64,000 nucleotides of DNA from Promethearchaeati archaeon SRVP18_Atabeyarchaeia-1 (GTDB lineage Archaea > Asgardarchaeota > Atabeyarchaeia > Atabeyarchaeales > Atabeyarchaeaceae): assembly GCA_037308085.1 (NCBI GenBank), contig CP147779.1, positions 704,001-768,000 of the forward strand, given 5' to 3'. A program made the translations under genes and the position numbers. The notes beneath the pieces are model-generated. The model was not told the origin of the DNA. It did no database searches and saw nothing but the letters and a program-made list of their open reading frames with translations. Shown here piece by piece: positions 1 to 64,000 of this stretch; positions within the stretch are counted from its first letter, which is position 1; each line of letters begins with the position of its first letter.

Positions 1-221
1 AAGGACATATAAGATGACGTCTGGCCTAGTCCCCGACAAAAAATCCCTATTTCGCCAACGATCAGACTACCAGATGTGCGAATTGCAGATTACGATGGAC
101 TTCGCCGTCACCACTCGTGGATGTCAGATCGTCTGAATCCGCCAAGATCGCCATCTGGTTTCGCTTTTTTTCTCCTCAGCTCGAGCGTGCACCACACCGC
201 TTCTTGCTTCAAAATAGTAGG

Positions 222-443
222 TCATTTCTTCTTTTCCTTAGAAGTCCACCAGTCAAGATACTCCTTCTGCCTCTTGTCTTTCTCCTCTTTTTGCTTGCCA
301 GAGCCACCGTATATATCGTCCATCAGTTTATCGTGGGCTTCATCGAGTTCTTCTCTCATCCATGTGGCGCCACATCTCGTACAGACGTATGAGCGGCTGT
401 TTCTGTCATATTTCAATTCTCCAGCACATTCAGGGCAATTCAT
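222..443 (-). CDS. Small zinc-ribbon protein (CxxC...CxxC) with charged C-terminus
   Basis: MNCPECAG...YVCTRCG; SD-like GTGAGG upstream; TATA-like CTTATAAA on minus strand at ~553-560. Confidence 0.7.
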   Translation of the reverse strand: MNCPECAGELKYDRNSRSYVCTRCGATWMREELDEAHDKLMDDIYGGSGKQKEEKDKRQKEYLDWWTSKEKKK

Positions 444-571
444 CGCAGACTAACCTCACTAGCTATACAGCTCCTATCTCTACAAACGATACATTATGAT
501 TAGACTTGAGAACTATAATGCTCTCCTACTAGATATTAATCGACAAACCTGATTTATAAGTTTGCTAAAGC

Positions 572-712
572 GTTCCTGTTACCTCTGCGGTTGGCATGTT
601 TTCATATGGATGGTTCTTATGTGGAGGCAAGCTTAGATTAGGTGTGCAAGCCTTCAAGGCGGTCAGGCAGAGCTACACGCCGTCTCCTGAACTACTCAGC
701 CTCCTCGATAAC
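572..712 (+). mobile_element. Left end plus first ~23 codons of a tnpB-type IS element (truncated copy of the family at 59238-59617)
   Basis: 576-680 aligns with 59241-59345 (ctgttac.tctgcggttggc.tgtttt...caagc.ttcaa.gcg.tcaggcagagct.cac); encodes VQAFKAVRQSYTPSPELLSLLD, resembling archaeal TnpB N-termini. Confidence 0.75.
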
Positions 713-722
713 ACGTCGCAAT

Positions 723-1835
723 TCAACTCACCGGTCTCCATAAGAGTCCCAATTGATCAGCATATTTGTGTGCTTCCTGCACCTCATCTTGGGAAGGTCT
801 TCTGTTTATTTCAATGAATTCCTTGTTACTCGGAACAAGATAGGCTGGGTGGTACTGCGCCATAACATTGACCAGAGCTTTGGGTAAATTCTTTGAGATC
901 CATCCCAATATCGGCTTGGAACAGCACTCCACATGTCCAGGCATGACTAGGTGCCTGACGATCATTTCGCCACCGCCTCGGTCATGCACTGCCGTATGGT
1001 TGCTAGAGACGACACTCCAATAATTAGGAACGCGCGAGTACTTCAACGCACACTCGTCACCGTACCACTTCATGTCTGGGAGCCAGAAATCGAACAGATC
1101 CAAAAGCAATTCCATTGATTCAGTCGACATATAGAAATTTGAGTTCCAGAGTTGGCATATGTCAACTTCAAGATACTTCATTGACTCCACGATATTATGT
1201 AGATTGGGTGTGGGCGATCCCCCGACCCAGTTAATATTGCGGGCTCCCTCCTTCTTTAGGGCAGACGCCATATCTGCCAGATTCAGTGGACTGACAGCTT
1301 TTCCGTTATCTGGGTCGCCAGATATATCGTGGTTTTGGCAGAATACGCATGGACCGAAGTTGCAGCCAGAAAGAAATATGGTTCCAGAGGGAACTAGTAC
1401 ACTCTCCTCTCCCATATGTAGGAAAGAAGTCGAGACTAGTGCCTGCCTTCCCACTCTGCAAAAGCCTTTCTCGTCCTTCAACCTGTTTATGCCGCATCTA
1501 CGCTCACACAGATGGCAATTCTGCGCTATTCTCCTGCCGAGTTCTATCTTCAAGTCCAAATAAGTACTGCGCAATGGCGCCTCTATGTCGGCGGGACTTG
1601 ACTTCCCCTCATCAAGATCTTTCAGCAACTCATTGAAGATCCTCGACACTCTGCGGTGTTCGCTCCACAGTACTTCCTCAGACGAATCCATTGAGACACT
1701 GACAGGTATAAGCTTCGTCAGTTTGAACTTGGGCAGGAAAATCCCTTTAAGGATGCCATAGTACCTTGAGAGTCTAGATCTGACGAGTTCATTGCCCCAC
1801 ACTTCCAGAGAATCTGGACGAACTATTCGCCACAT
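723..1835 (-). CDS. PflX-like radical SAM protein (pyruvate formate-lyase activating enzyme family)
   Basis: CHLCERRC, HMGEE..LVPSGTIFLSGCNFGPCVFCQN, WNSNFY, IVRHLVMPGHVECC; start set at ATG 1835 (MWRIVRPD). Confidence 0.85.
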   Translation of the reverse strand: MWRIVRPDSLEVWGNELVRSRLSRYYGILKGIFLPKFKLTKLIPVSVSMDSSEEVLWSEHRRVSRIFNELLKDLDEGKSSPADIEAPLRSTYLDLKIELGRRIAQNCHLCERRCGINRLKDEKGFCRVGRQALVSTSFLHMGEESVLVPSGTIFLSGCNFGPCVFCQNHDISGDPDNGKAVSPLNLADMASALKKEGARNINWVGGSPTPNLHNIVESMKYLEVDICQLWNSNFYMSTESMELLLDLFDFWLPDMKWYGDECALKYSRVPNYWSVVSSNHTAVHDRGGGEMIVRHLVMPGHVECCSKPILGWISKNLPKALVNVMAQYHPAYLVPSNKEFIEINRRPSQDEVQEAHKYADQLGLLWRPVS

Positions 1836-1985
1836 TTTTCCGCTACACCGACAATATTGTATGCAAAATAAGAGAGATGCGTTGGGAATCATGCGCGTTA
1901 AATAGAAAACCGATCTAAGGTACCAAGCGGGCAGCAATTTAAGGACTTTTCGGTTCTCAACGGGTCTCATTTGACAAGAAGAGGA

Positions 1986-3044
1986 ATGAATAAGAACATG
2001 GATGACGGGACAAAGGAATTGGTATTCCTATTACTGGGGAACAACCCGACTCTGCCCTTCGCAGAATGCAGGGCAATATTGGAGAGCAATGGCGTGCCCT
2101 TCAAGGAGATAAGACGCCTTGACCAAGTTCTGATTATCTCAGCACCCTTTGAGGCATGCCGTCTGGTCGCAAGACAGGCTGGGCTAGTTAGAAGAGTTTG
2201 CGTTCTTCTGACCCAGTCTGCCAAGACTCCAGAGAGCATGCTTCGAGCCGTAGACAGTCTTGATATCAAAGGTGTACTAGGTCCCAAAGCTTCCTTCGCT
2301 GTAAGAATAAAAGGGGTGAGAGGGCATTCCAAGGGACTCAACATAAATGAGTTGGAGAGACGAATAGGTGGGCAAATACAAGAAAAGGCAAAGTGGGCTA
2401 GGGTTGACCTGGCAAAGCCCGATGTTCTCTTCTACACCATCATAACTGGTGACTCGGCTTTTGTTTGTCAGAGCGTCGAGGAAGTGGAGGAGAGGGGTTT
2501 TGGTCTGCGAAGACCTGGGTCAAGACCTTTCTTCCATCCAAGCTCCATGCATCCACGTTTGGCCAGAACGATGGTAAATCTATCGGAAGCACGACCAGGT
2601 AGCAGGTTCCTCGATCCGTTCTGCGGCTCTGGGGGAATATTAGTGGAAGCCGGGGTCATAGGTTGCAAGCTGATCGGAATGGATATAGATCCTAAGATGT
2701 CCAAGGGATCAAAAGAGAACCTAGACGCGCTTGGCATTGACTCGAAAAACATCTGCGTCGGCGACGCGCGGCACATTCCGATGAAGGAGATCGATTCGGT
2801 TGCGACGGACCCACCATATGGGAGATCATCATCGACAAAGGGCAACGAAACATTCAAGCTAGTAGAGGAGTCACTTGAAGACATGGCTTCCATCCTCAAG
2901 CTTCATGGTAGAGTGTGCATCTCTGTCCCATCTAACATCAATGTTGCAGACTTCAGGCTTAACGATCTAAGGATGGTAGAGAAACACTCATTCAGAGTTC
3001 ATAGAAGCCTTACCAGGAACATAGTCACCTTTGCAAGACTGTGA
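1986..3044 (+). CDS. trm11: tRNA (guanine(10)-N2)-methyltransferase, THUMP plus Rossmann methyltransferase
   Basis: RPFFHPSSMHPRLAR, LDPFCGSGG, ATDPPYGRSS, VHRSLTR. Confidence 0.9.
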   Translation: MNKNMDDGTKELVFLLLGNNPTLPFAECRAILESNGVPFKEIRRLDQVLIISAPFEACRLVARQAGLVRRVCVLLTQSAKTPESMLRAVDSLDIKGVLGPKASFAVRIKGVRGHSKGLNINELERRIGGQIQEKAKWARVDLAKPDVLFYTIITGDSAFVCQSVEEVEERGFGLRRPGSRPFFHPSSMHPRLARTMVNLSEARPGSRFLDPFCGSGGILVEAGVIGCKLIGMDIDPKMSKGSKENLDALGIDSKNICVGDARHIPMKEIDSVATDPPYGRSSSTKGNETFKLVEESLEDMASILKLHGRVCISVPSNINVADFRLNDLRMVEKHSFRVHRSLTRNIVTFARL

Positions 3045-3055
3045 CTAGGTAGAGA

Positions 3056-3982
3056 TCAAGAGGTTGCGCCAGCAGCTGGTACCGTGATGTTAAGGAAGTC
3101 TTTGGCCACAATCGTGTTCCTGAATATGGCCCGAGCTTGCTCTAGCAAGATCTGATCACTACTGTACCTGTTTGATATGTGAGTCAGTACTAGGAGTCTG
3201 ACGTTTGCCTCCTTCGCTACCTTGGCCGCTTGGCTTGCGGTCGAATGTCCGTACTCAGCGGCTTTGTCCAGCAGGCTGTCGTCATAGGTCGAATCATGTA
3301 TTAAGATGTCTGCGTTGAGACTTAGCGAGACTATTTCATTGGTTGGTCTTGTATCACCTGAGTACACAACTTTCCTTCCTGGACGCCGAGGACCCACCAC
3401 CATTTCTGGATCTACGGTATTTCCGTTGGCAAGCGTTACTGATTCGCCATACTGGAGTTTCCTCCACAGAGGACCTTCGGGAACACCAAGCCGCGTAGCC
3501 CTTTCTGGAAAGAACTCTCCGGGTCTCCACTTCTCCTCGAGCGAATAGGCAAGCGAGAAAATGCCTTCGTGGTCAGTTTTGCATACCCGGATGACGTATT
3601 GGTCATTCTCAAAAATGTTACCTGCATCTCGGGTCTGGTTGACGACAAGGTCAAAACTCGGCGCGAAATGCAGTGTTTCTGCTAAGGCTTCCAAGAATCC
3701 GCCTATTCCCAGGGGGCCGAATATTTGTAGCGGTTTTGTTCTTCCAGACAGGGAAAGGGTTTGTAGCAATCCGCCCAAACCAAGGACATGATCTCCATGA
3801 AGATGTGTTATGAGTATTTTAGACAATCTGCCGTATCTCAGATTTGTGAAAGCAAGTTGTCTCTGTGTTCCTTCACCACAATCAAAGAAAATCAGCTCAC
3901 CATTTCTTTTCAATGCTACGCAAGGGGATCCCCTCTCCACTGTGGGTACGCTTCCACTAGTTCCGAGAAAGAGAATCTCCAA
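3056..3982 (-). CDS. rnz: Ribonuclease Z
   Basis: FLGTSGSVP, FDCGEGTQ, THLHGDH, GVPEGP flexible arm, YSGDT, HDST, GHST, LTHISNRY. Confidence 0.95.
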   Translation of the reverse strand: MEILFLGTSGSVPTVERGSPCVALKRNGELIFFDCGEGTQRQLAFTNLRYGRLSKILITHLHGDHVLGLGGLLQTLSLSGRTKPLQIFGPLGIGGFLEALAETLHFAPSFDLVVNQTRDAGNIFENDQYVIRVCKTDHEGIFSLAYSLEEKWRPGEFFPERATRLGVPEGPLWRKLQYGESVTLANGNTVDPEMVVGPRRPGRKVVYSGDTRPTNEIVSLSLNADILIHDSTYDDSLLDKAAEYGHSTASQAAKVAKEANVRLLVLTHISNRYSSDQILLEQARAIFRNTIVAKDFLNITVPAAGATS

Positions 3983-4027
3983 ATTCCAATGCTCCCCACT
4001 TGCAATCGCGTCTTCTTAGCTCCAGAA

Positions 4028-4426
4028 TCACTCTATCTGCCCAGTGAGATAGTCAATTACCGACTTGATGTCATCTGACTCTATCTCAACGGTTATTGGC
4101 CCTAGGGGAGACTCGTTCTTGGTCTCGCAGAAATGTACAACTCCCATGAAGGCGGCTTGCTTGTTGAGGTAGAACCTGATGCGGTTCCCTTCGATCATAG
4201 ATTTCGATAGAGTTTTTCTAGCGAAAGTTGATATCGCTTGGTCTTTCAGGTGCCTTTGTATCTGCGACAGAGATACGGAGCCATCGGAGATGCCAAGCAG
4301 GTACTTCACTTGGCCCTCAACTCGCTCGCTAAAGCTAACTCCGAAAACGATGTTGGAAAGAGCCATTTTTACCTTATCAGGGTTCTCAGTGGGGTAGACT
4401 GGCACTTCCACGTGTACTTTGATCAT
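4028..4426 (-). CDS. DUF54/UPF0201 RNA-binding domain protein
   Basis: VYPTENPDKV, LNKQAAFMG, ESPLGPITVEI. Confidence 0.85.
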   Translation of the reverse strand: MIKVHVEVPVYPTENPDKVKMALSNIVFGVSFSERVEGQVKYLLGISDGSVSLSQIQRHLKDQAISTFARKTLSKSMIEGNRIRFYLNKQAAFMGVVHFCETKNESPLGPITVEIESDDIKSVIDYLTGQIE

Positions 4427-4970
4427 TAGTCGCCACCTCTAGCAGGATTCTCTTCACGTTCTTTCTGAACACGGGTTGGTTCCCCTCGTTTGATACTACC
4501 GCATCAGCAAGCGCAATGGCGCCGCCGATGCCAACACTTAGCTCAATATTATCGCGTTCGCAGAACTGTTTCCATGTATCAGGGTCGTCTCCTCTGCGCC
4601 GATCCTGTAATCTGCGAAACCGCGTTCTCGGGGATGAATGAATCGCGATGACAAAGAAGCCCGGAAACTCCCGACGGAAGACGTCGATTTCTTCGGGGCT
4701 CCTGATCCCGTCTATTGCTACCATCTTGTGGGTGCTCAAGGCTCGTACTAGCGGCAGACACCTTTCTGCGACAACTCCCTTTCCATACTTCCTCCTCATT
4801 TCGATCATTGCTTTCCTCAGAGTTTCTGGAACGATTTCTAGACCTGTGCTCCTTACTTCTTTTCTGACGACATCGCCCATAATCACTACGGGAATTCCCA
4901 TCGATCTTGCGACGTCCGCCGCTTCTGATTTTCCGCAACCCGGCATGCCAACGAAGCCGACGACTTTCAT
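4386..4970 (-). CDS. UPF0200 P-loop nucleotide kinase (dephospho-CoA-kinase-like)
   Basis: GMPGCGKS, MGDVVR, IDGIRS, RRRGDD; usual neighbour of DUF54; start set at ATG 4970. Confidence 0.85.
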   Translation of the reverse strand: MKVVGFVGMPGCGKSEAADVARSMGIPVVIMGDVVRKEVRSTGLEIVPETLRKAMIEMRRKYGKGVVAERCLPLVRALSTHKMVAIDGIRSPEEIDVFRREFPGFFVIAIHSSPRTRFRRLQDRRRGDDPDTWKQFCERDNIELSVGIGGAIALADAVVSNEGNQPVFRKNVKRILLEVATNDQSTRGSASLPH

Positions 4971-5036
4971 CCAGAATCCTCCAAGGAGCCCCCGGCATTC
5001 ACCCTCTATGACAGAAAGCAATGTTGCTGTGCACTA

Positions 5037-6167
5037 TTAGGTGAACAACTGCGACGGGAATGCACGGCTTGTGTGCTTTCTTATCTTGTCGAGGGATTCG
5101 CCCAGTAGATCATCGTCAATGACATTGGCGTCTCGCAGCATTGCAGCGTGAAGCGCACCCTTGAGAAACTTCTCCTTGATGTCACGCCCCGACGCGCCGT
5201 CCAGCTCTGAGGCGAACCTCTCAAGATTTGCCTTCACGGGAAGCGGCAACCTGACAGCATAATGCCGGAGCATCCTTATTCTTTCATCCAATGTAGGCAG
5301 CTTGAATTCTATCTCTTCTTCAAACCTGCTGCGGATGGCCGAATCCAGAAACATTGGTGCATTTGTTGCGCCCACGGTGACTATGCCCGTGTTGGGTTTA
5401 ATCCCATCCATCTCAGCTAACAATGCATTAACAACTTCTGAAACGTCTCCCCTTATCGCTTGGTATTTCCTGTCAAGACCGACAGCGTCGAGTTCATCTA
5501 TGAATACTATTGAGCGCTCCACGTTTGAAGCTTCAGCGTAGAGATCATGGACTCTCTTTGCCCCTTCACCAACAAATGTACCAATAAGTTCAGTCGCCTT
5601 GGAGAGGGATATTGGAACCTTGCTTTCATTCGCCAGCGCCAAAGCAGTCATTGTTTTTCCAGTCCCAGGTGGACCGTAGAAAAGAATGTTGCGCGGAGCC
5701 CAGTCACCAAACTTCTGTGGCGAAGCAAGGTACTTCTGTATTATCTTGCACTTCTCTTTCGCTGCCTCATTCCCAATTATATCATCAAAGGCCACCTTCG
5801 CCCTCAAATTGGTCGTGGTTCTTTGCAGACTCTCGAGAACCACCTTCGTAGTTGATGTAATACAGGCGCCGTCAGGAACGATGTCAACGACCTCAAATGC
5901 GAAATTAGGAAACGTCTCTTGGTCAAAGAGAAAATCGCCTTTTCTTACACTTTGACCTCGCCATTGATCAGTAGCGTACGCCTGGAATAAGAGAGGGTTG
6001 TCGGTGGTTATTCTAAGAGGCTTGTCATCTCCCGGCGTGCGTAAGGGAAACCCTGCGGGGTGTAGGACAACAACTTCAGCGGGAGTGAGCAGGGACTCTT
6101 CCCTCTCAGTCTCCCCAATAATAGATTCATCGCGGTCGATCGTGATTCTTTTGCTTCGCTTGGGCAT
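5037..6167 (-). CDS. Archaeal AAA+ ATPase (COG1223-like)
   Basis: [41 protein letters not shown]; N-terminal beta domain. Confidence 0.85.
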   Translation of the reverse strand: MPKRSKRITIDRDESIIGETEREESLLTPAEVVVLHPAGFPLRTPGDDKPLRITTDNPLLFQAYATDQWRGQSVRKGDFLFDQETFPNFAFEVVDIVPDGACITSTTKVVLESLQRTTTNLRAKVAFDDIIGNEAAKEKCKIIQKYLASPQKFGDWAPRNILFYGPPGTGKTMTALALANESKVPISLSKATELIGTFVGEGAKRVHDLYAEASNVERSIVFIDELDAVGLDRKYQAIRGDVSEVVNALLAEMDGIKPNTGIVTVGATNAPMFLDSAIRSRFEEEIEFKLPTLDERIRMLRHYAVRLPLPVKANLERFASELDGASGRDIKEKFLKGALHAAMLRDANVIDDDLLGESLDKIRKHTSRAFPSQLFT

Positions 6168-6376
6168 GGTGATTCCTCCACCTAGATCTCCTAGATCATG
6201 ACTTATCAAGAAGCAGAAATAAACTTATGCGAGTTCACCAATCAAGTGACCGTCTAAACACACTTATATTATCCATTCCGCTTGATAAGTACTTCCTGTC
6301 TCAATTGGCTTGTGCGCTATCAGAACGTGTTAAGCATAAAAGTTTTTGGTTAAAGGGTTGTGAGGCGAATCACCTG

Positions 6377-6937
6377 TTGGACAGGTTAAGAACATTCATA
6401 GCAGTTGAATTAGCCCCTGAACTTCTGCCGGGGGTTTTGGACATACAGCGAGAAATCTTGGGCACTGGGGGAGATATAAAGGGTGTCGAACCCGAGAACA
6501 TCCATTTTACCCTCAAGTTCTTAGGTGAGATTCCTCAGTCGACTGTGAACGAAGTAATGCAGTGTATGAATGGATTGGATTTCAAATCCTTTGAAATTGA
6601 GGTGTCGGGAGTGGGGTGTTTTCCGACGATCCGGAACCCTCGCGTCGTATGGATCGGAGTGACTGACGGATTGGAGGATTTCTCCTCGCTTTCAAAGCAG
6701 TTAGAGAACTGCCTCAAATCGATCGGTCTTCCACCTGAGCGAGAACGATTTACGGCTCACTTGACCATAGGTCGCGTGAGAAGCGGGCGGAACAAGGCGG
6801 AACTTATGAGGAAACTCGCCGAGGATCTGAATGTAAAGATCGGAAGGATGACGGTCAGCGCGGTCAAACTCAAAAAGAGCACGCTGACTCCAAAGGGGCC
6901 CATTTACACAACATTACACGAGGTTAGAGGAAACTAG
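6377..6937 (+). CDS. thpR: RNA 2',3'-cyclic phosphodiesterase (2'-5' RNA ligase family)
   Basis: RTFIAV, two HxT motifs (HFTLKFLGE, HLTIGRV), STLTPKGPIY; start set at TTG 6377. Confidence 0.92.
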   Translation: MDRLRTFIAVELAPELLPGVLDIQREILGTGGDIKGVEPENIHFTLKFLGEIPQSTVNEVMQCMNGLDFKSFEIEVSGVGCFPTIRNPRVVWIGVTDGLEDFSSLSKQLENCLKSIGLPPERERFTAHLTIGRVRSGRNKAELMRKLAEDLNVKIGRMTVSAVKLKKSTLTPKGPIYTTLHEVRGN

Positions 6938-7005
6938 TCAAAAGGACTTTTGTACAGTCACGCGGGATTGCATACCCCGCCAGAACGGAGGGTTGGAATG
7001 AGATT

Positions 7006-8424
7006 TTGCCAAACTCTAAGATTGACCAAGTCTGTATAGAGATGCTTCGGGAAGTAAAACCAGGACCAGCAGAGAGAGCTAAGTTATCAGCGTCCGTGTC
7101 GAAGGTCATTGACCGGCTCAAGAACCAGATTCTGCAGCTGGGAATAGGTGCATACCCTGAACTGGAAGGATCAGTCGCGCACGGAACTTGGATTTCTGGC
7201 GTACGCGACATCGACGTGTTCATTATTTTCCCACTGCAAACCCCCTTGGACCAGATCAAAAAGACAGGTCTAGAGCTAGGCAAGCAAGTGTCTGACGGAA
7301 ATTGGAGAGAACGATATGCTGAGCACCCATTCATAGAAGCGGTAATTGACGATTACAGAATAGACATAGTACCGTGCTATAGAATCTCGAAATTCTCAGA
7401 AAGAGTCACATCAGTTGACAGGACACCACTTCACACGGAATACCTCGCAAAACGACTCACAGACAAGGAGAGAGACGAGACAATACTCCTCAAAGCATTT
7501 ATGAAAGGTATCGGAGTCTATGGAGCCGAATTGCGGGTGAAAGGTTTCTCAGGATATCTGTGCGAATTGTTGACGCTACACTACGGCTCATTGGAGCAAG
7601 TCCTAAGAGGAGTGCTCCGATGGAAGACCCGGGAAGTAATCGACATAGAGCAACACTACTCCGACAGTGATACTCTGGCAGAAGTATTTGGTGAGCCATT
7701 GATAGTTGTCGATCCAATTGACCCCACTAGGAACGTCGCCGCGGCCGTTTCAGCAGACAGAATCGCCGAGATAAAGGCTGCGGCCCGGTTCTTCCTCTCG
7801 GATCCTTCTGCATTATTCTTCAGACCACCGAAGATGAAACCGCTGAGCAATTCCAGACTTGGTGAAATTATTAGGGATAGAGGAACTGACTCGCTTTTCA
7901 TCCAGCTCCCTTGTCGCAACATATCCCCTGACATTGTCTGGGGCGAACTTGGAAAATCCTTGAAGGCGATAAAGAGGCTACTTGAGCTTCAAGACTTCCA
8001 AGTCATGAGCTGCGACGTGTGGTCTAACGAGAATGACTTGGCAGTAATGGCAATCGAATTGATGTCGGCAAGTCTTCCATCGGTCAAGATCCACGAAGGC
8101 CCTACAGCGGGGAATCCCAACCAAGGGAAATTCCTCGAAGCGCACGCCCATAGCGAGAAGACACTGGCTGGGCCATGGATCAAAGATGGAGAGTGGCAGG
8201 TTGAGCTAAAGAGGGATCACGTGAATGCAAAGAAGATGGTGGAAGGCAAGCTGGCAAAAGAAGAGCCGACTGCGATCGGGCTCTCTAAAGATGTGGGCAA
8301 GTGGATAAAAGAGGGCGGCAAGGTCCTCCTAAATGAAGAGATACTTCCGACATACTCAGCCGATGAGGGTTTCGCTGTGTTTCTTACGAAGTTCTACGGC
8401 AAGCGACCAAGCTGGCTTCGTTAG
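7006..8424 (+). CDS. cca: Archaeal class I CCA-adding enzyme
   Basis: GSVAHGTW...DIDVF, YAEHPF, DIVPCY, SVDRTPLH, GFSGYLCELL, DPIDPTRNVAAA. Confidence 0.95.
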   Translation: MPNSKIDQVCIEMLREVKPGPAERAKLSASVSKVIDRLKNQILQLGIGAYPELEGSVAHGTWISGVRDIDVFIIFPLQTPLDQIKKTGLELGKQVSDGNWRERYAEHPFIEAVIDDYRIDIVPCYRISKFSERVTSVDRTPLHTEYLAKRLTDKERDETILLKAFMKGIGVYGAELRVKGFSGYLCELLTLHYGSLEQVLRGVLRWKTREVIDIEQHYSDSDTLAEVFGEPLIVVDPIDPTRNVAAAVSADRIAEIKAAARFFLSDPSALFFRPPKMKPLSNSRLGEIIRDRGTDSLFIQLPCRNISPDIVWGELGKSLKAIKRLLELQDFQVMSCDVWSNENDLAVMAIELMSASLPSVKIHEGPTAGNPNQGKFLEAHAHSEKTLAGPWIKDGEWQVELKRDHVNAKKMVEGKLAKEEPTAIGLSKDVGKWIKEGGKVLLNEEILPTYSADEGFAVFLTKFYGKRPSWLR

Positions 8425-9599
8425 ACTCTACTCAGTGCCAAAGCTCCCTTGGGGCAGACCTCCACGCATATCAGGCACCTGAAGCAGCTCTGGTTATTTA
8501 TTCTAGGGACGCCTTTCTCGATACTAATATTGTTCATTTTACACGATTTAACGCATACCCCGCAACCATCACAGTTCCCGGCAAGGATGATCGAACCAAC
8601 CCGACTGCTTCTCAAATCTCTCTCAACAGTATGAAAGGTCTGAATCTTGGGACCCCCCAGAACTTTCGCCAGAGGATGGACCAACGGATTCGTATACCGA
8701 GAAGTCCAGAAGGGCTGGATAACCTGAAGGATCCTCCCGAGGAAGCTTTGGCTCAACAACCTGGGGCTAATCCTGTCTCCAACCAGTTTCACATCCTTGA
8801 CTTCGCCGAGTCCCCTGGCATGGGCTAGCTTGGTCAACTTGACCTCCGACGGATTCAACCCAGCGATTCTCTCGGAAACGGCATCGACAGCTACAAGATC
8901 CTTTCCAGCGATCAGCATGTCCAGCTTCAACGGTTTTCCCTCAGTTGGTCCAAAGTAGGGACCAGAAGAGCGGACAGATTCTGAGCCTACTGTGCCATCA
9001 ACGAGACCAAATATCACCTTGTCCTTGAAGACCTGAAATAGGTCAATAATAGGATCATACAAACCGATCACATGAATCTTAGTTCGCTGATCCTGCCAAG
9101 TCAACCCTTTCAAGTTCTTGATGCACAGACTCATACCTGTGAAGAAGTGGGGTTTGAAGACCGCAACCGATACAATCTTGTCTACGGTCAGCGCTGTTTT
9201 CACGACTTTAACCTTGTTCATTACCTTAGCGTTTGGAATGTGAATGGTCACAGCCTCATCTCTCGAAAAGTCCACAAATTGGCCACCTGCATGCGTGACA
9301 GCTTTCTCCATGCCTATTGTGCGATAAGTTTCCTCGGGATCCCACCCTACAATAGGCAGGTCGCCGACGAGTGGCTGACCGCCAGCGTCTTTAACCAATC
9401 TGACTAATGAAGCAACAACCTCTACACTTGTGACCAGCCCGCTCCCTGACGGTTTGGCGCAGCTCATGTTCGGCTTGATCAGAACACTCTCACCGCGCTT
9501 GATATCGATTCCACCCGCGAGCTCAACGACTCTTCGAACCGACTTGTCTACTCCATTAGCTGTTTTCACCGTCGCGACCAATGATGTCAAGCTGCTCAA
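8421..9599 (-). CDS. DUF362 domain protein with C-terminal 2x[4Fe-4S] ferredoxin
   Basis: VLIKPN, KxH, IKNLKG, DLVAVD; CDGCGVCVKSC and CFRCLICVEVCP. Confidence 0.85.
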   Translation of the reverse strand: MSSLTSLVATVKTANGVDKSVRRVVELAGGIDIKRGESVLIKPNMSCAKPSGSGLVTSVEVVASLVRLVKDAGGQPLVGDLPIVGWDPEETYRTIGMEKAVTHAGGQFVDFSRDEAVTIHIPNAKVMNKVKVVKTALTVDKIVSVAVFKPHFFTGMSLCIKNLKGLTWQDQRTKIHVIGLYDPIIDLFQVFKDKVIFGLVDGTVGSESVRSSGPYFGPTEGKPLKLDMLIAGKDLVAVDAVSERIAGLNPSEVKLTKLAHARGLGEVKDVKLVGDRISPRLLSQSFLGRILQVIQPFWTSRYTNPLVHPLAKVLGGPKIQTFHTVERDLRSSRVGSIILAGNCDGCGVCVKSCKMNNISIEKGVPRINNQSCFRCLICVEVCPKGALALSRV

Positions 9600-9845
9600 A
9601 CCTCCGCAAACAATATCCGCAAAGACTCCAGTGCCACAGAGAAGAAGTCAAGATGCGCGTCTTCTTGTAGGACCTAGTTACTTCGAATATTAAAGTATTA
9701 GTGTGGCGACTAGGATTGCTGCGGGTTTTAAAAGAGACTGGGTCTCTAAGGAGGTCACCTGCCCGCAATGGTGGATCGATCTGGACCAAGATAAGTCAGT
9801 CACATCTTCTTCTGTGATGAACTGGTCTGCACAGATTAGGAAATC

Positions 9846-9856
9846 AAAAAAGGGGA
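9846..9856 (-). terminator. Oligo-T archaeal terminator after the His-rich repeat gene
   Basis: Minus strand CCCCTTTTTT about 35 nt after the stop at 9891. Confidence 0.5.
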
Positions 9857-9890
9857 AGTTAAGTTAGTGGGCTCCGGTCCTTCTATATTC

Positions 9891-10166
9891 CTATCTCCCC
9901 CTTCCTTTAGCTTTTCCTTTGGCATGCTCCGGGAAGGGTTTCCTGGCCTCCTTGGCTGGCTTAGCCTCATGCATTCCGTGTTCCTTGTGCTCCTCGCCAT
10001 GCATTCCGTGTTCCTTGTGCTCCTCGCCATGCATTCCGTGTTCCTTGTGCTCCTCGCCATGCATTCCAGGTCCCCTATGCTTCTCACCATGCATCCCTGC
10101 TCCTTCTTTTACTTCTTCAGGCTCTTCTTTCTCGACTTCCGTATCTTCCTCTTCTTCTTCTCCCAA
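9891..10166 (-). CDS. Small acidic/His-Met-rich tandem-repeat protein, probably disordered and metal binding
   Basis: Strong SD GGAGGTGA upstream of the TTG start; (GMHGEEHKEH)x3 plus degenerate copies; T-tract downstream. Confidence 0.7.
   Translation of the reverse strand: MGEEEEEDTEVEKEEPEEVKEGAGMHGEKHRGPGMHGEEHKEHGMHGEEHKEHGMHGEEHKEHGMHEAKPAKEARKPFPEHAKGKAKGRGR
9968..10095. repeat. 30-bp coding tandem repeat, 3 perfect copies plus 1-2 degenerate copies
   Basis: gcattccgtgttccttgtgctcctcgccat at 9971, 10001 and 10031; degenerate unit at 10061. Confidence 0.95.
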
Positions 10167-10678
10167 GTTTGGCTTTCACCTCCTAAAGGATTTGAGCAAT
10201 CAACTATCGGCGCTTCTTGTTTATCAAATGCACCTATCTATTGACAGTCCCATTAATGAATAGTGTGGGATTCTTGCTTCCTGTTGAGCCTTCATGACGG
10301 GTCTTGTTCAGACAAAACCACAATGAGCCATCTCTACCTATTCCGTTCTCAGGTACGTTTTGTCTCTTCTCTTTACTTTTCAAAACAAGTCTGCCCGAAG
10401 CCTAGCGTGAGTTACCCCTCCCAATTCATTATAACTCTACTGGCACAGTAGATAGTCATAACTCCGTCGGTAGGCGCGTTTGGCGAAGTCAAGGGTTTGG
10501 AGGGTCGCATGAGACAACTCCAAGCTGCAAGCCCACCACCCCACGCGGTTGGTAACTGACCAGTCTTCAAAGTGGAACAGAACCATGAAGCATACAGGCG
10601 CCAAGACGATCATACGGGAAACAAAGATTAAATATGAAACCAAGCAGAAACTACATGTCAGAATGCGAAGAGTAATGC

Positions 10679-10780
10679 GGGGCCGTAGTCCAGACCCTAG
10701 GTCTAGTTGCCTGGCTGGAATGGTAAGATGCCTCCCCGGGGCGGAGGTGATCGTGGGTTCAAATCCCACCGGTCCCACCA
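10679..10780 (+). tRNA. tRNA-Pro(GGG) with a 25-nt D-loop intron (10696-10720) and encoded CCA
   Basis: Acceptor GGGGCCG/CGGTCCC+ACCA; anticodon stem CCTCC/GGAGG with loop CCGGGGC; T-arm GTGGG-TTCAAAT-CCCAC; BHB with central helix CCAG/CTGG and bulges ACC and AAT. Confidence 0.92.
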
Positions 10781-11038
10781 CTTTCCGTGTTGACTGGTTC
10801 TCTCGGCACCGGTCATCCTCTCACTTACGCAAGGAAGCTTCTAAGCTTTCTCTATTAGAAGGAGAGAGACTAGGTTTGAGTATCCTAGCGCAGATGAGAG
10901 GGAGCTCCCTTCGTCAAAGAAACTTTATTAGTCCTTGTCGATCGTTCACTTCTCTTGGCAGAGCTTCCGCTTAATATCCCGATGATCCCGTGTCGGTTAC
11001 ATGTGCAAGATTAGTCAGATTGTTGGGTGATCAGATAG

Positions 11039-12250
11039 ATGGTGAAAAGTGTTCGCTTGTTTCTGTACGCGACTGATGATGAGATCAAGAAATGTGAAAC
11101 GGCTGACATCTACCTATTCAGAACCAAGGAGATACTTGAGAGAAAGGGGCTAGCCGACAAGAAGGTCGTCGTCGAGGTGACCACGGGGGAACTCCCTGAC
11201 GCGATTGAGTGGGGAGTCTTGTGTGGTGTCGGCGAGGTTGCCAGGCTTCTTGAAGGTTTGCCAATAAACGTCTACTGCATGCGCGAGGGAACTATCTTCC
11301 ATTCAAGAGACTACGAAGGCATAAGGGCCCCAGTAATCGTGGTTGAAGGAGCCTTCTCGAAGTTTGTCTTATATGATACCTCAATGCTGGGTCTGATCTG
11401 CCAGTCATCAGGCATCGCTACTAGAACCGCCAGACTCCGGAAGATCATTGGAAAAGACAAATCCCTTCAGAGTTTTGGAATAAGGAGGATGCATCCAGCC
11501 ATTTCTCCGCTAATTGACTACGCCGCTTACATTGGGACCGCAGATGGAGTCAGCGGCGTCGCGGGTGCGCACCTCATCGGGATTGAGCCATCGGGCACAA
11601 TTCCTCACACTCTGATTCTCTTATTCTACGATGCTTTCGGTAGTCAGGTTGCGGCCTGGAAGGCTTTCGACGAGATCATGCCGCCTGAAGTTCCTAGGGT
11701 CGCTCTTTGCGACACTCTGTATGATGAGAAGATCGAGTCTCTCATGGCGGCTGAGGCACTGGGGAAGCGCTTGGCGATGGTCAGACTTGATACTGTTGGG
11801 AGCCGCAGAGGCAACATGCCTGACATTGTAAGGGAAGTTCGGCATGAGCTTGATCTCAGAGGATACAATCACGTCAAAATAATGGTTTCAGGGGGCCTGA
11901 ATGAGCAGTCAGTCAAAGAGCTCGCTCAGCTCGCTGATGGGTTCGGTGTGGGTACCTACATCAGTAATTCTCCGACGGTTGATTTTTCTTTCGACATCGT
12001 TGAAATCGAAGGCAAGCCCATTGCCAAGCGTGGCAAGGTGTCGGGCAAGAAACAAGTGTACCGGTGTCCGAACTGCTACATTGACTTGGCTGCCCCATTC
12101 GGCAGGTCACCCGCATGCCCAAGATGCCAAGGAAAGATGGAACCACTACTACTGCCTCTGATCAAAGAGGGAAAGGTTGTCGCGAAACTACTAAGCGCAC
12201 GGGAAATAAGGGAACAGGTGCTGAAGCAACTCGGAAAAGTGCCCCTGTGA
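11039..12250 (+). CDS. pncB: Nicotinate phosphoribosyltransferase (archaeal type, C-terminal Zn ribbon)
   Basis: TADIYL.RT, SFGIRRMHP, GTIPH, VRLDT.GSRRG, VSGGL, DGFGVGT. Confidence 0.9.
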   Translation: MVKSVRLFLYATDDEIKKCETADIYLFRTKEILERKGLADKKVVVEVTTGELPDAIEWGVLCGVGEVARLLEGLPINVYCMREGTIFHSRDYEGIRAPVIVVEGAFSKFVLYDTSMLGLICQSSGIATRTARLRKIIGKDKSLQSFGIRRMHPAISPLIDYAAYIGTADGVSGVAGAHLIGIEPSGTIPHTLILLFYDAFGSQVAAWKAFDEIMPPEVPRVALCDTLYDEKIESLMAAEALGKRLAMVRLDTVGSRRGNMPDIVREVRHELDLRGYNHVKIMVSGGLNEQSVKELAQLADGFGVGTYISNSPTVDFSFDIVEIEGKPIAKRGKVSGKKQVYRCPNCYIDLAAPFGRSPACPRCQGKMEPLLLPLIKEGKVVAKLLSAREIREQVLKQLGKVPL

Positions 12251-12278
12251 GGTACGCGTCTCCCCCTGAGAGCCCAGG

Positions 12279-13352
12279 CTAGAGATCCCAGTAGCTCGAC
12301 TGAATTCTTTTGACTTCCTTCAGCAGCCTCTCGACGTAGCCTTTAACCCGTTCATCAGGATTTGGCTGTGGGTCATTCACTTCCATCTTAATGCCTGTGA
12401 GCTGGGAGAGAACGCTTAGTATGCAACCAGGCAGAGCCTCCAGACTATACCCACCTTCCAGCGTGACAACGAGTCTTCCGGCGCAGAGCTCATCCGCTAG
12501 GTCCATGGCAACCCTCATTATTTCTCTGTAGGTGGTAGCAGTCAACTGCAGTGATGATATTGGATCAAGGTGATGCGCATCAAACCCATTTGACACAAGG
12601 ACTATCTGCGGTTTGTACTCTCTTGCAATGGGAACAGCAATTTCATTTACGGCCTTCAGGTAAGACTCATGGCCTGTGAGAGGCGGCAGCGGCACATTGA
12701 CTGTATACCCTTCGCCTTCTTTTTCACCAACCTCATCTTGAAACCCTGTTCCAGGATACAGTGTTCTTCCGTCTTGATGGAAGCTGATGTACAAGACGTA
12801 CTGTTTATCATAGAAGATGTCCTGCGTACCATTTCCATGGTGGCAATCGCAATCAAGTATCAGTATTCTATCGTATTTTTTCTCTGAGTGTAGTTGCTCC
12901 GCCAAAACTGCAATATTGTTGAAGAAGCAGAACCCACGTGCCGAAGTTGCGTTCGCATGGTGTCCAGGCGGTCTAACCATCGCATAAGCGTTCCTTGCCT
13001 TACCGCCAACCACCTCTTCCCCGGCAAGCAGTATACCACCGACTGCCAAGAGAGCGGCTTCATATGTTCCCAACGAAGCAGGTGTGTCCGGATCAGCATA
13101 GGAGCCGCTAGCAGAGATCTTCTTCACAAAATCGATGTGGGACCTCGGGTGGACTCTCAGGATGGCTTTTTCAGAGTTGTCCATAGAGGGTTCAAGAAGT
13201 CTAATAGCCTCATCCTGTCCGAGCAGCCCACTTTCCTTGATAGCCTTCATCATGACTTCTAGCCTTTGCCTAGACTCCGGGTGACCTGCCCCAGTGTCAT
13301 GGTTCAGATACTTCGCGTGGTAGATTAGGGCAGTGTTCATCTTATCTGGCAT
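12279..13352 (-). CDS. Zn-dependent histone deacetylase/AcuC/AphA family protein
   Basis: HPES..RL, RPPGHHA, GFCFFNN, DCDCHHGNGTQ, GFDAH..DP, LEGGY. Confidence 0.93.
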   Translation of the reverse strand: MPDKMNTALIYHAKYLNHDTGAGHPESRQRLEVMMKAIKESGLLGQDEAIRLLEPSMDNSEKAILRVHPRSHIDFVKKISASGSYADPDTPASLGTYEAALLAVGGILLAGEEVVGGKARNAYAMVRPPGHHANATSARGFCFFNNIAVLAEQLHSEKKYDRILILDCDCHHGNGTQDIFYDKQYVLYISFHQDGRTLYPGTGFQDEVGEKEGEGYTVNVPLPPLTGHESYLKAVNEIAVPIAREYKPQIVLVSNGFDAHHLDPISSLQLTATTYREIMRVAMDLADELCAGRLVVTLEGGYSLEALPGCILSVLSQLTGIKMEVNDPQPNPDERVKGYVERLLKEVKRIQSSYWDL

Positions 13353-13374
13353 AAGTATCATCTGGGGGAAGCTC

Positions 13375-14760
13375 TTACAAGGCAGTCCTCCGGTCTTTTT
13401 CTTCGAGTGTCCGCTTGACTGCCCGGTCTATGATCTCGCCGGTCTTTCCAAGGTACTCGTCTGGGTTCAAGGCGTCCTCGATATCCTTTTCAGAGAGATA
13501 CGATCTCACAGTCCTGTTTTCGGCAAGAACTTGTTTGAAAGGCTTCTTCGTTCTTATGGAGTTCATTGCACACTGCCTCACTAATTCATGCGCGTCTTGC
13601 CGGCCCATTCCCTTCTTTGCGATGAGGAGTGTGATGCTCTCCGACATTATCAGTCCTTGTCCCAGCTCCAGATTCCTTTCCATATTATCCTTCTGAATAG
13701 TAAGTCCCATGAGTATCTTCGTCATGGTTCTCAGCATTTCATCCATCAGTATGCATGATTGCGGGATAATGAATCTCTCATTAGCCGAGTTCGTTAGATC
13801 GCGCTCATGCCAAAGCGGGATGTTCTCAAGCGAGACTATAACGAGTGATCGCATAAGCTTAGCTAAGCTGCATACTCTTTCACATTTCACAGGGTTAACC
13901 TTGGCGGGCATGGTCGAGGAACCGACCTGCTTATCCATCCGGAAAGGCTCCACAAGTTCCTGTATCTCCGTTCTCTGAAGGTTACGGACTTCCGTGGCAA
14001 ACTTATCCAGTGACGAAGCTATCAACGCCAACAGTGAGATGAATTCCGCATGTCTATCTCTCTGCACAATCTGGGTGGAGACTTCCACTGGCTTCAGGCC
14101 AAGCTCATCCATAACCATCTCTTGGATTTCAAACATCTTGGAGCCAAATCCAGCTCCGGTTCCAACTGCCCCCGACATCTTGCCAACCAGTATCCTCTCC
14201 CTGCATTGGCTGAGCCTCTGAACATGTCGCGATATTTCCCTCATCCAGACGGCGAACTTCAATCCCAAGGTGATTGGAGCAGCATGAATGCCATGTGTGC
14301 GCCCGGCCATTGCCTGATCCTTGTACTTCACAGACAGATCGATAAGGATTGACTCGAGTTCAACTATCTCCTGAAGAATGATCGTGAAAGCATCCCGTAT
14401 CTGTAGGGCGAGCGCTGTGTCTTCGATATCGTAGCTCGTCGCCCCGAAGTGAACCCACTTGCCACTCTCTCCGCAAACCTCAGAGAGTGCTCTTACCATC
14501 GCCATGAGGTCGTGGTCGATCTCCTTCTCAATGGCCTTTACCCTTTCAAGTTTCACCAGATCTGTAGAAGCTTTCTTCTCAATTTCATCTGCCGCTTCGA
14601 CGGGGATGTTCCCTACTTTGGCGTTAGCCTTAGCCAGGGCTGCCTCGACGAGAAGCCACTTCTGAAGCCTGTTCTCCTCATTGAATATTCTGCGTATCTC
14701 TTCCGAGCCATATCTCCCAGAGTCTATAGGACAAATCGCCAAGGTTCTCTCAACCCTCAA
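13375..14760 (-). CDS. purB: Adenylosuccinate lyase
   Basis: HFGATSYD, GRTHGIHA, signature GSSTMPAKVNP, HERDLTNSANER. Confidence 0.95.
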   Translation of the reverse strand: MRVERTLAICPIDSGRYGSEEIRRIFNEENRLQKWLLVEAALAKANAKVGNIPVEAADEIEKKASTDLVKLERVKAIEKEIDHDLMAMVRALSEVCGESGKWVHFGATSYDIEDTALALQIRDAFTIILQEIVELESILIDLSVKYKDQAMAGRTHGIHAAPITLGLKFAVWMREISRHVQRLSQCRERILVGKMSGAVGTGAGFGSKMFEIQEMVMDELGLKPVEVSTQIVQRDRHAEFISLLALIASSLDKFATEVRNLQRTEIQELVEPFRMDKQVGSSTMPAKVNPVKCERVCSLAKLMRSLVIVSLENIPLWHERDLTNSANERFIIPQSCILMDEMLRTMTKILMGLTIQKDNMERNLELGQGLIMSESITLLIAKKGMGRQDAHELVRQCAMNSIRTKKPFKQVLAENRTVRSYLSEKDIEDALNPDEYLGKTGEIIDRAVKRTLEEKDRRTAL

Positions 14761-14851
14761 ACTTCATGCGAATCAGTCGTTTCCTCAGCCAAATCGCGAG
14801 ACGACAGCTCTCCAGGCACAGTCTCTACTGTACGCCTCCTTTTGAAAAGCT

Positions 14852-17800
14852 TTACTCCTTGTCCCTGTCTTCTTCGAGAGTTAGAAGCTGCTGTTGTGAT
14901 TCCTTCGGTCTCCCCGATTTCAGGTTGCTCCATTCTGATTCTTCAAGCGTCACCCCAACTTGCTCGTAGATGCTCTTGGCGATCTCGCGTCCGATAGTCG
15001 GTATTGAGAGAAGCTGGGAAGGCTTTGAATTCCTTAGGTCACCAACAGTCTTGAAACCGGCGTTGAACAGCATTCTCGCTCTCACCCTGCCTATCCCCTT
15101 CAAGTTCACGAGCTCAAGCAGTTCCTCCTTTACTCCTTCCACGATACGTCTTCTCAGATTCATCGCAAGCGGTAACACATCCTTCCTGCCTAGGAGTTTT
15201 GCGATCTCATAGGTTGAGTAGAGAAGCCAATCCGCTGATTCCACATATCTGAAAATATCTCCTGAGCCAACATCGAAGTTCTCGATGATGCCCTCTTCAG
15301 GGGACTCCTCCATCCATGACAATAGTAACCGAGTCGTCTTGACTTCCGAGAGGAACTGTTCATACTCCACCGGATTGCTCCAAGGATCAGGGACATCCAC
15401 AAGGAATTCGCTGACCGACTCATCCACGAAGGACTCCATCTCCTTGTAGTCCTTCCTTCTCAGGAAAATTGGCTCCATGTCAGGAGTGTGACACATCATG
15501 TGAATCACGCCGATTGCCGTCTTGATCCTGCTACTCTGTATGCTATCTCTAATGATCACAGCCGACTTCGGATCGATGTACAGTTCAGACACCCTGCTCC
15601 CAAAGGGGGTTGCCGCTAATCTTCTTCCCCTCGACTCCTTGAGCATGTTCTCGGAAACCAGAAACTCCAGGACAGTCTCAATCACACCTTCGATGTCCTT
15701 AGGATCATATTGATGACCATAGAAGGTCCTGCCGATGAAACTCAGGATTTCCTCTTGGCTGTTTGCCAGACCCATAGCTACAGACGAAAGAATGTGCGAC
15801 CTGAGGACCGACTCCTTACCAAGCTTCGACCATATCTTCTCAGGCTCCCCGTAAACGTACGTTTCAAGCAGAGTCGCCCGCTCCTCATGCCCGCGCGCAA
15901 CCAGAACAGCCTCACCAATCCTGTCATACTTCGGCCTACCCGCCCTCCCAGCCATCTGCTTATACTCCAAGACCGGGATCGGGTAATACCCAAGACCAGT
16001 CTCATACCTCCTATAATTATCAATTATCACCATTCTAGCAGGAAGATTAACGCCGGCAGAGTTGTGGACTATGAAGCCATTTGCCACAAACATATGATCG
16101 TTTTCGGGTGTGTCTGGCAAAGCCACATCATAAACGTATGAATCTTGCTTGCTATTGCCTATTCTCTTGATGAAATCCCAATAAATATCTCCTTGAAAGT
16201 CATTTGCACGCCATGTTCCACGTATTCTTTGCTCCAATCTGGTTCCACATTGTGGACAAGTTTCAGGCTTGAAGAACTCATCGATATCTCTATTCTGAGC
16301 GATATAGTTCGAGAAAATCCATTTTCCGATCGGATTAAGGCTCCAGAACCATTCGTTCTTGTCGATTGTGCCGATTCTTCTCTTACTAATTAGATGGTAA
16401 TGTTGATTGAGTCTTGTTTCGTTTTTCCTAGGTTCTCTCCCAAGAATATTTCTTATTTCTCTTGATCCTAGTTCTCCTCTTTCGCCCAAGAGTTTGATAA
16501 CCAAGAGTTTCGTTTTACCCCATTGTTTTTGGACTTTGGTTCTCCCAGTGAAAAGCGATCTGTGTATCTTGTAGCCGCACTCCCTGCAAGATACGTATAG
16601 AAGGTTAGCCTCTATTCTTGATACTAATGAGTCGATTTCTCTCTGCTTGGCTGCAACATGGAACCCGACATTTCTTCCAAAATCCACAATACAGCGCCCG
16701 TCAGCAATTATCAATTCATAACTTGGCTTGGTCGAGTATTCTTTCCCTGCGGTTTTGATTACTCTCCCTCTTCTTTTCCTGATCCAAGTGACTATCCCGA
16801 ATCTTAGAAGCAGTTTTTGAACTTGGTCAATAAGCTTTCTGGAGGTGTTAGCAAATCCTACGTTTCTTCCCTTATTGACATATCCGTCGCTATCAAACAA
16901 CCCCTGCAGTAAGCTACCTATGTTTCTCTTGCTCATTGACATGAGCTCATTGTTGATGTACTTGTGTGAGCCTACTTCTACGCCGCATCGGACTAAGAAC
17001 TCTCTGAACCACTTGTTCTTGCCGAGTATGAGTTGAGGAGTTCCGTAGAAATTCACTGTTCTTCTACAACTAATTCCGAGTCTTGAACAAGTTTCTTCGA
17101 CATAAGGAAAGATCTCGGTCTTCGTGCCGACTATAGATGGGGTGCCCTTATAGTGAACCACCCCTCTCCATGTTTCAGCGCCTGAGTAACCATCTCCCAA
17201 CATTACGCCAAGGAAATATGATAATTCAGAGGAAAAGGCTAGGTCAGGGGATTCGGATCGATTATCAATAACGAAGTCGCTGATTGATGGTTGGCTAACT
17301 CTCTCTGTTTCCAAGTTTCGTACCGTAGCTATCTTGTCGGTCTCTCTTACTTCATTGGCAGGAATAACTAGTGGTCTAGTTCCACGCTTGATTAGGATCC
17401 TATGATTAGGGGTGACCTTGATAGAGCGACCTGACACTGATGATATCTCAACTAGAGGAGATGCAGAAGGGAGTCTGCTGATTTGCGAGGCTCTCACTTC
17501 GACTAGCTTGGTTCCGTTCAAGGCGTATAGGGGGTCGGAGGCGCGTAGTTCTGAGACCTCTGTTTCAGCCATTCCGTGCCATATCTTGGTGTCAGGTGAA
17601 AGGCAGAGTGTTGGGGTTGCGCATATGATCTTGACCTTGTTTTCCCTGAAGGCGGCCTCTATGATTCTCCGTTCTTGATACCTTAGGCCTGCGTGGTGGA
17701 ATGCAACGTTCCTTGATGTGAGCTCTGAGAGCATCTCAGTGACCTTGGTGACCTCGCCTGTTCTCAGGATCGAGTTTGATACCTGTTTGAGTGCTCTCTT

Positions 17801-18631
17801 CTCGGGAAGCGATATGATCGGGGCGGTGTGTTTGGCTATTCTGGATGCAAGATTCACGGACTTCTTTCTCGTGTCGGTGAATATGAGCACTTGCCCTCCA
17901 TCTCTCACCGCCTTCAACGCCAAGTCTATCGCTGCTACTCCAATCGTGTTTCGGATCTGCCTCTTCTCGCCATCGCCGAAATAGATCGCCCCTGAATCAT
18001 ATACGCCCTCCCTGAGCTTCACAGGTCGCCACCCGCTTGTTACGAGATCGGCTTTGAGCCACTTCGCTATCTCGTCAGAGTTGCTTATTGTGGCGCTCAG
18101 CGCAAGGACCTGCGCTGATGGGTTCAGCTGCATAAGCCTTGCAAGAACAACCTCGAGTGTAGGCCCTCTCTCATTCTCATTAATCAGGTGAACCTCGTCT
18201 GCAACTATCGTCGTCAGGCTACCCATCCAGTCAGCATGGTGGCGAATCAGCGAATCAACCTTCTCCGTCGTGGACACCACGAGATCAAAGTTGCGCAACC
18301 ACTGGTCCGAGCTATCCAGATCGCCGGTGGACTGCACAACCCGGACACCGATCTTCTCGTACTTCTTGAACTCCCTGTTCTTCTCGTCTGCCAGAGCCTT
18401 GAGCGGAACGAGGTAGATGGCCTTACCACCCGACTCCAATATCGATTTGACCATGCACAATTCTGCGACAAGCGTCTTACCCGACGCCGTAGGAACCGCT
18501 AGAACAAGGTTCTTACCTTCAAGAACCCCTTTCCTGATCGCATCTTCCTGAGGCGGATAGAGGTCCACATAACCCTCCTTCTCCAAGATGGCTTTGACTG
18601 ACTCGGGTACTGCTAGCTCACTGATCTTCAA
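14852..18631 (-). CDS. hel308: Hel308/Hjm Ski2-like DNA helicase containing one intein
   Basis: PTASGKT, DEVH, LSAT, FHHAGL, ATPTL|intein|SAGVNLPA, QMAGRAGRP, C-terminal HhH GIGRVRAR. Confidence 0.93.
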   Translation of the reverse strand: MKISELAVPESVKAILEKEGYVDLYPPQEDAIRKGVLEGKNLVLAVPTASGKTLVAELCMVKSILESGGKAIYLVPLKALADEKNREFKKYEKIGVRVVQSTGDLDSSDQWLRNFDLVVSTTEKVDSLIRHHADWMGSLTTIVADEVHLINENERGPTLEVVLARLMQLNPSAQVLALSATISNSDEIAKWLKADLVTSGWRPVKLREGVYDSGAIYFGDGEKRQIRNTIGVAAIDLALKAVRDGGQVLIFTDTRKKSVNLASRIAKHTAPIISLPEKRALKQVSNSILRTGEVTKVTEMLSELTSRNVAFHHAGLRYQERRIIEAAFRENKVKIICATPTLCLSPDTKIWHGMAETEVSELRASDPLYALNGTKLVEVRASQISRLPSASPLVEISSVSGRSIKVTPNHRILIKRGTRPLVIPANEVRETDKIATVRNLETERVSQPSISDFVIDNRSESPDLAFSSELSYFLGVMLGDGYSGAETWRGVVHYKGTPSIVGTKTEIFPYVEETCSRLGISCRRTVNFYGTPQLILGKNKWFREFLVRCGVEVGSHKYINNELMSMSKRNIGSLLQGLFDSDGYVNKGRNVGFANTSRKLIDQVQKLLLRFGIVTWIRKRRGRVIKTAGKEYSTKPSYELIIADGRCIVDFGRNVGFHVAAKQREIDSLVSRIEANLLYVSCRECGYKIHRSLFTGRTKVQKQWGKTKLLVIKLLGERGELGSREIRNILGREPRKNETRLNQHYHLISKRRIGTIDKNEWFWSLNPIGKWIFSNYIAQNRDIDEFFKPETCPQCGTRLEQRIRGTWRANDFQGDIYWDFIKRIGNSKQDSYVYDVALPDTPENDHMFVANGFIVHNSAGVNLPARMVIIDNYRRYETGLGYYPIPVLEYKQMAGRAGRPKYDRIGEAVLVARGHEERATLLETYVYGEPEKIWSKLGKESVLRSHILSSVAMGLANSQEEILSFIGRTFYGHQYDPKDIEGVIETVLEFLVSENMLKESRGRRLAATPFGSRVSELYIDPKSAVIIRDSIQSSRIKTAIGVIHMMCHTPDMEPIFLRRKDYKEMESFVDESVSEFLVDVPDPWSNPVEYEQFLSEVKTTRLLLSWMEESPEEGIIENFDVGSGDIFRYVESADWLLYSTYEIAKLLGRKDVLPLAMNLRRRIVEGVKEELLELVNLKGIGRVRARMLFNAGFKTVGDLRNSKPSQLLSIPTIGREIAKSIYEQVGVTLEESEWSNLKSGRPKESQQQLLTLEEDRDKE
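16061..17605 (-). mobile_element. Intein (515 aa) with LAGLIDADG homing endonuclease in Hel308 motif V
   Basis: Starts CLSPDT, block B VTPNH, LAGLIDADG helices FLGVMLGDG and LQGLFDSDG, ends YVYDV...ANGFIVHN followed by Ser. Confidence 0.95.
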
Positions 18632-18675
18632 GAGTGTCGCTGACCTCTAACAAAACCTTCAGTGGCTCGGATTAC

Positions 18676-21600
18676 TCAGGCCTTCTTCACGATCCCCTGC
18701 CTTGGCTCAAAGAGCACGCCCTCCTTGACCAACTTATTGATGGCATCCAATGCAAACTGCTTCTCTATCCCCTGAGCCGCGGCCGCTGCAACGATCTTAT
18801 CCACTTGCACGAATCCCTCCTTCGCCCCCTCCCCCAACTCGCGAACCAAAGTGATTATAAGATCAAACCTCTCACGCTGCGACTTCGTCTTCCCCACCAT
18901 GATCGTGTCAATATCAGCCCGCATGGTCTCCCTATCTATCCCCACCATCTTCAGCGAAGTAGTCATAAGGCGGATCACAGCCTCAGCGTCATCCACAGTA
19001 ATCTCCCGCTTCAATGCCATCTTCGCCCTAGACTCAGCCAACCTAACAAGAGCCTCAAGCTGCCTAGCCGTAATCGGCACAGGAGACTCAGGGTTCTCAC
19101 CCATAGCACGAGTCTCCAAGTAGAACTCCTCTATCTTCTTGGCGGCCTCATCAGTCAGCACCGGAGGCACATTCTTCTTAGCATAACTAATATACTTCCT
19201 CAAAAGCAAAGGAGCAATAGGAGCCTCATTACCAGTCGCCTTCGACGAATGCAAAGAAATCACATGCTCCGCCATCTTCCTATCCCTCTCAGACTCAGGC
19301 TTATCCACCATCACGAAAATCAAGTCAAACCTAGAAAGAACCGTAACCGGCAAATTGATGTTCTCAGCAGGATTCTTAAAACTATTATACCTACCCAGCG
19401 CCGGATTCGCAGCCGCGAGAATAGCAGTCCGAGCATTAAGCGTCGCAACAATCCCCGCCTTAGCAATCGAAATAGTGTTATGAAGCACAAGCCCGTGACT
19501 GATAAAGCAGTGATCAGGCTCTACCGTTACATCGTAAACGTATGGGCAAGACCATTTTCCTGTGTTTCTTACCTCCTCATTCCTCCTAACGCGAAGCAGA
19601 CAAATATCGCTTTGGAGCAATGCGTCAATCGCATTGATCTCCGGTTCAATAGCTGCGAGAGTCTTGCGTGCTGATTCTGTGATTGCCTCAGCCAGTTTTT
19701 TGCGGTACTCCTGCGTGTACCCTTCGTGCTCTGCATGGTATATGCGGAACTCGGTGACCCCGATCTTTCGAGCGGCAGTCACCTGAGACCAGCGGAGGAT
19801 GTTTCTTGCACTCCTAACATCTTCCGGAGCGGGATCGAGCGATTCCTTGGTCTTCAGGTATGCCTCCCTGACCTCGCCTAAGCAGGACTCAAGTAATGTG
19901 CGCGTGATGCCGTGCCCTTTCTTGGCAGCAGTCGACAAGACACCTCGGTAGGGGCGACTCAACTCCTGATATAGCTTCTTCACCCGGTCGCCGACCCCTG
20001 GCGGAAAGACATCATGGTCATAGTTAGATGCCTCAGATCGGGCCACAAGCCTGGCTATCCTTTCCTTTCGAGCGTCCCAAGGTTCAATGATAGTTCTAAA
20101 GAAGAGCGGAAGACTACTGCCGCAGATGTATACTTTGAAAGAGTCGTTATGAATATCCCGAACAATTCGGCTCTGAATGCCTGCGCACAACAGCAGATCC
20201 TGATAATCGCAGGCAAGTCCATTCGAAGCTGTCCGATAACATATGCTATCAGTTTCGACACTTCCGTCTCCCAGAAAAGCGGATTGCAGAAAGTTCAAAA
20301 CAACTTGCCTCCCAGAGGTAAACAGCTGAGGGGGAAGTCTCTTGTCGCGGGAGAGAGCTAGAACTTCTCGGAAATTGGATCTAAGCAAATCGCGTATTTG
20401 TGCAGATATATAGCGGATCTCCCTCCTCTTTTCATCATATTCTGGAGGGTCTAATCCAAAGACTTGTTTCATCAGTGTAGTGATGTCGTCTAGGATCTCA
20501 GGTGACGTATTCGAGAAACCAAACTCTGCGGACGAGCCAAAGTGGCTGAACCCCTCCGTAACAAAGTATCCCAAGATACGGGCTAACTGAGGTATCATAC
20601 GCTCTGGCAGAAGAACTGGTTTTGCATTGAAATGGACAGAGTACGGAGCGGCAAGGACAGCCCCCGGATTATGCCCGCTTGGCATCAGACGAAAGGCAGG
20701 CACAAAATCCCCGACTTCGAGCTCCGCAGCCTGCACAGTATACGACTTGTAACCGTCATAGAGAAACATCGGATGCTCGGGTGTGACAACAACCTCACGC
20801 CCATTGCTGAACCTAATCCTACGGAAACGGTCAGGAGCTCGATGCCGACTCACACGGTCTATTCGGACAGACCGAACATTACGGAGGTCAGACGTAAGGA
20901 TCTCCACACCCCGAGATCGCACATCCAAGATCTCACAATTGACTCCTTTGACCACCTCGCCTCGGCTAGCCACAAAAAGTGAGTCAACCAACTCACCAAT
21001 CGGAGTACGTACGCCATTCGCAAGTGCCACCTCCACCACGCGGTGGTACGATTGTTGCTCCATCGCTTGATGTATTGCAACCCTGTCTTGCGGATTCATT
21101 TTGTCAAACTCGTCCACCGCGGCGATGCCCCGATCTGCGAGCACAAGCGCACCGGCTTCCAAGGTCATGTCCCCGGTGTCCGCATCGCGGAGGACCGCCG
21201 CCGTGAGGCCCGCTGCTGTGGAACCCTTCCCCGAGGTGTAAAGACCTCTGGGTGCCAGCCCCGCCGTATACATTAAGAGCTGGCTGTTATGTACTATGAG
21301 GTTCCCTTCAGCGAGGATGAAATGTCCGTTTGAGGTTCCGATGTCATATACAGTTGTTTGCTCGTTCAGAAGGTCAACTTTGGTGACTTGGTCCCAGAAG
21401 ATGTCGGATTCGGCTAGTGTTTCTAGCCAGTCAAGGCAAGGAGATGCGTCGCTATCGTTCTTATCCGGGTCTAATCGTGAGATCACATTTTGCAGGTAAA
21501 CTCGACCTACGTGCTGTCTCTTTTTCTTACCTCTCAGTTCCGCTATGAAGTTCCTAGTCCAGGAATCGCGCTTACTTGTCATTCCCAGTTCTCGTGCGGC

Positions 21601-23928
21601 GCGTACCAACATTGAGCCATAGTTTGGTACTATGTCACGGGACTGGTAGCGTTTCCGAGTGCGCATGCGCTTTACGATTGATTCCAGTTTGTCTTGCTTG
21701 TTGGTTGATACAAGTCTAACCTGTTTGTGGAATGTCAGGAGGTCGGTGCCCTGTATCCTCACATGGTAGTATATGTAACCTTTGTATGGTTCCTTAGTCA
21801 CAGTGGTCTTGAAGATGCTAGCAAAGATGCCCAATGTTGCCAGTAGATCGCTCAATTGGTACGCAAGGGTTCGGCTTTTCGTTGTGCATTGTACCGCCGA
21901 TCCCTTCATGTCAATCGTTCCGTCTCCGGAGAAACAACCAGAGAGTAGTGAAAGGCGCAGAGGGTAAGGTGCAGTGAAGAATTCAGTTGGAATCTGTTTA
22001 TTTTCTGCTCCCGTTCCGAATTTCCGTTCAAACCAGGTGGCTAAGCTTGACTGGCATAGCAGGATAGAATCGTCAGTCGCTGAGAATTTACCGAAGACTG
22101 TTTCAAGATCACTCTTTAGGGAGCTTCTGATCGAATCATTACAGGCGGAAAAACGCACCGTGGTTCCTTCTACGTTGCCTTCGGCGAGATACAAGCCGAC
22201 GATTCGGCCCAATGCTGGTCCGAGTTGCAGCCATCTTGGGAACCACGTGGTGTCTCTTTTTCTGCGGAGCCATGTGCCTTTCGGGATCGAAGCGTTTCCG
22301 TTGACGATTCCGCACATCGTGTTGGCTGATATATTGCATATGGTAGCCGCTGCTCTGGCACTAACGAGATTTGACTGAATGAGGACAAGTTGTGTGTTGA
22401 TTTCCTCAGCGCTTACCAAATCTGTTTCTGGGAACTCTTCGGCTAGATCTATGAAGGGTGATCCTTCCTCTACGTCAACCTGGCGCGCTACTGGAAGGTA
22501 TGTGCCTGGGCGGAGATCTTGACCAACGATCACCTGCAACTTGCCGTCAATAATCGTTGTAAAAGAGTGATCTGGGGTAGCTAGTACCGTTCGCCCTGAT
22601 CTGGTGTGAATGCGGATTAGTCGGTCGGTTCTGTGGCGGCTAACCTCACAGATGAGTGATGACCTAGTCTTCAGGGAGAGTGGATCCATTGTCTGAGTAA
22701 ATATGGTAGCTGGGTCTCCGAGTGGAAGGATCTCTGAATCTCCTCGAAAGACCATCTCATCTCGGTGTGCTGACATCAAGCCATCGACAAGAGATCCTAT
22801 TGACTCTCTATTCCATCGCAAGGTTGAACCGCATTCTCTTCCTACATAGACCTTTTCCGTACCGTGCACGCTCTTTGCAGTTCCTGGATCCCCTATGAGG
22901 AGTACGTTTATTTCTCCTCGGATCTTGACTCCGTCTGGGAGGGTTTTTGGTACTCCTCCGAATAGGGCGAGGGCTATGGCTTCTTTGACGTCTTCGAGGC
23001 CGTAGATGGATGGGGCGATTGATTTTATTATTTTCTGGTGGATCCACTCGTCTTTGGCGAGTTCGATTATGAAGCGTTCTTCTTCTGGTGTGATCTCGAC
23101 TTTCTCGCTTTCCTTGTCCATTGTGTCGACGTAGTTTGAGTCGATGTAGGTTCTGAAGGTGGTTAGGCGGCCTCGTTTCGGGGCGAAGTCCTGTAGGGAC
23201 ATTAGTGCTCCGGTTATTGCTACGCGGTCGCCGGGTCTTGCGATGTCGACGAGGTCGTCCTTTATGATGGCGTCTAGGGATCTTGGCATCTGTCCTGGGG
23301 GGAGTTCCTCTGGCATCTCCTGTATTCTTATTTTTTGCCAGTCTACGAACTTGGAGTCTTCGACTATTAGGTTGAAGGGTCCTTCTCGTTTGCATGCGGG
23401 GCAGGTGACGGGAGGCAGGTACCTTCCCTCAAACTGCTCGACGGTTATCTTGTTGCCGCAGCTGCACTCGAATAGGGCTACGAGGAGTTGGGGCTTGACT
23501 TCGCTAACTCTTGTGATGATGCCGTCAACCATGATTAGTTTGCCAATGTGGTTCGCCCGGATCATGCGAAGCTTGACTTTTCCGGTCGTTACGTTCCTGA
23601 ACCTTGCTTTGAATTCGTGTCCGGATTCGGTAATCTTGGTGACGTAGTCGCGGTCCTCGAGTTCGACTATGGTTTTGACTGAGTCGGAGGCTGCTTTGAC
23701 GCAGTCTTCAGGATCATCGATTATCTGCCTGGCAAGCTGAGGGTCGAAGTCGAGGAGCTCATTGTAATCAATTATGACTGATCTTTCCCCGGTTACTGGA
23801 AGCCTCTGGATCGTCTCACGGTATTTCAGTGACCCAGACTCGGTGCGGAATGACTTTAGGAAGTTCTGGAATCGCTGGAACAAGTCCGCTTGTTCATCAG
23901 TGATGTCTGCGGCACTCTCATTAGCCAT
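18676..23928 (-). CDS. mcm: MCM replicative helicase with two inteins (mature ~696 aa)
   Basis: Zn finger CSC...CPAC, GDPGTAK|S, GLTAAV, VDEFDKM, MEQQ|TISIAKAG, LSRFDL, ITARQLE, C-terminal wHTH. Confidence 0.96.
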   Translation of the reverse strand: MANESAADITDEQADLFQRFQNFLKSFRTESGSLKYRETIQRLPVTGERSVIIDYNELLDFDPQLARQIIDDPEDCVKAASDSVKTIVELEDRDYVTKITESGHEFKARFRNVTTGKVKLRMIRANHIGKLIMVDGIITRVSEVKPQLLVALFECSCGNKITVEQFEGRYLPPVTCPACKREGPFNLIVEDSKFVDWQKIRIQEMPEELPPGQMPRSLDAIIKDDLVDIARPGDRVAITGALMSLQDFAPKRGRLTTFRTYIDSNYVDTMDKESEKVEITPEEERFIIELAKDEWIHQKIIKSIAPSIYGLEDVKEAIALALFGGVPKTLPDGVKIRGEINVLLIGDPGTAKSVHGTEKVYVGRECGSTLRWNRESIGSLVDGLMSAHRDEMVFRGDSEILPLGDPATIFTQTMDPLSLKTRSSLICEVSRHRTDRLIRIHTRSGRTVLATPDHSFTTIIDGKLQVIVGQDLRPGTYLPVARQVDVEEGSPFIDLAEEFPETDLVSAEEINTQLVLIQSNLVSARAAATICNISANTMCGIVNGNASIPKGTWLRRKRDTTWFPRWLQLGPALGRIVGLYLAEGNVEGTTVRFSACNDSIRSSLKSDLETVFGKFSATDDSILLCQSSLATWFERKFGTGAENKQIPTEFFTAPYPLRLSLLSGCFSGDGTIDMKGSAVQCTTKSRTLAYQLSDLLATLGIFASIFKTTVTKEPYKGYIYYHVRIQGTDLLTFHKQVRLVSTNKQDKLESIVKRMRTRKRYQSRDIVPNYGSMLVRAARELGMTSKRDSWTRNFIAELRGKKKRQHVGRVYLQNVISRLDPDKNDSDASPCLDWLETLAESDIFWDQVTKVDLLNEQTTVYDIGTSNGHFILAEGNLIVHNSQLLMYTAGLAPRGLYTSGKGSTAAGLTAAVLRDADTGDMTLEAGALVLADRGIAAVDEFDKMNPQDRVAIHQAMEQQSYHRVVEVALANGVRTPIGELVDSLFVASRGEVVKGVNCEILDVRSRGVEILTSDLRNVRSVRIDRVSRHRAPDRFRRIRFSNGREVVVTPEHPMFLYDGYKSYTVQAAELEVGDFVPAFRLMPSGHNPGAVLAAPYSVHFNAKPVLLPERMIPQLARILGYFVTEGFSHFGSSAEFGFSNTSPEILDDITTLMKQVFGLDPPEYDEKRREIRYISAQIRDLLRSNFREVLALSRDKRLPPQLFTSGRQVVLNFLQSAFLGDGSVETDSICYRTASNGLACDYQDLLLCAGIQSRIVRDIHNDSFKVYICGSSLPLFFRTIIEPWDARKERIARLVARSEASNYDHDVFPPGVGDRVKKLYQELSRPYRGVLSTAAKKGHGITRTLLESCLGEVREAYLKTKESLDPAPEDVRSARNILRWSQVTAARKIGVTEFRIYHAEHEGYTQEYRKKLAEAITESARKTLAAIEPEINAIDALLQSDICLLRVRRNEEVRNTGKWSCPYVYDVTVEPDHCFISHGLVLHNTISIAKAGIVATLNARTAILAAANPALGRYNSFKNPAENINLPVTVLSRFDLIFVMVDKPESERDRKMAEHVISLHSSKATGNEAPIAPLLLRKYISYAKKNVPPVLTDEAAKKIEEFYLETRAMGENPESPVPITARQLEALVRLAESRAKMALKREITVDDAEAVIRLMTTSLKMVGIDRETMRADIDTIMVGKTKSQRERFDLIITLVRELGEGAKEGFVQVDKIVAAAAAQGIEKQFALDAINKLVKEGVLFEPRQGIVKKA
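19477..21051 (-). mobile_element. MCM intein 2 (525 aa; MEQQ|T site) with LAGLIDADG endonuclease and an XRE-like HTH
   Basis: Starts SYH, VTPEHP, ILGYFVTEG, QSAFLGDG, ends YVYDVTV...GLVLHN followed by Thr. Confidence 0.95.
21286..22872 (-). mobile_element. MCM intein 1 (529 aa; Walker A K|S site) with LAGLIDADG endonuclease
   Basis: Starts SVHG, ATPDHS, VGLYLAEG, SGCFSGDG, ends TVYDI...NLIVHN followed by Ser. Confidence 0.95.
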
Positions 23929-23939
23929 TACTGGTCACC

Positions 23940-24521
23940 TTACCTTTGGAGTATTCCTTTCTCCCAGCCCCTCAGCAACTTGGCCAAGCGCTGGTAGAGC
24001 CACGCTTCCTCACCTGTCATCAGGTTTGAGGTTCCAAGTGCATCGCCGCCTCGCAACGATATTTTTACAATCTTGGATATGCGGACGGATACGAGATCCC
24101 TTAGAAGCGTTTCAAACTGAGCAAGTCTCCTGACGCTATCGAGGTCGCGAGCAGCGTTACTGACTTTCTCCTGGAAGGATTTTGCGAGTTCCTTAGCAAG
24201 CACGTAGAAGTCTTCGGGTAGTTTCTGAAGTGGGGTCTCCAGTTGTTCCTTCCAGAGGATGTTTTCAAAGTCCTTGTAAGCTAGTTTCTGCTCTTCCCTC
24301 ATCACTCCTGCATTTGCTTTGGCGAGAGCCTCTGCCGCCCAAAGTGGGAGAGTGACGTCTTGGCCTTTTGCGACTGAGGCCAGATCCTTTCCCGCAATCA
24401 CTAGGTCTTCCAGAGGTTTCGTTATGGTCAGTTTTACCTGCTTGTTATTTCTCTCAAATTCGTAAGATTCTGGGTTGAACTCAAGATCGTCCACGATTAG
24501 CACCGATCTTCTATTAGACAA
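23940..24521 (-). CDS. GINS complex subunit (Gins23/Psf2-Psf3 type)
   Basis: LPLWAAEAL, LQKLPEDFY, RISKIVK, NLMTGEEAWLY; directly upstream of mcm. Confidence 0.85.
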   Translation of the reverse strand: MSNRRSVLIVDDLEFNPESYEFERNNKQVKLTITKPLEDLVIAGKDLASVAKGQDVTLPLWAAEALAKANAGVMREEQKLAYKDFENILWKEQLETPLQKLPEDFYVLAKELAKSFQEKVSNAARDLDSVRRLAQFETLLRDLVSVRISKIVKISLRGGDALGTSNLMTGEEAWLYQRLAKLLRGWEKGILQR

Positions 24522-24827
24522 GGGCGCTTCTTAAATGTTCCATTCGAGTTCCGCTTGGAAGATCCAAGATTCGGTCTGCACGCGTAGTGCTCTGGGCAAT
24601 CGGATGTCATCTAGAATGACGATAGGCGATGGTGAGTGACAGTCCTAGTCCTGAGTTCGACTTCAATCGATCTTGAGTCTGGGTTCCTCAGGAATCGGAA
24701 CTGGAAGTGGGTTTAGTATTCCAGTTCGTAGGCTATAGTCTTATTAGTTTCTATCACCTTGCGGGGTAGTTGACAGCTCGCCTTGGTTGGCGATGGGATC
24801 TTCGGTGGTAGAGGATGGGAAGCAAAA

Positions 24828-25544
24828 GTGCCGAGAAGTGACTTTATCGGTGGTTCTTCGGCAAGGTTTACTGCAGTCACGGCTATTATGACCGCAAGCG
24901 TGATGGTGGCGACCATTGCTTTTCAGCTCTCCATACCTGCGACGGGAGGCTACTTCAATTTTGGCGAGTCCTTGGTCTATATCTCGGCCCTTCTCTTCGG
25001 ACCGCTGGTTGGCGGTTTCGCTGGTGGCATTGGCTCAATGCTAGCCGACGCGGCGACGGGGTACTTGGTCTTTGCTCCTGGAACCTTGGTGAGCAAGGGC
25101 GTAGAAGGGTTGGTCGCGGGATTTCTATCTGAGCGAGCAAGGTTGAGGAAGGCGAGAAAAGTCGGCAAGAAGATTTCCTTGGTAGTCGGCTCAGCCATAG
25201 GTCTTTCGCTCGCAGCATTAGGTATCACGGGCGTTGCCATCCAGCCCACGTGGCCGCCAGTGGCGATTACGCTGGAGCCCCTCATATGGGTTCTTGTGTC
25301 GATTCTTGCCGGAGTACTGGTCGGGTACGTGGTCTATCGCTCCGAAGTCAACGGAGTCATCATAACTCTCTCAATGCTGGCAGGCGGCGCATGCATGGTG
25401 ATCGGGTATTTCCTCTACGAGCTGTTCCTTGTGGGATACATATACGCGGCTGCCGAGATCCCGTTCAACATAATGCAGTCCTTGACGGGCATCGTCATCG
25501 CTTTTCCGGTCTCCAATAGAGTTAGGCGCGCGATCATGGTCTAG
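24828..25544 (+). CDS. ECF transporter S component with extra transmembrane segments
   Basis: IPATGGYFNFGE, GGIGSMLAD, APGTLVSKG, MVIGYFLYE, EIPFNIMQ. Confidence 0.85.
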   Translation: MPRSDFIGGSSARFTAVTAIMTASVMVATIAFQLSIPATGGYFNFGESLVYISALLFGPLVGGFAGGIGSMLADAATGYLVFAPGTLVSKGVEGLVAGFLSERARLRKARKVGKKISLVVGSAIGLSLAALGITGVAIQPTWPPVAITLEPLIWVLVSILAGVLVGYVVYRSEVNGVIITLSMLAGGACMVIGYFLYELFLVGYIYAAAEIPFNIMQSLTGIVIAFPVSNRVRRAIMV

Positions 25545-25698
25545 AGGGTATGAGAACCGATCTATGCTTGGTGGCACCAAGTAAGTGTTCCTTCTTTCCG
25601 AGCGGCGGGGCTTCTCTGGGGATTCCTAGGGAGTTCTTATAACTAATACCGCTTTCTCCTACTTCACCTACGGGTCTGTATAAGTTGTCAGCTGGTGG

Positions 25699-26457
25699 AT
25701 GCACTTACATTACGTAGTCATGATGGGAACGGCTGGGTCTGGGAAATCAACACTTACATCGACTTTGGAATCCTTCATGAAGAACTACAACTTGGATGTT
25801 ATTACGGTGAATCTTGACCCAGCCGCCAGAAGGCTGCCTTATGCGCCAGAGGTCGACATTCGGGATTTCGTGGACATCAATGAGATCATGAATCAACTCG
25901 GCTTGGGGCCGAATGGGGCGCTTATAGCAGCTGTCGACATGGTTGCTGGTCAGGTTGACCAGATCAAGGAGGCTGCCGAGGGCTCAAAGGCCGATTATGC
26001 TATTGTTGATACGCCGGGTCAAATTGAGTTGTTCGCCTATCGTTCGACCGGTCCGTTGATCATATCCGCGCTGGAAGGCGCAACAACTACTAGCCTGCAT
26101 CTACTCGACCCGAATCTGGCAAGAAGCGCTGTGGGTTTTGTTTCTCTCGCTCTGCTGGGTCTTTCCTTGCAGTATAGGTTTACAGCGACTCAATTCACGG
26201 TCCTTGCAAAGTCAGATTTGCTCTCAGAGCAGGAGATTGACCGAATCGTAAACTGGTCGGTGAATCCGGTAGACCTTTGCGACGACGTTGATGCCACTGG
26301 GAAAGGGGTCACGCGGGAATTGAGCAAGATGATCTGCGAGATGTTCGAGCAGTTGGAATCTAAGACTGAAGTCATCCCAGTCTCAGCACAGCGCAATGAG
26401 GGAATGGACACTCTTTACGCGGAGCTTGAGCGCGTCTGGACAACAGAAGTAACCTGA
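25699..26457 (+). CDS. GPN-loop GTPase
   Basis: GTAGSGKS, NLDPA, GLGPNGA, DTPGQIELF, AKSD. Confidence 0.93.
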   Translation: MHLHYVVMMGTAGSGKSTLTSTLESFMKNYNLDVITVNLDPAARRLPYAPEVDIRDFVDINEIMNQLGLGPNGALIAAVDMVAGQVDQIKEAAEGSKADYAIVDTPGQIELFAYRSTGPLIISALEGATTTSLHLLDPNLARSAVGFVSLALLGLSLQYRFTATQFTVLAKSDLLSEQEIDRIVNWSVNPVDLCDDVDATGKGVTRELSKMICEMFEQLESKTEVIPVSAQRNEGMDTLYAELERVWTTEVT

Positions 26458-26647
26458 GCACGCTCGTACTCCCCCTGAAAACAATTATACTGATTTTCCG
26501 GCATCAGAGCATGGAGCCAGCTTCTTCTCGACCTAGTCATTCTGAAGCGGATGCTCGGCAATTCACTTTTACCTTAGTCCCCCCCAATACTTACACGCGT
26601 TTCCCCCTAAGAAGTAGGCGTGAATGTGGTGTCTCGTAGTGATTGGT

Positions 26648-26854
26648 ATGTGTGAAATCGAGGGTATCTGCCTAGACTGTGCCGACGCGTCAAGTTGCCC
26701 AATGCTTGCTGCTCACAGGAAATTCCCTGGCACGTTGAAATCTGTTATGTGTATCGGATACAGGCATGCGACCCCAGTTGGAGCAGTCAAGGATTCCCCC
26801 AGCATCTTATCTTCTGCCGAGGTTCTTGGAACATCATCCCAGTTCCAGCAGTGA
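26648..26854 (+). CDS. Possible small Cys-rich protein
   Basis: MCEIEGICLDCADASSCP...VMC; no family recognised. Confidence 0.3.
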   Translation: MCEIEGICLDCADASSCPMLAAHRKFPGTLKSVMCIGYRHATPVGAVKDSPSILSSAEVLGTSSQFQQ

Positions 26855-27066
26855 TCGTCTTTGTGCGGACGATTCCACCGGTCTGTTCATTATCTTAGCC
26901 TCGCCGCAGGAGACATAGATCGGAGAGTCCTTCTTGGATCACCTTTTCCGATAGGATCTGCTGGGTGTTGCTAGGACGGCGGGCCGACGAAAGGGATTTT
27001 CTAGAGTCAATCTCGCTTGACCGCCGATTGATACCTGCCCTGATTTAGATCTGGCTTCCTTTTTTC

Positions 27067-27083
27067 CGAAAATCCTTATAAAT
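27067..27083 (+). promoter_or_regulatory. BRE-TATA promoter of the acdB operon
   Basis: CGAAAATCCTTATAAA, a canonical archaeal BRE plus TATA box. Confidence 0.6.
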
Positions 27084-27150
27084 GAAGGGCTTCAACCTTA
27101 AGCAAGGGTTTCACCTGACAGCTTGGTCACCTTTCGCTTGGTGATTCTTC

Positions 27151-27876
27151 ATGCCTGCTAACAGTGTTGAAAAGATCATTCATAATGCTTTGTCAGACGG
27201 AAGAACTTTTTTGCTCGAGCCCGAGTCGAAGGAAGTCGTGGGCGCCTATGGTATGCCTGTAACAAAGTTCAAGGTCGCGAAGTCAGTTGAGGAGGCAGTG
27301 AAATTCTCTAGCGAAATCGGGTATCCGGTTGTGATGAAGATTGTTTCTCCCGACGTCCTTCATAAGAGTGATGCGGGTGCGGTGAAGGTCAATCTTAAGA
27401 ATGGGAATGAGGTCAGGGCGGCTTTTGCCGAGATCTCTGAGAACGTCAAGAGATTCAAGAGCAATGCGAAGGTTGTTGGATATATCGTAGAGCAGCTTGC
27501 TCCTCCGGGCAACGAAGTGATTGTGGGAATGGCCAAGGATCCCCAGTTTGGCCCTGCGCTGATGTTTGGCTTGGGCGGGATCTTTGTTGAGGTCTTGAAA
27601 GATGTATCGTTTCGAATAGCTCCTCTGACAGAGTACGATGCGCGGGAAATGATACAAGAGATCAAGGGGTACCCAGTGTTAACCGGTATCAGGGGGCAGA
27701 AGCCTGCAGACGTCAACTCGCTTGTTGACATAATTCTCAAGGTATCGAAACTAGTTACAGAGCATGCTGAGATAGAGCAACTCGATCTTAATCCAATCTT
27801 CGTCTATGAAAAAGGCGCAAGAATTGTTGATGCGAGAATAATACTATCTACAGACGGGGAGAAAAGCTCGGCTTAG
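27151..27876 (+). CDS. acdB: ADP-forming acyl-CoA synthetase beta subunit (ATP-grasp)
   Basis: IGYPVVMKIVSPDVLHKSDAG, DPQFGP.LMFGLGGIFVE, DLNP, VDARI. Confidence 0.92.
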   Translation: MPANSVEKIIHNALSDGRTFLLEPESKEVVGAYGMPVTKFKVAKSVEEAVKFSSEIGYPVVMKIVSPDVLHKSDAGAVKVNLKNGNEVRAAFAEISENVKRFKSNAKVVGYIVEQLAPPGNEVIVGMAKDPQFGPALMFGLGGIFVEVLKDVSFRIAPLTEYDAREMIQEIKGYPVLTGIRGQKPADVNSLVDIILKVSKLVTEHAEIEQLDLNPIFVYEKGARIVDARIILSTDGEKSSA

Positions 27877-27884
27877 ATCGATGA

Positions 27885-28130
27885 GTGGAGGGTTGCCCGA
27901 TTAGCAGTTTCAGATTGGCTGGGACTATAGGCAAAGACGTTTACACAACAAAGGGAAAGTACGTTGGTCGCGTTACAGACATCTCGGTTGATATTGACGC
28001 GAAATCTGTCTCGGCGTTGGAAATGAAGATTGCACGGGGAAAAGGCGCGTCGGGGACCGAAATAGTTCTTGTTCCATATGACTTGGTTGTCGCTGTTGAT
28101 GATATCGTCTTGATTGGGATGAAAAGATGA
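27885..28130 (+). CDS. PRC-barrel domain protein
   Basis: IGKDVYTTKGKYVGRVTDI, LVPYDLVVAVDDIVLI. Confidence 0.85.
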   Translation: MEGCPISSFRLAGTIGKDVYTTKGKYVGRVTDISVDIDAKSVSALEMKIARGKGASGTEIVLVPYDLVVAVDDIVLIGMKR

Positions 28131-28192
28131 GTTCTCCTATTATGAGTTGATTCATAGTCTATTCTAACTGATCGCCTATCGGGGTCAAGGAA

Positions 28193-29095
28193 TTGTCAGA
28201 GACCACACACGAGAACATCGGTCAAGAGTTAGCCAATTTGCGCAGGCAGCTAAGCGAACTTAGGAATCAGGTCGAAAAACACTACAACGAGGCGCTTGAC
28301 TGGAAGGCCAAGAGGGATGAGTTCAATAAGTCGATGGGTCAGCTAGTTGCCAAGCTGAAAGAAGAGCGGGAGTTGCGCAGACTTGCCAATGAGAAAGTGG
28401 CGGAGCTCAAGGGCTTTACGCTGGGGTTCAATAAAGAACTTGAGGAGAGAGAGGCACTAATAGATGAGCTTGAGGCAAAGAAGAAGGAGTCACTCGTTTC
28501 CGTCAAGGACGATCCGGAGTATGTGAGGGAGAGAATAAGGCGACTCGAGTGGTATTTGCAGACGAATGTCCTACCGTTGGACAGGGAGAACGTGGTTGTA
28601 AAGGAGATCACCTCACTTGAGAAAAAGCTGCAGGGTGCCAAGGTGGTCGATGTGATAGAGACTCAACTCTCGCAGGTTGTCGGTCAGGCGCGAAGCATTG
28701 GCAACAAGGCTAATGAATATAGAAATCAGATGCTTGAGCACGTTAGGAATTCTCAAAGCCACCATGCGGCGATCATTGAACTGGGGAAGAAAGCCACAGA
28801 TATGAAGAAGGAGGCCGATTCTGCTCATCAGAGATACATTGAGCTGTTTGGTCTTGCAAGTCAGTCATTGTCGGACTCGAGGAAGATCCAAGACAGAATA
28901 GGGGAGCTGAGTGACAAGATGAGGCTTGAGCAAGAAGGCAAGAAGACTTACAGGACTGATGATCGGCGGGAGAAAATAGAGAAAGTGGCGGCGCAAGCAT
29001 TCGAAAAAGTCAAGAAAGGTGACAGAATAACGATGGATGAACTGTCAGTTCTCGTCGAGAAGGGCTACTTCAACGAGAGCGAGAGACCGCCCTAG
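28193..29095 (+). CDS. Archaeal coiled-coil protein (COG1340-like)
   Basis: Heptad pattern; KRDEFN, LEWYLQTNVL, ADSAHQ, KKGDRITMDEL. Confidence 0.8.
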   Translation: MSETTHENIGQELANLRRQLSELRNQVEKHYNEALDWKAKRDEFNKSMGQLVAKLKEERELRRLANEKVAELKGFTLGFNKELEEREALIDELEAKKKESLVSVKDDPEYVRERIRRLEWYLQTNVLPLDRENVVVKEITSLEKKLQGAKVVDVIETQLSQVVGQARSIGNKANEYRNQMLEHVRNSQSHHAAIIELGKKATDMKKEADSAHQRYIELFGLASQSLSDSRKIQDRIGELSDKMRLEQEGKKTYRTDDRREKIEKVAAQAFEKVKKGDRITMDELSVLVEKGYFNESERPP

Positions 29096-29108
29096 AGATA
29101 ATGGGATT

Positions 29109-29561
29109 CTATGTTTCCGCTTCTGGTTTCGTGAGATCTAGCATTATAACGATGTCAGCAGTATTTTCTAGTGCCTCGTTTGATTTGGTCGGCGTACGTA
29201 GCAAGATGGTTTCCTTGCCGAATTCCTTGGCTTTTGTTAGGGCTGGCAAGATATTCGGGTCCGTCGTTAGGAGGACCACTGCGCTTAGTTTTGGATTGAA
29301 AGCCATGTCCGCTGCTTCGACGGCGACATAAACGTCGATTTCGCCTGGAACGACTATCGGACTGTAGCCTTGTTGCGTAATCTGTTTCACGGTTTCTTCA
29401 CGGGAGTTTTGCTGGTTGATTACTACCTTGGCTACCTTTGTGACTCCAAGGTCTTCAATAAGATCCTTAACTTTGCTTACCAGATTGTATTGCTCCCTAG
29501 GATCGATGCTCGATCCATCGATGAGCACTCCTATTCTCTTCCCTTTTCTTCTAAGTCTCAA
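29109..29561 (-). CDS. NYN domain protein (TIGR00288-like), possibly catalytically degenerate
   Basis: VLIDG, IDVYVAVEA, KAKEFGKET, ALENTAD. Confidence 0.8.
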   Translation of the reverse strand: MRLRRKGKRIGVLIDGSSIDPREQYNLVSKVKDLIEDLGVTKVAKVVINQQNSREETVKQITQQGYSPIVVPGEIDVYVAVEAADMAFNPKLSAVVLLTTDPNILPALTKAKEFGKETILLRTPTKSNEALENTADIVIMLDLTKPEAET

Positions 29562-29623
29562 GATTCTAGCGAGCTTGCCAATTCTACTAATATTGCCTCT
29601 ACCTCTTCCACCTTTCTATTCGT

Positions 29624-30388
29624 CTAACGACCGAAACGTCTTTCCCTTTGCTGATAAGATCTTATCGCCCTCAGCAGATCTATCTTCCTAAACGCGGGCC
29701 AGAACACGTCACAGAAATAAAGCTCGGAGTAGGCCGCTTGCCATAGTAAGAATCCCGATAGCCTCTCCTCTCCTGAGGTGCGGATTATTAGGTCTGGGTC
29801 TGGCATGCCTGCCGTGTAAAGATGCCTATCCACGACTTCTTCGTTTATCTGCATAGGAGCCAGTTCCCCACCAGAGATCTCTGTCGCAATATCCCTAAAA
29901 GCGTCAACTAGTTCCGTTCTTCCCCCATAACTTATGGCGATATTCAGGAAGTGTTCATCGTATTTCTCCGTCGCTTTCTCCAGTTTTCGAAGCGTGTCTC
30001 GTATGCTTTTCGGAAGCAGGGAAAGGCGCCCAATGGCTTTCACTCTTACCTTATACTTGTGAATGAGGGGATCTTCGATTATTTCCATGTATCTTTCCTT
30101 GATTATTGAAAAGATCTCTTTTACCTCGCGAGGCGGTCTCGTGAAGTTCTCTGTCGAGAAGGCATACATTGTCACGATCTTTATTCCTGCGGCAAAACAC
30201 CAAAGCAAGAAGTCCTTCACTTTGTCAGCTCCAAGGCGATGGCCCATCCAAGGCACGAGACCTTGGCTTCGGGCGAACCTCCTGTTTCCATCTAGAATGA
30301 TTCCCACGTGCTTGGGCCCATTGCTGGAGCTAACCTGCCTCCAGAGGAACCATTCGTAGAATCTATAGAGCGGTTCTAAAACTCTCAA
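29624..30388 (-). CDS. uppS: cis-prenyltransferase (polyprenyl diphosphate synthase)
   Basis: HVGIILDGNRRFA, YAFSTENF.R, YGGR.E, DPDLIIRTSGEERLSGFLLWQ, RRFG. Confidence 0.96.
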   Translation of the reverse strand: MRVLEPLYRFYEWFLWRQVSSSNGPKHVGIILDGNRRFARSQGLVPWMGHRLGADKVKDFLLWCFAAGIKIVTMYAFSTENFTRPPREVKEIFSIIKERYMEIIEDPLIHKYKVRVKAIGRLSLLPKSIRDTLRKLEKATEKYDEHFLNIAISYGGRTELVDAFRDIATEISGGELAPMQINEEVVDRHLYTAGMPDPDLIIRTSGEERLSGFLLWQAAYSELYFCDVFWPAFRKIDLLRAIRSYQQRERRFGR

Positions 30389-30604
30389 TTCGACTTCTTC
30401 CTTTAGTCATTTTTCACGAGCCCCACAAAGCAGGCGCGCAATAAGGCCTTCCGGGTCAAACTACTTTGTTCATCGAGCTCTTTAGCATTTCTCAATGGGG
30501 AAAGCAGTCAAGCCACTATACTCTCGCTAAAACAATCGGAACCTTAAGAATTACGCTTAACCCTAGGCACGCTCAAAAACCTCAGACTGAGATCCCCACT
30601 TTCA

Positions 30605-30985
30605 TCAGATCAGTTCAGCAACCCGGTCGGCCGCCCTCTTCATATCGAGAAATACGAGCCCGAGCTTGACATCCTTTCTAGCAGAAACCGTTAGTACCGC
30701 ATTAGCCCCTGCCCCCATGGCTATTATATAGCCTTCCTTCCCCTTCACAAAGATTTGCTCTATTTCTCCCTTTCCTAGTTCGGTCGAAGCACGTTCCCCT
30801 AGAGACAACATGGCCGCCGTCATGGCTGCAATCTTCGTCTCATCAACATCTGCTGGAAGAGCCGAAGCTATCGGGAGTCCTTCTATGCTCACTATTATTG
30901 CCGCCTCGATCTCAGAAACCGAGGCTTCAAGATCCTTGAGAACCTGTTCGAGCGTTCCAGCCTTTGCGCCAGAAGCTGATTCCAA
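30605..30985 (-). CDS. Roadblock/LC7 domain protein
   Basis: IEAAIIVSIEGLPIASAL, AAMTAAMLSLGER, KLGLVFLDM. Confidence 0.92.
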   Translation of the reverse strand: MESASGAKAGTLEQVLKDLEASVSEIEAAIIVSIEGLPIASALPADVDETKIAAMTAAMLSLGERASTELGKGEIEQIFVKGKEGYIIAMGAGANAVLTVSARKDVKLGLVFLDMKRAADRVAELI

Positions 30986-31076
30986 GTTGCTAGTCTACCC
31001 CCGCCGTGTTTCTAAAGGTGCTCGAAGCTACTACATGAACAAGCAGATGCATTTGTGGTATGACCTATAGCTCGTT

Positions 31077-31655
31077 CTAGACTGTTGGTAGCGATCCCTT
31101 ATAAAGTCTCTTAAGAAGTACCTCCCGCGCGATTGCTTGAAAGGCTCTGCGAACGCCAACTCCCTTCGTGGCTATCGTCTCAAATATCGGCACGTCCTTC
31201 AATCCCAAAGATTCGATTAGGACCTTTCTTTCTGCCGCACCAGGCTCGTCTCTCTTGTTGAGCATGATGACCAATGGGATGCTGTTGTTCAAGTTGTCAC
31301 CAAGCATCTGCTTCAGCTCACTGAAGCTTTCCGTGTTCTCGTTTAGCATTGAGGTTAGTGAATCTGCAACAAATATGATTCCATCGGTTCCCTGGATCAC
31401 AATTCTTCTCTGATGTCGGTGTCTCCTTTGACCCGCCACAGTGAAGACATCGAATATGACCTTGCCACTTGCGGAGAGTGGAGTGTAGTCAAAGTAGAGG
31501 GTTCTCCCAGTAGGGTCCTCCACGGAGGTGAATCCTCCCTTGGCGAGCCCCTCAATATTGTCATAGATCCATCTCAGAGCGGTGGTTTTCCCTGAAAGCG
31601 TTGGGCCCCAGAAAACTATTTTGAAGTGCATTCTTCCTTCAGAGTCTTTGTTCAC
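31077..31655 (-). CDS. MglA-type small GTPase
   Basis: KIVFWGPTLSGKTT, GRTLYFDY, FTVAGQ, DGIIFVADS, NKRD, ETIA. Confidence 0.9.
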   Translation of the reverse strand: MNKDSEGRMHFKIVFWGPTLSGKTTALRWIYDNIEGLAKGGFTSVEDPTGRTLYFDYTPLSASGKVIFDVFTVAGQRRHRHQRRIVIQGTDGIIFVADSLTSMLNENTESFSELKQMLGDNLNNSIPLVIMLNKRDEPGAAERKVLIESLGLKDVPIFETIATKGVGVRRAFQAIAREVLLKRLYKGSLPTV

Positions 31656-31681
31656 GGGAGATCAACCTTCTCCATAGAAGC

Positions 31682-32149
31682 TTATGGAACTTTTTCGAGT
31701 TCACTGAGAGCCGCTTTGAGCTCCTCTTCTTCGGATTTCCTTGCTGTGGGAGCCGCTGTCCGCGATTCTAGGAATTCGTCAAGAACTTTCTGGAGTTCAT
31801 CCGTAGATTTCTTCAATACCAGCCTAATCATTCCTATGTTTATTTCGCCATCCGTAATGACGCACAAGACGCCCTTCCCGCAACTGGCAGCAAAGATCTT
31901 ACCGCTGTCAAATTCGGAAGTGACTATTCTTAGATCTCCAATTTCTAGGCTCTTCCCCTGTTCCTCACTTGCACAAAAGACGGCACTAGCTATGGCTCCG
32001 ATTCCATCCATATCAACGGGCTGGTATGAGTACTTGGATACGTGGGCGATGGTTAGTCCAGTCTTGTCGACTAAGATTACTTTCTTGATGCCGGCCTCGC
32101 TTTTCATTACGTTGGTCAATACCCTATCGAATGCTTTTACATCCGACAT
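31682..32149 (-). CDS. MglB-like roadblock protein with C-terminal acidic helix
   Basis: VILVDKTGLTIA, GAIASAVFCAS, NIGMIRL, tail SEEEELKAALSEL. Confidence 0.88.
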   Translation of the reverse strand: MSDVKAFDRVLTNVMKSEAGIKKVILVDKTGLTIAHVSKYSYQPVDMDGIGAIASAVFCASEEQGKSLEIGDLRIVTSEFDSGKIFAASCGKGVLCVITDGEINIGMIRLVLKKSTDELQKVLDEFLESRTAAPTARKSEEEELKAALSELEKVP

Positions 32150-32298
32150 TTATACCCCTCCAGAGTCGATTGATCTATCTCTTCTTGTTAGTTTGGAGTC
32201 TTTGTGAAGGGTTTGCCCTTAAATGATACTAACGAAGTTGGTCGTATTCCCGGGCATGAGTCTGTATACCATCAGCCTGTGTCAGTTTCTCTATCAGG

Positions 32299-32595
32299 CT
32301 ATTTCACCTTTTCGCGAAGGACGATGAGGACAGCTTCGTCTTCAGGGGCAACCAGAACCTCCTTGTTCTCCACATCGATAGTCAGAAACCTAAGCGGACC
32401 TTCTCCAATCTCCTTCACTACGGATTTGGCCTTACCGACAAGTGAGGTTATCAGGGCAGCTATCTTCTCGGTTTTATCGCGATCCATCGTTGAGCTGATA
32501 GGGAGCCCTTCCTTGCTTGTCACGATGACGCCTTTTACCCCTTCGTGCTTCGTAAGTGATTCAAGGGTCGTGTGGAACACTTTATCGTTGATCAT
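32299..32595 (-). CDS. Roadblock protein resembling eukaryotic dynein light chain roadblock (DYNLRB)
   Basis: [29 protein letters not shown]...KAKSVVKEI...LRFLTI...[15 protein letters not shown]. Confidence 0.9.
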
Positions 32596-32742
32596 TTCTC
32601 TTCATCTTCTTGAACTGTGATTTTCGCAACAGACTCTTTACTTCCAGATATAATTGACTTGATTATTATTAAAACGTATTGCATCGATTCAACATAACAG
32701 TCAGAAACAACAATAAAAGGCTTGAAGATCACAATTGTGTTT

Positions 32743-32815
32743 CAGGACGGCTCGCCCCCCTTAGGCGTGGGAGAAGCTGTGGTGGCTAATGGCGGGGTAG
32801 CTTCCTGCATATTTT
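32743..32815 (+). mobile_element. Degenerate IS200/IS605-like end hairpin(s)
   Basis: CAGGA..GCTCGCC..TTAGGCGTGGGAG and GAAGCT...GGCGGGGTAGCTTC resemble archaeal IS605 subterminal hairpins. Confidence 0.35.
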
Positions 32816-32901
32816 GCGGACAAATGAGCCAACGATTGGCGGGGCTGAGTTTACAGGAATGATCTCCTATGGGAGTGAACGGTTAGACGGAGGCAAGAGT
32901 C

Positions 32902-33378
32902 GTGGACGATGGGAGAAGTAGCTTCGACAAGATGTTAAGGCACATATGGAAGCATGATGTCAACAAGCTGAATGATCACCTTCCGGTCAAGACTGTTACC
33001 CTAGACGAGTTGCTGAAGCTGAAGGAACAGTTCCTGAAGACAAGAGACGGAAGCAATTTCTGGATTGACAGGAATGAGCTGACACGTGTCGCTACCCTAG
33101 TCCCCCTCGGGCTACATGGCAAATTGCATCTTCCAATCCTACTGATTCGAAGGATTGACTTGGGTGAGGGCATATTCAGCATAGGCGGCGGCAAGTTGGA
33201 AGCTTTCTTTGCAGCGACAATATTGGGGATGACACAGGAGTCCTTTGACCGCTATGAGGGCGCTGATATACAGCCGTACATTTATCGCCCTCAGGTTCAA
33301 GAGCTGAGAAGGAAGCTCAGAAGCCTATCCGTAATAGGTTTCGGTGGAGTCAATCAGGAAGATCTAGCGGAATTGTAG
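32902..33378 (+). CDS. DUF61/UPF0216 family protein
   Basis: LNDHLP, TRDGS..WID..EL, LPILL, YIYRPQVQELRRKL. Confidence 0.85.
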   Translation: MDDGRSSFDKMLRHIWKHDVNKLNDHLPVKTVTLDELLKLKEQFLKTRDGSNFWIDRNELTRVATLVPLGLHGKLHLPILLIRRIDLGEGIFSIGGGKLEAFFAATILGMTQESFDRYEGADIQPYIYRPQVQELRRKLRSLSVIGFGGVNQEDLAEL

Positions 33379-33427
33379 ATTCTATAGGTGGGCAAGCAAT
33401 CAAGCATCTCATGTCCCTGGTTTAATC

Positions 33428-33806
33428 TCTTCCGCCGGCTTGCCCGCGGGCTTTCCGTTTCGTTTCCCCTAATATACCCGCCACTTGGTCGGTGGCCCTG
33501 GAAAGCCTGGTTACGGAAGTTGCGACTCCCGGTCTTCGCGCGCCACGCTTTTCCTACCTGCTCACCTCGCGAAGCGCGGTGTGTTACGCTGCCCGCATCG
33601 GTGCTCCGGAGCTACCGTCCGCCTTGGGAAACGAGGCTCAGGTTTTGCATTGGGCGCGCCACCCCGTGGCCTCGCCCAAAGATCCAAAGAATTATGCGTG
33701 GGAAAAGTATCTAAACATGCCATCTGGGCACTGGAGTCACCACAGTTCCTCCCACCCCTAGAGGGCACAGTCTTCCCTCCGACAGAATTGTGATGAAACT
33801 AGCCGG
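33428..33806. ncRNA. Unidentified highly structured non-coding element
   Basis: GC-rich intergenic stretch with about 9 stems and terminal complementarity CCGGCT/AGCCGG; no credible ORF. Confidence 0.5.
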
Positions 33807-33917
33807 ATTCCTATGTTATAGGCAAATTACTTAAATCTGCATGCCCTTTAGAGTACTTCACGAGCAGACTTGCGGTCTCAAGTCTATTTTCAAAGAAAAC
33901 CAAGCAGTGATATTAAG

Positions 33918-34901
33918 ATGGGAATATCTCTCGAGACACCTGATCCAGCTATCCGCGTTGCGGATTTGCTTAGGCAGGCTAGGTTTCAGGTCTCTGATAT
34001 TCATGGCTCGAGGTCTGCCTGCTTCGATATAGTGGCAAGAAAAAGCAATGTTGTCCTACTGCTAAAAGTACTTTCCAATATCGATAGTATGCAGGAAAAG
34101 CATGCCTTTCAGCTTAAACTTCTAAGCTATATTCTATCTGCATCTATGGTTCTCGTTGGAGAACGTACCCGCAAAGGAAAGGTCGAAGATGACGCCTTGT
34201 ATGAAAGACATGGGATTCCTGCTGTGAGCTACAATACACTGAGAGCGGCATTGTTGCGCAATATCTTCCCGGTGGTCTATGCTACGAGAGGAGGGTTCTA
34301 CGTTCACCTGGACGGTGACAGGATAAGAAAGGAGAGAGAAAAGTGGTCATTTTCGCTTGGAGCCTTGGCCGAATCTCTCGGCGTCTCAAGGCGCTCAATA
34401 TATGAGTACGAGCGGAACGGGATGGACAGCACGTTGGAGACAGCCCTAAGACTTGAAGAGCTGTTCAGCACGTCCATGACAATTCCGTTTGACATTCTAT
34501 CGTGCAATGCCGAAGGTGGGTCTCAAGTGGACGGCAGCATTGGCGGTCCTCTGGAAGATGAGCTTGAGGAGAATGTTAGCCGGGTTCTTTCCGACTTGGG
34601 ACTGAAGGTGGTCTGGTCTAGGGGTACGCCTTTCGATGCTATAACGTATACTCAACAAAAGAACAACGTCGTTGTCACAGGCGTAGGATATGTCTCCGAA
34701 AGAAGGGTTCAGAACAGAATACAGGCCGTTGGAAGTTTCTCAAGCGTCGTACGGTCACTCGCTATGTTCATACTTGATCGTCCGCGGTCAAGTCTTGTTG
34801 AGGGTGTTCCAGTTGTGAGCACGGACGAATTGGAATCCATGGACGATGCCTCGGAACTACTTAAGACAATTAGTATCCGGACGCGGCGGATTGTGCAGTA
34901 A
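33918..34901 (+). CDS. Archaeal XRE-HTH transcriptional regulator (COG1395-like)
   Basis: FDIVARK, LLKVLSNIDS, VYATRGGFYV, SLGALAESLGVSRRSIYEYE. Confidence 0.88.
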   Translation: MGISLETPDPAIRVADLLRQARFQVSDIHGSRSACFDIVARKSNVVLLLKVLSNIDSMQEKHAFQLKLLSYILSASMVLVGERTRKGKVEDDALYERHGIPAVSYNTLRAALLRNIFPVVYATRGGFYVHLDGDRIRKEREKWSFSLGALAESLGVSRRSIYEYERNGMDSTLETALRLEELFSTSMTIPFDILSCNAEGGSQVDGSIGGPLEDELEENVSRVLSDLGLKVVWSRGTPFDAITYTQQKNNVVVTGVGYVSERRVQNRIQAVGSFSSVVRSLAMFILDRPRSSLVEGVPVVSTDELESMDDASELLKTISIRTRRIVQ

Positions 34902-34942
34902 CAGATTCCCAAACGCAAAAACGAGGAAGCTGTTTCTCTAGG

Positions 34943-36154
34943 ATGTCTAGCCAAATTATCTCTGCAGTAGAAGGGGCTCTTGGCTGCCCTATTAGGAAAT
35001 ACGAAGAGGGTCGGATAAGTTTCTTTGCTCCTACACTCAAAGAAATAGTCTCAGCTTCCGACGTAGTCTTCTACAATCCTCGGATGGAGTTTCAGCGCGA
35101 TGTCTCGGTCTGTATTCTCAGGACATATCAGAAGATAACGGGCAGTAAGATGGATCTTTGTGAACCCCTCACAAGCTCTGGTGTCAGGGCAATTAGATGG
35201 GCTTGTGAGGTACCAGAAACTAGGAGCATAGTGGCTGGCGACATCAACCCCAAGGCAGCTTTACTCGCAAATGCCAATGCCAGCTTCAACAACGTTCTGG
35301 GAAAGATGGAAGTTTTCAGAGCTGATGCGAACCTAATGTTGGATACCTTCTCATTGAACGGACGACGTTTTGATGTGGTTGACGTAGATCCTTTTGGTTC
35401 TCCGGTTCGCTTCATCGATTCTGCCTTGAGAGTACTAAAAAGCAAAGGTGCATTGCTGTGCCTTACTGCAACAGATATGCAACCGCTTTGTGGAGTTCAT
35501 CAAGATGCGTGCCTCCGGAAGTATGGGGGGGTATCCCTCCGAACGGAATACTGCCACGAGATCGCGGTCAGGCTTCTGATAGGCGCGACGGTGCGGGTTG
35601 CGGTGGGGCATGACTTTGGGGTTGGGGTGGTCTTCTCTCACAGTTCTGATCATTACATACGGGCATATCTTCGGATGCGACGGAATGCTGTTGACGCTGA
35701 TACTAGTGTAAGAAAGATGGGTTTCATACTCCATTGCTTCAACTGTGGCAATAGAAGAGTCGTGCCGGCTCTTGCGGTCTGCGAGGGAGAATTAAAATGT
35801 GGGTTATGTGGCTCACAAATGAGAGTAGCAGGACCACTATGGTGCGGAGAGCTCTGGGAAAGAGGATTCGTCGATGTTGCGATGAGTGTGGCCGAGGGAG
35901 GGGCGGATGTGAAGAATAGAAGACTTATGAAGATGCTGAGCCTGATTGCATCAGAAGATGGCGGACCCCCAACCTACTACGACATACACAGTATCTCGGA
36001 TTCAGAGGGTACTAGTTCGCCCCCCACCTCAAGAATCATTGAGGAGCTTCGAAGCAGCGGGTATTTCGCTTCGGCGACACATTTCAGAGGAACCTGTGTG
36101 CGGACAGATGCAGATATAACAACGATTAAATCGCTTGTCAAGCAGTCGACCTAG
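34943..36154 (+). CDS. trm1: tRNA (guanine(26)-N2)-dimethyltransferase
   Basis: VFYNPRM..QRD, SGVRAIR, DVDPFGSP, TATD, CFNC...CGLC, GPLW.G. Confidence 0.95.
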   Translation: MSSQIISAVEGALGCPIRKYEEGRISFFAPTLKEIVSASDVVFYNPRMEFQRDVSVCILRTYQKITGSKMDLCEPLTSSGVRAIRWACEVPETRSIVAGDINPKAALLANANASFNNVLGKMEVFRADANLMLDTFSLNGRRFDVVDVDPFGSPVRFIDSALRVLKSKGALLCLTATDMQPLCGVHQDACLRKYGGVSLRTEYCHEIAVRLLIGATVRVAVGHDFGVGVVFSHSSDHYIRAYLRMRRNAVDADTSVRKMGFILHCFNCGNRRVVPALAVCEGELKCGLCGSQMRVAGPLWCGELWERGFVDVAMSVAEGGADVKNRRLMKMLSLIASEDGGPPTYYDIHSISDSEGTSSPPTSRIIEELRSSGYFASATHFRGTCVRTDADITTIKSLVKQST

Positions 36155-36693
36155 GAAACTTGGGCTTGTCCGCCGCTCTCCCCGAGGTCGGTCGCTGGCT
36201 CTAAGAACGCCTTAAGCCAACCAGAGAGAAATGAACATGAACTTGGCGACACGACATTGCCAAGTCCACATCTTCCTGCGTCGTTGCAGAAGAAGCACGG
36301 GCAGTCCAGATCTCCCCAAGAGACCATGGCTGGCTTGATGCTGGGCGAGGTAAGCCTATAGGTCCATTTTCCGCCATAGAGTTCGCGCGATTTTCGGACC
36401 AGGCCCTGCTCTTCAAGCTTGGAGATCAGTTTTATCCCTTTGCGGTTGTCTACGCCGAGTTTCTTGAGCAAGTGAATTTGTAGAACGCCTCTGTCCCCTG
36501 CCTTCCTGATGGACTCTGCGGTTGCGAGTTCAATTTTCGAGCTCTCGCTCTCATTAGAAGTCGCGGGTATGTTTCGCGGCTTCCTAGTGGTTGTTCGTTG
36601 CACCTTCTGATGCGTTCTGCTTGGTTGCCTCGTTCTGTCGGTCTCCTTAGAATATGCGCCTGTTGGAGACTTGGCGTGGGAATTTGTTTTCAT
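36151..36693 (-). CDS. TFE-beta / RPC34-like wHTH protein with C-terminal Fe-S Cys cluster
   Basis: GVLQ..L.KKLGVD...KLEEQGLV...G.WTYRL; CPCFFC.....C......SP..C..L..WL. Confidence 0.8.
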   Translation of the reverse strand: MKTNSHAKSPTGAYSKETDRTRQPSRTHQKVQRTTTRKPRNIPATSNESESSKIELATAESIRKAGDRGVLQIHLLKKLGVDNRKGIKLISKLEEQGLVRKSRELYGGKWTYRLTSPSIKPAMVSWGDLDCPCFFCNDAGRCGLGNVVSPSSCSFLSGWLKAFLEPATDLGESGGQAQVS

Positions 36694-37017
36694 AAGAAGA
36701 ATCCACTAGCAAAATCAATCTTGAAAGAGGAGTAGATAGGATAATGAAGTGTACTGTTGGCGATAAATAAGTTGTGATGATTCCCTTGGGCGGACGACGT
36801 CGCACGGCGCCTGCCTAAATGGGCGGATTTTGTAGTTGATGGGTGGTCTAGGCTGGAAATGTGTCCGCTGGGCCTGTGGGGGATGGATTTAAACCTGTTG
36901 ATTTCAAATGCCGTGGTTTGATACATCTCGGAGTGTGCTTTCCAGTTCTGGAAACCATAAACTTAATAAAGTTTTTGCGTAACTTTGAAGTTTGGTTCCA
37001 CGTTCGGTGGTGACTTC

Positions 37018-37314
37018 TTGAATAGACTTGGTAAACTTCTTCATATTTCTGCCAGTAGGAACCTGATTCTTCGTGCCGAAGCCACCCCATCTCTTGGAGT
37101 TCTTGTCTTGACAGGTGATGCAAAGGAAATCGGACGCGTCAGCGATGTTTTTGGTCCTAAGAACGCGCCGTACATATCGGTAAGGTCTTATTTTGAAACC
37201 TCGTATTTGCAGACTCTCATTGGGAGAGTCCTCTTCTATGAAGAGGGGAGAGGGGCAAGGGGAAGACGCACAGACATTGAATCAACACCTTTCAGGGGAA
37301 AGCGAGGAGGTTAG
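37018..37314 (+). CDS. gar1: H/ACA RNP protein Gar1
   Basis: RLGKLLH, IGRVSDVFGP..APYISV, RG-rich tail; SD GGTGGTGA; upstream of tfb. Confidence 0.88.
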   Translation: MNRLGKLLHISASRNLILRAEATPSLGVLVLTGDAKEIGRVSDVFGPKNAPYISVRSYFETSYLQTLIGRVLFYEEGRGARGRRTDIESTPFRGKRGG

Positions 37315-37320
37315 TCTTGT

Positions 37321-38271
37321 TTGAACAACAGCAAGGAAGTTCTTGAGAAGGATGTCAAAGAGAGGATGATGCCCGAACAAGCAATTCAATGTAGCGAGTG
37401 TGGAAATACAAAATTCATAAGGGACTATGAGAGAGCGGAATTGACTTGCATCAATTGTGGCTTGGTGATCAAGGATCGGATGATAGATACTGGGCCTGAA
37501 TGGAGAGCGTTTGATCACGAGCAGAGGGAAAAAAGAGCGAGGGCTGGAACTCCTACTACCTATACAATTCACGACAAAGGTCTATCTACAATGATTGACT
37601 GGAGAAACCGTGATAGCTTTGGGAAAGACTTGGCTCCAAGAAAGAGGGCTCAAATATACCGTTTGAGAAAGTGGCAAAGAAGGATCAGGGTCTCCGACGC
37701 AATGGAGAGAAACCTGGCGTTTGCTCTGTCAGAACTTGATCGAATGGCTTCACATCTGGGGCTCCCCAGAAATGTGAGAGAAGCTTCGGCTGTAATCTAC
37801 AGACGCGCTGTTGAACAGAAGCTAATCCGAGGAAGATCTATCGAAGGAGTTGCTGCAGCTGCGCTTTACGCTGCGTGTCGACAATGTAAGGTACCAAGGA
37901 CTTTGGACGAAATAACCGAGGTGTCGCGGGTAAGTAAGAAGGAGACTGGAAGAAGCTACCGATTTATAGCGAGAGAACTCAACATAGCTATTCCCCCGAC
38001 TAACCCCGTTGACTACATTCCAAGGTTTGCGAGCCAATTGAGCCTGTCAGGAGAGGCTCAATCTAAAGCGGTGGAGATACTCAAGCATGCTAGCATGAGG
38101 GGGTTGACATCAGGTCGTGGTCCCACAGGAGTTGCTGCCGCGGCTATCTACATAGCTAGCGTTGCTCTCAATGAGAGAAGAACCCAGCGTGATGTGGCCG
38201 AAGTTGCCAGAGTCACGGAGGTCACAGTGAGAAATAGATACAAGGAGCTAGTTGAGAAACTGAGCCTATGA
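37321..38271 (+). CDS. tfb: Transcription initiation factor IIB
   Basis: CSEC...CINC Zn ribbon, [41 protein letters not shown]. Confidence 0.97.
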
Positions 38272-38297
38272 CCCAGTTTCCGGAGATGGCTGCCCAG

Positions 38298-38690
38298 TCA
38301 TTTCCCCTTACTTTTCAGTAGTGTTGCATTTATTACCCCATGTTGACCTGGGCGACTGGTGACTAGAGCTTCCCCAATCTCGGTTCTTATTCTGGCTCCC
38401 TTTGAGATTATCTCCCGTCTCTGATAATCAATGCTGGCGGAATTTCCCAGAAACTGCAGTATCTTGACTTTTTTCGTATTATTGCTCTTGGGGTCAGTAA
38501 CGTTTGCAAACTCCTCTTGGAGCAACTTCACTTTCTCGTTGCCACCTCTTCCGACTTTGAATTCGATCTTCCTCTGACCTAGCTTAGTCTCAGCTGACTC
38601 CCCGCCGGCTTCGTAAGCTCTTTTGCTTCTTGCAAGCTTTATTGCCCCGCCTGTGTTCCTGCGTCCGGCACGACCTTGCCATTTACTCAA
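38298..38690 (-). CDS. rps8e: 30S ribosomal protein eS8
   Basis: WQGR...TGG, KRAYE.G, GRGGN.K, VTSRPGQHGVINA. Confidence 0.96.
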   Translation of the reverse strand: MSKWQGRAGRRNTGGAIKLARSKRAYEAGGESAETKLGQRKIEFKVGRGGNEKVKLLQEEFANVTDPKSNNTKKVKILQFLGNSASIDYQRREIISKGARIRTEIGEALVTSRPGQHGVINATLLKSKGK

Positions 38691-38788
38691 TTGAATTCAC
38701 CTCAGCAGACACGAACGTTTCCAGAATTTGAATCTTACGAGTGATTCAACACTCATTCAATGGATATTTTAAGGTATCGGGTTTCAGT

Positions 38789-38975
38789 CTACGCGGGCAT
38801 AGTTAGGTATGCGTCTGCGTACCAGTCGTATTCAACGTAGATCCAGGGCTTCACCGCATCATCCAGGTGCCTCACGAGTTCATCGACGCCACTCCGCCAC
38901 GCCCCCGTCAGGGCGTACCCGCCCACGAGGAGCGTAGGTAGGTGCCTATAGAGATAAGATCTCCATTGCGAGTGG
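38789..38975 (-). pseudogene. Orphan 3' gene fragment with no recognisable start
   Basis: Protein-like LVGGYALTGAWRSGVDELVRHLDDAVKPWIYVEYDWYADAYLTMPA*; composition differs from neighbours. Confidence 0.35.
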
Positions 38976-38996
38976 CAACAAACGTTATCGTTGAAG

Positions 38997-39033
38997 CAGG
39001 AAGCCCTCAACCTATAGGGTGGGGGCACTCCAC
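38997..39033 (+). mobile_element. Degenerate IS200/IS605-like end hairpin
   Basis: CAGGAAGCCCTCAACCTATAGGGTGGGGGC. Confidence 0.45.
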
Positions 39034-39108
39034 TAATACAGCATAATATATATGTTTCGGGAAACAATCGAGAGACAAGGCAGACCTGAAGAAAGGGAGC
39101 GAGGCGCA

Positions 39109-39405
39109 ATGAGAAAATCGGCAGAACTAATACTGTGGCCGAGTTACTTTGATTTGAACAAGACGAGAAAGGAAGGAAGAAAGGTTGGTCGTAGCTCGGC
39201 TGTAGAGCGTCCCACGATTGAAGAGCTGGTCAAAGCGGTGGAGATGCTTGGGATTAGCCACACCCCAGACAAATCCGCGGCTTATCCCAAATCTTGGTGG
39301 GAGAAGGCTGGTAGGGTCCTTGTTAGCAGAGTTGCGCCAAAGAGCAGGTTGATGGTCTCTGTTGCCAAGAACTTGAGAAAAATAAGGTCAAAGCCGACTT
39401 CCTAA
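39109..39405 (+). CDS. srp19: Signal recognition particle protein SRP19
   Basis: ILWPSYFD..KTRKEGRKV, YPKSWW...GRVLV. Confidence 0.95.
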   Translation: MRKSAELILWPSYFDLNKTRKEGRKVGRSSAVERPTIEELVKAVEMLGISHTPDKSAAYPKSWWEKAGRVLVSRVAPKSRLMVSVAKNLRKIRSKPTS

Positions 39406-39420
39406 TCGGTTGCCCAGCTT

Positions 39421-40017
39421 TCAGAGGTCGCCCTGATTTGGAGTCTCGGTTTCTTCTTCTTCCAGCATCTGAACCGAGGTCTCTCCTTCCTCCTTAGCAC
39501 CAATTTTGACCAGCCTGCGGTGCAGCTGGACCTTAAGCTTGGCGAGATCTTCATCAAATCCGAAATACTCCGCAAACATCTTAGTGGTAGTGAGCGTGAC
39601 GCTCCTTCCTGAAGGCTCCTTTCTGATGAAGCCAAGACCGTCTAGTCTGTGGATATGCTCGTATGAGTGTGCGCCTCTTATGCCAATCACTTCAGACTGT
39701 CTTATTGGTTGTCGCAGAGCTATCAGGGCCAAAGTCTTCAGAGTTCCAAAACCGAGCAGGCCCCCAGGCGACAGGCGGGAAACTCTGCTCGAATACTGTG
39801 GTTTCAACTGAAGTGCATACCTTCCTCTGGAGGCCTCCACAATCTCAAGAGCGGTCTCTCTCTCCTTGTACTCCCTTATTAGGTCAGCCAAAAGCGATTC
39901 GGCTTCAGCTTTTCCCCCAGCTTTAGAGACTCTCTCAAGATCCTCCACTGCTAGGGGTCTTCCGGCAGCGTACAGTGCCGCCTCTATCAATGCCTTCTTA
40001 TCTAGTGGAGAACTCAC
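39421..40017 (-). CDS. scpB: SMC-Scp complex subunit ScpB
   Basis: IEAALYAAGRPL, LKTLALIA..QPI.QSE...IRG, TTKMFAEYFG. Confidence 0.93.
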   Translation of the reverse strand: MSSPLDKKALIEAALYAAGRPLAVEDLERVSKAGGKAEAESLLADLIREYKERETALEIVEASRGRYALQLKPQYSSRVSRLSPGGLLGFGTLKTLALIALRQPIRQSEVIGIRGAHSYEHIHRLDGLGFIRKEPSGRSVTLTTTKMFAEYFGFDEDLAKLKVQLHRRLVKIGAKEEGETSVQMLEEEETETPNQGDL

Positions 40018-40688
40018 CTTGAAGACACTCCATCAATGAGTCTGATCATTATATCTCCGAACTCCTCTTCTTGCCACATACCTATCCTCCCTCGGTTAGC
40101 TAGATGGAGACAGCTCAGAAGCACTTTTACGACCTCCTTGCAAGTTCTTTCAAAGAGCAGTTGGGTGAACATTACCACAGGGTTAGTCGATGAGAGGTTC
40201 AGTATTCTTTGAAGAGTTTCATTGATGCTTTTCTCAACGTTTATCATGTCGGGTTCGAGTTCAAAAACCAATGGAGATACATAGGGTCCCAATTTTACTT
40301 CCTGCTTTTTGTTAGACTTCTCTTCCCCTTGAAGTAGCACTCTCTCTAATGCAACCAGAAGCTCGTCCAAAGTGACTTTTCTTGATGTTAGTCGCAGGGG
40401 CATCTCAAGAGGTGGTAGAACTAGCTCTTTCTCCTCTTCAGAGAGTTCGATGGACGGGTCAAGCTCGAGGAGCTGTTGCGTCTTCAGTTTAAGGATTATC
40501 GATGCAGACAGAAGCGCCCGTCCAGACACCCTGAAATCTATTACTCCTAGCTCGTACATCTTCTGCAAGAACGATGAAACCAAATAAGCGATGTCTATAT
40601 CCCAAGGAGAAAGTTTGCTTGCCTTTAACGAATCGAGAAGAAAAGACCATGGTGGCTGCAACCAGAATGGCAAGTTTTTCTCGTTCAA
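40014..40688 (-). CDS. scpA: Kleisin ScpA
   Basis: PWDIDI, DFRVSGRALLSASI, VTLDELL, LHLA..G.I...QEE.FGDI. Confidence 0.92.
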   Translation of the reverse strand: MNEKNLPFWLQPPWSFLLDSLKASKLSPWDIDIAYLVSSFLQKMYELGVIDFRVSGRALLSASIILKLKTQQLLELDPSIELSEEEKELVLPPLEMPLRLTSRKVTLDELLVALERVLLQGEEKSNKKQEVKLGPYVSPLVFELEPDMINVEKSINETLQRILNLSSTNPVVMFTQLLFERTCKEVVKVLLSCLHLANRGRIGMWQEEEFGDIMIRLIDGVSSR

Positions 40689-40732
40689 GAGTTACACCCC
40701 GGGTCGTTTCCACTATTTAGAGTAGAGGCAAC

Positions 40733-43700
40733 TTATGACGCAATTGCCTTTGTGAAATCTTCGATATTTGCCGACACTATGTTGGATACGCCTGTCTCCC
40801 CGCTTTTTGAAATACCGATCAGCGAATCAGCCCTCGACATGACGGCCTGTTTCAGAGTGACTACTATGAATTGGGAGCTCTTTGACAGCTCCTTTAGAAG
40901 ATCCGCTACTCTGACAGCGTTCACTTCGTCCAGAAAGGCGTCAATCTCATCGAGTACGTAGAAAGGAGCAGGTTGATGCTTCTGGATCGCGAATATCAGC
41001 GCCAATGCGGTCAGAGACTTCTCCCCGCCAGACAGGGCTTCGATGTTGGAGACCTCCATGCCCGAGGTCTTGACTTTGATGGTAATGCCACCGAGCAAGG
41101 GCTGTTCGGAGTTCTCTATGACCAGCTCAGCTCGAATTGCTTGGGAGAGATAGTTGAATATTTCCCTGAAATTGTTGGATATGTCATTAAACGTCTCCAT
41201 GAATTTCCTAATTTTCTCTCTCTCAATCTTCTCCATAAACTCAAGAACAGAAGTCTTCTCCTGCAAGACCTTCTCTCTTTTTGCGACTATTTCATCGTAT
41301 CTGCCCTTAACTGAGTCATATTGTTCTATGGCCTTCATGTTGACATTTCCAAGCGCCAGCTGTTCCTCCCTGAGCATGTGTATCCTTTCAGACGTCACCT
41401 CGCCGTCAGCCTCTCCAGTTGAGGGCGACTGGAACTCAGGGAACTCCTGAATTCTCTTTTCCTCTGTGGCTATCTCGGATTCCAGATGCTCCTTGCGGAT
41501 ACTTAGGCCGTTTATGTCCATTTGCAGTGTGCTGATCTCCCTTCTAATTAGGCTCAGCTTCTTTGACACATCTCGCGCCGAGTTCTTGTTGTCAGTGAGC
41601 TCCTTCCTGAGGGAATCGACCTCATTTTTCATCTGTTCTTTTCCAGAGAGAGTTTTCTCCAGTTCTTCGTTCAAGGCTTCAAGCTGCGTCTGTTTCGCCT
41701 CAAGTTCAGCTTGAAGTGAAGGTGTAGTCGCCTTTACCTTATCAGTTAACTTCTTTACTTCATCGATCTGCGGAGTAAGCTGCTCAATCTTCCCCAGATT
41801 CTGGGCTATTGAGATCTCAGCCTTCTTGAGTTCGTTGTTTAGCTGAGCCAACTCACTCTCTTTTTTCCTTGCCAGTTCTCCGATCCTTGAGGCCTCAGAA
41901 GTGTCGAGCAATTCTCTTAGGTTTCTCTCTTGTGATGAGAGCTGAGAAAGGTCATCCTTAGTTTTCTCGAGGACGCCGGTTAGGCCCGCAAGTTCAGCAG
42001 AGAGTTCTTCTAGTCTCGTATTCTTTGAGTTCATCTCATTCTGGGCATTGGCAATGATCTCTTCTAATTCCCTAGCCTTGTTGCTCTTGTCGGTTAGCTG
42101 TACTCCTATGACTTCCAGCTTCTTCTCGTCGGCATTGATACCTTCCCCCAGATCTGACTTTAGTTTGGCAAGGTCCTGCAACTTGTGGGAGAGAGAATCC
42201 CTTGCATCACGGAATCCCTTCAATTCCTCTTCAAGTGTCGCTAGGCTCCGTTTCTCGGTGGTCAGTTTTCCTTTCACATAGAAGCCACCGGTTATCAGCC
42301 CCGTCGGTTCTATCATGTCGCCCTCCAGGGTTACTCTGCGCAGGTCCGTGTGTTTCAGAGAGCGTGCAACACGAAGATCCTCTACCACCAATGTTTTTGC
42401 AAATACGTAGTCGATTGCCGACTCGCATCTGCGATCGTAACTTATGAGATCCTTCGCTAGGCCTATCACTCCCTTTTGCCTCGGATATTCTTGAGGGGGC
42501 ACTCCCTTAATAGTGTCAAGCGGGAGAAATGATGCCCTACCAGTCTTTGTTTTCTTGAGAAGTTCAACTAGCCTCGCCGCATCGTCTTCGCTTCTAGTCA
42601 CAACATATGCCAGGCGAGAGCCCGCCGATGCCTCAATCGCGATTGAGTATTCGGCGGGAACTTGTATCAAGTCATCGATGGTGCCAAAGATACCTTCTGG
42701 GTTTTCTCGTTCCTTAAATTTCAGGATCTCTCTAATTGCTGCTCTTCTACCGTGGGAGAGATATAACTTGGCTTCTCTTAGGGCGTCCATTCTGGTTCTT
42801 ATCCGGATGAGCTCTTCCCTGACATTTCTTGTAGTTGCGTCCGTCTCCTGCAGTTGTCTCTCCACTGACAATATGTCATTGCTTGCGTGCTCGAGTTTCG
42901 GCCGAGATTCTGCAAGCCTACTGCCAGACTCCGCTTGATCTTTCTTAGATGAGACTATTTCATCTTTGATTGTCCTGAGATTCTTCTGAGATTCCTCTCT
43001 CAATTTGCCCAATTTCACGATTTCCTGCTCGCAATATGCTTCTTCTCTGATCAGGATCTGTTGCTTGGCAGTTGTTTTGGATAACTCCAAATTCAACGCA
43101 CTTTCTTCAAGCACTATCGAGTCGAGTCTTGTTCTCTTCTTGCCAAAGTCGGTGTCCAGGCCCGAGATCTTGTTTGAGAGCTCCTTTAGAATCCCGCTTG
43201 CATCTTCGATATTCTTGAGTAGCGATTTCTTCCTATCCTCCAGCAGTTTGACATCATTCATTGCATTCTCTGTGGCTCTCTTGAGGTTAGGTAACCTCTC
43301 TTCCAGAGACCTCAGTTGGTCTAGGTTGGATTTTGTCTTCTCTTGAATGAATTTGGAAGCGTTCTCACATTCAGATGTTTGTTGCCTCAGCTCGAGTGCC
43401 TTAACCTGAATTCCATCAAGGTCAGACTCCTTTTTCGCGAGTGCAGGCTCAATCTCGGTTGCTCTATTTGACAAATCGTCTGAAGCATTTGCTATGCTCG
43501 CATCGCTTTTCTCCAGTTCAGACAGTTGCTTTTTCCTTTCTTCCAGCCTCGTTGAGACTTCTTGCAGTGCCAACCTGTCCCTCGTCAGTTGCGCAAAGAT
43601 CAGAGATGCCTGCAAGTTTCTGATATCCTTTTCTGTCTGCTGCCACCTTACGGCGTCCGTTCTTTCTTTTTCAAGGCGGCCAAGTTCGTCCTTAGCAAGC

Positions 43701-44299
43701 TTCACTCTGTCTTCTATTCGTGATAGATTCTGGTTGACCTCTTCGAGTTCTTTGAGTGCTCTCTCTTTCTTCTCATCATAGGTTGCAATTCCAGCGATCT
43801 TCTCGATCAACTCTCTACGTTCCTCATGGTTCAATCTTATTATGCGGGATAACTCACCCTGCGGGACAATATTGTACCCCTCCGGATCTATCCCCACCAT
43901 GCTCAGGATATCGAGTATCTCAGTCCTCGTAGTGAGGCGACCGTTCAGGCGATACAATCCATGCCCTTCACGATCGACTTGCCTCGATATTACGATGTCA
44001 TCTGAGTCTATTGGGATCCTTCTATCAGAATTGTCACAGTGGAGAGTGACCCGAGCATATTCAGCTGCCTTCTCTGCGCCGGGAGATCCAGGATTATAGA
44101 TGAGATCGGAGAATGAACCTGCTCTGACAAACTTGGCGCTTAGTATCCCAAGCGTGAAGCATATTGCATCTAGAATGTTGCTCTTTCCGCTGCCGTTGGC
44201 GCCAACGACCGCTGTAAGCCCCTTTGAGAACCTTAGGCTGACAGTTTTCCTTCCGAACGACTTGAATCCTCTAAATACAATTCTTCTAAGATATACCAA
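40733..44299 (-). CDS. smc: Chromosome segregation protein SMC
   Basis: FKSF, GANGSGKSN, Q-loop VPQG, hinge GRASFLPL and VTLEGD, LSGGEKS, LDEIDAFLD. Confidence 0.97.
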   Translation of the reverse strand: MVYLRRIVFRGFKSFGRKTVSLRFSKGLTAVVGANGSGKSNILDAICFTLGILSAKFVRAGSFSDLIYNPGSPGAEKAAEYARVTLHCDNSDRRIPIDSDDIVISRQVDREGHGLYRLNGRLTTRTEILDILSMVGIDPEGYNIVPQGELSRIIRLNHEERRELIEKIAGIATYDEKKERALKELEEVNQNLSRIEDRVKLAKDELGRLEKERTDAVRWQQTEKDIRNLQASLIFAQLTRDRLALQEVSTRLEERKKQLSELEKSDASIANASDDLSNRATEIEPALAKKESDLDGIQVKALELRQQTSECENASKFIQEKTKSNLDQLRSLEERLPNLKRATENAMNDVKLLEDRKKSLLKNIEDASGILKELSNKISGLDTDFGKKRTRLDSIVLEESALNLELSKTTAKQQILIREEAYCEQEIVKLGKLREESQKNLRTIKDEIVSSKKDQAESGSRLAESRPKLEHASNDILSVERQLQETDATTRNVREELIRIRTRMDALREAKLYLSHGRRAAIREILKFKERENPEGIFGTIDDLIQVPAEYSIAIEASAGSRLAYVVTRSEDDAARLVELLKKTKTGRASFLPLDTIKGVPPQEYPRQKGVIGLAKDLISYDRRCESAIDYVFAKTLVVEDLRVARSLKHTDLRRVTLEGDMIEPTGLITGGFYVKGKLTTEKRSLATLEEELKGFRDARDSLSHKLQDLAKLKSDLGEGINADEKKLEVIGVQLTDKSNKARELEEIIANAQNEMNSKNTRLEELSAELAGLTGVLEKTKDDLSQLSSQERNLRELLDTSEASRIGELARKKESELAQLNNELKKAEISIAQNLGKIEQLTPQIDEVKKLTDKVKATTPSLQAELEAKQTQLEALNEELEKTLSGKEQMKNEVDSLRKELTDNKNSARDVSKKLSLIRREISTLQMDINGLSIRKEHLESEIATEEKRIQEFPEFQSPSTGEADGEVTSERIHMLREEQLALGNVNMKAIEQYDSVKGRYDEIVAKREKVLQEKTSVLEFMEKIEREKIRKFMETFNDISNNFREIFNYLSQAIRAELVIENSEQPLLGGITIKVKTSGMEVSNIEALSGGEKSLTALALIFAIQKHQPAPFYVLDEIDAFLDEVNAVRVADLLKELSKSSQFIVVTLKQAVMSRADSLIGISKSGETGVSNIVSANIEDFTKAIAS

Positions 44300-44528
44300 G
44301 ATGTTTTCCCCGCTTCGTTGGCATAAGACACATGTCGGTAGTAGAGAAAATTCTAGAGGAGATTAATCCTAACTCAGGCCGATGACTCCAAATCAGTTGG
44401 GCATTCCCCATTTCACTAGTACGTGGACATGTTTATCGATTCTGAAAACAGATTAGACTTCTGAGTTCATAAGGATAATGGGGTGTTAGCGAAAGAATCC
44501 CAAGATAATACTGTGCGGTTCTCCCCGA

Positions 44529-45209
44529 TCAGAATACTATCATCACGTGGGCCTTGTCATAGGGTTCGAGATGTACCACCTGCTTCACCTCAAACATCAA
44601 TCTAAGGGTTTCTGTCTCTCTCTTGAATATCTCAGAAGGCTCCTTGGTCACGTCCACGCTCCGCGCCTTTATAGCCAAGAAACCGTGACCACCTTCTTTC
44701 AGAAACATCTTTGCGTTCTTAGTCATTATTTCGCTCTGATTGGGCTGTGCTACATCTTGGTAAACCAGATCAACCTGATCCACTAACATCCGATATTTCT
44801 CGGGGAACCTAGCATCAGCAAGGATCGGGAGCATATTCTTCCGGTATTCGCATAGCGCCACAAGCTCGCGGATGACTCTAGGTGAGAATTCAACGCAGTA
44901 CACGAGCCCGTCCTCGCCTACTATGTCAGAAACATGACTTGCCGTAGTTCCTGAAGCAGCACCCAGATATAGAACTCTGGATCCTTGCTCTAGGGGGACT
45001 TTTTCGACTCCCTTTGTTATCGCTGCGGCTAGTTTGCTACGATACGTGTCCCAAACACGATATTCCTTCCCCGAGACTTGAATGAGCCTTTCGCCGTATA
45101 CCTTTCTTCCCGGCGTGAGATTGAGCGTAGCGAGTCTTTCTCCCCCACTTTGATCCTCGAGGGAGACCCACAAGACGTTATTGCATCCTTTGTACTCTCT
45201 TGTATCCAT
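44529..45209 (-). CDS. flpA: Fibrillarin rRNA/tRNA 2'-O-methyltransferase
   Basis: VYGE, RSKLAA, VLYLGAASGTT.SH, DVAQPNQ, IKARSVD. Confidence 0.96.
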   Translation of the reverse strand: MDTREYKGCNNVLWVSLEDQSGGERLATLNLTPGRKVYGERLIQVSGKEYRVWDTYRSKLAAAITKGVEKVPLEQGSRVLYLGAASGTTASHVSDIVGEDGLVYCVEFSPRVIRELVALCEYRKNMLPILADARFPEKYRMLVDQVDLVYQDVAQPNQSEIMTKNAKMFLKEGGHGFLAIKARSVDVTKEPSEIFKRETETLRLMFEVKQVVHLEPYDKAHVMIVF

Positions 45210-45242
45210 TATGCAACGCCTTCATTCTGGAGAAAAGGCTTC

Positions 45243-46496
45243 TCAGTACCTTCTCCTATCGCGTCTCTTCATGTCTTTCCCGAACCTCTCACGCTTGTAT
45301 TTCATGGGTTCTCCGTACTTTGGAGGTTCTTTGCGTGCAGTCGGTTTGGGATACTTCTTCTTTATGTCCTCGATCCGCCTGTCCAAAATATACTTCAATT
45401 CATCGGCCTGATACTCGCCTGAATAGGCGTCGATCCTCGCAGCGATGGAAAGCTTGCCAGCAAGCACACGTGCAACTTTCCCCCTCTGCCACCAAGAAGC
45501 TCTGTGGATAAATGGATGTTGGAATATGATCCCATGCTTAGGCGGGTTTGCACCTGTTTTGAGAGCTCGGAACAAGGCTTTTTCAGCCCCCAGCACTTGA
45601 ATTGTGCTGGCGGGAAGCCTTGAAAGCTCGTCCAGACCGCCAGCCAGACTCAACAGGCGAGCTCCAATCATGGAGCCGGCAAGCCCCGTCACATTCGGGG
45701 CGACCTCCTTCATGATGTTATCGACATACTGCTCGATTTCACTCCTAGCGTCATAAAGCTCCTTTATTATGGTGGCAAAGTTCCTTATTCTGGAAAGGTC
45801 GTAATCGGCTATTCTGGCGCCCATTGAGCTTTTAGCCTGCCTCTCAAGTTCCATGCGCATTGCGTCGGAGAATGTCGCCACACCACGCAGATTGTCCTGC
45901 GAATACTGGCTTCTGTCCCCAATCTTACTTATGAGCGCGGCATAGGTCTGGTGATTCTCTACGAGCCTGCTCAGTTCAGGAAAGTACAACCCGTACCATT
46001 CTCTTATCCTCGAGGCGAATAGGTTTAGGGTCTTATCAATATCGTCAGTAGATTCAATTGCCTGAACAATCAGCTTATCTCTTTTCTCAGCTGCTCCGCG
46101 TATCTTCTGCTTAGTCAACAAGATGTTGACCTGATACAATAACGAGTAAAAATCTTCAGGCGAGCTAACAAAGCCTGATTCTGTAGAGAAATCCACGATT
46201 CTTGACCTAAGCAGTCTGCCAGCTTGGCTTGGGGTCTCAACATGGGTGCGAACCCCGTACCTCTTCACAATATTATTGGCGAGTTGCTCGTCCTCCAAAA
46301 TGAATTCGTCAAAGCCTTTGTTTTGTATCTGCTCCACTAGTTTACCCAACTCGTCGATTATCTCGCCATCCTGAAGCCTCGTGACTTTCTTCGCTAATTC
46401 ATCTGGGTTTGGCTTGAAAACACTCTTACTCACTAGTTTGAGTGAGTCGTCAAATGCAAAAACGCCGACCAAGGACTCGACGATCAGTGCCTGCAA
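45243..46496 (-). CDS. nop5: C/D box RNP protein Nop5 (Nop56/58)
   Basis: REWYGLYFPEL, APN, PASTIQVLGAEKALF, PKHGIIF, RGK.AR.LA.K. Confidence 0.96.
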   Translation of the reverse strand: MQALIVESLVGVFAFDDSLKLVSKSVFKPNPDELAKKVTRLQDGEIIDELGKLVEQIQNKGFDEFILEDEQLANNIVKRYGVRTHVETPSQAGRLLRSRIVDFSTESGFVSSPEDFYSLLYQVNILLTKQKIRGAAEKRDKLIVQAIESTDDIDKTLNLFASRIREWYGLYFPELSRLVENHQTYAALISKIGDRSQYSQDNLRGVATFSDAMRMELERQAKSSMGARIADYDLSRIRNFATIIKELYDARSEIEQYVDNIMKEVAPNVTGLAGSMIGARLLSLAGGLDELSRLPASTIQVLGAEKALFRALKTGANPPKHGIIFQHPFIHRASWWQRGKVARVLAGKLSIAARIDAYSGEYQADELKYILDRRIEDIKKKYPKPTARKEPPKYGEPMKYKRERFGKDMKRRDRRRY

Positions 46497-46636
46497 GCTT
46501 CCTTGTCCTCCGCCAAAGTTAAAGGGAAACAGACTGTCAGATGAATTGTATAGATGCAGGTGATTACATATAAAGGAATATGGGATGGTTACACTCTCTT
46601 AGGGAAGCATCTAGGTTGCTTCGCGCCTATGTCATC

Positions 46637-46738
46637 ATGGGTGTCACTTTCTCTGCGGGGACACTATATGGGTTAAGAGAGCACAGAGAGGAGAGGCACA
46701 CCCAGAAAGGTAGGAGGCCCCATAAATCACCTCAATAG
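46637..46738 (+). pseudogene. C-terminal remnant of IS607 serine-recombinase TnpA
   Basis: VTFSAGTLYGLREH resembles the IS607 TnpA C-terminal motif (VTSFAGxLYGxRSH), just upstream of tnpB. Confidence 0.5.
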
Positions 46739-46842
46739 TCGCGCATCAAGGGAACCATATATGGAGGGCGAGGAGAGGCGAGAAGAGAACCATTGCAATT
46801 AAGTACCAACCTTCGGACAACATCCTCAGGTACCTCAAAGAT

Positions 46843-48039
46843 ATGAGGGAAGCCTTGAGAGAGGCTCTGGTTTGCGCATACGCCTTGGCTAAGGGTAGCA
46901 ACTTCTTTGTGCCTAGCCCAATTGTACTGAGAAGAAAGGTGAAACCCTGGTTCGATTCTCGTTATGATTACGCTAGGCACCACATTAACCCAGTCTGCAG
47001 GGCCGCTGTGGCTCTGCTTAGGTCGTATAGGAGAAGGCATGGGCGGTTAGCTTTGCCTCAGGTTAGGAGGCTCACCATGAGGATTGACTCCGAACTATTC
47101 CGCGTAGACTCGAATCGCGATGGAACTGTGGTTGTGCGGGTGACCTTGGAGCCCTTCACCTACGATGTCATTAGGTTCACCCCGCGCCACAGGAAGTGGA
47201 GCGAGTACAGCACTGGGAAAACGAGCGAGCTCCTGCTAACCGACAGGAAGCTTTGCATCACATTCATCGTGGGGGTTGAAGGCAGTAAGTCCCTTGGAGC
47301 GAGGCTTGCGGGTTTAGACCTCAACTTCCGAAGCGTAGACTCAACAGCCTTCAGCTGCGGCAGGTTGGAGCCGCCTTGCACAGAGCATTTCAGCAGGATT
47401 GTGCAGGTTCAGAACGACTTCTCGAGGAGGCGTAGGAGGCTTCAGCTGCACATCAGGAATCCACAGAAGAGGGCGGCTAAGCTCGGCGAGACAAGGGGCA
47501 GGCAGAGAAACAGATTTCAGAACGCGCTACAGAAGCTCTCAAACAGGATAGTCCGGGAGAATCCTGGCACCTCCTTCATCTTCGAGGACCTGAAAGGTAT
47601 ACGAAGAAACGGAGAGAGGCGAGTGAAGAGGAGCAGGAAGCTGAGGACGTACCTGAACCGCTGGCCCTACCGAATGCTTCAGAGGATGGTGGGGTACAAG
47701 AGTCGCTGCAGGACTCTATACGTTAGCCCGAGGGGGACCTCATCGAAGTGTCCCGTCTGCGGTGGAAATTTGAAGCACCCAGCTTGGGCCATATCAAGGT
47801 GCAGAACTTGTGGCGTGGACTACGACCGGGATAGGCTCGCCAGCTTGGCGATACTCCACCGTGGCCTGCGCCTATGCGGCCAACCGTTTGCCGTGAGTGC
47901 GGGCGCCTCTTGGCAGCGGATGAGGGATGAATACCTGTACGCCCCCGGAGAGCCTGAGGCTGGGGGAGCAGGTGGGACTGAAGAGGCTGCCAACGCCCCG
48001 AATAGAAACGCGTACTTCCACAAATTTCCGCGTTTCTAG
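46843..48039 (+). CDS. tnpB: TnpB RNA-guided endonuclease; the reading frame is open from 46726 and the true start is uncertain
   Basis: RuvC-I GLDLN, RuvC-II FEDL, SPRGTSSKCPVCG...CRTCG, RuvC-III DRDRLASLAI. Confidence 0.93.
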   Translation: MREALREALVCAYALAKGSNFFVPSPIVLRRKVKPWFDSRYDYARHHINPVCRAAVALLRSYRRRHGRLALPQVRRLTMRIDSELFRVDSNRDGTVVVRVTLEPFTYDVIRFTPRHRKWSEYSTGKTSELLLTDRKLCITFIVGVEGSKSLGARLAGLDLNFRSVDSTAFSCGRLEPPCTEHFSRIVQVQNDFSRRRRRLQLHIRNPQKRAAKLGETRGRQRNRFQNALQKLSNRIVRENPGTSFIFEDLKGIRRNGERRVKRSRKLRTYLNRWPYRMLQRMVGYKSRCRTLYVSPRGTSSKCPVCGGNLKHPAWAISRCRTCGVDYDRDRLASLAILHRGLRLCGQPFAVSAGASWQRMRDEYLYAPGEPEAGGAGGTEEAANAPNRNAYFHKFPRF

Positions 48040-48167
48040 AAACGGAAAAACCCAGCTAGTCTATTCGACTCCACAAAGGTTTAACTATATCGCTATGACC
48101 ATGATTAATTGGCTTGTTTATCTATTCTCTAGTTTGGGTATTCCTAATCCTAAGGAGGCGGATACTG

Positions 48168-49091
48168 ATGAGCTCGCCTGATGTCGAGGATGTCGATTTG
48201 TCGGTGAGGTTGGCTGGACTCAAGATGAGGAACCCGACAATGCTTGCCTCGGGGATTCTTGGCATGGGCAGGTTCACGCTGGAGAGAGTCGCCTCCGCTG
48301 GGGCTGGGGCAGTTGTCACCAAATCGATCGGTCCGAGACCCGAGAAGGGGTACCCTAATCCAACAATAGTTGAAGTAGAATCTGGTTATCTGAATGCCAT
48401 GGGGTTGCCCAACCCAGGCGTCGACGCATACGCGCGGGAGATACTGGAGTTGAAGGAACTGGTGACCGTTCCGATAGTTGGCAGCGTCTACGGAAATACG
48501 CCAGAGGAGTTTGCCGAGGTAGCGTCAAAACTCCAGAAGAGTGGCGCCATGGCAATAGAAGCGAATGTTTCATGCCCCCACGCGAAGGTTGGCTCCTTAG
48601 GTCAGGATCCTGATTGTGTTCGGGAGGTGACCCGCGCCATAAAAGATGCGATCAAGGTTCCGCTGTTCGTCAAATTGAATCCCAATGTGACTAGCATCAC
48701 TGAGATCGCCAGAGCCGCCGAAGAAGGTGGGTGTGATGCAATCACGGCAATCAATACAGTTAAGGGAATGGTGATTGATGTGGACGCACGCTTGCCGATT
48801 CTGGGTAACCGTTATGGCGGTCTCTCAGGACCTGCAATCAGGCCCATCGCGGTGAGATGCGTATATGAATTGTATGAGAAAATCCATGTTCCCCTGATAG
48901 GAGTAGGGGGTGTGGGCGGGTGGAGGGACGCAACCGAGTTTCTCCTCGCCGGGGCTTCATGTATCCAGGTTGGAACAGCGGTGACAAAAGGGCTATCAGT
49001 CTTCGACGAAATTGTGCGAGGGCTACGCGACTACATGAGAAAGAAGGGTCTCAGAACTCTGAAAGAAATCATAGGAAAGGCACACAGATAG
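48168..49091 (+). CDS. pyrD: Dihydroorotate dehydrogenase 1B, catalytic subunit
   Basis: NPTMLASG, VTKS, NAMGLPNPG, NVSCPH, VKLNPN, INT, GGLSGPAI. Confidence 0.96.
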   Translation: MSSPDVEDVDLSVRLAGLKMRNPTMLASGILGMGRFTLERVASAGAGAVVTKSIGPRPEKGYPNPTIVEVESGYLNAMGLPNPGVDAYAREILELKELVTVPIVGSVYGNTPEEFAEVASKLQKSGAMAIEANVSCPHAKVGSLGQDPDCVREVTRAIKDAIKVPLFVKLNPNVTSITEIARAAEEGGCDAITAINTVKGMVIDVDARLPILGNRYGGLSGPAIRPIAVRCVYELYEKIHVPLIGVGGVGGWRDATEFLLAGASCIQVGTAVTKGLSVFDEIVRGLRDYMRKKGLRTLKEIIGKAHR

Positions 49092-49100
49092 ATTGAAGGG

Positions 49101-49907
49101 TTGAGGCACAGGTTGAGCGCAATATCGAGGAATCGCCCAGCACTATGTGAAGTGAAGTCGATTGATGTCGAGGCAGAAGACACCAAGACCTTGAAGATTA
49201 GATGTGAATCCGACTTTTGGGGTGAGGCAAGACCTGGACAGTTTGTCATGGTCTGGATACCTGGCGTCGATGAGGTTCCAATGAGCATCTCTAACGTGGC
49301 AGAGGGAGAAGTGTGGATAACGGTCAAGGAAGTCGGCGAGGCAACCTCAGCCATTCATGGGATGACCAAAGGAGGAACCTTAGGGCTAAGAGGACCATAT
49401 GGAACGAGCTTCACCACGAATGCGAAAAGAGCTTTGGTCGTAGCGGGGGGAATAGGCGCTGCGCCGCTTCTGTTCTTAACGAGAAAGCTAGTCAATGCCG
49501 AGGGCAGGATCACCCTGGTGCTTGGCGCGAGAACTGCCGGAAAGGTCGTGCTTAGAAATGACTTTGGGAAGCTGCTTCGAACGCACAAAAATGCCCGGGA
49601 GTTGGTGACCACCGATGACGGGTCAGTGGGAGAGAAAGGATGTGCAAGCGACTTCGCGACAGCCCTAATTAGGGAAGAGAGGTTTGATCATGTCTACACA
49701 TGTGGCCCTGAGGGCATGATGCAAAAGATCATCAACGCCGCTCTTGGTTTGGGTGTTCATGTGGAGGCGAGCCTCGAAAGGTATATGCGATGTGGAATTG
49801 GGCTGTGCGGAAGCTGTTATGTTGGGAAGTATCTTGTATGCAAAGACGGACCAGTTTTCTCAAATGACATGTTAAAGGAGATAGTCAAACATCTCAAGAC
49901 AGAATGA
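49101..49907 (+). CDS. pyrK: Dihydroorotate dehydrogenase electron-transfer subunit
   Basis: PGQFVMVW, RGPYG, AGGIGAAP, CGPE.M, CGIGLCGSC....CKDGPVF. Confidence 0.95.
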   Translation: MRHRLSAISRNRPALCEVKSIDVEAEDTKTLKIRCESDFWGEARPGQFVMVWIPGVDEVPMSISNVAEGEVWITVKEVGEATSAIHGMTKGGTLGLRGPYGTSFTTNAKRALVVAGGIGAAPLLFLTRKLVNAEGRITLVLGARTAGKVVLRNDFGKLLRTHKNARELVTTDDGSVGEKGCASDFATALIREERFDHVYTCGPEGMMQKIINAALGLGVHVEASLERYMRCGIGLCGSCYVGKYLVCKDGPVFSNDMLKEIVKHLKTE

Positions 49908-49938
49908 TCTGGTTTGAATTTGAGGAGAGAAGGTTAGA

Positions 49939-50409
49939 ATGAGTCCAGTTCAAATGGCTGATATTGCCGCGAAGAGCGACGTGCCCAGAACTGCAATTTC
50001 CGTCGGGAGAATAACACTGAAGTCTGAGACCATAAAGAGGTTGAAAGGCAATTCTATCGAGAAAGGTGATGTCGTATCATGCGCACAAATCGCTGGAATT
50101 CTCTCAGCTAAGAAGACTCACGAGATCATACCGCTGTGCCATCCCGTACCAGTAACTAGTGTAGTTGTCAATATAGATATCGAAGACAATGACGTGATCG
50201 TGACCTCTGAAGTCTCGGCACTGGCCAAGACTGGCGTCGAGATGGAATCATTGACAGCAACCGCTGTGGCTCTTCTCACAGTATGGGACATGACTAAGAA
50301 GTACGAGAAGGATGAGGGAGGGCAATACCCCTCCACGAAGATAAGTGACATACGTGTTCTAAGCAAGATTAAGGGAGCGGGAAAAAAGAATGACTCACGT
50401 GGAACATAA
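49939..50409 (+). CDS. moaC: Cyclic pyranopterin monophosphate synthase
   Basis: MADI..K, KGDV, IPLCHP, TGVEME.L, WDM.K. Confidence 0.96.
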   Translation: MSPVQMADIAAKSDVPRTAISVGRITLKSETIKRLKGNSIEKGDVVSCAQIAGILSAKKTHEIIPLCHPVPVTSVVVNIDIEDNDVIVTSEVSALAKTGVEMESLTATAVALLTVWDMTKKYEKDEGGQYPSTKISDIRVLSKIKGAGKKNDSRGT

Positions 50410-50914
50410 AAGCAAGGTTCCGAGCAAAATAGGTTTTGCCATAGTCGTCGTGAGTGACTCGAGGTACAGGCAGTTCAAAGATGGAGTGAAGATTGAAGAT
50501 GAATCATCTCCAATCGCGGAGCGACTGATCAAGGAGAAGGGGTACGAGTTCCTGACCAAGGAAATAGTTCCTGACGATACCGCTAAGATTGTGGGGGTCC
50601 TCCTTAGGCTAGTTGGCTTGGAAGATTGTGACGTCATTCTCACGATAGGAGGCACGGGTCTCTCTGTGAGGGATGTCACCATAGAGTCGGTTCAAAAACT
50701 GTTGACGAAGGAGGTCGTGGGTTTCGGGGAGGTTTTCAGGAGTCTCAGCTTTCAAAGGATTGGTACCGCTTCCATCCTGAGTAGGGCTTCGGCAGGCGTC
50801 ATAAGAGACAAGCTCATTTTCTGCCTTCCGGGTTCTCCACAGTCCATCGAGCTGGGTCTGAGGGAGCTAATACTTCCCGAAGTAGGTCATATGCTTAGGC
50901 ATATCAGAGAATAA
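50390..50914 (+). CDS. moaB: Molybdopterin adenylyltransferase MoaB/Mog
   Basis: VSDSR, IVPDD, GGTGLS.RDVT.E, GFGE.FR, LPGSP. Confidence 0.93.
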   Translation: MTHVEHKSKVPSKIGFAIVVVSDSRYRQFKDGVKIEDESSPIAERLIKEKGYEFLTKEIVPDDTAKIVGVLLRLVGLEDCDVILTIGGTGLSVRDVTIESVQKLLTKEVVGFGEVFRSLSFQRIGTASILSRASAGVIRDKLIFCLPGSPQSIELGLRELILPEVGHMLRHIRE

Positions 50915-50950
50915 TGCTGCGGCAGGGAATCATGTAGTGGATTTGAGACA

Positions 50951-52186
50951 ATGGGCTTTCACGAGATTGAGAGAAAGATAAGTATTCAGAGTGCCCTTCA
51001 GCTCATCTACTCAAATACAAGCAGGCTGGGGGGTGAAGAGGTCGAAGTCACGGCTTCTCTTGGAAGAATAGTCGGATCAGAGATCAGGTCTTCGATAGAC
51101 GTGCCTCACTTTGATCGCTCAGCAATGGATGGTTTTGCAGTTGTCGCGGAAGATACTTTTGGATGCAGCCAACAGAAACCAGCCACGCTAGTGGTTGCAG
51201 GTGAATCCAGAATGGGTGAGAGCACAGAGATTGAGATCGTTGGGGCCCAATCGGTTGAGGTCGCTACTGGTTCACAGATACCCCGTGGTGCAGATGCCGT
51301 CGTTAAGATTGAGAACACCTCCAGGGTAGGCAATTCCATAAGAGTGTTCTCTCCGGTTACTCCAGGAGAGAACGTCTCCAAGGTTGGGGAGGATGTTAAG
51401 AGAGGAGATATACTAGTAGAATCCGGCGAGGTTGTTCGCCCGCAGGAAATATCGATTCTCCTTGCTTGTGGCATCCGAAGAATCATTGCTGCTAGGAGAC
51501 CACTTGTGGGTGTGATAGCAACTGGAAATGAACTATTGGAACCACAGGGCGTGCCTGTCCCGGGCAAAGTGTTTGACGTCAACTCTTACTCCTTGTCTGC
51601 TTATGTCCAGCAATATGGTGGCATACCTGTAAACATGGGCCTAGTCGAGGACTCCTTCGAAGAGTTGAAAGAGGCGCTTGGAGCAGCATCCACATGTGAT
51701 ATTGTGATTTTTACTGGGAGCACATCTGTGGGAAAGAAAGACATGTTGCCCGAGGTCGTTTCCTCCGTGGGCAAGATAGTATTCCGTGGCGTGTCGATGA
51801 GACCAGGTGGACCAACTGCATTCGGTTTGGTTAATGGAAAGCAGGTTTTCCTGCTACCAGGCTTTCCCGTTGCTGCGATGATATCGTTTGAAACTTTCGT
51901 AGGTCCCACAATGCGCAAGATGATGGGCGCAAAGATCCTAGACATAAGATTGCAGGTGCCAGCCGTTCTTGCAAGTAGAGTACCGTCGGCGCTCGGCAGA
52001 AGAGACATCGTGAGAGTGAGACTCGCTACTGCCGAGGATGGGATCAGAATCGCTTATCCTGTAAGGAGCGCTGGCTCAGGCATAATAAGCAGCATGACTA
52101 GGGCAGACGGAATAATAGAGATACCTGAAGAGATTGAAGGCCTTGAGAAAGGCTCAAACGTGATCGTGAAACTGTTCGTAAGATAG
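50951..52186 (+). CDS. moeA: Molybdopterin molybdo/tungstotransferase MoeA (copy 1)
   Basis: FDRSAMDGFAV, TG..IP.GADAVV..E, TGNEL, LPGFP. Confidence 0.94.
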   Translation: MGFHEIERKISIQSALQLIYSNTSRLGGEEVEVTASLGRIVGSEIRSSIDVPHFDRSAMDGFAVVAEDTFGCSQQKPATLVVAGESRMGESTEIEIVGAQSVEVATGSQIPRGADAVVKIENTSRVGNSIRVFSPVTPGENVSKVGEDVKRGDILVESGEVVRPQEISILLACGIRRIIAARRPLVGVIATGNELLEPQGVPVPGKVFDVNSYSLSAYVQQYGGIPVNMGLVEDSFEELKEALGAASTCDIVIFTGSTSVGKKDMLPEVVSSVGKIVFRGVSMRPGGPTAFGLVNGKQVFLLPGFPVAAMISFETFVGPTMRKMMGAKILDIRLQVPAVLASRVPSALGRRDIVRVRLATAEDGIRIAYPVRSAGSGIISSMTRADGIIEIPEEIEGLEKGSNVIVKLFVR

Positions 52187-52229
52187 GTCTATTTTCACCA
52201 TCTCGTGGTGAGACACAGGAGAATATCGT

Positions 52230-53525
52230 GTGAAGAAAGATGTCTTTTTCAAAATAACTGCGCTGGGAGACGCATTTACTCAACTACAGGAATTTGCAGT
52301 CCCGATATTAGATAGCGAGAGGGTTAGTACCAGAGACTCCTTGAACCGCATACTATCTGCGGACGTACGGTCGCCGACAAATGTGCCCCATTTCGAAAGG
52401 TCGTCAAGGGACGGATATGCTGTGAAATCGTCGGACACATTTGGCGCGGGCGAAGTCAAGCCCATTTTCCTCCAGGTGGTGGGTGAAGTCCTTGCAGGCG
52501 CCAAGGCAAACGGATTGATATCGAAAGGAGAATGCATGAGAATTTCAACAGGCGCCATTGTGCCAAGGGGTGCAGATAGCGTCGTAATGCTCGAATACAC
52601 CGAAGAAGAGGCGGATGGGGTTGGGGTTCATCGCCCCACATCGCCTGGCGAAAACATCATCAAGATCGGGAGTGACGTTAAGGCAGGTGATTACGTTTTT
52701 AGGCGGGGAAGAAAGCTCTCTGCATTTGACTCGGGGGCCCTCGCAGCTCTCGGTTTTTCAGAGATTAGTGTATTCAGAAGACCAAACGTATCGATCATGA
52801 GCACGGGAAACGAATTGCTCAGCGCTGGGCAAGAACTTGAAGAAGGAAAGGTCTATGACATCAACTCGGTGACGATCCACCAAGCAGTGATCGAATCGGG
52901 CGCTATCCCAATAGACCTTGGCATATTCCCGGATGATCCTATCCTTCTGGTGAGCGCGATTAACTCAGCATTAAGTTCGTCCGACGTTATTCTTGCGTCG
53001 GGCGGCACATCAAAGGGTCCTGGAGACCTCTTGCTGAGCGCCATCAAGGAACTTGGCGAACCAAGATTCCTAGTCCATGGGATAGCCATCAAGCCCGGAA
53101 AACCTACAATTCTTGCGTCCATAAAGGATAAACTACTTATCACATTGCCCGGATACCCGACGTCAGCCCTAGTCGTCTACTACGTCCTTGTCGATCCAAC
53201 AATCAGAAAGATGGCTCACGAAGCTCCTTACGCATACCAGAGGGTTAAGGCGCATACATCTACAAGGTTTTACTCCGAAATTGGACGAAAGGAGTTCAAG
53301 CCCTGCAGAATCACAAAGACCGATGCTGAAGGAATCCATGTAGAACCTTCGGTCACGGGCAGTGAAGCAATAAAAACGCTCATCGATGCTGATGGATTCA
53401 TAATCATTGATGAAGAAACCGAGTTCGTCAATGAGGGCCAAGAAGTCGAGTTCTATGTCTTCCCGCACAGACTAGGAGAGGTCAATCGCATTTCGGGTGG
53501 GCCACTTTGGAGAAACCCCGTGTAA
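52230..53525 (+). CDS. moeA: Molybdopterin molybdo/tungstotransferase MoeA (copy 2)
   Basis: FERSSRDGYAV, STGNEL, SGGTSKG..D, IKPGKP, LPGYP. Confidence 0.94.
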   Translation: MKKDVFFKITALGDAFTQLQEFAVPILDSERVSTRDSLNRILSADVRSPTNVPHFERSSRDGYAVKSSDTFGAGEVKPIFLQVVGEVLAGAKANGLISKGECMRISTGAIVPRGADSVVMLEYTEEEADGVGVHRPTSPGENIIKIGSDVKAGDYVFRRGRKLSAFDSGALAALGFSEISVFRRPNVSIMSTGNELLSAGQELEEGKVYDINSVTIHQAVIESGAIPIDLGIFPDDPILLVSAINSALSSSDVILASGGTSKGPGDLLLSAIKELGEPRFLVHGIAIKPGKPTILASIKDKLLITLPGYPTSALVVYYVLVDPTIRKMAHEAPYAYQRVKAHTSTRFYSEIGRKEFKPCRITKTDAEGIHVEPSVTGSEAIKTLIDADGFIIIDEETEFVNEGQEVEFYVFPHRLGEVNRISGGPLWRNPV

Positions 53526-54016
53526 TATGCATCGTAGGACCTGGGAGACACGTTGGGAAAACTGCGGTTCTGACCGAGATTCTCAAAGAGATGAAGGCCA
53601 GAAAACTCTCCGTCGGTACGGTGAAACACATTGGCGAGCGATCATCCTTCAAACTGACAGCTGGCAAAGACACTACCAAGCACCTCGAGGCAGGGTCAGA
53701 TGTAACTCTAGCTGTCACATCATCGGAGATCATAGCCATCAGAAGAGATATTCCACTCACACTGGAATCCGCGCTTTCGCAAATGCCAGGAGAATTGGAC
53801 TATGTCTTGGCGGAAGGGTTCAGACGATCGCAATATCCGAAAATCGTCGTAACCAACTCGGAATCGGAAGATCTTCGAGGCATTGCAGGAGAAATAATAG
53901 CTCTAGTCGTCGATCACAGAAACATAGTTCGAGGCGGGGGAGCAGGTGAAGCAAGTCGGTTTGACGTAGGGTATCTGGTAGAACTGATCCTTGAATACTT
54001 CAAAAACCATCATTAG
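53507..54016 (+). CDS. mobB: Molybdopterin-guanine dinucleotide biosynthesis protein MobB
   Basis: G...HVGKT, TVKH, GKDT..H..AG, AEGF. Confidence 0.88.
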   Translation: MEKPRVICIVGPGRHVGKTAVLTEILKEMKARKLSVGTVKHIGERSSFKLTAGKDTTKHLEAGSDVTLAVTSSEIIAIRRDIPLTLESALSQMPGELDYVLAEGFRRSQYPKIVVTNSESEDLRGIAGEIIALVVDHRNIVRGGGAGEASRFDVGYLVELILEYFKNHH

Positions 54017-54866
54017 CCGTTTTCCCCGAGTCTCCATTCTGGGTCTCGCCTGCCTTGCCAAGTCCCTTCAACGCATCGAGCATCATCCTTCTCAGTTCCA
54101 GCGCAGTGAGGGTCTTTGCCAGACTTGCTTGGGCCTTGCTCAGGGCGTACTCATCGATCTCAAAATCGAAACCATAGTCTATGTCCCATAGGATTAGATT
54201 CTCAGGAGGAGCAGAAGGAACCCCCCTCGGGGGAGGCGTATTCATTGGATCGAATAATCGTTGAACCTCAACTACCCCTAGTAGACCTGAAGCAACACAG
54301 ATCAGTGCTCCGACAATCTTTCTGACCATCCTCCTGAGGAAACTATCTCCTGTGACAGTAATAGAAATCAGCCCATCATTCAGTCTCACCATTGAGAGTT
54401 CAGATATGTCTCTCATCGAGCCGTCTTGGGGTGCTCGGTGGGCGAATCTTCTGAAGTCATGGACACCCAAGAAAAGCTTGCCAGCTTGCGCCATCAAACC
54501 CAAGTTGGATTCGCTCGTAATGCGCAGAAGATACTTGTATCGCCTTCTAAGCGCCAACCGAGGGTTAAATGAGCTAGGAACTCTGGCTCTCGCCCACACT
54601 CTAATCTCGTCACATAATGCTGAATTCAACTCAGCCGGCGTCAACTCTCTTTCTGCATTAACCGCAAAGACATTTCCTAATGCAGAGACAAATCTATCAG
54701 TTCTGCCGGCTGAAGCAAACCTAGCTTTGGAGGGATCTTGAGGCACGGCGCCCGTTTTGACCGAGGCCTTCATGAGCTCGTCTTCGACTGTCCTGACCCC
54801 ACGTTGCCTCTGAGAACCGTAGAATCCTGCTCCATCATAATAGACCTTATACGCATATCTTTCCAC
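54000..54866 (-). CDS. truA: tRNA pseudouridine(38-40) synthase
   Basis: YDG..F.G.Q, AGRTD..VSA.GN, G.HDF..F, SFLRRMVR. Confidence 0.95.
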   Translation of the reverse strand: MERYAYKVYYDGAGFYGSQRQRGVRTVEDELMKASVKTGAVPQDPSKARFASAGRTDRFVSALGNVFAVNAERELTPAELNSALCDEIRVWARARVPSSFNPRLALRRRYKYLLRITSESNLGLMAQAGKLFLGVHDFRRFAHRAPQDGSMRDISELSMVRLNDGLISITVTGDSFLRRMVRKIVGALICVASGLLGVVEVQRLFDPMNTPPPRGVPSAPPENLILWDIDYGFDFEIDEYALSKAQASLAKTLTALELRRMMLDALKGLGKAGETQNGDSGKTANDGF

Positions 54867-54886
54867 TTTCGCGGCCCCGCATCATT

Positions 54887-56254
54887 CTACAACAACCGGG
54901 TCTGCTTGTCTTCCTTGTCCTTCTCTTTGGGCTTCTGGCTCTTCTGGGGCTGGCTTTTCGGTTTCTCCGGCTTGATGAGTTTGACCTTTTTCCCCCCGGT
55001 TATGACTTCTAAGTCTTCTTCCGTCAGATCGAACCACTTAGCTATCTCAGTTGCCGACTTAGCATCGTTCTCAATTATAGTCTGTATGGTAGGAAGATAC
55101 TCTTGCAGAACTTCGTATGTCGATGCGTGGCACTTCGCTTTTAGCTTCAGACAAACCTCTTTCAGGGCGCTTCTCCTTGATCGCGTGTTGCTTAGCCCTC
55201 TAATATAATTCGGAAAGGAGTAATTCACATAACTCTTTGACGGCACTCTTCTCGCCAATGCCACACCAGCACTCATCAGCTGAAACACATAGGACAAAAG
55301 ACCCCAATCTTGGTATTTCCTAATTCTACCCAGAAAAATATCAGCTCTCGAAAGCGCGTCAAATGCTTGGGACAACTCATGGGGATCTGTGAACTCCCTT
55401 GGGATGTTTTCGTATACCCACTGGATCAGCATGTCGTAATCCATGTCCAAGGATTCAATCGACGATATTGCCTTGCTCATGCTTTCAGCGTGGAACATGG
55501 CTCTCAAACCGTCGAAGATGCTCTGTATCCTATCCCTGCGGAAAGAGAGGTTCTTAACATTGGCGAGTGTTAGCTCTTCTCTTCCCTCTGCGACAGCCTG
55601 CAGATCATTGATGGCGGATCTCAAATCGCCGCCTGAGTTGTCTGCAATGCTTCTTAGAGCTTCGGCGTCAGTCTTGATGCCTTCATTCCGACAAATCTTG
55701 CTTAACATATTCAGAATCGTGCTTGCGTGTATCCTCCTGACCTCGATCATGAGGCAGAGGCGGTGGAGGGGCCTAATCTTCGCATCCCATTTGTCATTTG
55801 CCGTCAAGATTATCGGACTCATAGTCTCTTTTACCGCTTCAACAATGGCTGAAACTCCGCCTCTATCCTCGTCTCCGCTCAGTCCGTCTACTTCGTCAAT
55901 CAAGAGGATCCTGCTCTTGGCGTTATTGAACAATGAGCCTAGTGTAGCCGACGAGCAAATGATCTTTCTAACAGTTTCTTTGTCACGCTTGTCACTGGCA
56001 TTCACTTCGACGACTTCATGCCCTGATTCACTCCCAATGGCGTAGATCATACTCGTCTTTCCAGTTCCAGTGGGACCTGACAACAATACTGCTCTCTTAT
56101 CAGGGATTATCCCTGCATCCCAGGCGGACAGCCAGTTTTCTATCTTGGCTATTCCGTCGCTGTTTCCCAGTACCTCGGATCTCTTCTTGGGTGAATACTT
56201 GTCAGCCCAAGTGATGTTACTTCTTGCGGCTGGAACTAGGGATTTATGGCTCAT
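54887..56254 (-). CDS. rfcL: Replication factor C large subunit
   Basis: [37 protein letters not shown]. Confidence 0.95.
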
Positions 56255-57242
56255 TGCGTACATCACTCTTGGGGGGAGTCATCTTGGTGCCAGCGCTGGC
56301 GAAGTGGGCCAGGAGCGTGCTGAGCTGAATCTCCTCGTTGGCGCCTTGGGTCAAACGGAAATCAATCTCTCCAATTGAATCAGTCAGCTTGATCTTCTCA
56401 GAATCAGGCACTTTAAGGCTAAAAATCTCCCTGTGAATTTGCTTGATAACATCAGTTCCAGAAAGACCGTAGTTTATGAGCAACCCGTGCAACATGTTCC
56501 TGGCTTCCAGGAAATTGCCGCTGAGAGCCAGCTCAAGCATCTTAAGAACCTCTTCAGGTCTAGCTCTGCTCGCGACCCTGTAGACAACCTCGTCACTGAC
56601 CGCCGCCCCCACAGCTGATGCTCCCTGCAGAGCATTTATCGCCCGCCTTAAGTCACCACTGGCAATATAGAGAATCGCTTTCAAGCCCGATTCTTCAAGT
56701 TTCACAGACTCCTTCTCGGCAATAAACCTCAACCTTTGAGCAATATCCTTTTCGTGTAAAGGCACAAAGCGAAAAACAGCGCACCGACTCTGGATGGGCT
56801 CAATTATCTTGCTGGAGTAGTTACAGAGAAGCGTGAATCTGGCATTTCTGGAATAACGCTCCATTGTTCGACGCAGTGCATTCTGAGCGTCCGACGTAAC
56901 TGCATCAGCCTCATCCAGCACAATAATCTTGAAGGGGACATCGCTCAACGCTATTGTTCTGGCGAAATCCTTTATCCTGGTTCTTACAACGTTTATGCCA
57001 CGCTCATCGCTGCTATTAAGTTCAAGTATGTTGCCCTCGGTTTTACCCTTATACAAGTCGTTGGCAAGTGCTAGTATTGCAGTAGTCTTACCCGTACCAG
57101 GCGGACCTGCAAAGAGCAGGTGTGGAACGTTCTTCTCCTTCACAAACATCTTCAGGCGTTCGACAATTTCCTTCTGGTTGGTTATCTCTGAGAGGTTCCG
57201 CGGTCGATACTTTTCTACCCATAACGGAGACTCGTCGCTCAT
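56244..57242 (-). CDS. rfcS: Replication factor C small subunit (no intein)
   Basis: [42 protein letters not shown]. Confidence 0.97.
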
Positions 57243-57501
57243 TTGTCATAATCCCCCTGTTGATTCTGGTTGAAGATTGGTGATAGCGTCACATGTAAAC
57301 AAGCTACTCGGTACTCTGTCAAGATAGATGAAATGGAGCACATAATTAAGTCTTACCTCGGGGAGGACGCATATTTACGAGTCTGTGTGGGCGGTTCATT
57401 CTGAGAACTACAGAAATCGGGGTACGGCTGGTTAAAGGGGTGGCTAGGGAGGTTCTCATCAATTCCCTAGATAGATTTGGAAACGGTGAACGCCCAAGTC
57501 T

Positions 57502-58992
57502 TCACTCGTTGATCATAGATTTAGTGCGGAAGTCACCAACATGGTAGAACTTGGGGACGCAGAAGTAGGGGGTCCAGTATTTGGCGCCTGGCGGCCATCC
57601 ACTTGACTTCCTGCCTCCGAAGGGCAGGGTGATATCCTGGTACTGTGGGTCCTCGTTTATGAAAGCTATCGCCACGTCAATTCTCTTCACAATCTTCATG
57701 GCAAGGTCGGTGTCTTCACAGTATATGCCTGTGCGCATTCCGTACTGGGTATCATTTGCGAGCTGAACGGCTTCGTCAACCGTTTCGAACTCCAGTATGC
57801 TTCTGGCTGATCCAAACGATTCCTCCATCCACATGAAAGGTTTCTCAACCATGCTTTGCGACCGGACGTGCTTCTTGTCCAGTTTTATGAGGGTGGGGGG
57901 ATAAAATGGATCTTCACGTTTGCCTCCCATGAGAAGTTTTCCATCCTTCTTGACGGCGTCCTGAACCATGAAGTCTATGGTGTCGATGATCCTCTTGCTG
58001 CCCAGCGGTCCGATCTCGGTCTCTGGATCCATTGGATCTCCGATTTTCAGCTTCAACGCTTTCTCAACGATCTTGTCAGAGAGATCCTTTACTATGTCCT
58101 TGTGCGCCAGTATCCTCTTCATCGAGAAACATTGTTGTCCACTGTTCGTGAAGCTTCCTCTTACAACCATGTCAGCGACTTTGTCCACGTCGACATTATT
58201 CATGATTATTCCGGCGTCATTTCCAGCCATCTCGAAGAGTAGCAGCTTGAACTTGCCATTGATGAACAAGCCACCTTCGAAGAAGGGCAGTTTCGTCGCC
58301 GTCGACTCCATATATTTCCCGTAGTCTATCAAGAGTTTCTTGCCCACATGGCTACTGCCAATGAAGGCGAAACAGTCAATCAGGGGATTGGATATGAATT
58401 CGGTCGTTGCTTCATCCCCTGGCATCAGGCAGACTTCGGTGCTCTCGACTGCCGGCATTCCTTCCACTTCTGAGGCGATCTCGAGGACCTTGAGAGGTGT
58501 TAGGGGAACTGCGCTTGAAGGCTTGATTATCACACTGTCCCCAGCGAGCCACGATGCGCCCGCTATGTACATTGGGAGGCTCATGGGAGTGTTCCTAGGT
58601 GAAAGGCCAGCAACCAACCCGATGGGTTCATACGTCATTACGTTCTTTCCCGCGATTGCCTCGACTTCCTTATCCTTTATCATGTCCGCTTGAACGTCGC
58701 ACGTCAGATATCCGTGCTGTATCATTCCGCAGTCCCATTTAGCATATTTGTACGGCAACCCGCCTTCTTTGACTATGAGCTCCACAAGCTCCCTCTTGTG
58801 CATTCTAACTGATCTGCCGAGCCTTCTGATGAATTCTATGCGCTCACCTAAGTCGGTTTTCCTCATTTTCTCCTTGGCATCGCTAACCTTCCTAATCTTC
58901 TCTCTCAGAACATCGATGGTATCCGCCTGGACCTCCTGTATCACTTCGCCTGTGTACTTATTCGTCACTGATATGACAGATGAGCCAGCCAT
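57502..58992 (-). CDS. NAD(P)-dependent aldehyde dehydrogenase
   Basis: P.N.P, KPSS, FIGS..VG, catalytic Glu in EMAGND, catalytic Cys in GQQC, EE.FG, PFGG.K.SG. Confidence 0.92.
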   Translation of the reverse strand: MAGSSVISVTNKYTGEVIQEVQADTIDVLREKIRKVSDAKEKMRKTDLGERIEFIRRLGRSVRMHKRELVELIVKEGGLPYKYAKWDCGMIQHGYLTCDVQADMIKDKEVEAIAGKNVMTYEPIGLVAGLSPRNTPMSLPMYIAGASWLAGDSVIIKPSSAVPLTPLKVLEIASEVEGMPAVESTEVCLMPGDEATTEFISNPLIDCFAFIGSSHVGKKLLIDYGKYMESTATKLPFFEGGLFINGKFKLLLFEMAGNDAGIIMNNVDVDKVADMVVRGSFTNSGQQCFSMKRILAHKDIVKDLSDKIVEKALKLKIGDPMDPETEIGPLGSKRIIDTIDFMVQDAVKKDGKLLMGGKREDPFYPPTLIKLDKKHVRSQSMVEKPFMWMEESFGSARSILEFETVDEAVQLANDTQYGMRTGIYCEDTDLAMKIVKRIDVAIAFINEDPQYQDITLPFGGRKSSGWPPGAKYWTPYFCVPKFYHVGDFRTKSMINE

Positions 58993-59237
58993 TGTGGAAA
59001 CCCCTTTCTAGCAGAGTGAGATTAAAGCAGGGTAGTAATCCGGATTCATTAGACGAGGAATGGTTCTGCTTCCAGCTCAGCCCTTGCGGAAAACACTGAG
59101 CAAGGATTCAGATTTGAGATTCCTTCGTTGGGCTCACGATAAAAATATGTCTCTACAACCCCCCCCTCATATTCGACAATAACCGAATTCCCGCCTGAGA
59201 ATATGCCAAAAACGAATACATCAACATTGACACGCAA

Positions 59238-59617
59238 GATCTGTTACTTCTGCGGTTGGCGTGTTTTTGGATGGAAGGCTTTTATGCGGAAGGAGGCTTA
59301 GTTTGGGCGCGCAAGCATTCAAAGCGATCAGGCAGAGCTGCACACCAATTACGTTAACCCATCCAAGACTTCTTCCCTCTGCGCGATATGTGGTTCACCA
59401 GTAACCGAATGTGCGGGGAGGAAGCTCTACTGCCCACGCTGCAACAGGCTCGTGGACAGGGATGAGAACGCGGCTTTGAACATCGCGGGCGCAGGGCTGT
59501 GGTTCAGCCTGAAGGGAGCGGCAAGTGAAGCAGCGAAGGGGAACCCCGAACACGGAAAGGCAATCCCCAGAGCAGATGCCACCCAGTTACCTCTTAAACC
59601 GAAGAGGTAACAGAACC
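59238..59617 (+). mobile_element. Internally deleted tnpB mini-element (~380 bp) with inverted termini and intact 3' scaffold region
   Basis: TnpB N-terminus (AQAFKAIRQS) joined out of frame to the C-terminus (YVNPSKTSSLCAICG...CPRC...DRDENAALNI, stop 59608-59610); ends TCTGTTACTTCTGCGGTT / AACCGAAGAGGTAACAGA. Confidence 0.88.
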
Positions 59618-59682
59618 AGACGCAACAAGGGTAATAAACAGTGGATAGTCGTAGAGCAAGAAGAAATCGGCGGTGTTCTTGA

Positions 59683-61086
59683 TTGGCGAGTTCGAGAGAG
59701 ATCTACAGCGAGCTTGTGAATATTGTCGGGACTGGAAATGTCAGTGATGACGAGATAATCCTTTACTCGTACAGTGAGGACTCCAGCCCATTTCCTTCAA
59801 AGAAACCCGCGGTCGTCGTGAGAGTAGGCGACACGGGCGAGGTATCACAGATCCTAAAGTTCGCCAACAAGACGAAAACTCCAGTCGTTCCGACGGGAGG
59901 AAGAAGTAGCATAAGTGGGGCTCCATTGCCAAGGGTTCCTGGTGCGATAATGCTGGATTTGACTAAGATGGACTTGGTCAAGGAAGTCGATGACGATACA
60001 CTCACCGTCACTACTCAGTGTGGCATGAGGTGGGCCCAACTGATACATGAGCTGTACCTGAAAGGTTACAAGCTTGGCTTCAGGGGGCCATATGGAGGGA
60101 ACGCTGGGACAATCGGTGGCTCGCTCAGCGTCAACACCGTCGGATGTGGCGCAAGCAAGTGGGGCGGGGCCTGCAATAGTGTAGTCAGTATCGAGGTCGT
60201 TCTGCCCACAGGCGAGGTAGTGAGAACTGGAAGTGCTTGGAGTCCGGTAGCCAAAAGATTCTCCAGATATGCAACTTTCAACGACCTCACTGGTCTCTTC
60301 TTGGGAGACCATGGAACCCTGGGTGTCAAGACTGAGGCTACACTCAAAATCTATCCGCTGCCAAAAGGAACCGCCTATGCTGATTATGGCTTCAGCAGAC
60401 TCAGTGACTGCGTGAGCGCATTCCACGAACTTCAGAAGCTGGGGATACCTGAAGAAATCATCATGCTGGGAGACAAGGCGTCGATCGGTCTGTTGGCCGA
60501 GACCTACCTTGAATCTTTCCCTGAGGTAGAATGCGTATTCGCAGTCGCAATCGAGGAGATTGACAGCGCTATCTCTGACCGAAAAAAGGCACTATGTGAC
60601 GAGGTGGCAAAGAAGCACGGCGGCAAAGCACTGGGATCATTTCTAACTAGAGCCCATTGGCTCGACATGTTCAACATGACTCAGCCACTCTTCGATTCTG
60701 GGTTCTGGTTCAACACCTGCCACATAAGACCAATTTCAACACTGCCTGAGATAATCGATGATGCCCTGAGGCTGTTTAAGAGAGAGAAAGTGAACGAGAA
60801 GGGAATGAAGTGGATTATAAGCGCCTTGGGGGTTGACAGATGTTACTCCACGGCTTGGATAACTCTGTTCGAAGGAGATCCAGCCAAGCGGAGCGAGCTC
60901 GAGAAGGTTTGGAACCAGCTCAAGGAAATGGAACTCGAAAGCGGTGGGGTTCCTTACTGGGCAGGTCCGCTCTGGGAGCCTCATGTATTGCCCAGAGTCG
61001 GTCAAGGGTTCTACTCCGTTCTGAAGAAGATTAAGAGCGTAATCGACCCGAATTCAATACTACATCCTTCAACATTCGGACTGTGA
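59683..61086 (+). CDS. FAD-binding oxidoreductase (GlcD/D-lactate dehydrogenase/VAO family)
   Basis: P..VV, VPTGGRSS.SG, TIGG, EVVLPTG, DLTGLFLGDHGTLGV.T, IK..IDPNSILHP. Confidence 0.9.
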   Translation: MASSREIYSELVNIVGTGNVSDDEIILYSYSEDSSPFPSKKPAVVVRVGDTGEVSQILKFANKTKTPVVPTGGRSSISGAPLPRVPGAIMLDLTKMDLVKEVDDDTLTVTTQCGMRWAQLIHELYLKGYKLGFRGPYGGNAGTIGGSLSVNTVGCGASKWGGACNSVVSIEVVLPTGEVVRTGSAWSPVAKRFSRYATFNDLTGLFLGDHGTLGVKTEATLKIYPLPKGTAYADYGFSRLSDCVSAFHELQKLGIPEEIIMLGDKASIGLLAETYLESFPEVECVFAVAIEEIDSAISDRKKALCDEVAKKHGGKALGSFLTRAHWLDMFNMTQPLFDSGFWFNTCHIRPISTLPEIIDDALRLFKREKVNEKGMKWIISALGVDRCYSTAWITLFEGDPAKRSELEKVWNQLKEMELESGGVPYWAGPLWEPHVLPRVGQGFYSVLKKIKSVIDPNSILHPSTFGL

Positions 61087-61098
61087 AGGTGAACTAAG

Positions 61099-62730
61099 TT
61101 GAACTACCCGTCGTTGGACAAATACCTCTCCCAGATGGAAAAGTGCGCGAAGTGCGGAGATTGCGCGTACGCGGTGAAATTGACGACCTCAAGGAAACCG
61201 ATATCGATGCCCTGCGCCGTCAGAAACGTTCTTGGATTTGAGGCCTATGATGCGCGAGGGAGAATAATTGTAATGAAGAATCTCTTGCAGGGAAAGATCG
61301 AAGCCGACGAGAAATTCCTAGATTGGCTATATACGTGCACTACTTGCGCAAACTGTAAGGAGACGTGTCTTGCCGTGCCTGACGGCATAGACACACCATC
61401 CATGGTGGAAGCGATGAGAAAGGATGCGGTCGCTCAAGGACTGACCCTAGACAAACATCTCACAATCAAGGGCTTCACCCAGAACCAGCATAATCCATAC
61501 GGGGAGCCGCATTCGAAGAGAAGGGAATTCCTTAGGACTGAAAAGTTGCCTAGCAAAGGCAAGGTAAGCTACTTCGTGGGTTGCACCACATCGTACAGAC
61601 AGCAGGATGTCGCAAGGGCCACAGTTAAGCTTTTGAAGCACGCTGGAGTTGATTTTGCTATGCTGGGGGACGAATGGTGCTGTGGCTCGGTGCATCTCAG
61701 ATTGGGATATGAGGAGCTTGCAAGAGAGGTAATGGAGCACAACTTGGATGAGATCGACAGGGCCGGTTCGGAGACTGTTGTCACAACGTGCTCGGGGTGC
61801 TACAGAGCATTAAAAGATGCTTATCGGAGCCTCGAGAGCAGTGAAGGCTCAAGAATAAAGATCCTTCACATAACGGAATTGCTTGACCAGCTAGCCGAGA
61901 AAGGGAAGATATCATTCTCGGCCAAGAAACTAGCTAGAGTGACTTACCACGACCCCTGCCACTTAGGGCGTCATGGCGGCGTCTATGAAGCCCCAAGAAG
62001 ACTTATTGAGAGAGTCAAGGGCGCTCAACTTGTGGAAATGAAGACGAACCGGAGCTACGCTCATTGCTGTGGCGCTGGTGGAGGAGTGAAGTCCACTCAC
62101 CCTAACCTTGCAACTCAGGTTGCCAGACAAAGGATCGGGGAAGCCCTCGAAGTCAACTCAGATCTACTCTTGACCGCGTGCCCATTCTGCAAGACAAATC
62201 TATCTGACGCGTCAAATGACCTCATTAGAGTCCAAGACGTGGTCGAATATCTTGCCGACAGCCTAAGCACAGCACCCGGTCCAAATGCGCTCCCTGTTCA
62301 GCAGTTGGGGGCAAGCGAACTCGGTGGCGCTGATTTCCAAGCTTATTTGGGGCGCCATCCTGAGATATTCGTAGATCTCGTCAAAGATTCAATTCTTGAC
62401 TTTGCCTACTTCAGGTCATGGAACTCTTTTGACAAAGGGGAAAAACCCATAGATGTATTCAATGTGAAGCGAACCGAAAGCGGGATCGAAATTAAGCTTG
62501 GTCGAGCTGAGAGAGCCGACGTGGCTCTGAACTTCTCACCCGACTCCGTCAGGGATTTGGTCGCAAGCGCCAACAGGGACGAGTATGCAAAGAAATTCGG
62601 CCGCTTCTATAACGAGCCTACCGAAGACAAGTGGATAGACTTCATACTGAACAAGAGTACCAAGACTCTGATAAGAATGGGCTATGGGAAATTCGCCAGA
62701 GAAGCAGGAATACTTCAAGAAGAAGAGTGA
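61099..62730 (+). CDS. GlcF/HdrD-like Fe-S oxidoreductase (ferredoxin plus two CCG domains) fused to a C-terminal SCP2-like domain
   Basis: CAKCGDC, CTTCANC...C, YFVGC, WCCG, TTCSGC, YHDPCHLGR, CCGAGGG, TACPFC; extra ~135 aa C-terminus. Confidence 0.9.
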   Translation: MNYPSLDKYLSQMEKCAKCGDCAYAVKLTTSRKPISMPCAVRNVLGFEAYDARGRIIVMKNLLQGKIEADEKFLDWLYTCTTCANCKETCLAVPDGIDTPSMVEAMRKDAVAQGLTLDKHLTIKGFTQNQHNPYGEPHSKRREFLRTEKLPSKGKVSYFVGCTTSYRQQDVARATVKLLKHAGVDFAMLGDEWCCGSVHLRLGYEELAREVMEHNLDEIDRAGSETVVTTCSGCYRALKDAYRSLESSEGSRIKILHITELLDQLAEKGKISFSAKKLARVTYHDPCHLGRHGGVYEAPRRLIERVKGAQLVEMKTNRSYAHCCGAGGGVKSTHPNLATQVARQRIGEALEVNSDLLLTACPFCKTNLSDASNDLIRVQDVVEYLADSLSTAPGPNALPVQQLGASELGGADFQAYLGRHPEIFVDLVKDSILDFAYFRSWNSFDKGEKPIDVFNVKRTESGIEIKLGRAERADVALNFSPDSVRDLVASANRDEYAKKFGRFYNEPTEDKWIDFILNKSTKTLIRMGYGKFAREAGILQEEE

Positions 62731-62815
62731 GCTACCAACCCTGAAGCGTGTGGGCTCGCCAGCTCGATTATTGCAGGAGCCGAGCCAAGCTGATACAAGG
62801 CTGGAACCCGATTTT

Positions 62816-63283
62816 CTATTTTGCATCAGGGCTGCTAATCTGCTCCATGAACCCATAACGATTCGCCCAATTTCTGTAGCCAACTCTCCAAAGTGCTAGC
62901 CGACTCTTGTTCACTTTGTAATCCAAATCCCAGGCGCCTGATCCTTCTTTCATAATCTTCGAGTAATTCGAGTAGTAGGTCTTAGCGTCAGGCGAGGATG
63001 ACATAAGTTCGACAATTGCTTCCTCCGTGAAGTAGAGAATCAAGTCAGGTGTTTCCGATGCCGCGCCGATACCAAGTTCCAAACGCCGTTCGCTGGTCTT
63101 CTTTAGGTGAAACAGGACTCTCTCATTACCATCAAGCGTGGGACTTCTGACATGGTACTCCCAAATTGCCCCGATACTGAGATCCATCATGAGATCGGGA
63201 TGACTGGGGTAGTACTCTTTCACCATCTTCAGTAGCTCTCCAGGCGTTGGAGTGGAAACATCTTTGCCTTTTGCCGGAGACAA
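62816..63283 (-). CDS. Stand-alone paralog of the Fe-S protein C-terminal domain (SCP2-like, unassigned family)
   Basis: Shared motifs HP.L..DL, F.LK.T, PDL.L.F, D...NKS...L.R.GY. Confidence 0.8.
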   Translation of the reverse strand: MSPAKGKDVSTPTPGELLKMVKEYYPSHPDLMMDLSIGAIWEYHVRSPTLDGNERVLFHLKKTSERRLELGIGAASETPDLILYFTEEAIVELMSSSPDAKTYYSNYSKIMKEGSGAWDLDYKVNKSRLALWRVGYRNWANRYGFMEQISSPDAK

Positions 63284-63334
63284 AACGGGGCACCACCTCT
63301 TGTTCAGGGAGTCACGCCTTACTCGAAAGCAGCA

Positions 63335-63388
63335 TAAAAAAGAAAAAGAAAGTAGACAGCAGGCGCCTAATGACCTTACGGCATTAGG
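63335..63388 (-). terminator. Hairpin plus U-tract after the SCP2 gene
   Basis: Minus strand CCTAATG-CC-GTAA-GG-T-CATTAGG followed by TTTCTTTTTCTTTTT. Confidence 0.65.
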
Positions 63389-63389
63389 T

Positions 63390-63788
63390 TTACCTTACAG
63401 CCTCTAGGATGGTTCTGAACTTGATGGCGTCTGGGAGTGGTCCTTGGATTCTGAGTTGGCCACCCATGTAAGCAGAGGTAGCGTCAATCTCACCCTTCAG
63501 CATACCTGTGAATGTAGCTGTATCTGCCTCGAGGGTGATGTCTGCAGACGAGTGTGTTCCCGAAGTTGGACCGGCTGCCTTCTTGGCCTTGAACTCGACG
63601 TAGAATGGTGCCCCATCACTGACTGAAAACTGCATGATACGGTCCCAATCCTCAAGCTCAGCTTGGGCTGCCGAGGACTTGTTTATCTGACCGACTAGCC
63701 CACTCATCGCGTCCATAAGCGGTGAACCTTTTCCTGCTGGTTTTCCTGCTGGTTTTGCTGCTGCTGCTGCTGCTGGTTTCTTAGACAT
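63390..63788 (-). CDS. SCP2 sterol/lipid-binding domain protein with a Lys/Ala/Pro-rich N-terminal tail
   Basis: ADITLEAD..TF..ML.GEIDA..AYMGGQLRIQG.L.DA.KF; SD AGGAGG. Confidence 0.93.
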   Translation of the reverse strand: MSKKPAAAAAAKPAGKPAGKGSPLMDAMSGLVGQINKSSAAQAELEDWDRIMQFSVSDGAPFYVEFKAKKAAGPTSGTHSSADITLEADTATFTGMLKGEIDATSAYMGGQLRIQGPLPDAIKFRTILEAVR

Positions 63789-64000
63789 TTTACCTCGTTC
63801 CTCCTTATTCTACGAGAATAGAATCCCAGAATTCGTCTATAAATACGTATCTAGGCAATGAATAAAGGTTAAGCTTGTTCCTTATAAACTTGAGTATTGC
63901 TTCTTCCTCGGAAAATTTTATTCCGTGGCGGGCAGATCGCATGCGTCAGAGAGAGGGAGAGATTCTTCTGAACGAAAAGGAAACTCGGGTTTCATGAACT

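What the first reader, a model, noticed from the sequence alone, without database searches (positions are those of the whole stretch)
15800..23400. Synonymous codon skew flips exactly at intein insertion sites
Hand counts on the coding strand gave the following. In MCM, a 64-codon stretch just upstream of intein 1 (EEERF...NVLLI) is 60/64 A/C-ending with no T-ending codon. The first 60 codons after intein 2 are 55/60 G/T-ending with no A-ending codon. The extein between the two inteins is mixed. Hel308 shows the same polarity, with 24/31 A/C before its intein and 33/40 G/T after. Each strand is therefore G/T-rich running 3' away from the homing-endonuclease cut site, like a miniature replication origin. 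Inference: repeated homing cycles leave a strand-asymmetric mutational scar from resection or repair synthesis over several hundred bp. Such a scar could also mark sites of lost inteins. Caveat: weaker one-sided patches occur in cca (~7320-7500) and trm1 (~35520-35700) without inteins.
Basis: partly seen in the sequence, partly recalled or inferred. Interest (0 to 1): 0.75.

Follow-up and report, generated by a model that had tools for sequence, protein, structure and literature searches.

The report
Mirror-image base skew around inteins
In this Asgard archaeon the DNA on either side of self-splicing protein inserts (inteins) is pushed to almost pure A/C on one side and G/T on the other at silent codon positions, a strong and apparently undescribed strand-specific footprint that most likely records repeated break-and-copy repair at these sites.

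Summary
The hand counts are exact (60/64 A/C before MCM intein 1, 55/60 G/T after intein 2; Hel308 24/31 and 33/40). The pattern holds genome-wide. Of 15 inteins, 11 show an upstream A/C to downstream G/T flip of at least +0.47, a size reached at 0.6% of random gene positions, and always with the same polarity.

Intein-free MCM, AtpA and Hel308 in the two sister genomes carry no skew, although silent sites between the genomes are saturated.

The skew belongs to the DNA strands, not to translation:
- it affects every codon family;
- it shifts the first base of Leu codons;
- it appears in intergenic DNA;
- it crosses into genes of either orientation;
- EF-1alpha and the thermosome genes are neutral.

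It fades within about 300-900 bp of intein junctions.

An intein is neither necessary nor sufficient. Intein-free AtpB and EF-2 carry the same, actively maintained flip across the family. So do intein-free Bathyarchaeia MCM genes. Inteins in 15 other Asgard MCM genes show none.

Best reading (about 50%): recurrent break-initiated gene conversion with a keto-biased, strand-specific repair or repair-synthesis bias. The polarity excludes damage to resected 3' tails. I found no published description.

The parts
18676..23928 (-). MCM gene (1750 codons) interrupted by two inteins
   Evidence: Translation. Intein_splicing and LAGLIDADG_3 hits in this frame. Alignment to the intein-free orthologue of G002.
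22873..23748 (-). MCM N-extein A/C-ending patch (codons ~60-351). The + strand is G/T-rich here.
   Evidence: keto3 is -0.5 to -1.0. 60/64 A/C with no T in codons 281-344.
21286..22872 (-). MCM intein 1 (529 codons, Ser1...His-Asn|Ser), in the Walker A motif
   Evidence: Boundaries. keto3 is -0.25.
21052..21285 (-). 78-codon extein between the two inteins, mixed third positions
   Evidence: G 29, C 23, A 14, T 12.
19477..21051 (-). MCM intein 2 (525 codons, Ser1...His-Asn|Thr)
   Evidence: keto3 is +0.12.
18679..19476 (-). MCM C-extein G/T-ending patch (codons 1484-1749). The + strand is A/C-rich here.
   Evidence: keto3 is +0.6 to +1.0. 55/60 G/T with no A. A weaker skew of the same sign continues into the first ~160 codons of Hel308.
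18634..19674 (+). 346-codon antisense 'shadow' ORF, a by-product and not a gene
   Evidence: Listed. Its first codon position is the complement of the MCM third position. With no A-ending MCM codons, no antisense codon starts with T, so no stop codon can occur.
14852..18631 (-). Hel308-type helicase gene (1259 codons) with one intein
   Evidence: Translation. Pfam intein and LAGLIDADG hits. Intein-free 757-aa orthologues in G001 and G002.
17606..17776 (-). Hel308 upstream A/C-leaning patch (codons ~285-341), moderate
   Evidence: keto3 is -0.33 to -0.47. The 60 codons upstream give -0.40.
16061..17605 (-). Hel308 intein (515 codons, Cys1...His-Asn|Ser)
   Evidence: The strongest LAGLIDADG_3 hit in the genome.
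15782..16060 (-). Hel308 downstream G/T-ending patch (codons 857-~950)
   Evidence: keto3 is +0.6 to +0.8. One of the 36 extreme regions in the genome.

Best explanation
The skew is a neutral, DNA-level footprint of a directional process that starts at a fixed point and runs outward on both sides. That process is most likely recurrent double-strand-break repair or gene conversion at homing sites, that is, intein homing with co-conversion of the flanks.

On each side of the break only one strand is re-made or donor-derived: the strand that runs 5'->3' away from the break. Suppose that strand is systematically favoured when it carries G or T. Two routes could do this:
- G.T mismatches in heteroduplex DNA are processed differently from A.C mismatches. 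This would be a keto-biased, strand-specific gene conversion, for example through the EndoMS/NucS enzyme this genome encodes.
- Repair synthesis mis-inserts G and T.

Silent sites then drift to G/T on that strand and to A/C on its partner, in mirror image across the site.

On the gene-conversion route the intein itself has no homologous partner in an empty allele, so it forms no mismatches and stays neutral. The effect is strongest where homing is current, in alleles present in one genome and absent in its sisters. It would fade once an intein is fixed.

Shown: the pattern, its polarity, its DNA-level nature, its decay with distance, and its presence or absence among sister genomes.
Inferred: that breaks and gene conversion are the cause, and which biochemical step carries the bias.
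For: - Site association: 11 of 15 inteins flip, all with one polarity, against 0.6% of random positions.
- Natural experiment: G000 has inteins and flips in MCM, AtpA and Hel308. G001 (same genus) and G002 (same family) have intein-free alleles with flat keto3. Four-fold sites between G000 and G002 are saturated, with identity about 0.28.
- Independent recurrence next to MCM inteins in other Asgard lineages: G013, G019/G029 and Hermodarchaeota.
- A property of DNA, not of decoding:
  - every codon family shifts to both A and C, or to both G and T;
  - Leu TTG rises from 0.03 to 0.28;
  - the keto fraction at first positions goes from 0.46 to 0.535;
  - G000-specific changes at codon positions 1 and 2 follow the same direction (p=0.04);
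  - the EF-2/hypF intergenic DNA is 68% G+T on the + strand;
  - skew domains continue through genes of both orientations;
  - EF-1alpha and the thermosome genes are neutral.
- Scale: the decay of -0.42/+0.49 within 300 nt, -0.12/+0.20 at 300-600 nt and about 0 beyond 900 nt is compatible with co-conversion tract lengths (my knowledge, not checked against a source here).
- Inteins are near neutral. In MCM each intein leans the way expected if it were a flank of the other.
- Only the origin-like polarity occurs among strong flips: 123 versus 0 positions at >=1.0.
- A centre also sits beside a free-standing LAGLIDADG gene.
- G000 is a slight protein-level outlier only near the insertion sites.
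- EndoMS/NucS is present in every lineage with flips whose assembly is at least 89% complete.
Against: - AtpB and EF-2 have no intein in G000, G001 or G002. AtpB also has none in metagenome relatives down to 78% identity. Both still carry the same flip.
- Inside their A/C patches about a third of four-fold sites differ A<->C between G000 and G002, while almost none became G/T. The force there is ongoing and does not need an intein in cis.
- Their flip points do not coincide with the intein sites seen in homologues.
- Intein-free Bathyarchaeia MCM genes show full flips.
- Inteins in 15 other Asgard MCM genes show none. Four G000 inteins that still carry LAGLIDADG matches show none either.
- NucS presence does not separate lineages with flips from those without.
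- Reaching about 94% saturation needs many events per lineage or a very large population. No rate is known.
- No direct evidence of breaks or of intein presence/absence polymorphism within a population was obtained.
Confidence: 0.5

Rival explanations
1. The skew centres are persistent, locus-specific hot spots in very conserved genes. They could be sites where recombination between diverged alleles, or local DNA synthesis, habitually starts. They would exist independently of inteins. Inteins land in, or arrive with, such DNA because they target the same ultra-conserved motifs. An intein-bearing allele brings its skewed flanks with it when it converts a naive allele.
For: - Flips without inteins are conserved over deep divergence in AtpB and EF-2.
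- Intein-free Bathyarchaeia MCM genes flip in the Walker A/B zone, where inteins insert elsewhere.
- Further centres lie at the split RuBisCO-like gene, at the 3' end of S12 and at the end of IleRS, with no recognised endonuclease nearby.
- The skew is stronger inside conserved EF-2 than in neighbouring hypF.
Against: - In three genes the intein-free alleles of the closest relatives have no skew at the very same motifs. So the motif alone does not create a centre.
- No conserved nucleotide element was seen at the AtpB or EF-2 centres.
- No mechanism for a host-encoded hot spot is known.
Confidence: 0.27
2. Selection on translation or mRNA. A/C-ending codons are decoded by Watson-Crick pairing, and the mRNA is unstructured, before the intein. 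G/U-ending codons are wobble-decoded, and the mRNA is structured, after it. This slows the ribosome so that the intein can fold and splice during translation.
For: - The flip is fast-to-slow in the direction of translation at every site.
- It starts within a few codons of the C-terminal splice junction.
- The intein-free sister alleles lack it.
Against: - The same skew runs through neighbouring genes on the opposite strand with the codon sense inverted: hypF next to EF-2, and the + strand genes next to AtpB.
- It appears in intergenic DNA.
- It shifts first-position Leu synonyms and non-synonymous sites.
- EF-1alpha, the thermosome genes and the AtpA genes of G001 and G002 show no A/C preference, so A/C is not the 'optimal' set.
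- AtpB and EF-2 flip without any intein.
- Up to 265 consecutive 'slow' codons are hard to explain as a pause.
Confidence: 0.07
3. Damage (deamination or other lesions) to the single-stranded 3' tails exposed by resection at the endonuclease cut. This is the first reader's 'resection' option and the mechanism behind strand-asymmetric mutation at human meiotic hotspots.
For: Mirror-image asymmetry over 0.3-2 kb around a break site is what this mechanism gives in human germline data (PMC7615360).
Against: - The polarity is opposite. The strand ending 3' at the site (the coding strand upstream) is about 94% A/C here. Damage to exposed C and A would deplete exactly those bases.
- A is more depleted than C on the G/T-rich strand (about 8% versus 18%). 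As far as I know spontaneous deamination of C is much faster than that of A, so simple deamination should deplete C more.
Confidence: 0.03
4. Assembly or consensus artefact (chimeric junctions, strain mixing).
For: The genomes are metagenome-derived.
Against: - The reading frames are intact and the proteins conserved.
- The pattern is confined to weakly selected sites.
- It recurs in independent assemblies (G001, G002 and metagenome contigs) for AtpB and EF-2, and in other lineages for MCM.
Confidence: 0.01

Closest known systems
Co-conversion of flanking exons or exteins during intron and intein homing (e.g. the plant cox1 intron, PMC3192709; T4 phage endonucleases, PMC2790892)
   Same: The tracts are centred on the insertion site and extend a few hundred bp into both flanks. 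They are tied to presence or absence of the mobile element among close relatives.
   Different: The known signature is donor-derived sequence identity. It is not a strand-specific base-composition drive to about 94% A/C or G/T at silent sites with mirror polarity.
Strand-asymmetric mutagenesis around meiotic double-strand-break hotspots in humans (Hinch et al. 2023, PMC7615360)
   Same: The asymmetry flips sign at the break site and spans about 1-2 kb of flank.
   Different: There the mutated bases are C and A on the unresected single strand, which is the opposite polarity. It is seen as a mutation-rate excess, not as a near-saturated composition. It concerns eukaryotic meiosis, not archaeal homing sites.
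Replication-origin keto/GC skew
   Same: The geometry is the same: each strand is G/T-rich running 5'->3' away from the centre.
   Different: - The scale is 0.3-4 kb rather than a replichore.
- The magnitude is up to 0.9 rather than a few per cent.
- There are a dozen centres, several inside genes.
- This chromosome's own large-scale skew is weak and purine-type: GC and TA skews have opposite signs.
GC-biased gene conversion and strand-biased mismatch resolution in break repair (PMC9001825)
   Same: A recombination-linked fixation or repair bias that acts mainly on silent sites and can mimic selection. In that work strand geometry at the break decides which strand wins.
   Different: The bias here is keto versus amino and depends on the strand. 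GC3 hardly changes (about 58-60% versus 55%). No such bias has been described in archaea as far as my searches show.

Membership tests
Intein with homing endonuclease (MCM x2, Hel308) | Hint/intein splicing domain in frame within a host protein | tested here: met
   PF14890 matches within the 1752-aa and 1264-aa open frames.
Intein with homing endonuclease (MCM x2, Hel308) | Nucleophile at position 1, C-terminal His-Asn, and Ser/Thr/Cys at +1, with the host motif restored on removal | tested here: met
   The junctions read S...HN|S, S...HN|T and C...HN|S. The exteins align without a gap to the intein-free orthologues.
Intein with homing endonuclease (MCM x2, Hel308) | LAGLIDADG endonuclease domain | tested here: met
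   PF14528 hits in all three, E from 1e-18 to 1e-9. Catalytic activity was not tested.
Replication origin | Turning point of the chromosome-wide cumulative skew | tested here: not met
   The cumulative GC-skew extremes lie at about 0.21 and 1.37 Mb. The window lies at 0.70-0.77 Mb.
Replication origin | Intergenic origin region with an adjacent Orc1/Cdc6 gene and repeats | tested here: inconclusive
   The intein-associated centres and those in AtpB, EF-2 and the RuBisCO-like gene lie inside coding sequence; two others (S12, and the free-standing LAGLIDADG gene/hypC) lie at gene ends. No search for Orc1/Cdc6 genes or origin repeats was run.
GC-biased gene conversion | Rise of G+C at silent sites in the affected tract | tested here: not met
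   Third-position G+C is 58% upstream and 60% downstream, against 55% in the background. The change is A/C versus G/T.
Translational codon-usage bias | The same preferred codons in highly expressed genes, gene-wide | tested here: not met
   EF-1alpha is +0.07 and the thermosome genes are -0.1 to -0.2. AtpA of G001 and G002 is flat while AtpB is skewed. The patches are partial and independent of orientation.
Homing-associated co-conversion tract | Flanks of the intein-bearing allele differ from sister intein-free alleles more than distal parts do | tested here: inconclusive
   G000 is a slight outlier within 150 codons of the sites: 90 versus 71 mismatches proximal, 280 versus 324 distal. The effect is small and could equally be caused by the base bias itself.
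Homing-associated co-conversion tract | Demonstrated cleavage of the empty site and transfer between alleles | not testable with these tools
   This needs population read data or experiments.

The most novel reading that the evidence does not exclude
Archaea possess a strand-specific, keto-biased gene-conversion or repair-synthesis drive. Wherever DNA breaks recur at a fixed point, it rewrites silent sites to near-pure G/T on the strand leaving the break. Inteins, free-standing endonuclease loci and some unrecognised chronic break sites in core genes such as AtpB and EF-2 would be such points. The skew would then be a readable, dated record of homing activity and of hidden recombination hot spots. 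It would also be a non-adaptive force strong enough to change codon usage and some amino acids in essential genes.
Probability: 0.4. Interest if true: 0.9.

Novelty: new variant of a known kind. Interest (0 to 1): 0.85.

Why it matters
If the skew is a repair or gene-conversion footprint, several things follow.
- It would give the first sequence-only read-out of how recently and how often a homing element has moved. It might also reveal break hot spots where no element is visible.
- It would show a recombination-linked bias of a new type, keto versus amino and strand-dependent. That bias can drive silent sites to about 94% and leak into protein sequence. This would matter for codon-usage analyses, for dN/dS tests and for phylogenies of exactly the conserved marker genes (MCM, ATPase subunits, EF-2, RNA polymerase) used to place Asgard archaea.
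- It would constrain models of archaeal break repair, because the polarity points to the re-synthesised or donor strand and not to the resected tail.
- On the practical side, it creates long stop-free antisense ORFs that can mislead gene callers.

Tried and rejected
- **Translational optimisation.** Rejected: EF-1alpha, the thermosome genes and sister AtpA are neutral, and the skew is independent of gene orientation.
- **Lost intein in AtpB.** Homologues carry inteins at query positions about 271 (61 cases), about 297 and about 341. The flip lies at about 318-326, so there is no exact match.
- **Lost intein in EF-2.** All intein-bearing homologues found have the intein at the P-loop, about 560 codons from the flip.
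- **EndoMS/NucS as the lineage factor.** It is present in all lineages with flips, but also in many without. It is not discriminating.
- **A conserved nucleotide target at the AtpB and EF-2 centres.** None was seen.
Not confirmed: Pfam gives only an HTH domain, and NCBIfam and PDB sequence searches gave nothing convincing. No structure prediction was run.
- **Association of all skew centres with endonuclease loci.** 4 of 11 centres lie within 4 kb, against 7% expected. This is suggestive but incomplete.
- **Polarising synonymous changes with the sister genomes.** Not possible, because silent sites are saturated.
The boundaries were then set by numeric index instead.
- **Literature searches** for codon or strand skew at inteins found no prior description. 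The two Atabeyarchaeia genome papers mention neither inteins nor local skew.
Full report
**What is in the window.** Window 18676-23928 (- strand) encodes an MCM helicase of 1750 codons with two inteins, at codons 352-880 and 959-1483. Window 14852-18631 (- strand) encodes a Hel308-type helicase with one intein, at codons 342-856. The window is G000:C1:704001-768000 of a closed 2.81-Mb genome. Its family-level relative G002 is titled Candidatus Atabeyarchaeum deiterrae Atabeyarchaeia-2. The organism is therefore an Atabeyarchaeia-type Asgard archaeon, in line with PMC11291895.

**The observation.**
- Throughout, 'keto3' means (G+T-A-C)/N at third codon positions on the coding strand.
- Every hand count was reproduced exactly.
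The MCM N-extein from about codon 60 to 345 has keto3 of -0.5 to -1.0, and the whole C-extein has +0.6 to +1.0. The inteins are near zero and the 78-codon middle extein is mixed.
- Hel308 shows about -0.4 before its intein and +0.7 to +0.8 for about 90 codons after it.

**Rarity.**
- Only 36 regions (13.5 kb) of the genome reach |0.7| over 60 sites in one phase.
- In 2581 ORF-based genes, the 60-codon downstream-minus-upstream difference has sd 0.19. It exceeds +0.47 at 0.63% of positions and +0.8 at 0.04%.

**All inteins in the genome.**
- I located 15 inteins in 13 host genes.
- Eleven have a difference of +0.47 to +1.37: AtpA +1.37, RNR intein 2 +1.20, Hel308 +1.10, RpoA' +0.93, MCM +0.80 and +0.80, PolB, RpoB, PolD, RNR intein 1 and UvrB. 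All have the same sign.
- Four have none: AGOG, RfbB, NrdD and IscU.
- The strongest G/T-ending patches in real genes are C-exteins in five of seven cases.
- Pooled over the flipping hosts, the skew is -0.42/+0.49 within 300 nt of the junctions and -0.12/+0.20 at 300-600 nt. It is gone beyond about 900 nt.

**Sister genomes as controls.**
- G001 (same genus) and G002 (same family) have intein-free MCM (729 and 705 aa), AtpA (600 aa) and Hel308 (757 aa). All three are flat in keto3.
- Four-fold sites in AtpA between G000 and G002 are only about 28% identical, which is saturation.
- So in three genes the skew goes with the intein-bearing allele and not with the gene or the motif.

**The skew belongs to the DNA strands, not to decoding.**
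- In every amino-acid family both A- and C-ending codons rise upstream and both G- and T-ending codons rise downstream.
- Leu TTG goes from 0.03 to 0.28. The keto fraction at first codon positions goes from 0.46 to 0.535.
- G000-specific changes at codon positions 1 and 2 lean towards A/C upstream (25 versus 17) and towards G/T downstream (24 versus 13), with p=0.04.
At EF-2, a G/T-rich + strand domain (103.9-108 kb) covers the - strand EF-2 gene, which is A/C-ending. It also covers the 224-nt intergenic spacer (68% G+T) and the + strand hypF gene, which is G/T-ending. An A/C-rich domain on the other side (100-103.5 kb) covers genes of both orientations. The same holds around AtpB and around S12.
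- EF-1alpha and both thermosome genes are neutral, so A/C-ending codons are not the expression-optimal set.
- On the G/T-rich strand the composition is about G 40, T 32, C 18, A 8.
- The polarity is always origin-like. Among strong adjacent flips (>=1.0) there are 123 positions with this polarity and none with the reverse.
- The chromosome's own large-scale skew is weak and purine-type.

**An intein is not required.**
- AtpB and EF-2 carry no intein in G000, G001 or G002. Both still switch from -0.9 to -1.0 to positive values at the same codon in all three genomes.
- Within their A/C patches about one third of four-fold sites differ A<->C between G000 and G002, while almost none became G or T. 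The force there is ongoing.
- The AtpB flip is also present in metagenome relatives at 91% and 78-79% identity. It sits at another position in one relative at 68%.
- Intein-bearing AtpB and EF-2 homologues are common elsewhere. Their insertion points are AtpB query positions about 271, 297 and 341 and the EF-2 P-loop. These do not coincide with the flips, which lie at AtpB about 318-326 and EF-2 codon about 617.
- Other centres lie at a RuBisCO-like gene split into two ORFs, at the S12 3' end next to an 805-aa HTH protein, and beside a free-standing LAGLIDADG gene.

**An intein is not sufficient.**
- Among relatives, MCM flips occur in G013 and in G019/G029, there even after a 177-aa mini-intein. 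They also occur in Hermodarchaeota.
- Inteins in 15 other Asgard MCM genes show none. Among them the four G003-group (genus g3) genomes all carry inteins at the same two sites, several of them only about 195-255 aa long.
- Two intein-free Bathyarchaeia or uncultured MCM genes (L126, L103) flip in the Walker A/B zone.

**Interpretation.**
- A site-centred, bidirectional, orientation-independent pressure that is strongest at the least constrained positions is best explained by a neutral directional process tied to DNA breaks or gene conversion.
- The polarity is informative. The strand that would remain as the 3' tail after resection is the A/C-rich one. This excludes damage to exposed tails, which depletes C and A on that strand at human hotspots.
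- It points instead to the strand that is re-synthesised or donor-derived. Either G and T are mis-inserted during repair synthesis, or G.T and A.C mismatches in the annealed heteroduplex are handled unequally.
- EndoMS/NucS is said to prefer G/T-containing mismatches (my knowledge, not tested here). It is encoded in all lineages with flips whose assembly is at least 89% complete, but also in many lineages without flips.
- Neutral inteins fit the conversion model, because an insert has no mismatching partner.
- The flips of three inteins absent from both sisters (MCM +0.80, AtpA +1.37, Hel308 +1.10) are among the strongest. Inteins that G001 shares with G000 have weak or no flips in G001. This fits a signal that tracks ongoing homing.
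- The AtpB and EF-2 cases remain unexplained. They keep a substantial rival alive: persistent hot spots that are independent of inteins.

**Prior knowledge.** Full-text searches found no description of codon or strand skew at intein sites. The Atabeyarchaeia genome papers mention neither inteins nor local skew. Earlier notes of this scan had seen the same skew at atpA, atpB and EF-2 in this genome. I re-tested those observations here.

**Verdict.** The resection mechanism is rejected on polarity. Necessity and sufficiency of an intein are both rejected. The feature appears to be new and is of high interest.

Noticed in passing
window 18634-19674 (+); also 15710-16141 (+): Long stop-free antisense ORFs (346 and 143 codons) lie opposite the G/T-ending patches. 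They are a mechanical by-product of the absence of A-ending codons and could be miscalled as genes.
   Followed up: partly
L176:470-1700 (G000:C1:2712470-2713700, - strand): The RuBisCO large-subunit-like gene is split into two overlapping ORFs of 308 and 106 aa. Pfam RuBisCO_large profile positions 2-143 and 215-255 match, and the middle is missing. A strong skew centre sits at the break.
   Followed up: partly
L173:694-3108 (-) and L175:51-1670 (-): Two paralogous large proteins (805 and 540 aa) of no recognised family, apart from an HTH domain, lie next to S12 and NrdD. Each has an A/C-ending patch. A homologue sits next to S12 in G002 as well.
   Followed up: partly
L049:2235-5999 (-) (G000:C1:606735-610499): A 1255-codon ORF lies between atpA and atpB and abuts atpB. 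In G001 and G002 the two ATPase genes are also 6-7 kb apart. This is unusual for an archaeal A-type ATPase operon.
   Followed up: no
L054 (G000:C1:657493-662403, - strand), intein codons 916-1382: The PolD DP2 intein ends in Tyr-Asp instead of His-Asn, directly before the CDGDED catalytic motif.
   Followed up: no
window 9840-10244 (+): An ORF with a short peptide unit repeated head to tail at least three times near its start.
   Followed up: no
L150:5735-7792 (+) (Bathyarchaeia metagenome-assembled contig): An intein-free MCM gene that is G/T-ending along its whole length (+0.5 to +1.0). It looks like the downstream half of a centre lying upstream of the gene.
   Followed up: no
whole genome G000: The chromosome-scale GC and TA skews have opposite signs (purine-type) and are only about 0.02-0.08. 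This is qualitatively different from the local keto-type domains.
   Followed up: partly
G000:C1:1432482-1432706 (- strand gene upstream of RNR): The A/C-rich domain upstream of RNR intein 1 reappears in the 3' end of the neighbouring upstream gene, 1.2-1.5 kb from the junction. At this locus the domain crosses a gene boundary.
   Followed up: partly
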